A DNA stretch of 64,000 nucleotides, taken from contig OZ360226.1 of NCBI GenBank assembly GCA_977017645.1, positions 124,310,001-124,374,000 of the forward strand, given 5' to 3'. Below are positions 1-64,000 of the stretch, piece after piece. This DNA comes from Torpedo marmorata (taxonomy: Eukaryota). The translations under genes and the position numbers were made by a program. How positions within the stretch are numbered: the stretch's first letter is position 1; each line of letters begins with the position of its first letter. The notes under the pieces were generated by a model, which made no database searches, was not told the DNA's origin, and saw only the letters and a list, made by a program, of their open reading frames with translations.

Positions 1-580
1 CTTGGTCCCCAAGATCCCTCTGTTCCTCCACACTGCTAAGAGTCCTGCTATTAACCATGTATTCCGCCTTCAAGTTCGATTTTCCAAAATGTATCACTTC
101 ATACTTTTCCAGATTTAACTCCATCTGCCACTTCTCTGCCCAACTCTGCATCTTGTCAATCTTCCACTGTAACCTACAACAACCATCTACACTATCCACA
201 ACACCTCCAAACTACATGTTATCTGCAAAGTTACTTACCCACCCTTCTAATTCTTTGTCCAAGTCATTTATAAAAATCACAAAGAGCAGGGATACTAGAA
301 CAAATCCCTGTGGAACACCACTAATCACCAACCTCCAGGCAGAATATGCACCAAATACTACCATCTGTGGGGAACCCAAATCTGAATCCATGCAGCCTCA
401 GGACTTTCTGGATGAGCCTACCATGGGGAACAGCAAACTCTTTATCCCTCCACATCCCTCAAAAAAACTCATTTCGGCTTGTGAGGCACAACCTGCCCCT
501 TATAAAGCCATGCTGGCTGTTCTGAATAAGCCTATGCTCCTCCAAATGCTCGTAAGTCCTGTCCCTAAGAATCCCTTTCA
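1..580 (-). mobile_element. CR1 LINE fragment (degenerate RT region)
   Basis: Minus strand matches the same CR1 ORF2 region (GVPQG, KFAD, WQMELN..KxEV) seen in other CR1 copies in the window. Confidence 0.75.
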
Positions 581-2871
581 ATTAAAAAAATAATAATATA
601 TTATCTCATATTGAAGCTTTCATTGGAATGTTATTGCAGAATTTCCATTTAAAAACAATCTTATCCAAAAAATAACCATTTCCTGGAAACATCATTGCAA
701 TAAAAGAAGACCATTGGGTCAGGCCTTATTTCCCTTTACATCTCAAAATGCTTGCACTACAGAGGGAGAACAGTTCAGTATAGATTATACTAGTTAACAA
801 AATTTGTGGGGAACAATAATTCACAGCAAAACAATTATCTACGTACATATCAATTGTTCAAGGCAGACATCAACAGTCAACATATCAATACCAGTTCTTC
901 ACATCTGAGCAACTCTAACACCACTGCTGTTCCATCTGCAGGTAAGCCACAAATGGCACATAGCAAAACATGGATTGACGCTTGTAAGGAGGAAGTGCTT
1001 TTAAATGGGGAGGAGGGTGGGGGGTTCAAAAGAACAGAAGGATAAAAATACGAAAAAATACTAAATGTAATGTACACAAACAAAATGAAAATCACAACGG
1101 GTATAAATTCATATTAGATCAGCTGTTAAGAAACATATTTGTTGGAATCATTCTAATTACATTGTTATCCTTTTGGTACTCTTAGTGGAATGATTATTTA
1201 GCTATTTTAATTTTTTTCTTTGTGATGGAAGCATTTTTGAGCAAATATTAAACACATAGAGTACATTTTCACACAATTTCTAATTCATTAATTAACCTGG
1301 TTCTAGCAAGGAGGAACTTACATTTATGCATCTCTCAGCATAATTTTTGCAACCTCCCAAAATACTTCACAGCGAATAGGGACAATAGACAAATAGGTGC
1401 AGGAGTCGGCCGTTCGGCCCTTCGAGCCAGCACCGCCATTCACTGTGATCATGGCTGATCATCCACTATCTGTACCCCGTTCCTGCCTTCTCCCCATATC
1501 CCTTGACTCTGCTATCTTTAAGAGCTCTATCTAACTCTTTCTTGAAAGCATCCAGAGAATTGGCCTCCACTGCCTTCTGAGCCAGAGCATTCCACAGATC
1601 CACAACTCTCTGGGTGAAAAAGTTTTTCCTCAACTCTGTTCTAAGTGGACTACCCCTTATTCTTAAACTGTGGCCTCTGGTTCTGGATTCCCCCAACATC
1701 AGGAACATGTTTCCTGCGTCTAGTGTGTCCAATCCCTTAATAATCATATGTTTCAATCAGATCCCCTCTCATCCTTCTAAATTCCAGTGTATACAAGCCC
1801 AATCATTCCAATCTTTCAACATATGACAGTCCCGCCATCCCGGGAATTAACCTCATGAACCTACGCTGCACTCCCTCAATAGCAAGAAAGTCCTTCCGCA
1901 AACCTGGAGACTAAAACTGCACACAATACTCCAGGTGTGGTTTCACCGGGGCCCTGTACAACTGCAGAAGGACCTCTTTGCTCTTATACTCAACTCCCCT
2001 TGTTATGAAGGCCAACATGCCATTAGCTTTCTTCACTGCCTGCTGTACCTGCATGCTTACTTTCAGTGATTGATGAACAAGGACACCTAGATCTCGTTGT
2101 ACTTCCCCTTTTCCTAACTTGACACCATTCAGATAGTAATTTGCCTTCCTGTTTTTGCCACCAAAGTGGATAACCTCACATTTATCCACATTAAACTGCA
2201 TCTGCCATGCATCTGCCCACTCACCCTACCTGTCCAAGTCACCCTGCATTCTCATAACATCCTCCTCACATTTTACACTGCCACCCAGCTTCGTGTCATC
2301 TGCAAATTTGCTAATGTTACTTTTAATCCCTCAATCTAAATCATTAATGTATATTGTAAACAGCTGCAGTCCCAGCACCGAGCCTTGCGGTACCCCACTA
2401 GTCACTGCCTGCCATTCTGAAAGGGACCCGTTAATCTCTACTCTTTCTTTCCTGTCTGCCAACGAATTTTTTATCCATGTCAGTACCCTACTCCCAATAC
2501 CATGTGCTCTAATTTTGCCCACTAATCTATGTGGGACCTTATCAAAGGCTTTCTGAAAGTCCAGGTACACTACATCCACTGGCTCTCCCTTGTCCGTTTT
2601 CATAGTTACATCCTCAAAACATTCCAGAAGATTAGTCAAGCATGATTTCCCCTTCGTAAATCTATGTTGACTCGGACCGATCCTGTTACTGCTATCCAAA
2701 TATGCCGCTATTTCATCTTTTATTATTGACTCCAGCATCTTCCCCACCACTGATGTCAGGCTAACTGCTCTATAATTCCCTGTCTTCTCTCTCCCTCCTT
2801 TCTTAAAAAGTGGGATAACATTAGCTACCCTCCAATTCGCAGGAACTGATCCTGAATCTATAGAACATTGG

Positions 2872-4526
2872 ACCCTGTGATATCTGTCTCTGAGGGCGAC
2901 GTCCGAACATCATTCAAGAGGGTGAACCCTCGCAAGGTGTCAGGCCCTGATGGCGTACCTGGCAGGGTACTGAAAATCTGTGCCAACCAACTAGCCGGAG
3001 TGTTCACGGACATTTTCAACCTCTCATTGCGGCAGTCAGAGGTTTCCACCTGCTTCAAAAGGGCATCAATCATCCCGGTACCCAAGAAGAGTAGTGTGAG
3101 CTGCCTCAACGACTACCGCCCAGTAACACTAACTTCTACTCTGATTAAATGCTTTGAGAGGCTGGTCATGGCCAGAATTAACACATACCTAAGCAAAGAT
3201 CTGGACCCACTGCAATTCGCCTATCATCACAATCGCTCCGCAGCAGATGCAATATCGCTGGCTCTCCACTCAGCTCTGGATCACCTCGAAAACAGCAATT
3301 CATACATACTGCTGCCCGAAACGTCGGTTATGTATTTCTACCTTTGCTACATAAAAGACACTGTTTGACCTGCTGAGTTTCTCCAGCATTTGTGTTTTTT
3401 ACTTCAATCACGGTGTCTATAGATTTTCGTGTTTTACTGCTGCTCTTCATCGACTACAGCTCAGCTTTCAATACTATTATTCCCTCAGTGCTGGTCAAGA
3501 AGCTACAAACTCTAGGCCTCTGTACCCCACTCTGCAACTGGATCCTTGACTTTCTCATCGGAAGACCACAGTCAGTACGAATTGGAAACAACGTCTCCTC
3601 CTCACTGATTATCAACACAGGTGCACCCCAAGGATGAGTGCTTAGCCCACTGCCCTACTCATTGTACACCCATGACTGTGTGGCCAGGCACAATTCCAAT
3701 GCCATCTACAAGTTTGCCGATGACACCACAGTTTTCGGCAGAATCACAAACGGCAATGAGGAAGCGTACAGGAGGGAGATAGATCAGCTCGTTGAATGGT
3801 GTAACGACAACAACCTTGCGCTCAACGTCAGTAAAACCAAGGAGATGATTGTGGACTTCAGGAGGAAGTCAGGGGAACACGACCCAGTCCTCATCGAGGG
3901 CTCAGTAGTGGAGATGGTCAAGAACTTCAAATTCCTGGGTGTCAACATCTCTGAGGATCTGTCCTGGTGCCTCCACGTTGATGCAATCACTAAGAAGGCT
4001 CACCAGCGGCTATACTTTGTGAGGTGTCTGAGGAGATTAGGTATGTCACCGAAGACTCTCGTAAACTTTTACAGGTGCATCACTGCCTGGTATGGAGGCA
4101 CCAACTCTCAGGACAAGAATAAACTCCAGATGGTTGTTAACTCGGCCTGTGACATCACAGGCACCAGACTTCACTCCATCGAGGACACCTCCATGAGACG
4201 GTGTCTTAAAAAAGCAGCCTCTGTCCTCAAAGACCCCCAGCACCCAGGCCATGCCCTCTTCACTCTGTTATCATCGGGAAAAAGGTACAGGTGTCTAAAG
4301 ACGAGCACTCAATGGTACAAGGACAGCTTCTTCCCCGCTGCCATCTGATTCCTAAATAATCAATGAACCAAAGACACTGCCTTACTTTTCATGCACTATT
4401 ATTTATATATGTTTTTATAGTAATGTCGTAAGATGGTTATAATATGAATGTTTGCACTATGATGCTGCCGCAAAACACCGAATTTCATGACTTGTTCATG
4501 ACAATAAATTCTGATTCTGATTCTGA
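2872..4526 (+). mobile_element. Rex1/Babar-type non-LTR retrotransposon, 5'-truncated
   Basis: ORFs 2868..3368, 3392..3637 and 3638..4348 have [38 protein letters not shown] and SFFPAAI; 3' end GACAATAAA(TTCTGA)n. Confidence 0.85.
3315..3434 (+). mobile_element. Short Penelope terminal (pLTR) copy inside the Rex1 LINE
   Basis: Near-identical to 19922-20045; flanked by TACTGCTG (3307-3314 and 3435-3442). Confidence 0.9.
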
Positions 4527-7500
4527 AAATGATTACCAATGCGTCCACGATTTCTGGAGCCACCTCCTTGAGTACCCTGGGATGCAGACCATCAGGCCCT
4601 GGGGATTTATCAGCCTTTAGTCCCATTTTCTGCCTAATGTGAATTTCCTTCAGTTCCTCTGTTACCCTAGGTTCTCTGTCCACTATTACATCTGGGAGAT
4701 TGTTTGTGTCTTCCCTAGTGAAGACAGATCCAAAGTACCTGTTCAGCTCTTCTGCCATTTCCTTGTTCCCCATAATTGCAGTCACTCTTATTTCGCCAGA
4801 TCAAAGTTCCACACTTTGTAAGTGATAAATGATCTCCTTAAAGTAAGATGAACCAAAATACAACTTCATTCCACAATGAGATAAATGACTAAATCACAGG
4901 TTGTTTGAAAAGGCATGGAAATTATGTTTGCTCACCTGCCTCTCTAATAATGCTGGCAGCTCAGAACAGTGCAACTGAAGTACTTGCCAATTTAGGCAGG
5001 GTGGTTTTTATGATGCACAGATTGGCATCCCATGACATACACAGAAATTTGTCTGCAATTATGAGCCTTGACTGGAAGAAGTGTGAACTGCTAATGTGCT
5101 ATTCTTTCATATTGACATTGAACAACTCAAACAATGGTCTTAAAAGGTACTCATTAAGGATATTTTTAACTTTTATTATTCTGAGGCTATAAAAGAGGCC
5201 AGTAAAATTGCTCTAAACTCCGATCGTTACTGTTAATAGCTTAGTATTAATTTGTTCTCCAGAAATTCAGTAGGCTTGTTTGGTTGACATTTCCAAGGCC
5301 TGACAGCTCTACCCCGGATAACATGGAGATGCCATTCACCTCCAAACTTTTCTCCAAGCCTCATATCATCTGACCTGGATCTACGTAAATGTTTCTTCAT
5401 GTGGCATAATGCAGCTGGAATGGCGATCAGGCACTTTGTAAGTCGGTGAATGATCTTCTCAAAGTAAGATTAACCAGAATCTTGGTGCATGCAGATCCCT
5501 TTATTGTTATGTAATAGTACAGAACAAGTAATATTACATGAAATTGCCTTCTGCCTGCTCCAAGGCAGACAAAGAGTCACCATTAGTGTTGCCCGGCACC
5601 TCTTAGAGTAAGAGAGAAAGAGAAGCAAAAATGGGGACCCTTCAGAGTCGTTGAGTGCCTCCAGCACTCCCGCTGCCTCTGCAGCCGCATAGACTCCTGT
5701 TCTACCCATTGGCAATCCAAGCTCCAGATCTAAACCTCCGATGCAACATGAAAATTAAAAACTTTATATGTCAACCTGTAGAGGTTACCTGTCAAGATTA
5801 CCTCTGCAGGGCCATTCACCAATGATTTCCTGATTAGAGCCGGAGTGGATGTAGGAGTCATTCTGAGATGTGATTTAGTAACAGCAAATCGATCAGATAA
5901 TACCATGCTTGTCTTCTTACTGTTAACATTGCCACATAACTGGAAAAAAATATGACTGCCACTAACTCTCAAAATACCCGAACAATTGGAAGGAAAATAA
6001 AAAATATTAGATAAAATAATGAAGATTATAGGTATTTTGATGCCAAGGTTTCAAATGTTATTAATGAGCCATACCAGAAATGTATACTATGTTAAATTTG
6101 TGTCTGCATGCTCCATAGAATTAGATGCCCTTCTGCAGGCTCCACAACATTCAGGCACAATTACACCACGAGGTACAAGCCCAGATTTTACAACTGTGAC
6201 CTTTTGTATCTCTGTTTACTTTGTATTAGACTGGGACTTGGATGCTCAAAGATGAAGATAATCAGAACCATTTTTTTGACTGGAAATGCCAGAAGTTAAT
6301 AATTCCTATTAACATGGGGGGTCTTTGCAAGTAATCATATGAACTGTTTTGGTTTATTTATTCACTCAGGCCTGCAGTATATTATACGTCTGAAATCCAT
6401 AGATACACCCATCATCCCCATTAGTTATTATCAGTCTTATTTTGTCCTTTTGCTAGACAAGTAGCAGTCTTAAATACCTGTGAATCTTGAAATAACATTG
6501 TTCCCTTTGTAGAGTGCCCTATTTTGTGAAATACTGTGGAAGTGTGCTGATTGATACTGTCAAGTTCAGGCAGGAAAACCTCCTGGCCACTTGAATGGTT
6601 CTGTTTTATTACTGATTAATTAACCCATTTGTTGCCATCAATCATGGGGTCAATTTAGTATGTATGATTTGTGTTGTAGATGATTTTACAGGTTCAGTGT
6701 TAAGGTGACTTGTTCATGACAATAAATTCTGATTCTGAAGATAATTGTTGAGACATAGATTTGTTGACTGCTTTGTGAAGCCTCACTTCATTTAATGTTT
6801 TGCAATTAAGAGTTTTAAGTTACATGTTTCAATGAACTCTTCAGTTTATATTTCCTGTAGATCTTTAATTTTTTTTCCTGGAATTTCATTGGAAATTGTT
6901 AAAAATAATGACTAAAGCCTGAATTCATCTGATTTTCCTTCATTGGGCTTCTCCACACATTGCAGGTTTTGATTGTACATTGCACAAATAGCAGATGCAA
7001 GAGACTATCTCCATTTTGTTTTATATACAGCTGCTGCTTTCACTCCCTCTGCTGCTGCACCAGTGAGAAAAGATTACACAATACTGCACCCTGAACTTCA
7101 CGAATGAATGAGTGCTCCCAGCAGTGATGTGATAATTACAGAAAACCATTACAAATTCAGGCTTGCGTGTCTCACATTGATTTATTCACCCATAACAAAG
7201 CTACATAGCTCTCGAAATAAGATGTGAAGAATGAATTGTACTTTAATGTATTACTCTGGGTAGCATTTGAGTTTGTGAAATAAATTGAAAATGTTTGTAA
7301 AAGTAGCATAGATTGGTTAATTCCAATCCAATACACTTGACAATACGATATATTTGTTATTTATGAAAAGAAAATGAAAAATTGTTTACATTCAGGGAAG
7401 CGAGATCATTTACATCAAAAGTATTTCTCAGTTTCCAAAGGTTTTTGAGGTGGAATCTTTTAATCACAACATCACTGAGACAGATGCAGATTGAATTTAA

Positions 7501-7654
7501 AATCTGAAATGCCATATTAAGATAAAGTTTCATTAATATAATTGCTTAATGGTTTCTAATCAATATGATTTCTCTGTTTGGCATTATTCCTAAAGCTATC
7601 TCTTCTGCTGGACTCAGCAGAGTGTATTTGCCAATGAACGTGTTTCCATTCTTT

Positions 7655-8446
7655 AGCCCCTTTCACACCGCCAAGTACATGTGGGTTAAACCGGCCAAAT
7701 TAGCGGGTCTGTAGCGGGTAATCTGGCGGTGTGAAAGGTTCCAACCGGGCAGGGCGAGTAAAAATCAACGGGGCTCTGACTCTGGGTGGGGGCAAGTATC
7801 AGAGCCCGGCCGAGTTAACTCGTTAATCACTCTGTGGTGGTGTGAATGGTCTACTCGACTTACCGGGTACCGTTAGTGCCTGTGTGCTTGGGTCAGTCTG
7901 TCAGAGCGCGGCCGGCTGCGCTGTGAAATATAACTGTGCAGTCGGCGTGGCTGTCAGAGTGCGGCCGACGGGGCTGTTAGCGCGTACCTGTGCTTCAAAT
8001 CATCACAAGATTACTTTTAATACCTAATACAATGTAATGCTATGTAAATTGTTGTTATACTCTATTGTTTAGGGAATAATGACAAGCTGGTCTGTGGGTT
8101 TTTCCTAAGTTTGTCCTAAGTTTGAACAGTCTGAAGCCCATTGCGGTATATTTTCCCACGGTCTTTTATACATATGCGCGTATGTCTTATTAAACTGTGC
8201 GTGTTTTTTCCCACGGTCTTTTATACATTGAGCGTGTATGTGCTTTATTCCCGCTACAATTTCACTGCCCTGCGAGTACATAATACGACACTCGTGATGT
8301 CACCGCTGGAGGCAGGAACCCCCCCTTAAAATCCTGGGTTCCCGATAAACCAGGTAAATCATGGTGCAGTGGGAAAGGCTCCCTGGGTGCAGCATGCCCG
8401 GTAAGTTTACCCGCTTCCTCGGAAGATTGGCGGTGTGAAAGGGGCT
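7655..8446. mobile_element. Non-autonomous DNA transposon (PIF/Harbinger-like MITE)
   Basis: Perfect 20-bp TIRs AGCCCCTTTCACACCGCCAA (7655-7674) / TTGGCGGTGTGAAAGGGGCT (8427-8446), flanked by TTT on both sides; no transposase. Confidence 0.75.
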
Positions 8447-9786
8447 TTTGACTCCATTTGCTTCATTTTCAGTGACATGTGGTTAGGTTGTCAGTCCTCC
8501 ATTGGATTAGGATTTGATCAATATATCAAGAAGTTGCTTCTCTTTAATTACTTTCACTCACTCTTATTTGTTGAGGGCTATAATCCTGAGTGATGACTTA
8601 CTTGAGGGCAACTATTGTGTTTTTACTGCATTGTGATAGTATGCAGTCTCAATGCATTGAGAAAATGAGTAGATAATATGTTCTGATTGGATTGATTAAA
8701 AATACATATATTGGCTAAGACACAACTGGAATAGATGGATTAAAGAGGATAGAAGCATATACTAGTTGAGCCACATGGCCTGCATCTCTACTGTTAATCC
8801 TTCTTTACTTGTGAAGTGAACTTGTGATTTTGTGATCCATTGTGGGAAAGTATATCATGTATTTTTTAATGTATTGTTACATGTCAATAAAAGGCATCTT
8901 GAACCTTAAACTTGAAATTGTTCAGGGGAGGCCAGGCAACTCCCATGAGAATTATGAATGAAGTCAAATTATGAGAATACCAATTCTATTAAAACTGTAA
9001 GTATAAAAGTTTATAATAAAGACTTTAAAAGTTTCCTTGTTTTGAAAATAATCATTTTAAGTATTTTGTGTATTGAAGTGACTTGTTTAGTTGGTGTGTA
9101 TTTCAGCAGGAAATGAAGCTGTTCCTTTTCACTTGCCTGACAGCTCCAGCCCAAAAAAATATCATGGTTGAGAAATGCTGGTGCATCTTCGTGTATGTGA
9201 TGGATGTCAGAGCACTGGCATTCCATTCAAGTGTCTAGTGTTATCCAGGATTGAGGCCAAACCTGGGAAGCATAAGAAGGGAGAAAGGGTTGGGGTCTGA
9301 GGTCTGATTGAGGCCTGAGATCAGGTTGGAACTCAAGATGTTAATAAGTAAGACTAGAACTGTGGAGATAGGTTAGAAATTCAGAGATTGCATTGTAAGT
9401 GAGTAAGTCACAACAATTTGTGCACGTTATCAGTGGATTGGGTCAACGAGCTTGTTGGGGTGAAAGGATGAATGGTAAGCCCCATATAACATAATTACTT
9501 GGTTGTCCTGGGGGCCTAACAATGATCACTCCCGGAACAATTTGGTCAAATTATCCCAGCAGTTCTTCAAGAGGAGTGCTGTGTAATGAATGGAGTAATT
9601 TGATCTAATGCTGAAATTGTATCAAGTATGAGTTTCTGGAGTGACTTGAAATGAACCAGAAACAATTTCACTCTGTGGTACATTTTCAATTACACAGTGT
9701 CGAAATAAACAGAGTTAAGTAACTTAATCTCTGTACAAACACATTGATGATTTCATTGGAGCATTCATCTCTAACACCTCAGTGAA

Positions 9787-10545
9787 ATGGCAGATGGAGT
9801 TTCATCCAGACAAGTGTGAGGTGTTGCATTTTGTGAGGTCAAGTGTAAGGGGAAAGTGCATAGTTAATGGCAGGACTTAACAGCATTGATGTGCAGGGAA
9901 ACTGGCAGTCCAAGTCTATTGCTCCCAGAAAGTGACCACACATGTACTGTAGATAGGATGGCAAAGAAGGATTATGGCATGTTTGCCTTGATTGGTTGAG
10001 AAATTGAGTGTAAGAGTAAGGAAATCATGTTGCAGGTATATAAAACTTTGGCTAGGCTGCACTTGGAATATTGTGTGCAATTTTGGTCATCTCATTACAG
10101 GAAGAATGTGCAGGCTTTGGAAAGGGTACAGAAGAGGTTTACCAGGATGCTGCCTGGATTAAAGTGTATGAGTCATGGGGAAAGATTGGACAAACGGGTG
10201 GTTTTCTTTGGAGCATTGGAGGCTGAGGGAGAACCTGATAGAAGTTTATAAAATTATAAGAGACAAAGATAGGGTAGACAGTCAGACTCTTTTTCCCCAG
10301 GGTAAAAGTGTCACATACTAGAGGACATCTGTTTAAGCTGTAGGGAGCGATAGGTGCCTGGAACAGGTTGCCAGGAGTAGTGATGAAAGTAGATATTGTA
10401 GCATTTAAGAGGCTTCTAAATATTCAGGGACATGGGAATTTGGATCAGATGCAACCAGAAGAGTTTTGTTTAATTTGGCATCATGTTTGGCACAAATATT
10501 GTGAGCTGAAGGGCCTGTTCCTGTGCTATACGGTTCTATATGTCA
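9787..10545 (+). mobile_element. CR1 LINE 3' fragment
   Basis: ORF 10027..10251 (YKTLARLHLEYCVQFWS..ERVQKRFTRMLPGL); CR1 3' tail GGGCCTGTTCCTGTGCT..TTCTAT. Confidence 0.85.
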
Positions 10546-11094
10546 TTTGTTAACTCACCCTGAACCTTTTGCGTTTTCTATTTGAATACTGCTAGGCCTT
10601 CATTCTACTTCTGGCATATTTTCTGTTTTTATTGAAGATTTCCACTATTTTCAATCTTACTAGATGTTTGGTATATCAAATGATTTCACGAGGAGGCACT
10701 GGCACTTCTCAGACATTCAACCAGATTGTTAGCAATGCAGACAGTGAAACAATTTTCCTTTTCTTTCCTTTCTGGGACTACAACTGTCTGTTCAACCACA
10801 GTTCACACTTATAATCAGAATGACTTTCAGTCTTGTTCTAAGGGAGCCTTCCTGATTTAACAAAGATGAATGTGTACAGATAATACTCATTAGACATATC
10901 CTTATTATAGTTACTCCGGGACTTATGTAACACACAAAGAGCATCAGAAAATAATATATTGTTCAGATAGACAGCACTGCGCTCATTCATTGTACTATCA
11001 TGGTGGAAGTACTAAATTGGGGATTAAGCTCAGACAATCCAAACTTTATGGTTTTGTTTAGATCTTGTGAACAGAGCTGTTTCTTAGTTTGACC

Positions 11095-11538
11095 AAAACA
11101 AAATGCTGCAGAGGCTAAATTGTAAACAAAAGATACTGAAACTACATGAAAGTGCTGGAGAAACTCAGCAGGTCACACAGCATCCAAAGGAAGTAAAAGG
11201 CAGACAATATTTCAGGCCTGGACCCTTCATCAGGAATCAGGGAAAACAGGTACCCACATAAATAAAAAGGTGGGAGGAGGGGGAGGAGTAGATAAGTGAA
11301 GGGAGGACATGGGAAGGGGAAGAGCTCAGGCTAACAGGTAATAGGTGGATACAGGTGGGAGGGTAGAAGAGAAAGGTGAGGTGACATGGGGAGAGGGCAA
11401 AGGAGGATAGCTCTCTGATAGGAGGAAGGGAAGGGGGTGGGGAGCTGGAGGAAAGGAGACAGAGGGCCAGGGAAAGAGAGAGATAAGGGGAGGGGGTTAA
11501 CAGAAATTGGAGAAGATGATATTAATGCCATCTGGTCA
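11095..11538 (-). mobile_element. Older Penelope 3' end with pLTR
   Basis: Reverse complement has CCAGATGGCATTAAT (ORF end, as at 19675), a pyrimidine-rich 3' UTR, CTGATGAAGGGTCCAGGCCTGAAA and GACCTGCTGAGTTTCTCCAGCA. Confidence 0.75.
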
Positions 11539-11884
11539 GAGACTGCCCTCCTTAGCCCTATTTTGAGCCTACTGACTACTGCTTGGCCAGAGGGGATGAA
11601 GACCCTCAGCTTTAGCCCAGCCATGTTAACATATTGAGCATAGCCCCATTTATTTGAAGGTTATAATGACCTTCATTAAAAACAATGAAATGATTAATTT
11701 TACTGCACGTGAATATTAATTATTTAAATAATTAACATAAGTTGTATGTGATTTTTAAATTAATTTGTAACATCTAATTTTTAAATGTTTTACTAATATT
11801 TCATGTAATAAATATTTAAACATTTTCAGCTGTTTCTAATAATTTCTGATCATCATTGGCATTTAAATTAAATGTTAAATTTTT

Positions 11885-12110
11885 AAATTTAGGCAGACAG
11901 CATGGTAACAAGCCCTTTCGGCCCACAAGTCCATGATGCCCAATTACACTCTATTGACCTACAACCCCTGGTACTTTTTTTTTTGAACGGTGGGAGGAAA
12001 CCGGAGCACCTGGAGGAAACCCACACAGATACAGGGAGAACGTGCAAACTCCTAACAAACAGTGCGGGATTTGAACCCCGGTCGCTGGCACTGTAACAGC
12101 GTGCCGCCCC
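11885..12110 (-). mobile_element. tRNA-derived V-SINE (HE1-like)
   Basis: B-box GGTTCAAATCC, V-domain GGGTTTCCTCCAGGTGCTCCGGTTTCCTCCCAC and a CR1-like 3' tail; paralogous to 30771-31015. Confidence 0.8.
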
Positions 12111-12786
12111 AAACAAAGGAACAGCTGCCAAAGACAAACAGGTGGAGTTTCAGTGACTTCTCATGGACTACTTCACCTTGTGGTGCAGCTGCTGGAGTGT
12201 GACTATCTGGATTTTGCAAGCCACAACAAGTAACTGCACTGCATATGGAGGCATATAGTGAGTAATGAATGCAAGGAGCAGACCAGGTCAGGCCCCTGTT
12301 TCTCCCTCCATTAATGTTGCCTAATTTGATGAGTAATTCCAACCTTTCTTCTCCTTGGAGGTCAAAAATATGGGGAATGTATACAGTTAATGGTAGGCCT
12401 CTTGAAAGCATTGATGTACAGAGGGATCGGGGGGGGGGGGCAGATCCATAGCTCCTTGAAAGTGGCCATGTAAGTATATATTGTGGTAAGGAAGGTATAT
12501 AGTATGCTTACCTTCATCGAGTGGGGCATTGAGTATAAACTAAAGTTGTGTTGCAGCTTTATAAAACTGGTTAGACTGCACTTGGAATATTGTGTGCAAT
12601 TCTGGTCCAGCCATTACAGAAAGGATGGGGAGGCTTTGGAAAGGATACAAAACAGATTTACTAGGATATTGTCTGGATTACAGGGCATGACCTATGGTGA
12701 GAGGTTGGATAAACTTGACTATCCCCTCCGACCTTCCCCTCTCTGAGACGGAGCGCTCCGTCCTCAGTAGAGGCCTCACCTAACAA

Positions 12787-13266
12787 ATGAATCAAAGACC
12801 ATGTCCAGTTTTGATTAAATGCCTCAGATACCAAGATAGAGAAAGAATATTAAGAACAGCTATTCGAATTGCAAGAGAAGATAGATCTCCACTGATGATT
12901 GATGGAAATAGAGTGTTCTTTTACCCTGATTTGAGTCCTGGGGTAGTTAAAAGTCGGAAAGAATTCAATCCAGCAAAAGCAATTCTTTGGCAAAAAGGAT
13001 ATAAGTTTTCATTTAAATTTCCTGCGGCTTTGAGAATTCAAAGTGAAGGAGATAATTTTAATATCTCTACGGATCCTCAACAAGCGTTAAGGCATGCAGA
13101 TGCTCTTCCTTATTTGTTTAAAGTTCAACAGGAGATGGATAGTCAACAAGATGAAGAAAGTTTGGTATTGCAGAGTTCCTCGCCGAGTTCTTCACGGAGA
13201 GATGGGAGGATTCGAGTCCAGAATGAAGAAGATCAAGATAATGTGGACACTGGAACAATTACATGA
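12787..13266 (+). pseudogene. L1 ORF1p C-terminal part
   Basis: FFYPDLS..RKEFNPAK..FSFKFPAALRI, typical of the ORF1p C-terminal domain; truncated at the insertion junction. Confidence 0.75.
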
Positions 13267-13539
13267 AGTTATGATTAATGATAAATGTAAAATCTGTTGG
13301 GGGGAGGTGGACTTTTTGTCTCTTCTTCCTAGCTACACACCACTTTAGTGGCGAGAGCCGCTTCTCGAGCAATGGAGGGGGGTAGTACTGGGGCAACTGT
13401 ACCAGTATTTTATTCATCGGGGTTTTTTCTTTTCCTTTCTTATTTTTCTTTGCTTTCTTTAAGGGGATGCCAAGTAGTTCACAATTTTGGAGGAAAAAGC
13501 TAGTGGACTTGATCGAAAGAGATTTGATAAAATTTAGTC

Positions 13540-16500
13540 ATGATGGATAGTAAGAAAATAAATGTAGTAAGTATTAATATAAATGGGCTTAATAACCCGA
13601 TTAAAAGAAAAAGAACTTTAGCATATATTAAAAAGTTGAATGTGGATATAGCTTTTTTACAGGAGACACATTTGATAGATTTTGAACATCAAAAGTTAAA
13701 AAGAGAATGGGCTGGTCAAGTGGTGGCTTCTTCATTTAATTCTAAAGCAAGAGGAGTAGCTATATTAATTAACAAAAAGTTACCTTTTAAGATACAATCA
13801 GTAGTTATAGATGTGGCAGGTAGATATGTCTTGATTCATTGTCAGATTTACTCAGAATTTTGGACACTTATGAACTTGTATGTGTCAAATCCAGATGATG
13901 AACAATTTATTCAAGATTCTTTTTTGCACTTGTCAGAAGCTAATGAGAATATTTAAATTGGGGGAGACTTTAATTGTTGTCTAGATCCGATAATGGATAA
14001 AACTTCAAGATCATTTGCTAAAACTAAGATTGCTAAAAGAGTTCTTTCTTTGATGGAAGACTTAAATTTGGTAGATATTTGGAGGAAATTGAACCCTAGA
14101 GAAAAAGATTATTCCTTTTATTCTTTCAGGCATGATTCATATTCAAGGATAGATTTATTTTTATTGTCTTCACAGGTTCAAGATAGAATAACGCAAGCAT
14201 CGTATAAAGCGAGAATTATTTCTGATCATTCACCTTTATTAATATCTTGTATAATTCCGGAAAAAGAAAATAAAAGAAAATAGCTGGAGATTTAATTCTT
14301 CTTTATTAAAAAGAAAAGATTTTTGTGATTATATGAGAAGGGAAATTCAGGAATTTTTACAAATAAATTCTAATTCCACTGATAATAAATTTATTATTTG
14401 GGAAGCGTTAAAAGCTTATTTAAGAGGTCAAATAATAAGTTATTCAGCAAAAATTAAGAAAGACTATCTTAGGGAAGTAGAAAAATTAGAAAAGGAGATT
14501 GAATGTTTGGAAAAAGATTTACAAAAAAAATAGATCAATTCAAAAAAGGAATCGTTTAATTGGGAAGAAATTACATTATAATCTATTACAAACATATAGA
14601 ATGGAAAAATTAATTGAAAAAACTAAACAAAGATATTATGAATTAGGGGAAGAGCTCAAAGTTTTGGCATGGCAATTAAAAAAAGAACAAGCTTCTAGAA
14701 CTATAAATGCTATAAGGAAAAAGAATTCTAGAGAAATAACCTATAAACCTCGAGAAATAAATGATTCTTTTAAAGATTATTATTTGAATTTATATAGATC
14801 TCAGTTTGATCAAGAGGACTCTAAAACTACTACATTCTTATCTAAAATTATATTACCTAAATTGAATACTCAAAGTAGAGAATCTTTAGATCTACCTTTT
14901 TCAATGAGGGAAGTTAATGAAGTTCTTACTTGGCTAAAGAGTGGTAAATCTCCAGGTGATGATGGATTTCCATCAGAATTTTATAAAGAATTTAAAGATT
15001 TGTTAATACCTCCATATATGGACGTATTGAATCAAATTACGGAAACTCATTCTTTACCAGATACTTTTTAAAATGCAATAATTACAGTTATACCAAAGAA
15101 AGATAGAGACGTATTGAAAACTGAATCTTATAGACCTATTTCATTATTAAATGTAGATTATAAGATAATGGCAAAGATTTTAGCAAATAGAATGGCTAAT
15201 TATTTACCAGATTTAATTCATGTTGATCAAGCTGGTTTTATTAAAAATAGATATTCAAAAGATAATATAGCTAGATTGATTAGTTTAATTAATTTACATA
15301 AAAAGAAGGAAGATTTACCATTAGTTTTAACTTTAGATGCTGAAAAGGCTTTTGATAGATTAGAGTGGAATTTTTTATTTAAAGGTATTGGAGAAATATG
15401 GTTTTGGAAATACATTTATTAACTGGATTAAAACTATATATAAAGAACCATCAGCTAAGGTAGTTACAAATGGACAAACTTCTTCAAAATTTCCTTTGAG
15501 TTGATCTACTAGTCAAGGATGTCCTTTGTCACCAGCATTATTTATTTTGGCGATAGAAACCTTGGCAGAATTAGTTAGAAAAGATCCTAAAATAGTTGGT
15601 ATTAAGGTTGGAATGGAAGAACATAAAATTAGCTTGTTTGCAGATGATGTATTGATATATATGACAAAATCTACTACATCCTTAGTTCAATTGTCTTTGT
15701 TATTGAGAGAATATGGGGAAATATCTGGATATAAGATTAATTCTGATAAAAGTGAAATTATGGCATTATCACAAGGGGATTATAGTAGATGTAAGGAAAT
15801 TACACAATTTAAGTGGGCTAAGGAAGGAATTAAATATTTGGGAATAAAGGTTGATACAAATTTGACTAATTTATATAAATTAAATTATTTACCATTATTT
15901 GTGAAAATAAAGAAAGATTTAGAAAACTGGAAAGATTTACCTATAACTTTAATGGGAAGAGTAAACTGTATTAAAATGAATGTTTTTCCAAGAATTCAAT
16001 ATCTTTTTCAATCAATTCCTTATGGAATTCCTCAAAATTTTAAAAAAGATTTAAATTCAATTATTAGAAAATTTTTATGGAAAGGAAAGCTAGCAAGAGT
16101 AGGTATGGAAAAATTAACTTGGAATTATGAAATGGGTGGTTTACAACTTCCTAATTTCCAAAATTATTATAAAGCAGCTCAATTAAAATTTGTTAATGAA
16201 TTTTTTGATTTAACTAAATCTTCTGCTTGGATTAAAATAGAATTAAATAATATAGGAGAAGATTCCAAAGAAGAAATTATTTACAAATGGGATTCTAAAT
16301 TAATATCAACAAAAAAGAAAAATTCGCCTATTTTTAAACATTTGTTAGAAATATGGTATAAGACAGATAAGGAAATAGGAGCAAAAGGATTGATTTCTTC
16401 AAGGATGCCTTTATATCAAAATGGACTTATTCCATTTACTGTTAATAATCAATTATTTAAAATTTGGTTTCAAAAAGGAATTAAGAAAATTAATGATTGT

Positions 16501-17331
16501 TTTGAAGTGGGAAAATTTATTACTTTTCAAAGAATGAAAGATAAATTTAATATATTAAAAAACACACTTTTTGCTTATTATCAAATTAGAGCTTTTTTGA
16601 TTGAGAAATTAGGTAATGCTTTGATTTTGCCAAGACAAAATGAATTAGAATTATTAGTTACTAAAGGGGATGTTAATAAATTTATTTCTCAAATGTATAA
16701 ATTGTTTCAGAGGAAATTGCCTAAAGTAGGAATGCATAAATCAAGATTAAAATGGGAATTAGACCTGAATGTAAGAATAGATGAAAATCATTGGAAATAA
16801 TTATCTAAATTAAGTATGACAAAGATTATTAATGTTAGATATAGATTAGTTCAATACAATTTTTTTCATCAATTATATTTAACACCTAAAAAATTAAAGA
16901 AATTTAATCCGACATTATCAGGTTTATGTTTTAGATGTAATAAGGAAGAAGGATCTTTTGTACATTGTACATGGTTTTGTCCAAAAGTTTATGATTTTTG
17001 GTTTAAAGTTAAACATTTCTTAGATAAAGTATTTAAAATTACGTTTCCAATGGATCCTATGTTATTTCTGTTTGGAGATATTAGAAAATTTGGTATTAAG
17101 ATGAAATTAAATATGTATCAAATAGAATTTTTGTGAGTTACTTTAGCTGTTTCAAAGAAATGCATTGCTATTACTTGGAAATCTGATTTAGATTTAGGAT
17201 TTGAAAGATGGCATGCAGAACTTCGTTCATGTATACCACTTGAAAAAATAACTTATAATCTACGTAATAAATATCATTTTTTCTTAAAAATTTGGAGCCC
17301 ATATATGAGAGCTGTTGGCTTAAGAACTTGA
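13540..17331 (+). pseudogene. L1 ORF2p (APE endonuclease, RT, C-terminal Zn-binding), disrupted by stops and frameshifts
   Basis: NINGLN, FLQETH, GGDFN, SRIDLF, SDHSP, KSPGDDG, YRPISLLN, LDAEKAFD, SLFADD, CFRC..H..C; spread over eight ORF pieces. Confidence 0.92.
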
Positions 17332-17622
17332 GGATCTCTGGGTATTGGGTCTACTGGCATACTTGACCTCCATAATAGAAGTAGTTTATAGATTGGCATT
17401 CCCCTAACTTTATTTTTCTCTTTCTTTTTCTTTCTTCTTTTTCTATTTTTATTTTATATTTTTATTAGATTAGTGGGGTTGGGAGGGTTGGGGAGTGGAG
17501 GGAGGGAGGGGGGGGTGAAAATGTATCACAAATAATTTCATAACTGTATATTTTACTTTATGTATTTCGTGATTTAAAAATTTTAAATAAAATATTTTTT
17601 AAAAAAAGTAGAGGCCTCACCT

Positions 17623-19713
17623 TCGTCCCCCTCCGCCAACACCTCAACGAGTTCCGCGCACGCCATAATGCCGAACTCTTCTTCCGTCGCCTCCGCCTCC
17701 GTGCTCACTTCCATGACCGTGATTCTCCACCCCCCACCCAAAACCCTTTCTCCCGCTTCAAGCCTTCTTCCTCTTCCTGGACACCTCGCCCTGGCCAGCT
17801 GCCCGCTCTGGACCTTTTTATTTCCAACTGCCGCCGAGACATCAACCGTCTCAACTTCACTATCCCCCTCTCGTATTCCAACCTCACCTCCTCAGAACGC
17901 TCTGCCCTCCACTCTCTCCGCAACAATCCCAACCTCACCATCAAACCCGCAGACAAGGGCGGTGCGATTGTGGTCTGGCGCACTGACCTCTACCTTGCCG
18001 AGGCCAGTCGACAACTCTCAGACACCTCCTCCTACCGACCCCTCCCACAGGACCCCACCACAGCACATCAAGCCACTGTCTCCAACACCATCTCCGACCT
18101 CATCACCTATGGTCACCAACCTCATTCTCCCCCAACCCCGCACTGCCCGTTTCTACCTTCTACCCAAGATACACAAACCCAACCATCCGAGCAGACCCAT
18201 TGTTTCTGCCTGCTCCTGCCCCACTGAACTAGTTTCATCTTACCTTGACTCCATCTTTTCTCCCCTGGTCCAATCCCTCCCCACCTACATCCGCGACACC
18301 TCACATGCCCTCCATCTCCTCAATGACTTCAGATTCCCTGAATCGGACCGTATCATCTTCACCATGGATGTCCAATCCCTTTATACCTCTATCCCCCACA
18401 CAGAAGGTCTGAAAGCACTTAGCTTCTTCCTGGATCAAAGACCCGACCAGTCACCCTCTACCACCACCCTCCTCCGCCTGGCAGAACTTGTCCTCACTCT
18501 CAATAACTTCTCCTTCAACTCATCCCACTTCCTCCAAATCAAAGGAGTAACCATGGGTACACGCATGGGTCCCAGCTACGCCTGCCTGTTTGTGGGCTTT
18601 GTGGAGCAATCCATGCTGCAAGCCTACACAGGCAAGACCCCTCATCTCTTCCTCTGGTATATCGACGACTACATCGGGGCTGCCTCATGCACCCGCGATG
18701 AGCTTGTCAACTTCATCCACTTCGCATCCAACTTTCACCACGATCTCAAACTCACCTGGTCCATCTCTGATAATACTCTCCCCTTCCTGGATCTCTCTGT
18801 CTCCATCTCGGGAGACAAGCTTTCCACCGACATTTACTACAAACCCTCCAACTCCCACAACTATCTGGACTACACATCCTCACACCCTGTCCCCTGCAAG
18901 GACTCCATCCCCTTCTCTCAATTTCTCCGCCTCCACCGGATCTGTTCCCAAGATGAGGTGTTCCACTCCAGATCTTCTGAAATGTCTGCCTTTTTCCACA
19001 AACGTGGCTTCCCTTCCACCACCATCAACTCAGCCCTCACCCGCATCTCCTCCATTTCCCGCTCATCTGCCCTGGCCCCCTCTGCCCCCAGACGCAACAA
19101 ACATAGAATCCCCCTCATCCTCACCTACCACCCCACCAGCCTCCGCATCCAACACATTATCCGCTGGAATTTCCGGCACTTACTACAGGATCCCACCACC
19201 AGACACATTTTTCCTTCTCCTCCCCTCTCGGCCTTCCGTAGGGACCGCTCCCTCCGTGATTCACTCGTGCACTCATCCCTCCCCACCCATCGCACCCCCG
19301 GAACCTTCCCCTGTGCCCGCAGGAAGTGCAACACCTGCGCCCACACCTCCCCCTTCACCACGGTCCAGGGCCCCAAACAGGCCTTCCAAGTGAAACTACA
19401 CTTCACTTGTACATCCAGAGAACTTATTTACTGCATCCGGTGCTCCCTTTGTGGCTTTCTATACATTGGAGAGACCGGTCGTAAATTGGGAGACCGCTTT
19501 GCTGAGCACCTCCACTCCGTCCGCAACAACAGCGACCTCCCAGTAGCCAACCATTTCAATTCCGGGTCACACTCCCACACTCACATGTCTGTCCATGGCC
19601 TCATGTACTATCCCACCCAGACTACCCGCAAATTGGAGGAACAACATCTCATATTCCGTCTCGGCACTCTCCAGCCAGATGGCATTAACATTGACTTTTC
19701 TGCTTTCCACTAA
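17623..19713 (+). pseudogene. Penelope RT plus GIY-YIG endonuclease ORF (frameshift near 18110)
   Basis: LLPKIHKP, MDVQSLYTSIP, GVTMGTRMGP, WYIDD, FLD; Cys linker CARRKCNTC; LIYCIRC..LYIGET..RFAEH; PDGIN. Confidence 0.92.
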
Positions 19714-19901
19714 ACCTGCTTGTTGTTCCCTTCCCCTCCCCCCTCACCTGTCCTTCCTGTTTTTCTCTAGCTACCTAGCCATCCCTCCTCCCCCTCTTTG
19801 CTGCTGTCCCCTCCCTCCTTTCTCCACCTATCATCTCCTGCCTTTACCATCCCCCTTCCCCCCTCACTCCTTTGTTCGGACGCCTGCCGGCATTTTCTCA
19901 T

Positions 19902-19935
19902 ACTTTGATGAAGGGCTCAGGCCCGAAACGTCGGT
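19902..19935 (+). ncRNA. Minimal type I hammerhead-ribozyme-like motif in the Penelope pLTR
   Basis: act-TTGATGA-a-GGGC-tcag-GCCC-GAAA-CG-TC-ggt: core, 4-bp stem II and palindromic ACGT stem III; PLE hammerheads are established. Confidence 0.65.
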
Positions 19936-21819
19936 TATGTATTTCTACCTTTGCTACATAAAAGACACTGTTTGACCTGCTGAATTTCTCCAGCATTTGT
20001 GTTTTTTACTTCAACCACGGTGTCTACAGATTTTCGTGTTTTACTTCTTGGATAAACTTGAATTGTTTTCTCTGCATTATCAGAGGCTGAAGGGAGACCT
20101 GATAGAATTGAAAGGCATTGGTAAGGTCGTCGGTCAGAATCTTTCTCCTAAGGTAAAAAAATTTTTTGAAAACTAGAGGACGTGTGTTCAAGTTGAGATG
20201 GGTAAAGTTTAAAGAATATGCGCACAGAGAGTGGTAGGTGCCAGGAAAGGGCTGCCAGAAGTAATGGTGGAACCAGATACAATAGTAGCTGATGTGTATC
20301 ATGTGCAAGCAGCAGTGTTTGTTTAATCATTGTTGGGGCATCATGTTTGGTGCAGACATGTGGGGTGAAGTGCCTGTTCCTGTGGTGTATAATTGGCAGC
20401 AATCTTGCTTTACAATCATTTTTTTTTTTAAGTACAAATGCCATGCAGAATAAGGCAAGAACATGAAAAAATAAGGCTATTCAGCCCAGAGGTCTACCAA
20501 CCATTTCCTAGCTTTCTTTTTGTCCTTAATTTGAATTTTTTTAAAAAATGAGTTGGGATAGTCCACAAAGTCTTGTGATAATTGTTGGGGCAATTGCAAC
20601 TTCTCAAGAAAAGGACGTAACCCTGGAACATGACTGCAAACTTAAATCATGATGGATCACGTTGAAACTCTATGAGCAGTTCTTTGAAAATTCTCTTAAT
20701 AAATGATTTTAAAATCTATTCTGTAGTAATTATTAAACAAGTGATTTTGCAACTTCATACATATAGTTATTTGGCAGGTGGCTGTGACTGTTAATTGTTT
20801 TACAATTATGATAAATCGATTCTCTCAGGAGTGAAGCATAATAATGAGCAAATTAAATCTGGAAAGTCAACTGAGCACGTCTAGTTGGCAGTCAGCTTCA
20901 AGCTCTGATATACATTCTGTGTCAGGAAATTCAAAGTGGGGCTTCACCTTGGTCAATACTCTCTTTGGAGCTTGTATACCATTATATTGGGAGACAGATC
21001 TAGGATAAAGCTGTTTTCCTTGTCCAGTGCCAGCCTGGGAAATACCTGGTAAATCAGTAATTTACCTCCATCCTTTGACTTCCCCAGAACCTTTTCCCCA
21101 CTGGACCCTGATGGGCTGAAGGCCTGACACTGCGGACCTCTGCATCTAAAGCTCCGACCCTCTGAGCCACTGCTTCCGACTCCCATGAATCCAAGTCTCT
21201 AACCAATCTGCCACCACACAATCCCAATCCAATCCAAGGCAATGACCTAACTGAAACCAAGACTCTGATCCAAAAGTCCTTCCACCTGGTCTGGTGTTGT
21301 GCCATCCCCCAAGTACAAGGTCCTGATTCTCGAGTTCAAAATCCATTCCATGGATCCATAGCCTGATGTTTGGTCCAAGGGCTGAATTTTGAGTCTAAGG
21401 GTCTGAACCTAGAGTTTGAGGCCTGACATCTGAACTCCCCCCCTCCCCTCTATTAAACCTATCCATCAGTGCTGCCATCTTGATTTAACCATAAAGCACT
21501 CCCCTATCCTACTGACAATATGCAATGCTGCTGGTATCTCAATCCAACAGCCCTCCCACACCACGACTTCTGAAGTCACTTCTATTGTCCTAGTTTCTCC
21601 CAAATCGTCAACCTCTGGCCATCTATGTTGGTTTTCTGATGACCACCTCCACCTTCACCCCACCCCCTACTAACCTGTCCCAGTGTTACTTCAACTGCCC
21701 AGGACACACTGCTGCATCATCTAATTGAACATGTGGCACTCACTATTAATAATCTGACCTTGAAATGGATCACCTGATGGCACATTTTCATTTTTAAGAT
21801 CCCGTGAGCCCACTAAATA

Positions 21820-22038
21820 CAGTAAAATCTCCGTTATACGGAATTCAAGCAACCAGTAGTCTCAAGCAACCGACAAAAAAAATCAAGGAAAATAAATAGG
21901 TAAAAAAAAAAGTTTAAAATTGCATCCCCTAGCGGTTAGTTCACCAATCCATGCAACACGCAATCTCAAACAACCGGAAAATTCACTTATCCGGCATCAA
22001 GCAGTCCCCATAGGTGCCGGATACCAGGGGTTTTATTG
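21820..22038. mobile_element. Tc1/mariner (Tigger-like) MITE
   Basis: TA|CAGTAAAATCTCCGTTAT...CCGGATACCAGGGGTTTTATTG|TA: imperfect TIRs with TA TSD; related to 39428-40064. Confidence 0.7.
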
Positions 22039-22284
22039 TACCTCTATTCTGAGCCACATTCTTCAATCTGCTTTAATCCCTTTGCCTCTGTATATCCACC
22101 TTGATCTTCAGACTGATACTCCCCAAAATTTTCCTCCATTTTTTTGTCTCACTTTTTCCACTGTGTGCTAATTCCTGGTCCCCAGATTCCAGACTCCGTC
22201 AGGATCCTATCCTTTCACATTGTCTCCACTGAGCCCCTATCCTCCATTATTCCAATCCATTGTTTCCTTCCCCGCCCCCACCCC

Positions 22285-23012
22285 TGTTGTGAGTGAGGAA
22301 ACAGGTTTGGTGGGTCTCAAAGGCAAGGAATCCAGACACACAGCTTTGGTAGTAAAGGATTTTATTTACAGAAGGCAAAACGTGGGGGAATGGCAGGAGA
22401 GGCACTACACACACACACAATTTACAGCAACCGTGGGAAAATAGTAGTGGCGATGGAACAACGCGCACAGTTTAATAACGATCGTGGGAAACTCGCGTAG
22501 AAACAAAGTACACACACACATACAACCAACTGGGTACATACAATAATCAAGGAAAAATCAATACGATGCCCCACCACCCCTTTACTCAGTGCAGGCACAG
22601 CTCTATGCTACTAGGGACACTAATTATACGCTCCAAACCCTTTTAAACAGTGCACATCTCACCAACAACTTCTCCAGCACCCTTCCACGGTTCTGGGCCT
22701 GGAGTGAAGCAGGGTGGTCCCAAGCTGGCAAAGAGGGAGAACAAAGAACACATGGCACCTTTATAGTGCTGGAGGGCTGGGGGGTCCAGCCCAGGTCGTT
22801 AGCAGGGGGCCAATATGGTTCGGTGCCAGGAAGGTTAAGCTGATTACAAAGGCCAATGGCCCAAGGCCAAGTACAAAGGAATTTAAATTGGCCAACAGCA
22901 AGGTGTGCACTAATGGGTGGCGCTGGGCTAAACCTTGATTGGCAGATGGTGTATCCTTCTATTAGGTAGGGGGCAGTGCTGTCACGTGACAGCCACGACC
23001 CTTCCCAATACA
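22285..23012 (-). repeat. 3' LTR of an ERV-L-like provirus
   Basis: Minus strand TGTATTGG...CACAACA (TG...CA), AATAAA near 22361, preceded by purine tract GAGGGGTGGAT. Confidence 0.7.
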
Positions 23013-23842
23013 ATCCACCCCTCGGAGGTCACACCACTCACCAATCATTACGAAGACAATCAATAACTATGTATATGTTATAAGTAAAGACAAAAAGACA
23101 GGTTTAAAAAAAAAACGATACTAATCAAGCAGGTCAATATATAAACAAGTGCCTTCCGTATGCTGGACAAGGCACATAGTCAAATTCAATGACAATACCT
23201 CACCAGCCCCCCCCCCCCCCCGACCAAACAGGGTTGCTGTGTTACCGATGGAGCAGGGTGCTGTGGGAGCTGCTCCCCAGTGTCAGAGGGGAGGGTAGAA
23301 AAGGAATTTGTTTGGTCACCGACTCGTATGCCTGGTTTCTCCGGCTTGGTTTGCAAATGTGAGCACCCTTACCACCACCATCTGCGAGCAGGTAGTGCAA
23401 GGTCATCCATCAGGTGCCAGAGCTCTCTCTTGGCTTGCGCAACCTTCGCCTTGGCCTCATGCTTGGGCGCTCCCTAAGCACAGAGCCTAGATGCACGTCA
23501 CCGTGCTATCCGGTGGTGAGGCAGGGGGCAGGCCGGCAGGTATACATCCAGGGTGTACCGAGGGCGCCCTTTTTTGTGTGCTGGCGTTTGACACCTGGAT
23601 GCCTTTTCTGCTCGCGTTCTCTTTCAACGGGTGCCACAAGTGCCTGTGCTGAACCCCTGCAACGATAGCCAGGAGGAGTCGGGACCAAAAGCCAGCCAAT
23701 TTAGTGTTTTTAAATAAAAGCTCCCGCAGCCCCCACTCCATGAGGTGTTTTTCTGTTAATGGGAGTTGTGGGGTGATGCCATCATTGTGAAACAAAATAT
23801 ATACAATGTTTCGTACCATGGTCTGATCAATGACTAACAAAC

Positions 23843-24010
23843 TAACTTCAATTTCTCTGAGTGTGCTTAGAGACATTGTGCACAGTAAATACCACAGCTC
23901 AGGGTGCCATTAAAACAAAGTCCATCTATAACTTCAATTTCTCTGAGTGTGCTTAGAGACATTATGCATAGAAGATACCACAGCTCAGGGTGCCATTAAA
24001 AATGTCCATA
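23843..24010. repeat. ~86-bp tandem duplication
   Basis: TAACTTCAATTTCTCTGAGTGTGCTTAGAGACATT...ATACCACAGCTCAGGGTGCCATTAAAA occurs twice. Confidence 0.9.
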
Positions 24011-24696
24011 ACAAAAGATGTTGGAATGTCCAGTGATAAAGTTTCTATAGCAACAGCTGTTCTCTTGCTGAGAATTTTTTTGCATAATACAAGACAAACT
24101 CTCTTGTTGGTCAGTAGTCAGTTCAGGCAGAGATTTTGTCCAGAAGCCTTGTGAGACTGTGCGCCCTTAAATCTTCTGCCAGAGGTTCCATTCAGTGACC
24201 GCCTCACTGGCCGAGACCTGTAATTTAAAAGGAACACCTGCCTGGCGGAGAGGGCGTGGCAGTGGTTCTTCAACGGCTTGCTTTGCTGTGCCAGAAGCAG
24301 CCTGTTGTTCTGGTCCCCATAAGAATGTGGCTTTGTTATGGGAGACTCTATAGGGTGGTTTAAAGAGCATGGTAAGGTGGGGTATATGCTGCCGCCAATA
24401 ACTTAGGAGGCCCACGAAGCTCTGGATGTCTGTTTTATTTGAGGGAATGGCAAAATTCAAAATTTTATTCTTGGTAGTCTCAGAAATATATCTTTGGCCT
24501 GAGTGCCATTGTAATCACAGACACAGGACATTCTGGCTAGGGCACTGCACCTTATCAATATTAATGCCCCAGCCCCATTTCCTGAGGGAGGAGATTAGCA
24601 TGTGAAGGGCCTCTGAGACAATGGTGTAATGGACCATTGACAACTCTGGGGGAGGTTGAATAGGTTGTACGTCACGGGAGATTAAACTGTAGCAGG

Positions 24697-24841
24697 AATA
24701 AAACATGAAAATCTGTAGACACCGTGGTTGAAGTAAAAAACACAAATGCTGGAGAAACTCAGCAGGTCAAACAGTGTCTTTTATGTAGCAAAGGTGGAAA
24801 TACATAACCGACGTTTCGGGCTTGAGCCCTTCATCAGGTAG
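24697..24841 (-). mobile_element. Short Penelope pLTR copy with hammerhead core, inside the ERV pol
   Basis: 9-bp TSD TGTAGCAGG (24688-24696 / 24842-24850); reverse complement has CTGATGAAGGGCTCAAGCCCGAAACGTC. Confidence 0.9.
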
Positions 24842-25261
24842 TGTAGCAGGTAGTGGGACAATGGAATGTGTCTTGTCTCATGTCCCAAGTAACTGCAAAT
24901 TGCTCTTGTGAGTTGAAATGGAGAGAAATCGAAAAGAAAGCATTCTTGTTGGGGGGTCTGTACTGTGGGCTGCAGACAACCTTGGAGGGAAGGGGGACAA
25001 CGACTGGTTCCCCTTTGACTGTCCCATCTACAATTGTGGCCCGTGCAGCCCAAACTTAAACTTGTCCCTGTTAGTATAAAGGGACTGTCCCTTTAAAACA
25101 TTGATCCCTAGAATGCATTCAGGGGAAGGAACAGTGGGGGGGTTGGGGGGGGAGCGGGGGGGGGTTGGGGGGGTGAGCAGGGGGAGTGATAGCTCCCCCT
25201 GAGCAAATTTTTCAGCCCAGCAGCGCCCACAGCCCTCCTGCACCACGTATTCGCTCCTTCA

Positions 25262-28200
25262 GATGTACAATTATTTGAATAGCCAGAAACTGATTAGGGA
25301 TAGTCAACATGGCTTTGTGCGTGGTCGGTCGTGTTTAACTAATCTTATAGAGTTTTTTAAGGAGGTTAGCAGGAAAGTTGACGAAGGAAAGGCGGTGGAT
25401 GTTGACTACATGGACTTTTGTAAGGTCTTTGACAAGGTCCCACATGGGAGATTAGTCAGTAAGGTTCAGACGCTAGGTATTCATGGTGAAGTAATGGACT
25501 GGATTCGACAATGGCTGGACGGCAGAAGCCAGAGAGTAGTGGTGGATGATTGCTTCTCAGACTGGAGGCCTGTGACTAGTGGTGTGCCTCAGGGATCGGT
25601 GCTGGGACCATTGTTGTTTGTCATCTATATTAATGATCTGGATGATAATGTGGTGAATTGGATCAGCAAGTTTGCAGATGACACGAAGATTGGAGGCGTT
25701 GTGGACAGCAAAGAAGGTTTTCAAAGCTTGCAAAGGGATCTGGACCAGCTGGAAAAATGGGCTGAAATATGGCAGATGCAACTTAATGCAGACAAGTGTG
25801 AGGTGTTGCATTTTGGAAGGACAAACCAAGAAAGGACGGACACGGTAAATGGTAGGGCACTGAGGAGTGCGGTAGAACAGAGGGATCTGGGAATACAGAT
25901 ACATAATTCCCTGAAAGTGGTGTCACAGATGGATAGGGTTGTAAAGAGAGCTATTGGCATATTGGCCTTCATGAATCAAAGTATTGAGTACAGGAGTTGG
26001 GATGTTATGGTAAAATTGTATAAGATATTGGTGAGGCCAAATTTGGAGTATTGTGTGCAGTTTTGGTCACGTAACTACAGTAAAGATATCAATAAGATAG
26101 AAAGAGTGCAGAGAAGATTTACTAGGAAATATTTGGGAGTTAAAGTGGATACAAAATTGGAAAATTTGTATAAATTAAATTATATACCTTTATCATGAAA
26201 ATAAAAAAAGATTTAGAACTTTGGAAAGATCTACCTATAACTTTGATGGGAAGAGTAAATTGTATCAAAATGAATGTTTTTCCAAGAATTCAATATCTTT
26301 TTCAATCGATTCCTTTTGGAATCCCAAATAAATTTTTTAAGGATTTAAAATTTGTTATTAGGAAATTTTTATGGAAAGGAAAGTTGGCAAGAGTAAGTAT
26401 AGATAAATTAACATGGAATTATGAGATGGGAGGATTGCAACTTCCTAATTTTCAGTATTACTATAAAGCAGCTCAATTAAAATTTATTAATGAATTTTTT
26501 GATTCAACTAAATCTTCTGCTTGGATTAATATAGAATTGAATAACATAGGAGAAATACATAAAGAAGAGATTATTTATAAGTGGAACTCTAAATTATTAT
26601 TAGTTAAAAAGAAAAATTCACCAATTATTAAACATTTGTTGGAAATTTGGTCACAAGTAGATAAAGAAATAGGTCGGAAAGGATCAATTTCTTTAAATAC
26701 ACCAATATACCAAAATTTGCTTATACCATTCTCTATTGATAATCAGTTACTTAAATTATGGTTTCAAAAGGGAATTAAGACCTTGAAAGATTGTTTTGAA
26801 GCTGGTAGATTTGTTACTTTTCAAAGGTTAAAAGAAAAATTTAATATACTAGATAATACAATGTTAGTTTATTTTCAAGTTAAAGCCTTTTTGACTGAGA
26901 TATTAGGGAATGAATTAGTAGCCCCAAGACAAAATGAATTGGAATTGTTAATTACTAAAGTTAATATTAATAAGTTTATATCACAAATGTATAAATTATT
27001 TCAGAGAAAGATGTCTAAAGTAGGGTTACATAAATCTAGATTAAAATGGGAACTAGACTTAAATGTTAATATAGATGAAAATCATTGGAGAGACTTATGT
27101 AAATTAAGTATGACTAAAGTTTTGAATGTTAGATATAGACTAGTACAATATAATTTCTTTCATCAATTATATTTAACACCTAAAAAATTGAAGAAATTTA
27201 ATCCAGCATTATCAGATATGTGTTTTAGATGTAAGAGTGAAATAGGCTCTTTTGTTCACTGTACATGGTTATGTTCAAAAATTCAAGACTTTTGGTTGAA
27301 AGTTAAGAATTTTTTAGAGAGAATTTTTAATGTTGTGTTTACGATGGATCCTATGTTATTTTTATTTGGAGATATTAGAAAATTTAGTATTAGAAATAGA
27401 TTAAATATGTATCAGGTAGAATTTCTACGTATAGTATTAGCAATTTCGAAAAAGTGTATAGCTATTACTTGGAAGTCAGATGTAGATTTAAATTTAGAAA
27501 GATGGCATGCAGAATTACGTTCATGTATACCATTAGAAAAAATTACCTATAATTTGCGTAATAAATATCATTTTTTCTTGAAAATTTGGGGCCCATATAT
27601 GAGAATTATGGGTTTAACAATTTAAATTCTCTGGATATCGGATCCACTGGCGAAAATAACCTCTATGGTAGAATTAGTTTGAAGCTTGTTTTCTCCTCAC
27701 TCTATTTTTCTATCTTTCTTTTTTCTTTTTCTCTTTTACTATATTTTTTTTAGAGTAGTGGGGATGTAGGGGTTAGGGAGGGGAGGGTGGGAAGGGGGGG
27801 AGAAAATGTATATCACATGTATTTTCAAATATATGTATTTTATTCTATGTATTTTGTGATTTAAAAATTTAAATAAAATAAAAAAATAAATAAAAAAAAG
27901 ATTTACTAGGATGTTGCCCAGACTTCAGGAACTGAGTTACAGGGAAAGGTTAAACAGGTTAGGACTTTATTCCCTGGAGAGTAGAAGAATGAGGGGAGAT
28001 TTGATAGAGGTATTTAAAATTATGAGGGGGATAGATAGGCTTTTTCCACTGAGAGTAGGTGAGATACAAACCAGAGGACAAGGGTTAAGAGTGAAAGGGG
28101 AAATGTTTAGGGGGAACATGAGGGGAACTTCTTCACACAGAGAGTGGTGGGAGCGTGGAACAAGCTGCCAGCTGAGGTGGTGAATGCGGGCTCAATTTTA

Positions 28201-28358
28201 ACATTTAAGAAGAATTTGGACAGGTACATGGATGGGAGAGGTATGGAGGGCTATGGACTGGGTGCAGGTCAGTGGGACGAGGCAAACAAAATGGTTCGGA
28301 ACAGACTAGAAAGGCCGATGTGGCCTGTTTCTGTGCTGTAATATTCTATGGTTCTATG
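25262..28358 (+). mobile_element. CR1 LINE, 5'-truncated, split by L1
   Basis: ORF 25263..26198 (SQHGF, GVPQGSVLGP, SKFADD, LEYCVQFWS) continues at 27911..28341; tail TTCTATGGTTCTATG. Confidence 0.92.
26128..27897 (+). mobile_element. L1-clade LINE, 5'-truncated
   Basis: TSD AAGATTTACTAGGA (26114-26127 / 27898-27911); ORF2 C-terminal 476 aa (26195..27625); A-tail. Confidence 0.95.
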
Positions 28359-28724
28359 AGCCACACCATTTAAAATAAGTCTGTGAATGTTTATAACACT
28401 AAACCTGCAAAATAGAGATTCCCTTGAGTAGTAATTCTCTTCACCAACTATTTATTGAACATAAAGTTTTGAAACATAAATAAATAACCTCCTTGTTGAG
28501 CTTGGAGGAACTGGAACATTCAGTTTGCTCCACAGTGGTTACAATGGCCTTCCATCACACCTCTCTCCCCTCCCAACCTATAATGTTGCTTACTCTAACC
28601 TCGCCAAGAATGATCCTTCAGGTCATTACTGCTTGGAAAGGCTGCCTGAGAATCTTCTCTGTGAATTCTGTCTTCAGTTGCTTGATATCCGAAGGCAAAT
28701 AATATTTTATTTCAATGAAATTAA

Positions 28725-28850
28725 GTGGATGGGAGGGGTATGGAGAACTATGGTCAGGCTGCAGCTCATTGGGACGAGGCAGAATAATGGTTCGGCACAG
28801 ACTGGATGGCCAAAAGGCCTGTTGCTGTGCTGTAGCATTCTATGGTTCAA
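28725..28850 (+). mobile_element. CR1 3' tail fragment
   Basis: Similar to 28228-28358. Confidence 0.65.
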
Positions 28851-28954
28851 GTCTTGACCATATACTGAAAAGTAAGCCAAAATGAGTTTCCATCCCAAGG
28901 CAACTAAGTGCAGGCAATAAATGCTGACCAGACGGTGTTATCCAAATCATACCA

Positions 28955-29188
28955 TGATGAGCCCATCAATAACTTCAAAAGACTAGAAGTTGTACTTGAA
29001 CTGAAAGGCTTTTATTAGCAATAGAATGGGGACACATCCATGCTGGTTATCTGTCCTGGACTGGGGGAGGAGCAGTGGCACAATCGCCTTTATTCAGGGG
29101 GTCTGTGGGAGGAGCCACAGGAACAGTCAGCAGAGGGCATGTCCAGACATCTCACCCAGCCACAACCTATACACAGTGGTTTACCACA
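28955..29188 (-). repeat. Probable solo LTR inserted in a degenerate Penelope pLTR
   Basis: Minus strand TGTGGTAAAC...CTCATCA (TG...CA) with AATAAA; flanks TACCA/TACCT (4 of 5 match); Penelope pLTR continues at 29189-29290. Confidence 0.6.
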
Positions 29189-29480
29189 TACCTTGAGGAA
29201 GGGCTCAGGCCCAAAATGTCAGGTTTTTTTCTATACCTCCAATGGATGCTGTGAGACCTGCTGAGTTCCTTCAGCATTTGTGTCTTTACTCCAAATCCCA
29301 CGAACACGCTTAAAATTCACTTAAGTGGTGAAACTACTATTTCCCATAAACATTACTCTGAAACATCAAAATCCTCCCATTTCTTCTTTCCCTGCTCCTC
29401 AATCTGAGTATCAACTCCAAACCCTACATTTCACTGACACCAATCACCCTCACATTTTGAAGAATATTGTATGACTGGGA

Positions 29481-29694
29481 TTGTCTGATCGCAGAAGCTA
29501 AGCAGGCATAGGACTGGTCAGTACTTGGAGGGGAGACCACCTAGGAACACCAGGTGCTGTAGGTTTCTGTGAGGGGCGCTGGACAAAGTAGCGACCCTTT
29601 GCCTGCCTTACGGTAGACAAAAATTAAAGAATTTCATGTATGTTACATTCTAAATGTAGTATTACGTGACAATAATGGAACCTTTACCTTTACC
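29481..29694 (+). mobile_element. 5S rRNA-derived SINE (SINE3-like) or 5S pseudogene with LINE-like tail
   Basis: 29481-29566 matches the 3' two-thirds of 5S (GTCTGATC..GAAGCTAAGCAGG..AGTACTTGGA.GGGAGACC.CCT.GGAA.ACC.GGTGCTGTAGG.TT), then a unique body and GTGACAATAAT..(ACCTTT)n. Confidence 0.75.
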
Positions 29695-30444
29695 ATTGAA
29701 CTTGAGCAAGAAACCATTTGGATGACCACATTAATTTGGTAGAATACATTGAGATAGCTATATTTCATTTTAAAAGCAGTAAATATATCTGTAAAATATT
29801 GAAGCAATAAATTATGAAATATACTGTAATTTATTTTCCACATGCTGCAGATTTTATGTAAATTTGGTCTCTTCTCTATTACGTGTATGAAAATTGTTCC
29901 TTCATCAAAACATCAATTACAGTGTGGTGTTAACCTGTCCCATCTGTGGTGCACCAGCTCATACTCTTCACCAAGGCACTGATGTGTGTGAAATTTTAGA
30001 GACCTGTTATTACTTGAATTGTCTGTGTGAACACCATTATGAGCCAGAACATGTATTTCAACCAATCAGGACTGATGATTGTGTTTGTGAGACTATTTTA
30101 AACAACAGCATATAGTGTAAGGTACTTAAATTTCTCTTGTGAGTCCCATGTGTCTGGAAGACCTGTCAATCAGAACATGCCATTCAAACAAAATTCTAAT
30201 TTGAATTCAATGTCTACCATCCTCAAAGGCAAAGTTGTTATTCTCCTGCTTGTTTACAAATTTTCTTCTTGGGCTGTCCCTCAGGATCAATCTTGCCTCG
30301 CTTCCACTGTGATTGTGTGAACTCTGAGGTAAATATTAAAATGATGTCAATGTGACACTTGTGATATTATCTTTAATCAACATGTGAGCTGTTATGTGGT
30401 TGTTCTGCCCAGTAAAAATTGTTTGAAAAACTTCATTTAATTAA

Positions 30445-30615
30445 ACAGGCCAAACTGGCCTGTTTCTGTGCTGTAAGTGTTATATGGTTATATCGAGAGA
30501 GGTGTGGAGGGTTATGGGCCGGTTGCGGGTCAGTGGGACTAGGTGGGAGAATGTGTTTGGCATGGACTAGAAGGGCCGAACTGGCCTGTTTCTGTGCTGT
30601 AAGTGTTATATGGTT
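30445..30615 (+). repeat. Duplicated CR1/SINE 3' tails
   Basis: GGCC.AACTGGCCTGTTTCTGTGCTGTAAGTGTTATATGGTTA occurs twice. Confidence 0.7.
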
Positions 30616-30770
30616 AATCAAAGCAGGTGCCTTTAATGGTTCAAACTATTAATTCTGCTTGATATGAGAACAGCAATTTACATATTTATGCATTTATTTT
30701 GCATATTTTTTCATAATAATAAATTATCAATGGTTCTGGGTTTGAGACTTGTTAAAGCAGGAAATTTTAA

Positions 30771-31015
30771 GGGGTGGCACGGTTATCATAGCGATTAGCG
30801 CAACGCTGTTACAGCGCCAGTGACCGGGGTTCAAATCCCGCGATGTCTGTAAGGAATTTGTACGTTCTCCCCGTGTCTGCGTGGTTTTCCTCCAGGTCCT
30901 CCAGTTTCCTGCCACCGTTCAAAATGTATGGGGGTGTTAGGTCAATAGGGTGTAATTGGACGGCACAGGCTCATGGAGCGAAAGGGCCTGTTACTGTGCT
31001 GTATGTCTAAATTTA
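30771..31015 (+). mobile_element. tRNA-derived V-SINE (HE1-like)
   Basis: 5' GGGGTGGCACGG, B-box GGTTCAAATCC, V-domain, CR1-like tail. Confidence 0.8.
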
Positions 31016-32462
31016 AAAAATAGAATCAGAATTTAGAATCAGAATTTATTGTCATGAACAAGTCATGAAATTCGGTGTTTTGCGGCAGCATCATAGTGAA
31101 AACATTCATATTATAACCATCTTACGACATTACTATAAAAAAATAAATAATAGTGCACGAAAAGTAAGGCAGTGTCTTTGGTTCATTGATTATTCAGGAA
31201 TCTGATGGCAGCGGGGAAGAAGCTGTCCTTGTGCCGTTGAGTGCTTGACTTTAGGCTCCTGTACCTTTTTCCTGATGGAAGCAGAGTGAAGAGGGCATGG
31301 CCTGGGTGGTGGGGGTCTTTGAGGACAGAGGCTGCTTTTTTAAGACACCGCCTCATGTAGATGTCCTCGATGGAGTGAAGTCTGGTGCCTGTGATGTCAC
31401 AGGCCGAGTTAACAACCCTCTGGAGTTTATTCTTGTCCTGAGAGTTGGCGCCTCCATACCAGGCAGTGACGCAACCAGCCAGAATGCTCTCCACGGTACA
31501 CCTGTAGAAGTTTACGAGAGTCTTCGGTGACATACCTAATCTCCTCAGACACCTCACAAAGTATAGCCGCTGACGAGCCTTCTTTGTGATTGCATCAACG
31601 TGGATGCTCCAGGACAGATCCTCGGAAATGTTGACACCCAGGAATTTGAAGTTCTTGACCATCTCCACTACTGAGCCCTCGATGAGGACTGGGTCGTGTT
31701 CCCCTGACTTTCTCCTGAAGTCCACAATCATCTCCTTGGTTTTGCTGACGTTGAGCGCAAGGTTGTTGTCGTTACACCATTCAACGAGCTGATCTATCTC
31801 CCTCCTGTACGCTTCCTCATTGCCGTTTGTGATTCTGCCGACAACTGTGGTGTCATCGGCAAACTTGTAGATGGGATTGAAATTGTGCCTGGCCACACAG
31901 TCATGGATGTATAACGAGTAGAGCAGTGGACTAAGCACGCATCCTTGGGGTGCGCCTGTGTTGATAATCAGTGAGGAGGAGACATTGTTTCCAATTCGTA
32001 CTTACTGTGGTCTTCCGATGAGAAAGTCAAGGATCCAGTTGCAGAGGGGGGTACAGAGACCGAGAGTTTGTAGCTTCTTGACCAGCACTGAGGGAATAAT
32101 GGTATTGAAGGCCGAGCTGTAGTCGATTAAGAGCAGCCATATGTATGAATTGCTGTTTTTGAGGTGATCCAGAGCTGAGTGGAGAGCCAGCGATATTGCA
32201 TCTGCTGTGGAGCGATTGTGACGATAGGCGAATTGTAGTGGGTCCAGATCTTTGCTTAGGTACGTGTTAATTCTGGCCATGACCAGCCTCTCAAAGCATT
32301 TCATCACAGTAGGTTAGTGCTACTGGGCAGTAGTCGTTGAGGCAGATCACACGACTCTTCTTGGGTACCGGGATGATTGATGCCCTTTTGAAGCAGGTGG
32401 GGACCTTTGACTGCCGCAATGAAAGGTTGAAAATATCCATGAACACTCCGGCTAGTTGGTTG

Positions 32463-33365
32463 TGTTACAGAATCAAACCAGCAACGACAGAAGACGCAAT
32501 GCAAAAGGGGTAAAAATTGAAATTATTATTTATTAAACACAAGTAAACATATAATTTCACAACAATTAACCCCACTATAAACGTCTATAAACTCTATTCT
32601 TATCTAAAAGGTGTATGTGTGTGTGTGTAAAGCCCAGACCATTACAGTCTGTGCCCAACCCTTATGAAAAAATGGAAAAACTTTCCCCAAAAAACCCCAG
32701 GTCAGTCATAAAACAACAAGTCAGTCAAAAAAAAAGATAAACAGTCCACAAGATTCACTCTCTAAGTTCAGGCTTCACTTCAGCTCTGGGTCTGGTAGAA
32801 GTACTTCTGAATGAACGTTGGAGAGAGACAATGACTGATTATGCTTACAAATACTTGTTTTCTTCTCTGATGACGTCCCTTTCTTGTAGGTTCATAAGGA
32901 TTGCAAGTTCCAGATCAGTATACCACTGATTTAGGCGTATGCTTGAATCTCACAGCTAGTCTCGCTGATCTCACGCCTGTTCTCCACAGAAGTTGCTTTT
33001 CTCAGAATTTTTCTCTGAGACAGGAGGCCATGTGCTATTTTGTCAGTCTTTCTCTGACTGCACACACCCCTGGATACTGGCTGTGTTCTGTAGCCTTGCA
33101 ACTCACAACTCTGTCTGCTTTGCAGAGATCTGCCCCTGCTTTTTGCAGAAGTGAAACAAATGTATCTTGTTCAGCCTGTCTCTGTCTCTCTCTGGTCTCT
33201 CTCTGTCTGGGTACACCAGAAGTGTGCAACAATGTATCTTGTCTGGGTACACCAAGTAGCTGGGGAAGTTAACTCTTTCAGTACCTGGCCCCAGTGTATA
33301 CTCCAAAAGAATTCATCCTCCTGCTAACCGTCCACAGTCCAAATGGTCAGTCATGGTCCATAACA
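32463..33365 (-). repeat. 3' LTR of Gmr1-type element (903 bp)
   Basis: Direct repeat of 37494-38397; about three differences seen by eye. Confidence 0.95.
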
Positions 33366-33497
33366 CCTCCCACCCTCAAAGGAAATTTTGGTCTGCAAGA
33401 ACAAAATTTAGGAAAGTAAGTGAGGTGTCAGAATATAAACAAAATCTACAATGTTCATCCACAAATGCAAAATATGAACTATTTTCATTGATAAAGT

Positions 33498-36400
33498 TTA
33501 ACATCTAGAAAGACAATCAGCAATTACATTATCTCTCCCTTTTATATGAGTGATTACCAAATTATATTCTTGCAAAATTAGACTCCAATTCAACAACCGT
33601 CGATTCTTATTTTTCATTTTACAAAGAAAAACCAATGGATTATGGTCAGTATACACTATGAGTGGTTTTTGAGCTGTACAGATATACACATCAAAATGTT
33701 GTAGAGCCAACACAAGAGCCAACAACTCTTTCTCTATAGTTGAATAATTCCTTTGATGATCATTGAACTTCTTCGAGAAGTAGGATACCGGATGTTCAAT
33801 GTCCTCTTCGTTCTTCTTCTGTAACAGCACCGCACCCACAGCTTCATCGCTCGCATCCACGGCTAAAGAAAACGACTGTTCTAAATTAGGTGACTTAAGC
33901 ACAGGTTGGTGGCATAACATGGCTTTCAATTTGACAAATGCTTCCTGACAACCTGTTGACCATACAAATTTCTCTTTCTTTCTAAGCAAATTTGTGAGAG
34001 GGAGCGCAAGATCAGCAAAGTTTTTACAGAACTTGCGGTAGTAGCCAATCATTCCCAGGAACCTCCTCAGAGTTTTCTTACCAGTTGGAACAGGGAACTC
34101 GGAAATAGCGACAACCTTTGCCTCTACTGGCGCCAACTTCCCCTGTCCTACAACATAACTCCGAGAATTAACAGTCCCATGACCCTCCCTAAAACTGGTT
34201 CTATCTGTCTCCTCCTTACCCCTGTCAATAACCAGTACCTCTGGTACATTTTCAGTCCCTTTGTGAGGCACCTGTTCAAAATACGGCTTAATCATATTCA
34301 CATGACAGACCTGTGTGTCTCGTCTGCGATTAGGTGTTTCTATGACATAGGTGACATCATTAATTTTTGACTTAACTCTATAGGGTCCTGAAAATCTAGC
34401 CCTAAGATGATTTGAATGGATGGGAAACAGAACTAATACGTTCTCACCAGGTTTAAAAGTTCTCATCTTCGCCTTTCGATCATACCAAACCTTCATTCTC
34501 TGTTGAGTGGCCTTTAAATTCTCCTTTGCCATCTCACAAGCCCTATTCAACCGATCCTTAAATTTGGAAACATAATCTAACAGATTTAAATGCACATCAC
34601 GATTAATCCACTGTTCTTTTAATAATCTTAAAGGACCTCTCACCTCATGTCCGAAAACTAACTCAAATGGACTAAAACCAAGCGAATCTTGGACAGACTC
34701 CCTCGCTGCAAATAACAACAAATGAACCCCCCTCATCCCAATCCTTTTCCTTCTCACAACAATAGGTTCTAATCATGGTTTTCAAAGTCGAATGGAACCT
34801 CTCCAAAGCCCCTTGACTTTCTGGATGGTACGCAGAGGATACAATCTGTTTAACTCCTAGTCCATCAACCACTTGTTGGAAAACGCCTGACATGAAATTA
34901 CTGCCCTGATCTGATTGAATTTCCCTTGGCAAACTTACCAAGGTGAAAAACTTTACCATAGCCTTTACAATTGACTTTGCTTTTATGTTTCTCAGAGGAA
35001 TGGCCTCTGGAAATCTGGTGGCTGCACACATAATTGTTAACAAATATTAATTCCCCGCTTTGGTTTTGGGCAATGGGCCAACACAGTCCACAATCACTCT
35101 CGAGAAAGGCTCACTAAACGCAGGGATAGGTTGCAAGGGTGCCACCGGGGGACCCTGATTAGGTTTACCCACCACCTGACAAGTGTGACAGGCCCGGCAA
35201 AAGCTTACAACCTCCCTTCTCAAACTGGGCCAATAAAACTGATTCATTATCTTACTTATAGTTTTCTTCACCCCAAGATGACCACCTAAGGGTGTAATAT
35301 GAGCCAAAGTTATTATTTCATCCCTATATACTTTAGGGATCACAACCTGTTGCACTACTGCCCATTCTTCATTGGCAGGAACATCACGTGGTCTCCACTT
35401 TCTCATCAACACCCCATCTTTTTCATAATAACCTACTGGCACCTTTTTAATCTCTTCTTCAGAGAGAACCTTATCCCTCACCTCAGCAAGATCCGGATCG
35501 TCCTTTTGCCTTGCTATTAACTCCTGTTGGGATAGTGACAAATCTGTGCCTTTAGGTGTCTTATCAGTGGATGGGTGTAACATAGGAGATTGCTCAACCT
35601 TTTCCAGGTTTTCTTGATTATCAGTTTCTTTTTCTTTTACCAAGTTATTTTCCACTGCCTTCTCTACAGTGACATTTTTATTAGACATGGCCCTGGTTAT
35701 GGCACATGCCGGATAAATATCAGAGTCTTTCTCTGACTTATCAATGACTGGCTTAGTGGTCATTCGCACTGCAGGAACTACTTTACCCTTGGCCAAGTCA
35801 TTGCCTAACAACAGTGAGACTCCTTCTACTGGCAACTCTGATCTCACTCCTATTATAACTGGTCCTTCCACCAAGTCTGAGTTCAATACTATTTTGTGCA
35901 AAGGAATGGACTCAACCTCACCACCAATTCCTTTTATTAAATTTATGTCACCGGTGTCAGTAGCTTCACAAAATTCCAAGACACTATCTAACACAAGTGA
36001 CTGAGCAGCTCCAGTATCTCGCAAGATTTTCACTGGCACTTGTTTTGATCCTGCCTTAACTGAAACAAAACCATCAGTCACAAAAGGTTTAAATACATCT
36101 TTAACTTGGTCAGTAAATTTATCTCCTTCCTGGGTGTTATGCATCTTCTCACTCTGAATACAAGCATTAGGTGTTGCATCCTTTTCTCTCTTCTTTTTCA
36201 ACACTGGACAGCTTGCTATCATATGACCTTCCTTCCTACAGTAGTGGCAAATGGGACCCGAATTGATTTCCCTTTTCCACTTTCCTTCATCCCTTTCCTT
36301 AACACCACTTCCAAATTTACTTTCCACTTGCTTCTGATTATCCACCGTGACCTTTTGGAAAATTCTACCTGACGTCCACTTAGGCTTGTGTGTTAAAGCA

Positions 36401-37359
36401 TATTCATCTGCTAACTTAGCTGAATTTTGCCAAGTTTTCACCTCCTTTTCATCTAAGTATGCCTTAATATCCTCAGGAACACACCTTTTAATCTCCTCGA
36501 TTATTATCAATTCTCTCAATTGATTGTAATCATTGTTTACCTCCTTAGATGTGCACCACCTGTCAAAACACACAACTTTTTCATAGGCAAACTCTGTATA
36601 AGATTGGGTTGCTGATCTTTTTAGATTTCTAAACTTCTGTCTATAAGCCTCTGGAACTAACTCATAATCCTGGAGTATAGCCTTCTTCACCGTTTCATAA
36701 TCAGCAGCTTGTTCTGTGGTAAGAGTAGAATAAGCTTGCTGAGCTTTTCCTTTAATTACACTTTGTAACATAAGAGACCATTGGTCTTGTGGCCATTTCA
36801 ATTTCACAGCCACTTTCTCAAAATGTTGGAAGTACTTATCTATTTCTGCCTCCTCAAATGGAGGAACCAACCTAACTTCTCTACTAGCCAAAAACCCCTC
36901 AGCAGGATGATGAATTTGATCTTGGCGCTCTTCTTGTCTCCTCTCATTTTCCAACTTTATCTTTTCCAGCTCATATCTCCTATTTCTCTCATCATTCTCG
37001 TGTCTCTTTAGTTCCAATTCCATGTCTAATTTCCTTCTTTCCAATTCCAATTCTAATTTCTTTTGTTCCCTGGCTGCCTCCAATTCCTTTTGTTCCCTGG
37101 CTGCCTCCAATTCCAATTTCTTTAATGCCAACTGTATGTTTTCAGAAGGTTTACCCTTGGGAAACTGCTCTAACATGCTCTCCTCAAATTTTTTTTCTTT
37201 TATATAGTATTTGACTATTTTTCTCCCAATCTCTGCCTTTTTCATAGATGGTTTTACAGAAGCAATGCCCAACTCTGTTGCTATAGCCACTAACTGTTCC
37301 TTTTTCGCCTTTTTTAAAGTATCAGGTTCAGGTGATTCCAAAAATTGTTCTACATCCAT
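33498..37359 (-). pseudogene. Gmr1-type polyprotein: SCAN-like Gag, CCHC, protease, integrase, RNase H
   Basis: YELVPEAYRQKFR, CHYCRKEGHMIASC, LRDTGA, H..GGHLG..CHTC, IVDCVGP, SDQGSNF, YHPESQGALER, GPY, VDASD, YSTIEKE, TDHNPL, ADCLSR; one stop (35047) and one frameshift (~34730). Confidence 0.9.
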
Positions 37360-37493
37360 TGTTGCTGGTTTTTTTTGTTACACACACACTAGCTTTTAAT
37401 TAGCTTTACCAAAAGGAATGCCTTAAACCAAACTGGGATTCCTTCAATTACCAAGATGGATTTTGATTCAAATCCCGCAACGAGCCCCCAATT

Positions 37494-38397
37494 TGTTACA
37501 GAATCAAACCAGCAACGACAGAAGACGCAATGCAAAAGGGGTAAAAATTGAAATTATTATTTATTAAACACAAGTAAACATATAATTTCACAACAATTAA
37601 CCCCACTATAAACGTCTATAAACTCTATTCTTATCTAAAAGGTGTATGTGTGTGTGTGTAAAGCCCAGACCATTACAGTCTGTGCCCAACCCTTATGAAA
37701 AAATGGAAAAACTTTCCCCAAAAAACCCCAGGTCAGTCATAAAACAACAAGTCAGTCAAAAAAAAAGATAAACAGTCCACAAGATTCACTCTCTAAGTTC
37801 AGGCTTCACTTCAGCTCTGGGTCTGGTAGAAGTACTTCTGAATGAACGTTGGAGAGAGACAATGACTGATTATGCTTACAAATACTTGTTTTCTTCCCTG
37901 ATGACGTCCCCTTCTTGTAGGTTCATAAGGATTGCAAGTTCCAGATCAGTATACCACTGATTTAGGCGTATGCTTGAATCTCACAGCTAGTCTCGCTGAT
38001 CTCACGCCTGTTCTCCACAGAAGTTGCTTTTCTCAGAATTTTTCTCTGAGACAGGAGGCCATGTGCTATTTTGTCAGTCTTTCTCTGACTGCACACACCC
38101 CTGGATACTGGCTGTGTTCTGTAGCCTTGCAACTCACAACTCTGTCTGCTTTGCAGAGATCTGCCCCTGCTTTTTGCAGAAGTGAAACAAATGTATCTTG
38201 TTCAGCCTGTCTCTGTCTCTCTCTGGTCTCTCTCTGTCTGGGTACACCAGAAGTGTGCAACAATGTATCTTGTCTGGGTACACCAAGTAGCTGGGGAAGT
38301 TAACTCTTTCAGTACCTGGCCCCAGTGTATACTCCAAAAGAATTCATCCTTCCTGCTAACCGTCCACAGTCCAAATGGTCAGTCATGGTCCATAACA
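37494..38397 (-). repeat. 5' LTR of Gmr1-type element (904 bp)
   Basis: Followed on the minus strand by the tRNA-Pro PBS. Confidence 0.95.
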
Positions 38398-39427
38398 GTT
38401 GGCGCAGATTTTCAGTACCCTATCAGGGCCTGACGCCTTGTGAGGGTTCACCCTCTTGAATCATGTTCTGACGTCGCCCTCAGAGACAGATATCACAGGG
38501 TCCTCAGCCTTTTCAGGGATTCTAGTAGGCACTGTTTGGATCTACTTCTCAAAGCAGGCATAGAAGGTGTTCAGCTCATCGGGTAGTGAAGCATCACAGC
38601 CATCTATAGTATTCGCCCTCACTTTGTAGGCTGTAATGGCCTGCACTCCCTGCCATAGCTGGCGTGTATCTGTCTCTAAATAAATAAATGAATTAAAAAT
38701 TTAAATAAAAAAATTATTTAAAAAAATTAAATTTAAATAGGCTTTCATGTAGGTAGTTCATCACCAAAAAATGTTACAAACACATTTGCTCTTTAGAATA
38801 GTCAAGAGGTTTAATCAATCTAAATTATCAGATGTAGATGGGATATATTTCAGGAAAAAATATTTCCATTGTTACAATCCTTTCCGAATGAACTAATTTC
38901 CAGTAATATTTCTCATATGGTTGGAAAATAGGTTTGTTCAATTATTATCTCTCATTGGGATTTGGAACACTTACTCTTGTCTGATACCATTATTTTAGAG
39001 ATGTTTCTTATTAATTGCTGCAGTTAATCCAGCAAAGAGTCTGCTACAGGAGCTCTACCAACACTATAGAATCAACAAAGAGCAATCAATCAAGGGAAAC
39101 CTGCATCCTGAAGGGCGAGTTAAAATCTCTTACTTGACACAAATTGTGCTCTATGATTCTAATATAATAATGTCTGGAAGTCTGTTAATCCCTTTAAATT
39201 TCTGGAAGATCACTATCATTTGATCGTCATTTACTTTCCAGCCTTTCTCACACAAACGTACCATGTGAGCAGAATTCAAACATGTCAGATTAAATTTAGC
39301 ATGACTATCCAAAGGTAAGGCCACTTTGAACTTTCTATAGTGCAGCATTGATATCTTGGTAAATTGTGCCACTATTTCAGAATGGTGAAGTTGGAGAACA
39401 ATGGAAACTGAGCATAGTAAAGATGTA

Positions 39428-40064
39428 CATGAAAATCTCCATTATCCAGAATTCAAGCAACCGGCAACTGCAAGCAGCCGGCAAAAAAAAACCCCAGAGG
39501 AAATAAATAAATAAATAAAATTTAAATAAATAAGAATACATAAAAATTTAAATAAAAGTTTAAAATTGTAAAAGTAAATGTTCTCCGAAGCAACACACAA
39601 ACCCTTGGTGAAGATGGGAGTAAACATCAGCCAGAGGAGCGCCCCAGTCATCCCCCGCCCGCAGCAGCTATTTGAATAAAGTTGTGTTTGAATAAAATGG
39701 CGTCGCCCAGGATGAAGAGCCGGCCGATGCCCCTTGCCGCTGCGGTGACTCTTCCAAAGTGTCTCCCTATCCCTGCCTAGTAAGAGTCTTTATCTTTATT
39801 AGTATATTAGTAGAAAGCGACCCGAGTTCGAATTTAAAATTTGTATGTTACGGGAATTACTTGATTAAAATGAACTTTACCTAATTAAGGAATACAATAC
39901 TGATTTTTTTCAAATTACTTTACATTTTGCACTGTCTTTTGTCTTTTAAGCTGTTTATTCTTAATGCTAGTGTATTAGTTAGGCGTTGTAAGAATGAGTC
40001 TCAAGCAACTGGAAAATTTGCATATCCGATATCTTCCCAAACCCCGTAGGTGCCGGATTTACTG
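39428..40064. mobile_element. Tigger-like non-autonomous DNA transposon
   Basis: Ends shared with 21820-22038 (AAAATCTCC.TTAT..GAATTCAAGCAACC...TAGGTGCCGGAT..ACTG|TA); longer interior. Confidence 0.7.
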
Positions 40065-42078
40065 TATTATAGTTGTTCAAAGTAGTGGTCCAGAATTTCC
40101 AATGTATGATTCTAACTCTTGTTCTAACCTGTGCTGGATGGTGGATTAATTGGCTGTTGTTCGTTACCCCCTTGTGTGGGTTGGAGAATCAGTGTAGAGT
40201 TGATAGGCTTGTGAGAGAGAAAAGCCCAAAGAGAAATAAGTGGGAATAATTGATTATGCTGTCCTTCAGAGCAGACTGGGGCCAATATTGTAAGAAAATA
40301 TGAGACATGTAATGCAGGTATCCAAAGTGGAAGGGGTGTGTCTCTGGAAAACTGAAATTTAATCTTAAGAATCAGCAGTTGGGACGAAGAGAGGATGAAC
40401 CATTTTTGTTGTGCAACCAAGGTGAAATAATTGACCTAGAACAGCCTTGTTTTTGCAATTGGTTCTGTAAACTACAGCCAGCAAATGGCAGTGCATGGAG
40501 CAGCTCATTCCTGACACCTGTGCCTACGTATTTCAGTACAGAAGTCGGGCTTGAACTGGAGGTCAGACGCTGCAACGTTTGATTTTCTCCTTTGCACGTG
40601 GAAGTGTCACTGAGAGCAAGGGAGGAATACAAACATCCTGAACTGGGGCTGGATATATTCTGCTTTACACTGGGGACAGCTGGTGTTTTTGGCACCACCC
40701 CATTTATTTGAATGGAATCTGAGATTTTCATTGGATTTATTTATTTATTTTGCAAAATTTTTTATTTTGCAGGACCAAGCTGAAGCACATAAATGTGTAA
40801 TTTTCACAGTTGTTTTATGAGTTTATTTAAGTCATTTGGATCATTTTACACTTTTTAAATGCCTCTGATCAGGAAAGGCAATTAGAAGTGACTTAAAACC
40901 CTTGGACAGCAGCAAGTTGCCACAAGGCCATCAGTGGAGCCCAGAGGCAGGGCCTCAGTACTTACAGCCTGAGGACTGGCCACCACTTGCAGACTGCTTC
41001 ACTTTGGGAATGAGCACAGCAATGAGGCCACCAGTTTAATTGGATGCACAGGGCTGCAATAAAGCAAATGGGAAGAGCGTAGAGGGCAACTGTGGGCAGT
41101 GAGAACCATCTGGTCATTGCTGTTCTGAAGATATAACTTTCTCTAAACAAATTATCAGATTTATCCTCGCATTCAAGTCTTTGAAAATTAGTGGAAAATA
41201 CTTTGAATAATATCCTTGTTTTTCAGAGAATGTTTAATATATTGTTTCAGTTCCACAATCATTACATGATTTGATAATTCATATCCTTAAAGGAGATTTA
41301 GGATACAGAAATTAGGATGGTTACTGCACTGCTGGCACACTTGCTAAAAACTCTATTGAATGGTAGGGTGCAAAATATCTGTCTCTTTATCAGCCATTCT
41401 CAAATTTATTTTTGGCTATGGCTCCCTTAGGACTCTGCTCTAAGTTTATGGGCCCTCTTCTCTGTGAAGCAGTCAAGTTTAATTGGTTTCTGTACTTTTC
41501 TCCTAACGACTACAGAGCATGATGCTTTGTGTTCTGAGTTTGTGAGAAAGGACAGGCAGGGGACAAAACATAAAAGTAGTCAGTTAGAGGGTTTGAAATG
41601 TGTCTAATTCAACACTAGGAGCATTGGGAATAAAGGGGATGAAAGAGCATGGATCAGTATGTGGAACTACGATATTGTGGCCATTACAGACACTTGGCTG
41701 GAGGATGGGCAGGGTTTAGGTGTTATAAAAGGAAGAGGATAGGAGGCAAGAGAGGGGTGGGGGAGTAGCATTATTGGTCAGGGATAGTATCACGGCTATA
41801 GAAAGGGAGGACACTGCTGAGGGAGTGTCTACTGAGATGGTGTGGATGGAAGTTAGAAATAGGAAGGGAGCAATCACTTTACTTGGAGTAGTCTATAGGC
41901 CCCCAAATAGCCCTTGGGACACCGGGGAGCAGATAAGCAGGCAGATCTTGGAATGGTACGGGAAATACAGGGTTGTTGTTATGGGAGTCTTCAACTTTCC
42001 TAATATTGACTGGCACTTCCTGACTGCAAGAGGGATAGATGGGACTGAATTTGTCAGGTGTGCTCAAGAAGGATTGCT

Positions 42079-44100
42079 TTATTTAAAATTTATTATTTTT
42101 TTAAATATTTTATTTTAAATTTTCAAATTTTTCACAATAATACAAAATAGTACAAAATATATAGTAAACATTAATAAATCCAATACAAATTTGTATTACC
42201 GTGGTTCTAACCCCATCTCAACCCACCCTCACTAAAACAACCCACCCTCCACCCTTCCCATCCCTTACTCCCTCCCCTTACTAAAAATAAAGAAAAGAGA
42301 AAAGAAGAAAGAGGAGAAGACATTGATATTTATCGAAAACATCCGTACGGGTCCACGGCTCGGTGCGAGACATTCAACAGTATTCATTCTTTAAATTTAA
42401 GAGAGTCAGCAGGGTCTAGGATGTAGAGCAACACATTTAAATATTCACACCTAATAATTGGATGAATGGACGCCAAATTTGCAAAAATATTCCATATTTA
42501 TTCCTCATATTATATGTTATTCTTTCCAATGGAATACAACTCCGCATCTCTGAGTTCCATCTGTCCATACTTAAATTTGTATCCGATTTCCAAGTTACTG
42601 CTATACATTTCCTTGCTACTGCTAATGCAATTTTTACAAATTTCAATTGCCATGTAGATAACTTCAATTTTGGTCTAGTTCCTTCCACATTTCCCAATAA
42701 AAATAAGTCAGGATTCTGTGGATATGTAACACCTGTAATTTGTTTTAACCGGTTTCCTAACTCTATCCAAAAACCTTTAACTTTTGGACATAACCACGTT
42801 GAATGTAAAAAGGTTCCCTCTTCTTCACCACATCTAAAACATCTATTTGATATCGTAGAATTTATCTTATTCAATTTTTGTGGTGTAAGATATAATTGAT
42901 GTAAAAAATTATATTGTACCAGTCTATATCTTACATTAACAGTATTAGTCATACTATCTAAACATAAATCCGACCATCTTTTTTCATCAATTATAACATT
43001 AAGATCTTGTTCCCATCTTTGTCTAGATTTATGAAGTCCTCGTTTTAAAGCTCCCCTTTGTAGCAAAGAATACACTATAGAAGTACATTTCTTAATATTT
43101 CCTTTCCTAATAAGGGTTTCTACCTCACTACAATCTTGTAACAACATATCTGGACCTAATTTTTCTCTTAAATAATTGAAAATAGCAAAAAAGAGTATTA
43201 TTAGGTATTCCATATTTATTCCGTAATTGTATAAATGACATCAATTGATTTCCTTCATAGCAGTCTTCTATCTTCTTTATTCCTTTTAGTGACCAAATGT
43301 TTAAAAATTGATTTATCTTTTGTAAATGGTATAAGATTATTCTGTATCAGAGGCACTTTGGGTGATATACTTCCTTTCAACCCTATGTCATCATTAACCT
43401 TATTCCAAGCATTAATCAAATGTTTTAATAACGGCGTTTCTTTAACACCTGTCAATAGTTTTGAATTCCATTTGTATATAAATTCTTCTGGTACCTTTTC
43501 TCCTATTTCTCCAAGTTCTATTCCAACCCACTCAGGTCTTTCTTCAGTTTCAAAAAAAGAAGCAACAAATCGCATTTGTGCCGCTCGGTAATAATTCTTA
43601 AAATTAGGGAGTTGCAAACCTCCCAATTCATATTTCCATGTTAAACGTTCCATTGAAACTCTTGACATTTTACCTTTCCATAGAAATTTTCGCACTTGTT
43701 TATTTAAGTCCTGAAAGAAAACCTGTGGTAATAAAATAGGTATAGTCTGATACAAATACTGTATCCTTGGAAATATATTCATTTTGATACAGTTAACTCT
43801 TCCTATTAGTGTGATTGGTAAATTAATCCATTTTTCTAAATCCTCCTTAATCTTATTAAGTAATGGTACATAGTTCCATTTATATAATTTTTTTAATTTA
43901 TTATCTGTCCGAACCCCAAGATATTTTATTCCATTATGTGGCCATTTAAACTGAGTAGTTATTTTGCATACAGTATAGTCTCCCTCTGTAAGAGGCATAA
44001 CTTCACTTTTATCCCAATTTATCTTATAACCAGAGACTTTTCCATATTCCTCCAGCTTGAAATGCAATCTTTGCAAAGAAGTCTCAGGCTCTGTCAAGTA
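42079..44100 (-). mobile_element. L1-clade LINE (second subfamily), 5'-truncated
   Basis: TSD TCAAGAAGGATT(G/C)CT at 42064-42078 / 44101-44115; ORFs 43255..44097 and 42437..43213. Confidence 0.93.
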
Positions 44101-44930
44101 TCAAGAAGGATTCCTGATACAGTATGTGGACCAGCCGAGGAGAGGCCATACTGGATCTAATTCTGGTCAGGTGGCGAACCTCTCGGTGGGTGAGCACTTT
44201 CGTGAGTGTGACCACAACTACCTGAGCTTTAGCATAGCTATGGATAAGGATAAAAGCAGACAAAGTGGGAAACTGCTTAATTGGGGATGTATGAGGCAGG
44301 AAATAGCGAGAGTAAATTGGAAAAAGATGTTCAAAGGAGAAAGTACAGAACTAATGTGGAGGAAGTTTAGGGACTGCTTGTGCTGGGTTCAGGATAAGTT
44401 TGTCCCAATGGGACAATGAAAATATGGTAGGAAAAGGGAACCGTGGTTAAAGAAACGGGTGAGGCAGCTAGTCAAGAGGAAGAAGGAAGCATACATTAGA
44501 TATAGGAAGCAGGAAACAGGAAGGGCTCATGAGAAGTATATGGTAGCCAGGAAGGAGCTTAAGAAAGGACTTAGGAGAGCTCAAAGCGGGCATGAGAAGG
44601 CCTTGGCATGTAGGATTAAGGAAAACCCCAAGACATTCTATGCGTATGTGAAGAACAGAAGGATGACGAGAATGAAGGTGGGGCCACTAAAGGATAAAGG
44701 AGGCAACATGTGCCTTGAGGCGAAGGAGTTTGGGGAGGTCCTAAATGAATACTTTGCTTCAGTATTCACAAGAGAAAAGGACCAGGATCAGGGTAAGGTC
44801 AGAATAGAACAGGCTTGTGCGCTGGACACTGTTGAGATTAAGGAAAAGGAGGTGTTGGATCTTCTTAAAAACATTAAGATTGATAAGTCCACGGGGCTGG
44901 ATGCGATATACAGATTTCAGATTTATTGTC

Positions 44931-45008
44931 AGAGTACATACATGACGTCACATACAACCCTGAGATTCTTTTTCCTGCGGGCGCAGCAGAATTACCACTC
45001 CAGGAGGC
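44931..45008 (-). mobile_element. Short Rex/L2-like 3' tail inside CR1
   Basis: Reverse complement ends GACAATAAATCTGAAATCTG; interrupts the CR1 'DAIY|PRLL' motif. Confidence 0.6.
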
Positions 45009-45809
45009 ACCCCAGGTTGCTGTGGGAAGTGAGGGAAGAGATAGCTGAGGCAGTGGCTATGATCTTTGATTCCTCTTTGGCCACAGAGGAGGAGCCAGTG
45101 GATTGGAGAATGGCAAATGTGGTGCTCTTGTTTAAAAAAAAAGGTAATAGGGAGAATCCTGGGAATTATAGACTGGTGAGTCTAACGTCAGTGGTGTGCA
45201 AACTATTGGAGAGGATTCTTAAGGATAGGATCTATGAGCATTTGGAGAATACAGTCTACTCAGGGATAGTCAGCATGGCTTTGTGAAGGGAAGGTCGTGC
45301 CTCACAAGTCTAATTGAGTTTTTTGAGGAGGTAACAAAGGAAATTGATGATGGTAGGGAGGTAGATGTGGTCTATATGGATTTAAGGAAGGCATTTGACA
45401 AGGTCCCCCATGAGAGACTTGTTCAGAAAGTCATGAGGCATGGGATCCATGGAACCTTGGCTGTGTGGATTAAAAATTGGCTTGCATATAGAAAGCAGAG
45501 AGAGGAAGGAAAGTATTCGGCCTGGAGGTCAGTGACTAGTGGGTTTCCGCAAGGATCTGTTCTGGGACCCTTGCTCTTTGTGATCTTTATAAATGATCTC
45601 GATGAAGAGGTGGAAGGATGGGTCAGTAAGTTTGCGGATTGCGTTTTATTGCTTCTTTTTTTGAAACTGAAGAAAGACCTGCGTGGGTTGGAATAGAGCT
45701 TGGAGAAATAGGAGAGAAGAAACCACAAGAATTTATATATAAATGGAATTCAAAACTGTTGACAGGTGTTAAAGAAACACCGTTATTAAAACATTTGATT
45801 AATGCTTGG

Positions 45810-46491
45810 TATAAGTAACGGTGACTTCGCTCCACCAATAGTCACCTGGAGGCTAAGTGTGGTCCTTGCTTTTGACGCGTTTTATTTAATTTACTAACAA
45901 AGTCCAATATGTTCAAAAACCTTTATTTTCACACATGACTTGCAGTAATCTTCAATGACTTTAATATAAACAGTTCTTGTAAACGGTGTATGATGAGTTC
46001 CTTTAAATTATTCTTTAAACAATTCCAAAACGATATGAAACACTGTAGATGATGTTAAAATTATAGAAACATTATAAAACGGTCAATAAAGATGTGGAGA
46101 CCAGACTCACCCCCCATACATCTCTATCCTTTCTTTGTTCTCTCTCTCCAATGGTTCTGCGCATGCTCCAACGCGCATACTACAATTCCCAGCCTCCCAC
46201 GCGCACTATGACGTCACTCTATACTGCGCATGCGCCCGTCGGCACTCCCGCGCATGCGCATATCAAAGAACGGGCCGACGACGGCCCACAGAACAACGCA
46301 AGCGCTCCAAGGCCCGACGTGGCCTCGGAGCGCGCTGAGGACGGCCCAGTGAACAACGCGAGCGCTCAATGGCCCGACGTGGCCCAGGAGCGCTCCGAGG
46401 ACGGCCCACCGAACCACGCGAGCGCTCCAAGGCCCGACGAGACATCGGAGCGCCGCAACAACGGTAAGTTAACGAGCCTACGGCTCTTACA
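45810..46491 (-). repeat. 3' LTR of BEL element
   Basis: Same sequence as 51270-51951 by line-by-line inspection (offset 5460). Confidence 0.95.
46276..46455. repeat. Three ~60-bp GC-rich tandem units in the BEL LTR (also 51736-51915)
   Basis: GACGGCCCA..GAAC.ACGC.AGCGCTC.A.GGCCCGACG repeated three times. Confidence 0.85.
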
Positions 46492-46689
46492 CCGGCCCCT
46501 AATTATTATAATTAGACGTAATGTCTTGAATAATAATTACACTATAAATAATAATAACCATAACATTCAAAACAATACAAATCTTCTTTCTTCCTTCTTC
46601 ATAAATCTAGAGTTTACCATAACTCTGATTCAACAAAAGTCTGTAACCTGTGAAATGTACAACAACAAATAAAGTCAGTTTACATTTAT

Positions 46690-46870
46690 CAAAGTTCCTC
46701 TGTCTCCAACAAAAGGCAGACCTGGTTAATAGGTCTGTTTAGAAAACCAGTCTTAGCTTTAATTCGCACTTGACGCACAAGTCCTCTTTGTCTTGAAAAG
46801 TCTCAATAATCTTTTCCAAGTAACCAGGAATTTCTTGAAGTTGAACCATCCATAACAATCACAATGTCTC
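46690..46870 (-). pseudogene. Frameshifted remnant of the BEL pol C-terminus (DUF5641-like)
   Basis: Reads DIVIVMDGSTSRNSWLLGK/IIETFQDK/GLVRQVRIKAKTGFLNRPINQVCLLLE across frameshifts. Confidence 0.75.
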
Positions 46871-46908
46871 TTTAAAGTTCTTTTATCTTTATAATCCGAG
46901 TCAAAACG

Positions 46909-49900
46909 TCAACTAGTAAACTTCAAATCCTCCTCAGACAAAATAGATACAGTTTTCCTTTTGAATTTAACATGAGGCACTTCTTCAGCATGTCGTTTCA
47001 CTTTATTCCTTTCTTCAGTATTCCACTTCTTATGTGAAGAATTTAAACTCTTAGAATTAGAATTTGAATATTCATTTGATTCTTTCGATTTTAAACAGGT
47101 CTGTTTAACCACTCTGGTTTCTATGGCTCTTTCCTGCAATTCTAAATCCAATTTTGCAACTTTCAACTCAGTCTCAGCTCCTTCCGAGAAATTAATAATT
47201 TGATTTGAAGTCAAAATATCATATGGTACATTGATATTTCCATTGTCAATCCTGTCGCGACAAACTTGAAATTTTTTAATTTCTTCGTCTTGCTTGTTAC
47301 ATTTCTGCAATGCAATTTCACATTCTTTCTGCATTGTTAATTGTTGAACATTCAATTTACATTCTTGATTGGTTTTTAAAGTCAACTGTTTTGTGTTATT
47401 AACCAATAACTTGTTCTCTTTCAAAACATTAATTTCTTCCTCCAACCTTTTACATTTTGATAATGCTGAATCTCTTTCCTCAATAACTGTATTCATTTCT
47501 TCAGCAGTTATTCTTTTCTTCCGCTTTCTGACTTTGCGAGTTTTACTTACAATTAAATCTTTCTGTTTACTGTTTTCTTGCTTATTTAATATTTCCAATT
47601 CTCCTTTCAACATTTTGTTCTCTGGATTCAATTGCATTGAATTATCATTCACATTATTCTTTATTCCATCAGCACAATTTTCTGTGTTTTCCAGTTTTAC
47701 ATCACATTGTAATATTTCTTCATTAGCTTTGCCTGTTGTAATCTCTGAACTACAAAATCTACATTCAGATTTGTTTTCAGTCACTTGTTTTATTCCTGTA
47801 TCTGATTCAATTACACATGAATGATCAATAGTATTATTTGCAACATCTTTTAATACTTCACTTTCATCCTCTAACACTTCACTTTCATCCATTTCTGACG
47901 AAATTAATTCCTTCAATGTTGTTTTAAATACCATTGATTTATTTTCACATTGATCTGTTTTCTTTTCTTCATAAGTGATTTTCTTATTCACGGTTTTTTG
48001 CTCTTCTTTTAACTCTTCAAATTTCTCAACTGAAATTTTATTAACATTTATCGCTACCTGTTCCTGAGCAATATCATTATTTCTTTCCATTGGTCCATTG
48101 ATTGCCCAACCAAGTATGGTTCTAATAGCGTAAGGTCCATTCCTTTTACTCTCTATTACTTCTTTTGGTACCAAAACCTTTGGCACATCTGAACCAATCA
48201 GCATTTCTATTTCAGAATTAATTTCAGGTAAATAAACCTTCCACAGATAAGCTAAATGATGGATATCACTTTGATGAGGAATATTTCCTTCGTTCACAGG
48301 CATAGTCTTCTGAGTATATACACTTGGAAGATCACAAAATTTTTTGTCATCCAATCCAGCAACCTCTAAGCCTGAAACAATGTTAGTTTCAACAACCTTT
48401 TCTTGTCCCATGGTTTTTAACATAATTCTTGATTTTCTTCCTTGAATATTAAGTTTATTCATTAGTCCTTCCGTGCAAAAAGATGCAGTGCTACCTGGGT
48501 CTAGAAATGCATATGTTTTTACTATTGCATCCCCTTTCTTGGCCTTAACTTGTACAGGCACTATTGAAAGTTTGCAGTTATTCACCCCGGCCCCAGTAAG
48601 ACCACTTGTCTGAACCGAGGTTATAACATTATTTTCTTTTGTTTCCTTTGTTTCTGTTTGCTCCTTTTCCAATTCCTTGTTTCTGTTACGGACATGCAAA
48701 ATTCTAGGATGTTTAAAATTGCATATGTCACAATTAATTTGCTTCTCGCAGTTTTTACTGATGTGCCCTTTACACAAACAGCTAAAACATATTCCATTTT
48801 CCTTTAAGAAAGCGATCTTTTCCTTATGTTCCTTCTTTTCCAATTGTAAACACATTTCCAAAGCATGTCCACCTTTACAGAACAAACAACTCTTTTCATT
48901 AGGCAAACTTTCCTTTTCCTTATTTATTTTGTCCTTTTCTTTACTTATAACTTGCACATTAGTAGCAAAAGTACTCCTTTTCACTTTCGGACTAGACTGT
49001 GAATTAGACTTCCTTACATCTTTGCTCATTGAATTATCTCTGGTATTTCCATATAGTGGATCTGTTTCAACATACACTTGTCGTTCAAGAAAATTTACCA
49101 AATCCTTTAAAGTAATTCTTCGACCATAATTTACTTGTAAATCACAAGCCAAATTTCTCCATCTATCCCATACCTTGTAAGGTAATTTTTCTAAAATGAT
49201 TCGCATATTACTATGCACATCAAGCTCACGAATACCATCGATTTCTTCCATAGCATTACAACATCCTCTTAAAAACAAAGTATATTCTTGCAAAGCCTTT
49301 ACATCATTTTGTTTTATTGATGTCCATTTAAGAGCTTTATCCATATAAGCTAAAGCAATTCGATGTTTGTTGCCAAAATATTGTTCCAATAAAGCCTTAG
49401 CTTTGTCTAATCCTCTTCCTGAAGACATTTGGTTACAACCTTTTACCAGTTCTTTTGGATGTCCCTTTGTGAACATTTCCAAATAATAAAGACATTCATC
49501 ACGATCTTGGCATTTATCTTCAATATTGCGTTTGAAAGATCTCATAAACGATTGATATTGAAGTGGATCACCATCAAAAGTTTGTATCTCTTTCTTGGGT
49601 AAAGAAGAGAGAGACTGTAATTGAAACAATGATGCAGCAATTTCATTTTGTCTTTCCTTGGATAACAATACATTGCTCTGCTCACTGTTTCTTGTTGCAT
49701 GCAATGTATCTGGAAACCTTACTGGTGTAGTTTCTTCCATATTTCTGATGCTTGACTCACATAACAAAGAAGCTACTTCGTTCGACCGAACCCAATCTGC
49801 AGCTTTGCTTTCAGATGTTACCATTGGTACATGTGACTCGATACCAAAATGCTCTTGAAAGGTTTGACCTTGTATATGTAAGTTTTGTATCCTTGGTTCT

Positions 49901-50865
49901 AAAATATCTATCCTTTTGGTTGGTTTCTTTTCCTGTGACTCCTTTTTTAAATATGACCTTTTATTATCAGACAATTTAGATGATTTACTGCTAGCACCAG
50001 ATACCATTGAGCCTTCTATTGCTTTCTTTTCTGCCTTGGCAATAGCAATGTTTGCTTCCAGCTCCTGCTGTTCTTTTCTCTTCCTTAGCTGCTCCTTCTC
50101 TTGTCTTAGCTGCTCCTTTAGCTGTTTCTCATTTTGTCTTAGCTGCTCCTCCTCTTGTCTTAGCTGCTCCTTTAGCTGCTCCTTTAGCTGCTCCTCCTTT
50201 TGTCTTAGCTGCTCCTTTACCTGCTCCTCCTTTTGTCTTAGCTGCTCCTTTAGCTGCTCCTCCTTTTGTCTTAGCTGCTCCTCCTCTTCTTCCAAAATAT
50301 ATTTATCCTTAAGCGTTTTTTGTTGTGCAAGAAGAGCGGCCAATTTAACATCAATCTTTGTACGTGACGACGCAGAACTTGAAGTACGAGAAACTCTGGA
50401 GCTTGAACCAGAACTTCTTTTGCTTCTCCTGCTTGCAGCATTTGAGACACTGTCACTTGCTTGTATTTCGTCCTGCAGTTCATATGTTGTCTTCATACTT
50501 ACCTCTTTATCCAATTCGAATTGTATATCCTTTGCATCTTCAACCAATTCAATTTCTTCCTCATTTGGTGACACAATTTCAGCCATTTCCAAGTTATCTT
50601 CTTGTTCCACTAATGAAGCTGCCTCTTCATCCTTTGCCAGCTTCAATCTTTCGATAAGAACCTTTTTATTTCCACTTATGTCCTTTTTCAGTCGCTTCAA
50701 TTCTTCTTTAATATCTGAAACCTTCATGTCTTCAATACGTTGGTCCTCAACAGCAACATCAGCGGTTGCTGCGTCAGCTGCTGATAAATCAGTAGCTGCT
50801 GTATCAGTGGCTGCTGCGGCCATTTTACTCGTCTTGTTCCTCTTTCCTTCAAGCATACACAACAC
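46909..50865 (-). CDS. Chimeric BEL polyprotein: SAP domain, coiled coil, BEL Gag (three Cys/His knuckles), aspartic protease, MIPOL1-like coiled coil; no RT, RNase H or integrase
   Basis: 1318 codons uninterrupted (likely ATG at 50823, MAAAA). FDGDPLQYQSF, CLFCKGGHALEMC, CFSCLCKGHISKNC, CDICNFKHPRILH, FLDPGSTASF, LGWAINGP; no YxDD or DDE motifs. Confidence 0.88.
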   Translation of the reverse strand: MLCMLEGKRNKTSKMAAAATDTAATDLSAADAATADVAVEDQRIEDMKVSDIKEELKRLKKDISGNKKVLIERLKLAKDEEAASLVEQEDNLEMAEIVSPNEEEIELVEDAKDIQFELDKEVSMKTTYELQDEIQASDSVSNAASRRSKRSSGSSSRVSRTSSSASSRTKIDVKLAALLAQQKTLKDKYILEEEEEQLRQKEEQLKEQLRQKEEQVKEQLRQKEEQLKEQLKEQLRQEEEQLRQNEKQLKEQLRQEKEQLRKRKEQQELEANIAIAKAEKKAIEGSMVSGASSKSSKLSDNKRSYLKKESQEKKPTKRIDILEPRIQNLHIQGQTFQEHFGIESHVPMVTSESKAADWVRSNEVASLLCESSIRNMEETTPVRFPDTLHATRNSEQSNVLLSKERQNEIAASLFQLQSLSSLPKKEIQTFDGDPLQYQSFMRSFKRNIEDKCQDRDECLYYLEMFTKGHPKELVKGCNQMSSGRGLDKAKALLEQYFGNKHRIALAYMDKALKWTSIKQNDVKALQEYTLFLRGCCNAMEEIDGIRELDVHSNMRIILEKLPYKVWDRWRNLACDLQVNYGRRITLKDLVNFLERQVYVETDPLYGNTRDNSMSKDVRKSNSQSSPKVKRSTFATNVQVISKEKDKINKEKESLPNEKSCLFCKGGHALEMCLQLEKKEHKEKIAFLKENGICFSCLCKGHISKNCEKQINCDICNFKHPRILHVRNRNKELEKEQTETKETKENNVITSVQTSGLTGAGVNNCKLSIVPVQVKAKKGDAIVKTYAFLDPGSTASFCTEGLMNKLNIQGRKSRIMLKTMGQEKVVETNIVSGLEVAGLDDKKFCDLPSVYTQKTMPVNEGNIPHQSDIHHLAYLWKVYLPEINSEIEMLIGSDVPKVLVPKEVIESKRNGPYAIRTILGWAINGPMERNNDIAQEQVAINVNKISVEKFEELKEEQKTVNKKITYEEKKTDQCENKSMVFKTTLKELISSEMDESEVLEDESEVLKDVANNTIDHSCVIESDTGIKQVTENKSECRFCSSEITTGKANEEILQCDVKLENTENCADGIKNNVNDNSMQLNPENKMLKGELEILNKQENSKQKDLIVSKTRKVRKRKKRITAEEMNTVIEERDSALSKCKRLEEEINVLKENKLLVNNTKQLTLKTNQECKLNVQQLTMQKECEIALQKCNKQDEEIKKFQVCRDRIDNGNINVPYDILTSNQIINFSEGAETELKVAKLDLELQERAIETRVVKQTCLKSKESNEYSNSNSKSLNSSHKKWNTEERNKVKRHAEEVPHVKFKRKTVSILSEEDLKFTS
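50080..50290 (-). repeat. In-frame tandem repeat encoding (EEQL[R/K]..)n coiled coil
   Basis: Repeated TTAGCTGCTCCT units in multiples of 3 bp. Confidence 0.85.
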
Positions 50866-51269
50866 TAGTCAAACAACAGTCCCCAATGGACCAGCGGCAG
50901 CAATTCCAATCTGTGTTCTTACTTGCTAAAGATACACAGAAGGAGTCCACAGACTTATGCCTACCACTTCAAATGACTGTAATGTGCTGCAATCCACAAA
51001 CGAGTTTCAACCACAACATCCGTCACTAATATCACTGATTTTCCAAAAATAGTTTCTCCAACGTATTTATATGACACTTTATTATAAGATTTGAAGCTTT
51101 AAATCCCTCTCTGGCTGTTATTCATGGCAGATGGAAGTGGATTACAAACTGCCCCCAACTCGAGGCAACTCCAAAATGGCCACCAATTTATATCAGTCCA
51201 AAGCACAGAGAGTTTTTTCTATCTTCTTTCTTTCAAACTTCTGTTCCAAACAGCCAGCCCTTTATTGAC

Positions 51270-51951
51270 TATAAGTAACGGTGACTTCGCTCCACCAATA
51301 GTCACCTGGAGGCTAAGTGTGGTCCTTGCTTTTGACGCGTTTTATTTAATTTACTAACAAAGTCCAATATGTTCAAAAACCTTTATTTTCACACATGACT
51401 TGCAGTAATCTTCAATGACTTTAATATAAACAGTTCTTGTAAACGGTGTATGATGAGTTCCTTTAAATTATTCTTTAAACAATTCCAAAACGATATGAAA
51501 CACTGTAGATGATGTTAAAATTATAGAAACATTATAAAACGGTCAATAAAGATGTGGAGACCAGACTCACCCCCCATACATCTCTATCCTTTCTTTGTTC
51601 TCTCTCTCCAATGGTTCTGCGCATGCTCCAACGCGCATACTACAATTCCCAGCCTCCCACGCGCACTATGACGTCACTCTATACTGCGCATGCGCCCGTC
51701 GGCACTCCCGCGCATGCGCATATCAAAGAACGGGCCGACGACGGCCCACAGAACAACGCAAGCGCTCCAAGGCCCGACGTGGCCTCGGAGCGCGCTGAGG
51801 ACGGCCCAGTGAACAACGCGAGCGCTCAATGGCCCGACGTGGCCCAGGAGCGCTCCGAGGACGGCCCACCGAACCACGCGAGCGCTCCAAGGCCCGACGA
51901 GACATCGGAGCGCCGCAACAACGGTAAGTTAACGAGCCTACGGCTCTTACA
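51270..51951 (-). repeat. 5' LTR of BEL element
   Basis: Minus strand TGTAAG...CTTATA, followed by GTCAATAAAGG. Confidence 0.95.
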
Positions 51952-54900
51952 CTTGGAATAAGGTTAATGACGATATAGGATTAAAAGGAAATATATCACC
52001 TAAAATGCCATTGATACAGAACAATCTGATACCATTTACAAAAGATAACCCTTTTTTAAATACATGGTCATTAAAAGGAATAAAGAAAATAGAAGATTGT
52101 TATGAAGGAAATCAAATGATGTCATTCATACAATTACAGAATAAATACGGAATACCTAGAAATATATTTTTTTGCTATCTTCAACTAACAGCTTATTTAA
52201 GAGGAAAATTAGGTCCAGGCATGTTGTTACAAGAGTGTAGTGAAGTAGAAACTATTATTAGGAAAGGAAATACTAAGAAATTTACTTCTATAGTATATTC
52301 TTTGTTACAGAAGGGAGCTCAAAAACGAGGACTTCATAAGTCCAGACAAAGATGGGAACAAGATCTTAATATTATAATTGATGAAAAAAGATGGTCGGAT
52401 CTATGCTTAGATAGTATGACTAATACTGTTAATGTAAGATATAGACTGGTACAATACAACTTCTTACACCAAATATACCCCACACCACAAAAACTGAACA
52501 AGATGAATTCTACAATACCAAATAGATGTTTTAGATGTGGAGAAGAAGAAGGAACATTCTTACATTCAACGTGGTCATGTTCAAAAGTTAAAGATTTTTG
52601 GGCAGAGTTAGGAAACCGGTTAAAACTAGTTACAGGTGTTACATTTCCTCAAAACCCTGACTTGTTCTTATTGGGGAATGTAGAGGGAGCTAGACCAAAA
52701 TTGAAATTATCCATATGGCAATTAAAATTCGTAAAAATTGCACTAGCAGTAGCTAGGAAATGTATAGCAGTGACCTGGAAATCGGACACAAATCTGAGTA
52801 TGAGTAGATGGAATTCAGAGATGCAGAGTTGCATCCCATTGGAAAAAATAACATACAATATGAGGAATAAGTATGGACTCTTTTTACAAATTTGGCGTCC
52901 ATTTATCCAATTATCAGGAATGAATATTTAAATATGTTGCCCTGCATCCCAGACCCCGCTGACTCTCTTAAGTTTAAATTTGAAGAATGAACATTGTTGA
53001 ATTTCTTGCATCGAGCCATGGATATGTACAGATATATTTTCAATTGTTCTTTTCCCTTCTCTTTTCTTTTTTAGTTCTAGTATGGGGAGGGGATAAGGGA
53101 TGGGAAGGGTGGAGGGTGGGTTGTTTTAGTAAGGGTGGTTTAGATGGGGTTAGATTCATGGTAATACGAAATTCCTATGTATCGAATTTAACTGATGTTT
53201 AATGTATATTTTACATTATTTTGTATTATTGTGAAAAAGTTGAAAATCTTAAAATAAAATATTTTTAAAAATAAGTAAGTTTGCGGATGACACAAAGGTT
53301 GGAGGAGTTGTGGATGGTGCTGAAGGTTGTCGTAGTTTACAAAAGGATATAGACAGGATGCAGGGTTGGGCGGAAAAGTGGCAGATGGGATCAATCTGGA
53401 TAAGTGTGAGGTGATGCATTTTGAAAGGACAAACCAGAAGGCTGAGTACAGGGATAATGGTTGGTTACTTAGGAGTGTGGATGAACAGAGGGACGTTGGA
53501 GTACAAATCCATACATCCCTCAACGTCACAGCGCAGATTGATAGGATAGTTAAGAAGGGATTGAGTTCAGGAGTCGAGAGGTCATGTTGCAACTCTACAA
53601 ATCTCTGGTGAGACCACACTTGGAGTATTGTGTTCAGTTCTGGTCACCTCATTATAGGAAGGATGTGGAGGCTATGGAGAGGGTACAGAGGAGATTTACC
53701 AGGATGTTGCCTGGATTGGAGAATGTGTCTTATGAAGCAAGGTTAGCAGAGCTGGGACTTTTCTCTTTGGAGCGTAGAAGGATGAGAGGAGACTCAATAG
53801 AGGTCTACAAGATTATAAGAGGAATAGATAGGATGGACAGCCAGCGCCTTTTTCCCAGGGCAGAAATAGAAAACACCAGAGGTCATATGTACAAAGCGAA
53901 GGGAGGGAAGTTTAGGGGAGACATCAAGGGTAAGTTTTTTTGTTTTTTTTTTATATACAGAGAGTTGTGGGTGCCTTGAATGCCTTGCCATGGATAGTGA
54001 TGGAGGTTGAAATATTAGGGGCATTTAAGAGGCTCTTCTTAGACAGGCACATGGATGGAAGAAAAATAGAGGGTTACAGGGTAGGGAGGGTTGAGTATTT
54101 TTTTAAGGAATATATGGGTCGGTACAACATCAAGGGCCAAAGTGTCTATACTGTGCTGTAGTGTTCTATCTAAAAACCATTAAAACATATTTTATGATTT
54201 CAGACCGTGGCCTCCCCTTAAATGTGCTGTGGTCCCCAGGGAGGGCTGTACTGCCCCCGTTGAGAATGGCTGCTTTATATTACAGGCCAAAATGTAATTG
54301 TTGTGTGACCTCCTGGTTTGCTTTGGGGATTTTGTCCATTGGGCCTGCAGGATATTCCAACAGAATTTTTGGCAACTGAGAGTAAGAGAATTTCACTGAA
54401 GCCTGAGAAAAGACCCTGAAACTGTCCAAGGGCAATCTATCTTGAGGTGATATTTGGTTCATTGATGTATCACTCTCTGGGTGCAAAGACTTGATAAAAT
54501 TTGTTTTTATTTCCTTCACTTGAACCCATGTGATGTAGATTGGTTATAGTTATCAAAAAGATGGTTCTGTTGTTTGTCAGACTGTAATAGACACTACTGA
54601 AAAGCCATAGCAAACATTGGTCACCCACATTGATTTCTAGAAAGTCTTTGAGGATGTTTAATATCAGAATTTATTCTTCTGCACAGAATTTCACAAAGTA
54701 ACAGTCAGTATTTTTGACATTTTTAAAAGTTTGATCAATATTGTTTGGCCATTTGTTATCTTTTTACAAATGTTTATTGACATTCATGTTATTGTTCCCA
54801 GTGATCTTTGCTCTAAATTAGAACTAATTTCAAACTGTAGAGTATCCAGAACTAGCTCCTGTACTGCATTGCAAGACTTCATTTATTCATTGCAATTGTC

Positions 54901-57900
54901 GCAGGCATTTAAATACATTAATGATGGTCTTCTCTTTATTGTTTTATTTCCAGCTACATATTTCATAATTCAACCTTCATGATTAATGTTTGAATCACTA
55001 AAGATAATATTGCTGGACAGAAGAAAGAGAAGGCAAGTCTCACATAAAGACCAATAAATTGATGAGAATTGTTAATAGTTTTGCCTTAAAGGTTTTATGA
55101 ACGACTTTACAACATCAATCAACATCTTGCGTTCTGTAAACAAAATTTGTTACACTGTTTCTGTTCCACAATTGTTACCTAATTGCTCGATTATAATTAC
55201 TAAGAAATAATAATGTTATTAACTTCAGTTTGGGACAATTAATCTTTTGTTAATTATTCTGGTAGTAACCATTGCGCCAGATACTGAATATAGTTAAGGA
55301 GGAACGATTGAGTTTATATTGCTAATCTGGTGATTCGTTTTACATCTCTGTAATACTGATGCCCACAAACAGAATGGATGAAAGATGAGTATGATTAGAA
55401 ATTTTATTTTCTAATACATACGGCTTGCATTTGATATTGAAGGTCAATGTCTTTTTTACTATTTTCACACATCATTTATTTTCTAGCACTGATCATCCTG
55501 GGATGAGCCCTTTATGAAAATTACTGTGAGATGGACTATAAAAATTCATTTTATGTATTTGGTCATATTATGTAAGCTCTTAGCTTTTTATCACTTTATT
55601 GTAGTTCAAGTTCATTGTCATCTGATTGTACATATACAACCCGATGAAACAGCGTATCTCTGGACCATAGTGCGCACAGACACACAGTACACCCTACACA
55701 CAAACATGTATACGTAGCTGTTGTGAATATACGCCTGCGTGTGTATGATGTCATCACGCCCGGTGTGTGACGTCATCACGTATATATATTGTGTGCTGCG
55801 GAGGGAACCATTTTAGATCTACAATAAAGAATGAATGAAGCTAGTGTATTTCTAAGCCTAGAATACACAACAGATTGGCGACGAGGATCGAAACGAACTC
55901 CCTCTATGCTCCGAATGTTAGAGTGAAGATTTAAAAGGGAAATGCAAGACTATCACCACAGAGAGCCCCACAGGCTCAAGCACATAGAACAAAGGAAAGA
56001 AGACTCAAAATGGCGAAAGGGCAGTTTGGAAAATTCGTTGACTCAGAAGAAGACTGGTATGACTATGTCGAAAGATTTGATCAACACTGTCTTGCCCATA
56101 ATATTACTGACACACCATTTTTGAACCAGAAACAGGCACTGTTTCTGAGCCAAGACATTTAAACTGATGAAATCTCTTTTTAGCACCTGAAAGACCAAGC
56201 ACAAAAACTTATGCAGAATTGTGTGCTATAATAGGGGCACATCTATGCCCCAAACCACTCGTCATCGCAGAAAGACAAAAATTTTACTTCAAAAAACAAG
56301 CGAATCCGTAAGCGAATTTTTGGCTGAATTACGTAGACTGTCATAAACCTGTGAGTTTGGTGCATTCTTAAACAAAGCATTAAGAGACCGGTTAATAATG
56401 GGTTTAGCTGACTGCAGTGCCAGACAGCGATTGCTAAGTACAAAAGATGTAAACCTTAATTCGGCGTATGACACAGCCTTGAGTTTTGAAATGGCCGATA
56501 ACAACTTGGACACTGGCCAAGTTGAAGCACAGCTGGTGGGAAAATTTCCCAGCCAAGAATGTTTTCGCTGCAGAAAAAGCAACCACAGTCCAGATAATTG
56601 TTATTTCAGAAAATCTAGATGTCACCTATGTGACAAAGAGGGACACATCATAGCCAAGTGTCCAAGAAAGAAAGAAAGTGTCAGCAAGAGAAAAAAGGAG
56701 AAAAAGCTAAGACCTAAATACGAAAAACAGCCCTCCGGAGTAAAAACCGTGGAGGAGAAGGATGAAACCCCTAGCAGTGAAACTAATGACTCGGAGGAAA
56801 ACAAGGCATTGGAAGTAATGTATATTCGTGGATTAATGGATAAGAAATCGGAAATCTACGTCCATGTGAAAATCAACAACGAACCTCTTCGAATGGAATT
56901 AGACACGGGAGCTGCAGTGTCGCTAATGGCCACTAAAGTTAAAAACACGACTGTTACCCCACCTCACCATTAAAGAGTTCAACGTGGTGTTGAAAACGGT
57001 CACAGGGGAGTAAGTCAAGGTGTTTGGAAAATGCAAAGTAAATGTGGAATATAAAGGACAGACACGTAAAAGATTATCCCTCTACATCGTTGACACCAAG
57101 GGGCCGGCGTTGTTCGGAAGAAACTGGTTATCACACATCCAACTAGATTGGATGGAAATTGGATCCATAATAAACGTATGCCTGGAGGATGAGGCCAAGC
57201 CAAAACTGGAGCAAGTGCTTAAGAGGTATCAGACGATTTTCAGAAAAGGCCTGGGGAAAATCCAAGGAGTCCAGGCGAAGTTACACTTGAAACCCAGTGT
57301 TGAACCCCGGTTCTATAAGCCCAGGACAGTGCCGTTTGCAATAAAAGGAAAGATTGAATCAGAACTTAACAGGTTGGAAAACAAAGGAATCCTGGAAAGA
57401 ATTCAGTACAGTGACTGGGCAGCTCCCATCGTACCAGTCCGAAAAGCCCATGGAGATATCCGAATTTGTGGTGATTATAAAGTCACCGTTAATCAGGCTC
57501 TGCAAATACCTGAACATCCTATGCCCAAAGTGGAGGAATTATTTCAGGCCCTGAATAGGGGTAGATAATTCACGAAACTGGACTTATCCCAGGTGTATCA
57601 GCAAGTCGAATTGGATGAGGCCTCAAAGAAATATGTGGCCATCAATACTCACTTGGGGTTATTCACCTATACCCAAATGCCATATGGAATATCAGCAGCC
57701 CCAGCGATATTTCAAGCGATCATGGACAAATTGTTGCACGGCATAAATGTGGGATGCTACCTCGATGACATCATAATTACAGGTCGAGACGACTCAGAGC
57801 ATCTATCAAACCTGGAAAAGGTCCTAGCCCGATTGCAACAAGCAAACGTCTGCCTGCGCCAGGACAAGTGTGTATTTATGGTACCTTCCGTAACATATTT

Positions 57901-58640
57901 AGGATTTACAATTAATAGTGAAGGAGTCCGACTGGATACCGCTGGTACCGAGGCTGTCCGCAGAGCACCCTACCCATCGAATAAAGCTGAATTGCAATCA
58001 TTCTTAGGTTTGGTTAACCATTATCAGAAGCACATTCCAAATATGTCAACGCTGTGCAGCCCACTGAACCAATTGTTAAGAAAAGAACAGAAATGGTGCT
58101 GGAATGAAGAGACAAGTAACGTGGTCAATCGTTTGAAAGAACTGCTGACGTTAAGCGATAATGTTCTTGTCCACTACGACCCAGAAAAGGAAATGACCCT
58201 GGCGGTGGATGCTTTGCCAGAGGGCTTTGGTGCAGTGTTGTCACAAGTAACAGAAAAGGGGGAACAACCGGTAGCTTATGCCTCCCGTCTTTGACGGCTT
58301 GTGAACGTAATTATGCACAACTGGAAAAAGGACTCGCCATAATATTTGGTGTCAAACGATTTCACCAATACTTATATGGTAGGAAGTTTACCTTAGAAAC
58401 AGACAACAAACCACTGAGTTTGATTCTGGGCCCTAAAAAGGGGATTCCAGTGCCAGCTGCAACAAGAATTCAAAGGTGGGCCATGCAGCTCGCCGCATAT
58501 GATTACGATTTGAAACATAAACCAGCAACTCAAAACAGCCATGCTGATGCCCTATCTCACTTACCTTTACCTGAAACTGAACAGAAAGACAAGAAAATTA
58601 AATGGACGGCAGAAGCTACAGCTATTAATCAAGAACAACT

Positions 58641-59642
58641 GCATTTTTAGTTGAAAGGTTGGGTTATAGTTTAACTTTACCAAGACAAAGTGAATTGGAA
58701 CTATTAGTTACTAATGGGGGTATAAATAAATTTATTTCTCAAATGTATAGATTGTTACAGAGAAAAATGCCTAAACTAGGAATTCATAAATCAAGATTAA
58801 AATGGGAATCAGATTTGAATGTAACAATAGATGAGGAACATTGGAAAGAAACATGTAAACAAAGTATGACGAAGATTATTAATGTTAGATATAGGTTAGT
58901 GCAATATAATTTTTTGCATCAATTATATTTAACGCCTAAGAAATTAAAGAAATTTAATTCGACATTATCAGGTTTGTGTTTCAGATGTAATAGAGAGGAA
59001 GGTTCTTTTGTACTCTCTACGTGGCTTTGTCCAAAGATATATGATTTCTGGTTGAAAGTTAAAACGTTTTTAGACAAAGTATTAAGAATTATACTCCCAA
59101 TGGATCCTAGGATATTTTTGTTTGGAGATATTAAAAGAATTAGTATTAAAATTAGATTAAATATGTATCAAATAGAATTTTTGCGAATTGCTTCAGCTGT
59201 TACAAAGAAATGCATTGCTATTACATGGAAATCTGATGTAGATTTAGGGTTAGAAAGATGGCATGCAGAACTTCGTTCAGCTATACCACTTGAAAAAATT
59301 ACTTATAATTTACGTAACAAATATCATTTCTTTTTGAAAATATGGAGCCCATATATAAAAACTGTGGGTGTAATGATTTGAAGATCTCTGGATATCAGAT
59401 CTGACTGGCAAACCTGTGTTCCACAATAAAATTAGCTTATAGTTGTTCTTTTTAGATTGACATTCTCCTTACTCTTTCTTTCTTTCTTTCTATTTTATTA
59501 GAATAGTAAGGGTGGGAGGGTTAGTGAGGGAAGGGAGGGAGGTGGGGTGAAAATATATCACATGTATTTTGATAATTTTGCGTTTTATAAATATGTATTA
59601 TCAAGTGATTTAAAATTTTAAATAAAATATTTTTTTTTTAAA
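58641..59642 (+). mobile_element. L1-clade LINE 3' fragment inside Gypsy pol
   Basis: TSD AAGAACAACT (58631-58640 / 59643-59652); ORF 58659..59381. Confidence 0.92.
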
Positions 59643-60181
59643 AAGAACAACTTCATTGCTTACCAATTAAAGCAAAGACTATCAGCAAATAAGTACGGAA
59701 AGAAGCTACACTGTCAAAGGTCCTATATTTCACATTAAATGGGTGGCCCGAGGCCGAAGCTATTTCTCCCGAACTGAATCCTTATTATACACGACGCAAT
59801 GAAATATCAATTGGAGAAGGTTGTTTATTATGGGGAACCAGGACAATCATTCCTACGAAATGGCAGGCTGCCATGTTATCAGAGCTCCACAATAATCACC
59901 CAGGGATGGTTCGAATGAAAGCTTTGGTACGTATGCATGTCTGGTGGCCATCAATGGACATCGATATTGAACAGACAGTGAGAAGATGTTGCAGGAGATG
60001 TAACCCAAAGCACCTCAAGCCGAAGCTAACCCTTGGAAATGGCCATCGCGACCATGGACCAGGATTCACGTTGATTTTGCTGGTCCCTTTATGGAAGAAA
60101 ACCTCCTTATTGTTGTCGATGCACACTCTAAATGGCCAGTAGTGTCACACATGCGAACAACAACAACAGACCAGACAATTG

Positions 60182-60369
60182 TAAAAAAACACAAATGCTG
60201 GAGAAACTCAGCAGGTCAAACAGTGTCTTTTATGTAGCAAGGTAGAAACGTCGGTTATGTATTTCTACCTTTGCTACATAAAAGACACTGTTTGACCTGC
60301 TGAGTTTCTCCAGCATTTGTGTTTTTTACTTCAACCACGGTGTCCACAGATTTTCGTGTTTTACTTTTT
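60182..60369. mobile_element. Penelope pLTR insertion with inverted-repeat structure
   Basis: 13-bp TSD GACCAGACAATTG (60169-60181 / 60370-60382); ~68-bp inverted arms around CGTCGGTTATGTA. Confidence 0.92.
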
Positions 60370-61055
60370 GACCAGACAATTGAAAGACTACGAAGTATGT
60401 TCGCATCATATGGATTACCTATAGAACTAGTCTCCGATAATGGGCTGCAATTTGTATCCGATGCTTTTAAGGTGTTCCTACGTAATAACAATATACGACA
60501 CATCTTATCCGCACCCTACCACCCAAGCATGAATGGGGAAGCGGAACGTTTTGTACAAACTTTTAAAAAGGCCATGAAGACTAAGAAAATCCTAAACATA
60601 TCATGGAATCACAAAATCGCAGATATTCTGTTATGATATAAAAACACGCCGCACTCTACAACCAAACGAACACCAGCAGAATTGATGTTTGGGCGTGACT
60701 TAAGGACAAGACTTTCCACAGTGCACCCGAACATCGGCCTCCGCATGGAACAATCCACGTCTCCAGGTAAATCTACCAGATCTCTGGAAGTAGGAGAGCG
60801 TGACTACCGAGACAATAGGGAGTCGTGGGTGAGAGGCGTGATTCTTAAAAAATGAAGTCCCTGTTCTTATTCTATACTGGTGGGAACTAAAATATAGAAA
60901 CAGCACATCGACCAGTTAAGAGCGGTGGATGATCCTATGGCCACACTTACTGTTCACGATCCCGACGAGATTCCAGACGAGATTCCATTTTGGGCTCCTG
61001 CCACCGACGACATTCCAGAAATATCTTCAGGAAACGATGCCCGCTCGATGTCGAC

Positions 61056-61140
61056 TGCTCAGCAGAGCAGTCCTACACTACGTCCGGCTCAACAGAGCAG
61101 TCCTACACTGCATCCTGCTCAGCAGCGCAGTCCTATGCAA
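61056..61140 (+). repeat. 30-bp tandem repeat x3 (AQQSSPTL..) in the Gypsy C-terminal tail
   Basis: GCTCA.CAG.GCAGTCCTA repeated three times. Confidence 0.8.
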
Positions 61141-61914
61141 TGTCTGAATGGGGCTCGCCAAAGACTAAGTTCAGAGTCCTTACCACCAACCGAGGAGGAG
61201 GTACTACCCAACAAGGCAAAGAGTCCAGAGAAGTCGCAAAGTATCCCAGCGGATGCTACCTCGCCAAGAAAATCCAAAAGGGAAAGACGTCCTCCAGAAC
61301 GCCTAAGGGACTATGTACAGTGACTTGGCGGCTTAACATGTCATACTTACGTTGTAGGTAATTATGATTCTCACCATTAGTTCATGTGCACCACGTAGTT
61401 ATCGTAGTTTAGTATAAGTGCTGCCTATATGTTATTTTCACGAAGCATTTATTTTGTGGGGAGGGGGGGGAAAAGAGTGTTGTGAATATACGCCTGCGTG
61501 CGTATGACGTCATCACGCCCGGCGTGTGATGTCATCACGTATATATATTGTGTGCTGCGGGGGAACCATTTTAGAACTACGATAAAGAATGAATGAAGCA
61601 TCACGACTCCGTCTGGTAGTGTATTTCTAAGCCTAGAATACACAACAGTAGCGATTCAAAATAAATATAAAAATAGTTTTCGGGTTTCTAGGATTGTTCA
61701 ATAGTCTCACTGCCGACAGGAAGAAGCTGTTTCCCAGTCTGGCAGTCCTGGTTTTTAATGTTCCTTTACTTCTTTCTTGAAGGTGGCGTCTCAAAGATAC
61801 TGTGGGCTGGATGGTAAGGGTCCTCAATGATTCCCTGAGCCTCTTTAAGTACCGCTCCCTGTAAATATCATTGATAGGAAAGGCAAGAAAGGCAGCAGGG
61901 ATTTTTTTTTTTTT

Positions 61915-63240
61915 AAAAGACCAGTGAGCCTAACTTCAGTGATGGGGAAACCATGGAAAGATTTCTTAGGGAAAGGATTAATATATGCATGGAATACTCA
62001 AAAATAGTCAACATGGCTTTGTTGCAGAAAATCCTTGCTGACCAATTGGAATTTTTCAAAAAGTTAGCAAAATGTACTGCTAATGGCAAATTGGTTAAAG
62101 TCATCCACATGAACTTCAGTAGCACCGGGAGTACTGTGAACAGTTTTGGTCTCCTTACTTAAGAAAATATAGTTTTAGTGGTGTTGCAGAGGGGGTTAGC
62201 CTATGAGGAGGGATTGGGTCAGCCAGGACCATACTTGCTGGAGTTTAGAAAAATGTGAGGGGATCTTACAGAAACATGTACAATTATGAAAAGGATAGAA
62301 AAGAAATTTGATTCCACTGGTAGGTGAGACTTGAACTTGGGAACATAGCCTTAAGATTTTGGGCAGTAGATTTAGAATGGAGAGGAGGATCTGCTTTTCC
62401 CAGAGAGTTGTGAACCTGTGGAATTCTCTACCCAAGAAAGCAGTGAAGGTTGCTTCACAAAATAAATTTGACATTCAGATTTTTGAATAGTAGGGAAATT
62501 AAGGATTATGGGAAAAGGCAGGTAGATGGAGCTGAGTCAATGGTCAGATCAGCCAGATCCTTATTCAATGGTGGAGGTCCTTTACTGACATCCCACATTG
62601 AGTTCAATTGCAAAAGATAAGAGTCCATGGGATTCAGGGAAAATTAGATTCAAATTGGCTTGATAATAGGAGGCATTGGGTGATGGTGTAGGTTGCTTTA
62701 GTGATTGGAAGACACTACCAGCAGTGTACCACAGGGATCAATGCTGGGACTCTTACTATTATGTACATTAACATTTTAGATGTGAATGTCAGAAGTAAGT
62801 TTAGTAACTTTGCAGATGAGATGAAAATTGATGGTGTTGTTGATAGTGAGGTGGGTAGCCCCATGATACCCTATGATTGGTTGATAAGGTAGGCAGAGCT
62901 CAAAGTGCAAGGTCGTGCACTTTGCGAGGACTAAGAAAGTCAGCATATATAAAGTGAATGGTGCAGTGTCAAGGAACAGTGGTACCTTAGTGTACAAGTC
63001 CGAGCATCTCTGAAGATGGCAGTTCGGGTCAATATTGTGGAAAAGAAGGCATACAGGTACCTGCCTTTATTATTAAGGACTGGAACACAAGAGCAGGTCC
63101 TGGATTCTGTCATTTTTTGGAACATTCCTCTTGCATCTAATAGATCCATTTTGTTGATATCTATGAGATCCACTCTCAATTTCCTGAACTCCAATGAATA
63201 AAAGCCTAATTGAATCAACCTCTCTTCATGTGTCAATCCT
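61915..63240. mobile_element. Cluster of old CR1 fragments (mostly +, last one -)
   Basis: SQHG-like, QRVVNLWN-like and SNFADEMKIDGVV segments; minus-strand LGFYSLEFRKLRVDLI. Confidence 0.65.
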
Positions 63241-64000
63241 CCCACAAAAGAACATTGCAATAACCTGAACAACCACTTAAGATTTGTTTATTTATTGAGC
63301 AATAAATTTGCAAATGAAAAATGTTTCAACCAAAAGCATACTGTACAGCAACTGGAAAAAATATCATGGCTCATAAGTAAGTATTTCTAATGGATATAAT
63401 TAGTTGTAATGTACAGTTGATCTACTCAAATCATTGACCTTTTGGTCATTTTTTGACTGAGGATTATCACTAATTCCACAGCCAAAACCCACAGTAGGAA
63501 CAACGTTCATTAAGTTAATCACACAAGTGTTACAATCCTGGTCTGAAATTTGGCTGAAAATTCCTATAATAACTTTAAAGTAAAATGAGGAACACAATTT
63601 TATCAGGATAGGGTCCTCGTTATTTCTCTGGTAAAGGACCAATAAGATGTCTCATTATTGTTATAAATTTAATATGTATAAAGGTTTCAATTCTGTTAAT
63701 GAGAGTTGAATCATGACATGCTCATGTATAAAACATTAAAGAGGAATGTGAATGCAGCAAGCAGCTAGGTTATATTGATGAGTCTTTATTCTGCACAATG
63801 AAGCAGCAGGGTTTGAAATCATTATTTTGTGTACAATGTGTCATAACTCTACCATGCTCGAGGTGATTTGAAAAGAGTTGAGGTTTTTGCTCTGGTAAGA
63901 AGGTGGAAAATCAGAAAGCCAATCACGTCACCTACAAGCTGACTACAGAGCATGCTGTAGAGCAGAATGCATGTGAAATTTGGGGAAAGCACAAAAGGAT

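Follow-up and report, generated by a model that had tools for sequence, protein, structure and literature searches.

The window, that is, the whole stretch of 64,000 nt of Torpedo marmorata DNA that was analysed, carries on its minus strand a fresh insertion of a BEL/Pao retrotransposon. The element is 6.14 kb long, has neither reverse transcriptase (RT) nor integrase and is non-autonomous. Its two long terminal repeats (LTRs; 5' LTR at 51951-51270, 3' LTR at 46491-45810) are 682 nt each and identical to each other, and a purine-rich tract stands before the 3' LTR. The LTR-flanked element is bounded by matching 5-mers (upstream copy 51952-51956, downstream copy 45805-45809), which form a 5-nt target-site duplication. 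Such duplications were also found in seven of eight young sister copies, the eighth being ambiguous. The LTRs terminate in TA and are not directly followed by TGG, in the window copy as well as in the intact partners described below. The insertion host is a LINE fragment (51933-52931 and ~45640-45809); both flanks match one LINE copy, and an ORF in the LINE flank matches zf-RVT. The genome has a size of 6.2 Gb and the best protein matches come from rays.

The element contains a single ORF (50868-46909, minus strand) that is open for 1319 codons from stop to stop. Its first part (47998-50868) encodes a BEL/Pao Gag with a SAP domain, a repetitive coil and zinc knuckles, followed by an aspartic protease motif. 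Motifs of RT, RNase H and integrase are absent from this ORF and are present in the intact partner L106, which confirms what had been claimed from the letters alone (the sequence-only reading). The same reading ended the BEL homology just after the protease at ~48010, which is better placed at 47998. It was further claimed that pol was replaced rather than truncated and that a frameshifted pol terminus survives. Indeed, the autonomous partner can be aligned up to 47998 and then again from 46870, and the untranslated remnant of the pol 3' end (46689-46870; 182 nt long and located beyond the stop) holds a +1 and a -1 indel, both common to at least 30 young copies. In place of ~3.2 kb of pol there is 1.13 kb of host-derived cargo, in frame, which comes from three spliced host transcripts.

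The cargo starts with a BRCA1-derived segment of two spliced host exons, in frame (47553-47997). Then come, spliced, a part of MIPOL1 exon F and the exons G and H (47255-47560); behind exon H stand the first ~72 nt of MIPOL1 exon B and a part of exon C (47110-47254). The last segment is derived from Elongin A (ELOA; 46897-47109). The BRCA1 and MIPOL1 segments share an 8-nt microhomology (47560-47553). The ORF stop (46911-46909) falls within the ELOA segment, ahead of the Elongin_A domain that older copies keep. A protein search gave sawfish MIPOL1 as the top named match (E=9e-29), as had been expected, and among the 120 matches listed of 190 the named ones are MIPOL1 except for one 'hypothetical' and one mislabelled record. 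Yet the assignment of the whole non-retroelement part to MIPOL1 holds for ~47560-47110 only, the remainder being BRCA1 and Elongin A, and the stretch 'LNPENKML', which had been taken for MIPOL1, is derived from BRCA1 and aligns to it without gaps. The region 47570-48009 has 53% amino acid identity to a ray BRCA1 (P0121; E=3e-39), and in older copies this flank of the MIPOL1 part matches BRCA1, with 77% identity to a ray protein (E=3e-61). In a Pfam search Elongin_A was found in the old copy L124 (E=3e-16), and no match was found in MIPOL1 or in the window cargo. Capture of MIPOL1 as a single gene was rejected, since three donor genes were found.

A search of the genome for a Pao-specific Pfam family led to intact partner copies with ORFs of ~2,050 codons. 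The partner L106 has one Gag-Pol ORF with the order protease-RT-RNase H-integrase, which places it in the BEL/Pao family; its domains are DUF1759, RVT_1, Peptidase_A17, Integrase_H2C2, rve and DUF5641, together with the catalytic motifs. Outside the cassette, from the 5' LTR through 47998 and again from 46870, the window element shares 94-96% identity with L106. Its 5' LTR is 94-97% identical to the LTRs of L106 and L110, both of them autonomous. For LTR, gag and protease alike, identity between the passenger and the intact partners is 94-97%. Eleven of the 12 partner loci examined have LTR pairs, which are 94-100% identical. The window copy is a non-autonomous partner of this family: it lacks RT and integrase, has its LTRs and cis ends in common with the intact copies, and belongs to a set of recent insertions. 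These common ends, and a gag that is a mosaic with the partner, point to mobilisation in trans by the partner's enzymes.

The relation between the two families goes beyond common ends. With young partners the gag and protease of the window element share 94-100% identity, with old cassette copies only ~70-80%. At 49472-49073 the window is 99.5-100% identical to the autonomous L106, compared with 96-97% to its sister copy L177. In a tree of the 3' part of the protease, autonomous copies fall in two places among the cassette copies. This tree was rooted at the midpoint. Of 148 rows, 87 had coverage and 56 were kept after random thinning of the young and mid-age ones; two mid-age copies are mislabelled young. 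Monophyly of the autonomous copies was rejected (AU p=0.002, in a test picked after viewing the tree). The passenger and the autonomous family thus swap gag and protease, in a direction that is given neither by the tree nor by the identities.

Cassette copies are very common. In eight contiguous stretches of 1.24 Mb in total (640 kb around host genes or paralogs and 600 kb picked blind) we counted nine cassette copies, two RT-bearing copies and 11 protease regions, and matches to the element, with its partner, make up ~4% of the sampled bases. This gives a genome-wide estimate of ~45,000 cassettes (Poisson 95% range 21,000-86,000), with copies that are clumped, eight of the nine lying within two of the eight stretches. 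Candidate counts from a first look (35,610 and 49,863) are of the same order and are not copy numbers. Among 72 distinct copies, six of them intermediate and left out, the cassette is intact in 37 of 38 young copies, a set biased towards best matches, and in 6 of 28 mid-age copies.

One possible option is that the tail matters as a protein but in bulk only, as a charged, low-complexity substitute for Pol on Gag-protease, and that the passenger gives Gag to a helper with a single ORF and corrects its Gag:Pol ratio, a form of mutualism. In agreement with this, the helper has Gag and Pol in one ORF, cassette copies outnumber RT-bearing ones by 9 to 2 in the sampled stretches, and young copies keep Gag and protease intact (by hand count in a biased sample, 130 out of the 150 best matches have frames of at least 1,230 codons). 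In eight deep comparisons Gag and protease have a low omega (dN/dS; 0.36-0.50, all p<0.001), while two shallow ones give 0.45 (p=0.02) and, for the protease of mid-age copies, 0.66 (p=0.24, not significant). However, the low values partly reflect import from the helper, and because of this import, from which selection on the passenger's Gag is inseparable, such selection is not proven. In addition, a stop directly after the protease would also yield Gag-protease, which leaves 360 open codons unaccounted for. We therefore regard this explanation as unlikely.

The origin of the cargo is better seen in older copies. Host exons were mapped with GT-AG boundaries to MIPOL1 on contig C40, BRCA1 on C61 and ELOA on C41. 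The continuation of BRCA1 and the uncaptured C-terminus of MIPOL1 each have a single match in the genome, and a second ELOA-like locus (C25) matches at 74-77% only. Old copies contain four BRCA1 exons (the window copy retains two) and five ELOA exons, in normal order and without introns, mostly at 89-98% identity to the host. In the most ancient arrangement the order runs from protease and RT start through BRCA1, MIPOL1 and ELOA to the pol tail, and its joints are in one frame in single old copies, most of which are now broken. Several cassette joints have 2-8 nt in common. One joint in old copies holds 11 nt that equal the start of the old LTR (exact in 17 of 23), which suggests that this step took place at an LTR end. 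As in LTR-mediated retrocopies, intronless host exons lie between discontinuous halves of the element, there is no poly(A), and the microhomology is short. Because the exon junctions are crossed without introns, for MIPOL1 as for the other two donors, the data support that an LTR retrotransposon took up spliced host RNA where its pol had been. The earlier proposal of a captured spliced mRNA stands in this respect, but the MIPOL1 source looks circular rather than linear.

The reason is the order of the MIPOL1 exons. In the element they run F-G-H and then B-C, with the donor of H joined to the acceptor of B, although exon B lies 206 kb upstream of exon H in the host gene. This joint is at 47255/47254 in the window. 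A second alignment likewise places the upstream MIPOL1 piece downstream of the main MIPOL1 piece, and in a genome search with sawfish MIPOL1 the older copies read residues ~342-469 and then directly 210-300. Old copies have the layout F (from nt ~45)-G-H-B-C-D (18 nt), that is, six MIPOL1 exons, at ~94-97% identity to the host exons. The window copy has lost 81 nt of exons B and C in frame. The last base of H adjoins the first base of B, and copies of the L042 type equal the host over 30 nt on each side. The alignment ends abut at this joint in all 115 loci with a MIPOL1 match, out of 118 examined, some of which are duplicates. In 34 old loci there is no sequence of exons A, E or I or of the remaining part of D, the end of exon A and the start of exon I being at background (31.5 and 34.5 of 240). 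The exons measure 136 (B), 106 (C), 130 (D), 34 (E), 171 (F), 108 (G) and 95 nt (H). Exons B-H therefore total 780 nt and the joint of H to B preserves the frame. As in retrocopies of circular RNAs (circRNAs), the joint is non-colinear and lies exactly at splice sites, and no exons from outside the circle are present. At the level of the gene, circles are on record in two mammals, with an exonic circ-Mipol1 in mouse (PMC9888537) and a MIPOL1 circRNA in human (PMC8783515). Based on these arrangements, the MIPOL1 donor was very probably a back-spliced circular RNA of 780 nt that contained exons B-H.

A permuted MIPOL1 could also arise without a circle, by an AG-microhomology template switch on linear mRNA or from a genomic duplication of B-H that was later lost. 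The last two bases are AG in exon H as well as in exon A, which makes 2 nt of microhomology available at the joint, and the other cassette joints are mid-exon switches. But both ends lie exactly on splice sites, and a random AG-to-AG backward switch hits two exon ends with a chance of 0.2-0.4%. The captured MIPOL1 sequence also fits within one circle length (~587 of 780 nt), and the host locus has one exon B only within 320 kb. These points make a non-circular origin improbable, and the back-spliced circle is the reading that we retain.

A further question is whether the captured sequence is kept as a protein. Omega was calculated between host exons and the window cargo in 13 hand-delimited ungapped blocks in one frame (342 codons), which differ by 19.8% in nucleotides and 37% in amino acids. 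It is 0.93 overall (coarse 95% range 0.6-1.5; likelihood ratio test against 1, p=0.72), and by donor 0.73 for BRCA1, 1.25 for MIPOL1 and 0.79 for ELOA, none of them significant. On the captured coding sequence, omega is not significantly below 1, and the range leaves room for weak constraint (0.6) on the cargo. The deep comparisons of Gag and protease lie well below it, at 0.36-0.50. In mid-age compared with young copies, the column-wise omega of the cargo is 1.27. For control, private changes in decaying mid-age copies give 0.85, with 14 stops per 9,137 codons, and pooled old copies compared with the host give 0.84 (non-independent). The substitutions are strongly biased to C>T, G>A and C>A, and the amino acid shifts track this bias (Ala from 24 to 9, Asn from 21 to 35).

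In contrast to the amino acids, the frame is well preserved. The cargo contains no stops, compared with ~8 expected at the rate of decaying copies (P ~3e-4). The empirical rate of dead copies was used here, and a model-based expectation of 14.6 was dropped since the codon model is twofold too high (28.8 expected and 14 seen in dead copies). The gaps relative to L124, an old copy that is open from MIPOL1 onward, are -3, -24, +21, -108, -3, -81, -21, -174, -3 and -3, so that 10 of 11 are multiples of 3; the remaining one is a 29-nt deletion of L124 itself. Relative to L119 and L125, which have frameshifts of their own, some gaps are not multiples of 3. Beyond the stop, in contrast, the pol remnant has the +1 and -1 indels common to at least 30 young copies. 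The position of the terminal stop differs among subfamilies: it lies 395 codons after a MIPOL1 anchor in L124, 215 in mid-age copies and 201 in young copies. Because there are no stops, indels keep the frame and omega is near 1, selection keeps an open frame up to near the 3' end in replicating lineages, and amino acid identity, including any MIPOL1 function, is not detectably selected. The hint of selection in the sequence-only reading thus holds against stops and does not hold for a MIPOL1-like cargo protein.

The possibility that the MIPOL1 part, or the BRCA1 or ELOA part, is nevertheless a selected cargo protein, released by the protease and acting on the host or the particle, has to be weighed against these data. 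It would fit with a frame that is open across 20% divergence, with three pieces that are all sense and all in the host frame, and with a basic, little-changed patch of 60 nt in MIPOL1 exon F (47523-47464; 3 changes against an expectation of 11.6, with P=0.065 after correction for the scan). Against it are the omega values above, the amino acid shifts that follow mutation bias, and repeated large in-frame deletions, which removed Elongin_A, the one domain that could be recognised in the cargo, and took 81 nt from the MIPOL1 coil. We find a selected cargo protein improbable. That the host sequences act as a shield, in which silencing RNAs would strike BRCA1, MIPOL1 and ELOA so that the host tolerates the element, may be suggested by the number of host genes (three, of which two serve in housekeeping or repair) and by the very high copy number, but is highly improbable with a cargo that has drifted 20% from the host, synonymous sites that are not slowed and an open frame that such a model does not require.

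The likely explanation overall is a pol-less BEL/Pao passenger that carries BRCA1, permuted MIPOL1 and Elongin A sequence as filler, with its frame kept open. Host RNAs would have been co-packaged and copied into the element by template switching, the MIPOL1 piece from a back-spliced circle of exons B-H. The intact partner family would supply RT and integrase in trans, and through co-packaging the passenger would be able to renew its LTR, gag and protease with helper sequence. Co-packaging, template switching and mobilisation in trans are established in the biology of LTR elements. The stop lies 403 nt before the purine tract in the window and 183-190 nt before it in seven partners, these being the only copies from which the distances were taken; a hypothetical stop right after the protease would lie 1,492 nt before the tract. 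The cargo may therefore be seen as filler that keeps the frame open and shortens the distance from stop to purine tract from ~1,500 nt to ~400 nt, in an element whose RNA would need translation nearly to its 3' end. A long 3' UTR can trigger nonsense-mediated decay. On balance, the advantage of the filler would lie in escape from long-3'-UTR nonsense-mediated decay, in translation-coupled cis packaging, or in both, which the distances and the frame do not separate. IAP 1-Delta-1, as described in PMC6466679, offers a precedent, since there an in-frame fusion is reported to benefit a non-autonomous element in cis.

A need for the frame only would permit loss of the whole cassette. The cassette shrank from ~2 kb to 1.13 kb but persists, which points to some constraint on length or RNA. 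Among 7,999 scored candidates there was no long protein with a Gag-cargo fusion, and in four sequencing runs (four organism codes; one run presumed to be RNA) similar DNA covers 30, 30, 25 and 22 of 30 bins, which says nothing on transcription. In a fuller account, the translated polyprotein of a BEL/Pao passenger would have taken up the back-splice junction of a circular RNA, and the passenger would later have come to rank among the most abundant repeats in a vertebrate genome; the exons would be interchangeable open-frame filler, selected for translatability and not for a protein function, and the cassette would ride successive helper backbones and supply them with Gag. For this account as a whole we consider the chances evenly balanced. 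The permuted exons, the two further host genes, the tens of thousands of copies and the recombination with a partner were not part of the sequence-only reading.

Several known systems resemble this passenger in part. In acutely transforming retroviruses, Gag-host fusions replace pol and need a helper, and the transduced oncogenes are selected as proteins. Unlike these oncogenes, the cargo described here has an omega near 1. ETn/MusD and the soybean SNARE/SARE elements exchange sequence repeatedly with an autonomous partner. ETn/MusD is named, and a BEL-flanked retrocopy in mosquito is mentioned, in the work on maize Bs1 and LTR retroposition (Tan et al., 2016; PMC5131818). According to its passages on Bs1, that element likewise contains spliced pieces from three unlinked host genes in an LTR retrotransposon, with microhomology at the joints and a chimera that was itself retroposed secondarily. 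Its copy number is 1-5 and one of its pieces is out of frame (PMC5131818), whereas here ~45,000 copies are estimated, all three pieces continue the Gag-protease frame, the exons of one piece follow a back-spliced order, and selection acts on the frame with no constraint on amino acids. The mouse circRFWD2 pseudogenes (Dong et al., 2016; PMC4897178) also have a genome-fixed, non-colinear exon junction, lack a poly(A) tail, are flanked by LTR sequence and repeat one junction across copies. They are described as pseudogenes in 33-42 copies (PMC4897178). In contrast, the present junction lies within the open Gag-protease ORF of a recently inserting element, the partner family of this element is identified, and its copies are ~1,000-fold more numerous. 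Mouse IAP 1-Delta-1, as described in PMC6466679, is likewise a non-autonomous LTR element in which an internal deletion keeps one fused open frame; the element is reported to act in cis and exceeds its helper in new insertions. IAP 1-Delta-1 is an ERV that joins its own gag and pol, whereas here foreign host exons were joined in a BEL/Pao element.

The passenger fits the mode of Bs1 and LTR retrocopies and has the junction of a circRNA pseudogene, and it does not show the constraint of a chimeric retrogene. In a literature search no paper on circMIPOL1 was found, and papers that combine MIPOL1 and retrotransposons were off topic by title or by the start of the abstract. Within the limited coverage of this search, which has Repbase, Dfam and supplements outside it, the element family is not described; the repeat may have been named earlier. 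Each of the ingredients has a precedent. Their combination, which was not met in the literature covered, is a back-spliced junction in a translated BEL passenger ORF, with three in-frame donors, ~1,000 times the known copy numbers and selection on the frame only.

If the mechanism is correct, it offers a concrete route for the retroposition of circular RNAs, namely copying within the particle of an LTR element; the circRFWD2 paper (PMC4897178), where it deals with these pseudogenes, leaves the route open. It would also mean that an ancient back-splice junction is preserved in a cartilaginous fish. In this element, selection for an open frame can be told apart from selection on amino acids, the two sides of the stop codon serving as an internal control. 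Its thousands of datable copies form a graded series in which the role of translation and nonsense-mediated decay in the success of non-autonomous LTR elements is testable. On the practical side, anyone who annotates genes, maps reads or calls circRNAs in this genome will meet fragments that resemble BRCA1, MIPOL1 or ELOA in the tens of thousands, and these will confound the results.

The joint between MIPOL1 exon D and ELOA in old copies of the cassette (the spliced host BRCA1, MIPOL1 and ELOA segment that replaces pol in the BEL/Pao element), for example L119, L122 and L123, contains an 11-nt stretch identical to the opening 11 nt of the LTR in the old family. This stretch is exact in 17 of 23 copies and is deleted in the lineage to which the window copy belongs. 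The match to the old LTR start hints that the joint arose by integration into a cDNA or by a jump from an LTR end.

The LTRs end in TA both in the window's non-autonomous, cassette-bearing passenger copy and in its intact autonomous partners, and a canonical TGG primer-binding site directly after the 5' LTR was found neither in the window (51269-51240) nor in the genomic copies L106-L113. The LTR U3 (51668-51924 and 46208-46464) carries a GC-rich 60-nt repeat, and within gag (50080-50321) there is a coding repeat of 33 nt; the copy number of both differs between family members, which mostly accounts for the spread in ORF length of 1,230-1,390 codons.

Elsewhere in the searched genome (G000), the introns of the host MIPOL1 gene (C40:64322001-64642000) hold four cassette copies with MIPOL1-derived sequence, three of them in sense and one in antisense orientation. 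Other cassette matches are paired (L180, C1527, C22:29527007/29532235, C31:1194511/1199910 and C75:27959328/27964496), and since the two members of each pair lie ~5.2-5.4 kb apart, their spacing suggests tandem elements with a common LTR.

The window also contains a second LTR element on the minus strand (32463-~38350), with near-identical LTRs of ~850 nt. Its first ORF (776 aa) encodes SCAN, zinc knuckle, protease-like and integrase zinc finger domains, and in the next ORF (424 aa) the integrase C-terminus/SH3 is joined in frame to RNase H. Integrase is encoded upstream of RT/RNase H, a Gmr1-like order. The RT core seems to have undergone an in-frame deletion, and this may be another non-autonomous element that maintains an open frame.

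On the plus strand, a Penelope-like frame of 708 codons (17587-19713) encodes an RT together with a weak GIY-YIG match. Finally, the ray BRCA1 database protein matched by the cassette's BRCA1 segment (P0121) has an N-terminus (residues 1-~185) that lacks a RING domain and resembles retroelement Gag, so its gene model may include a spliced-in transposon exon.
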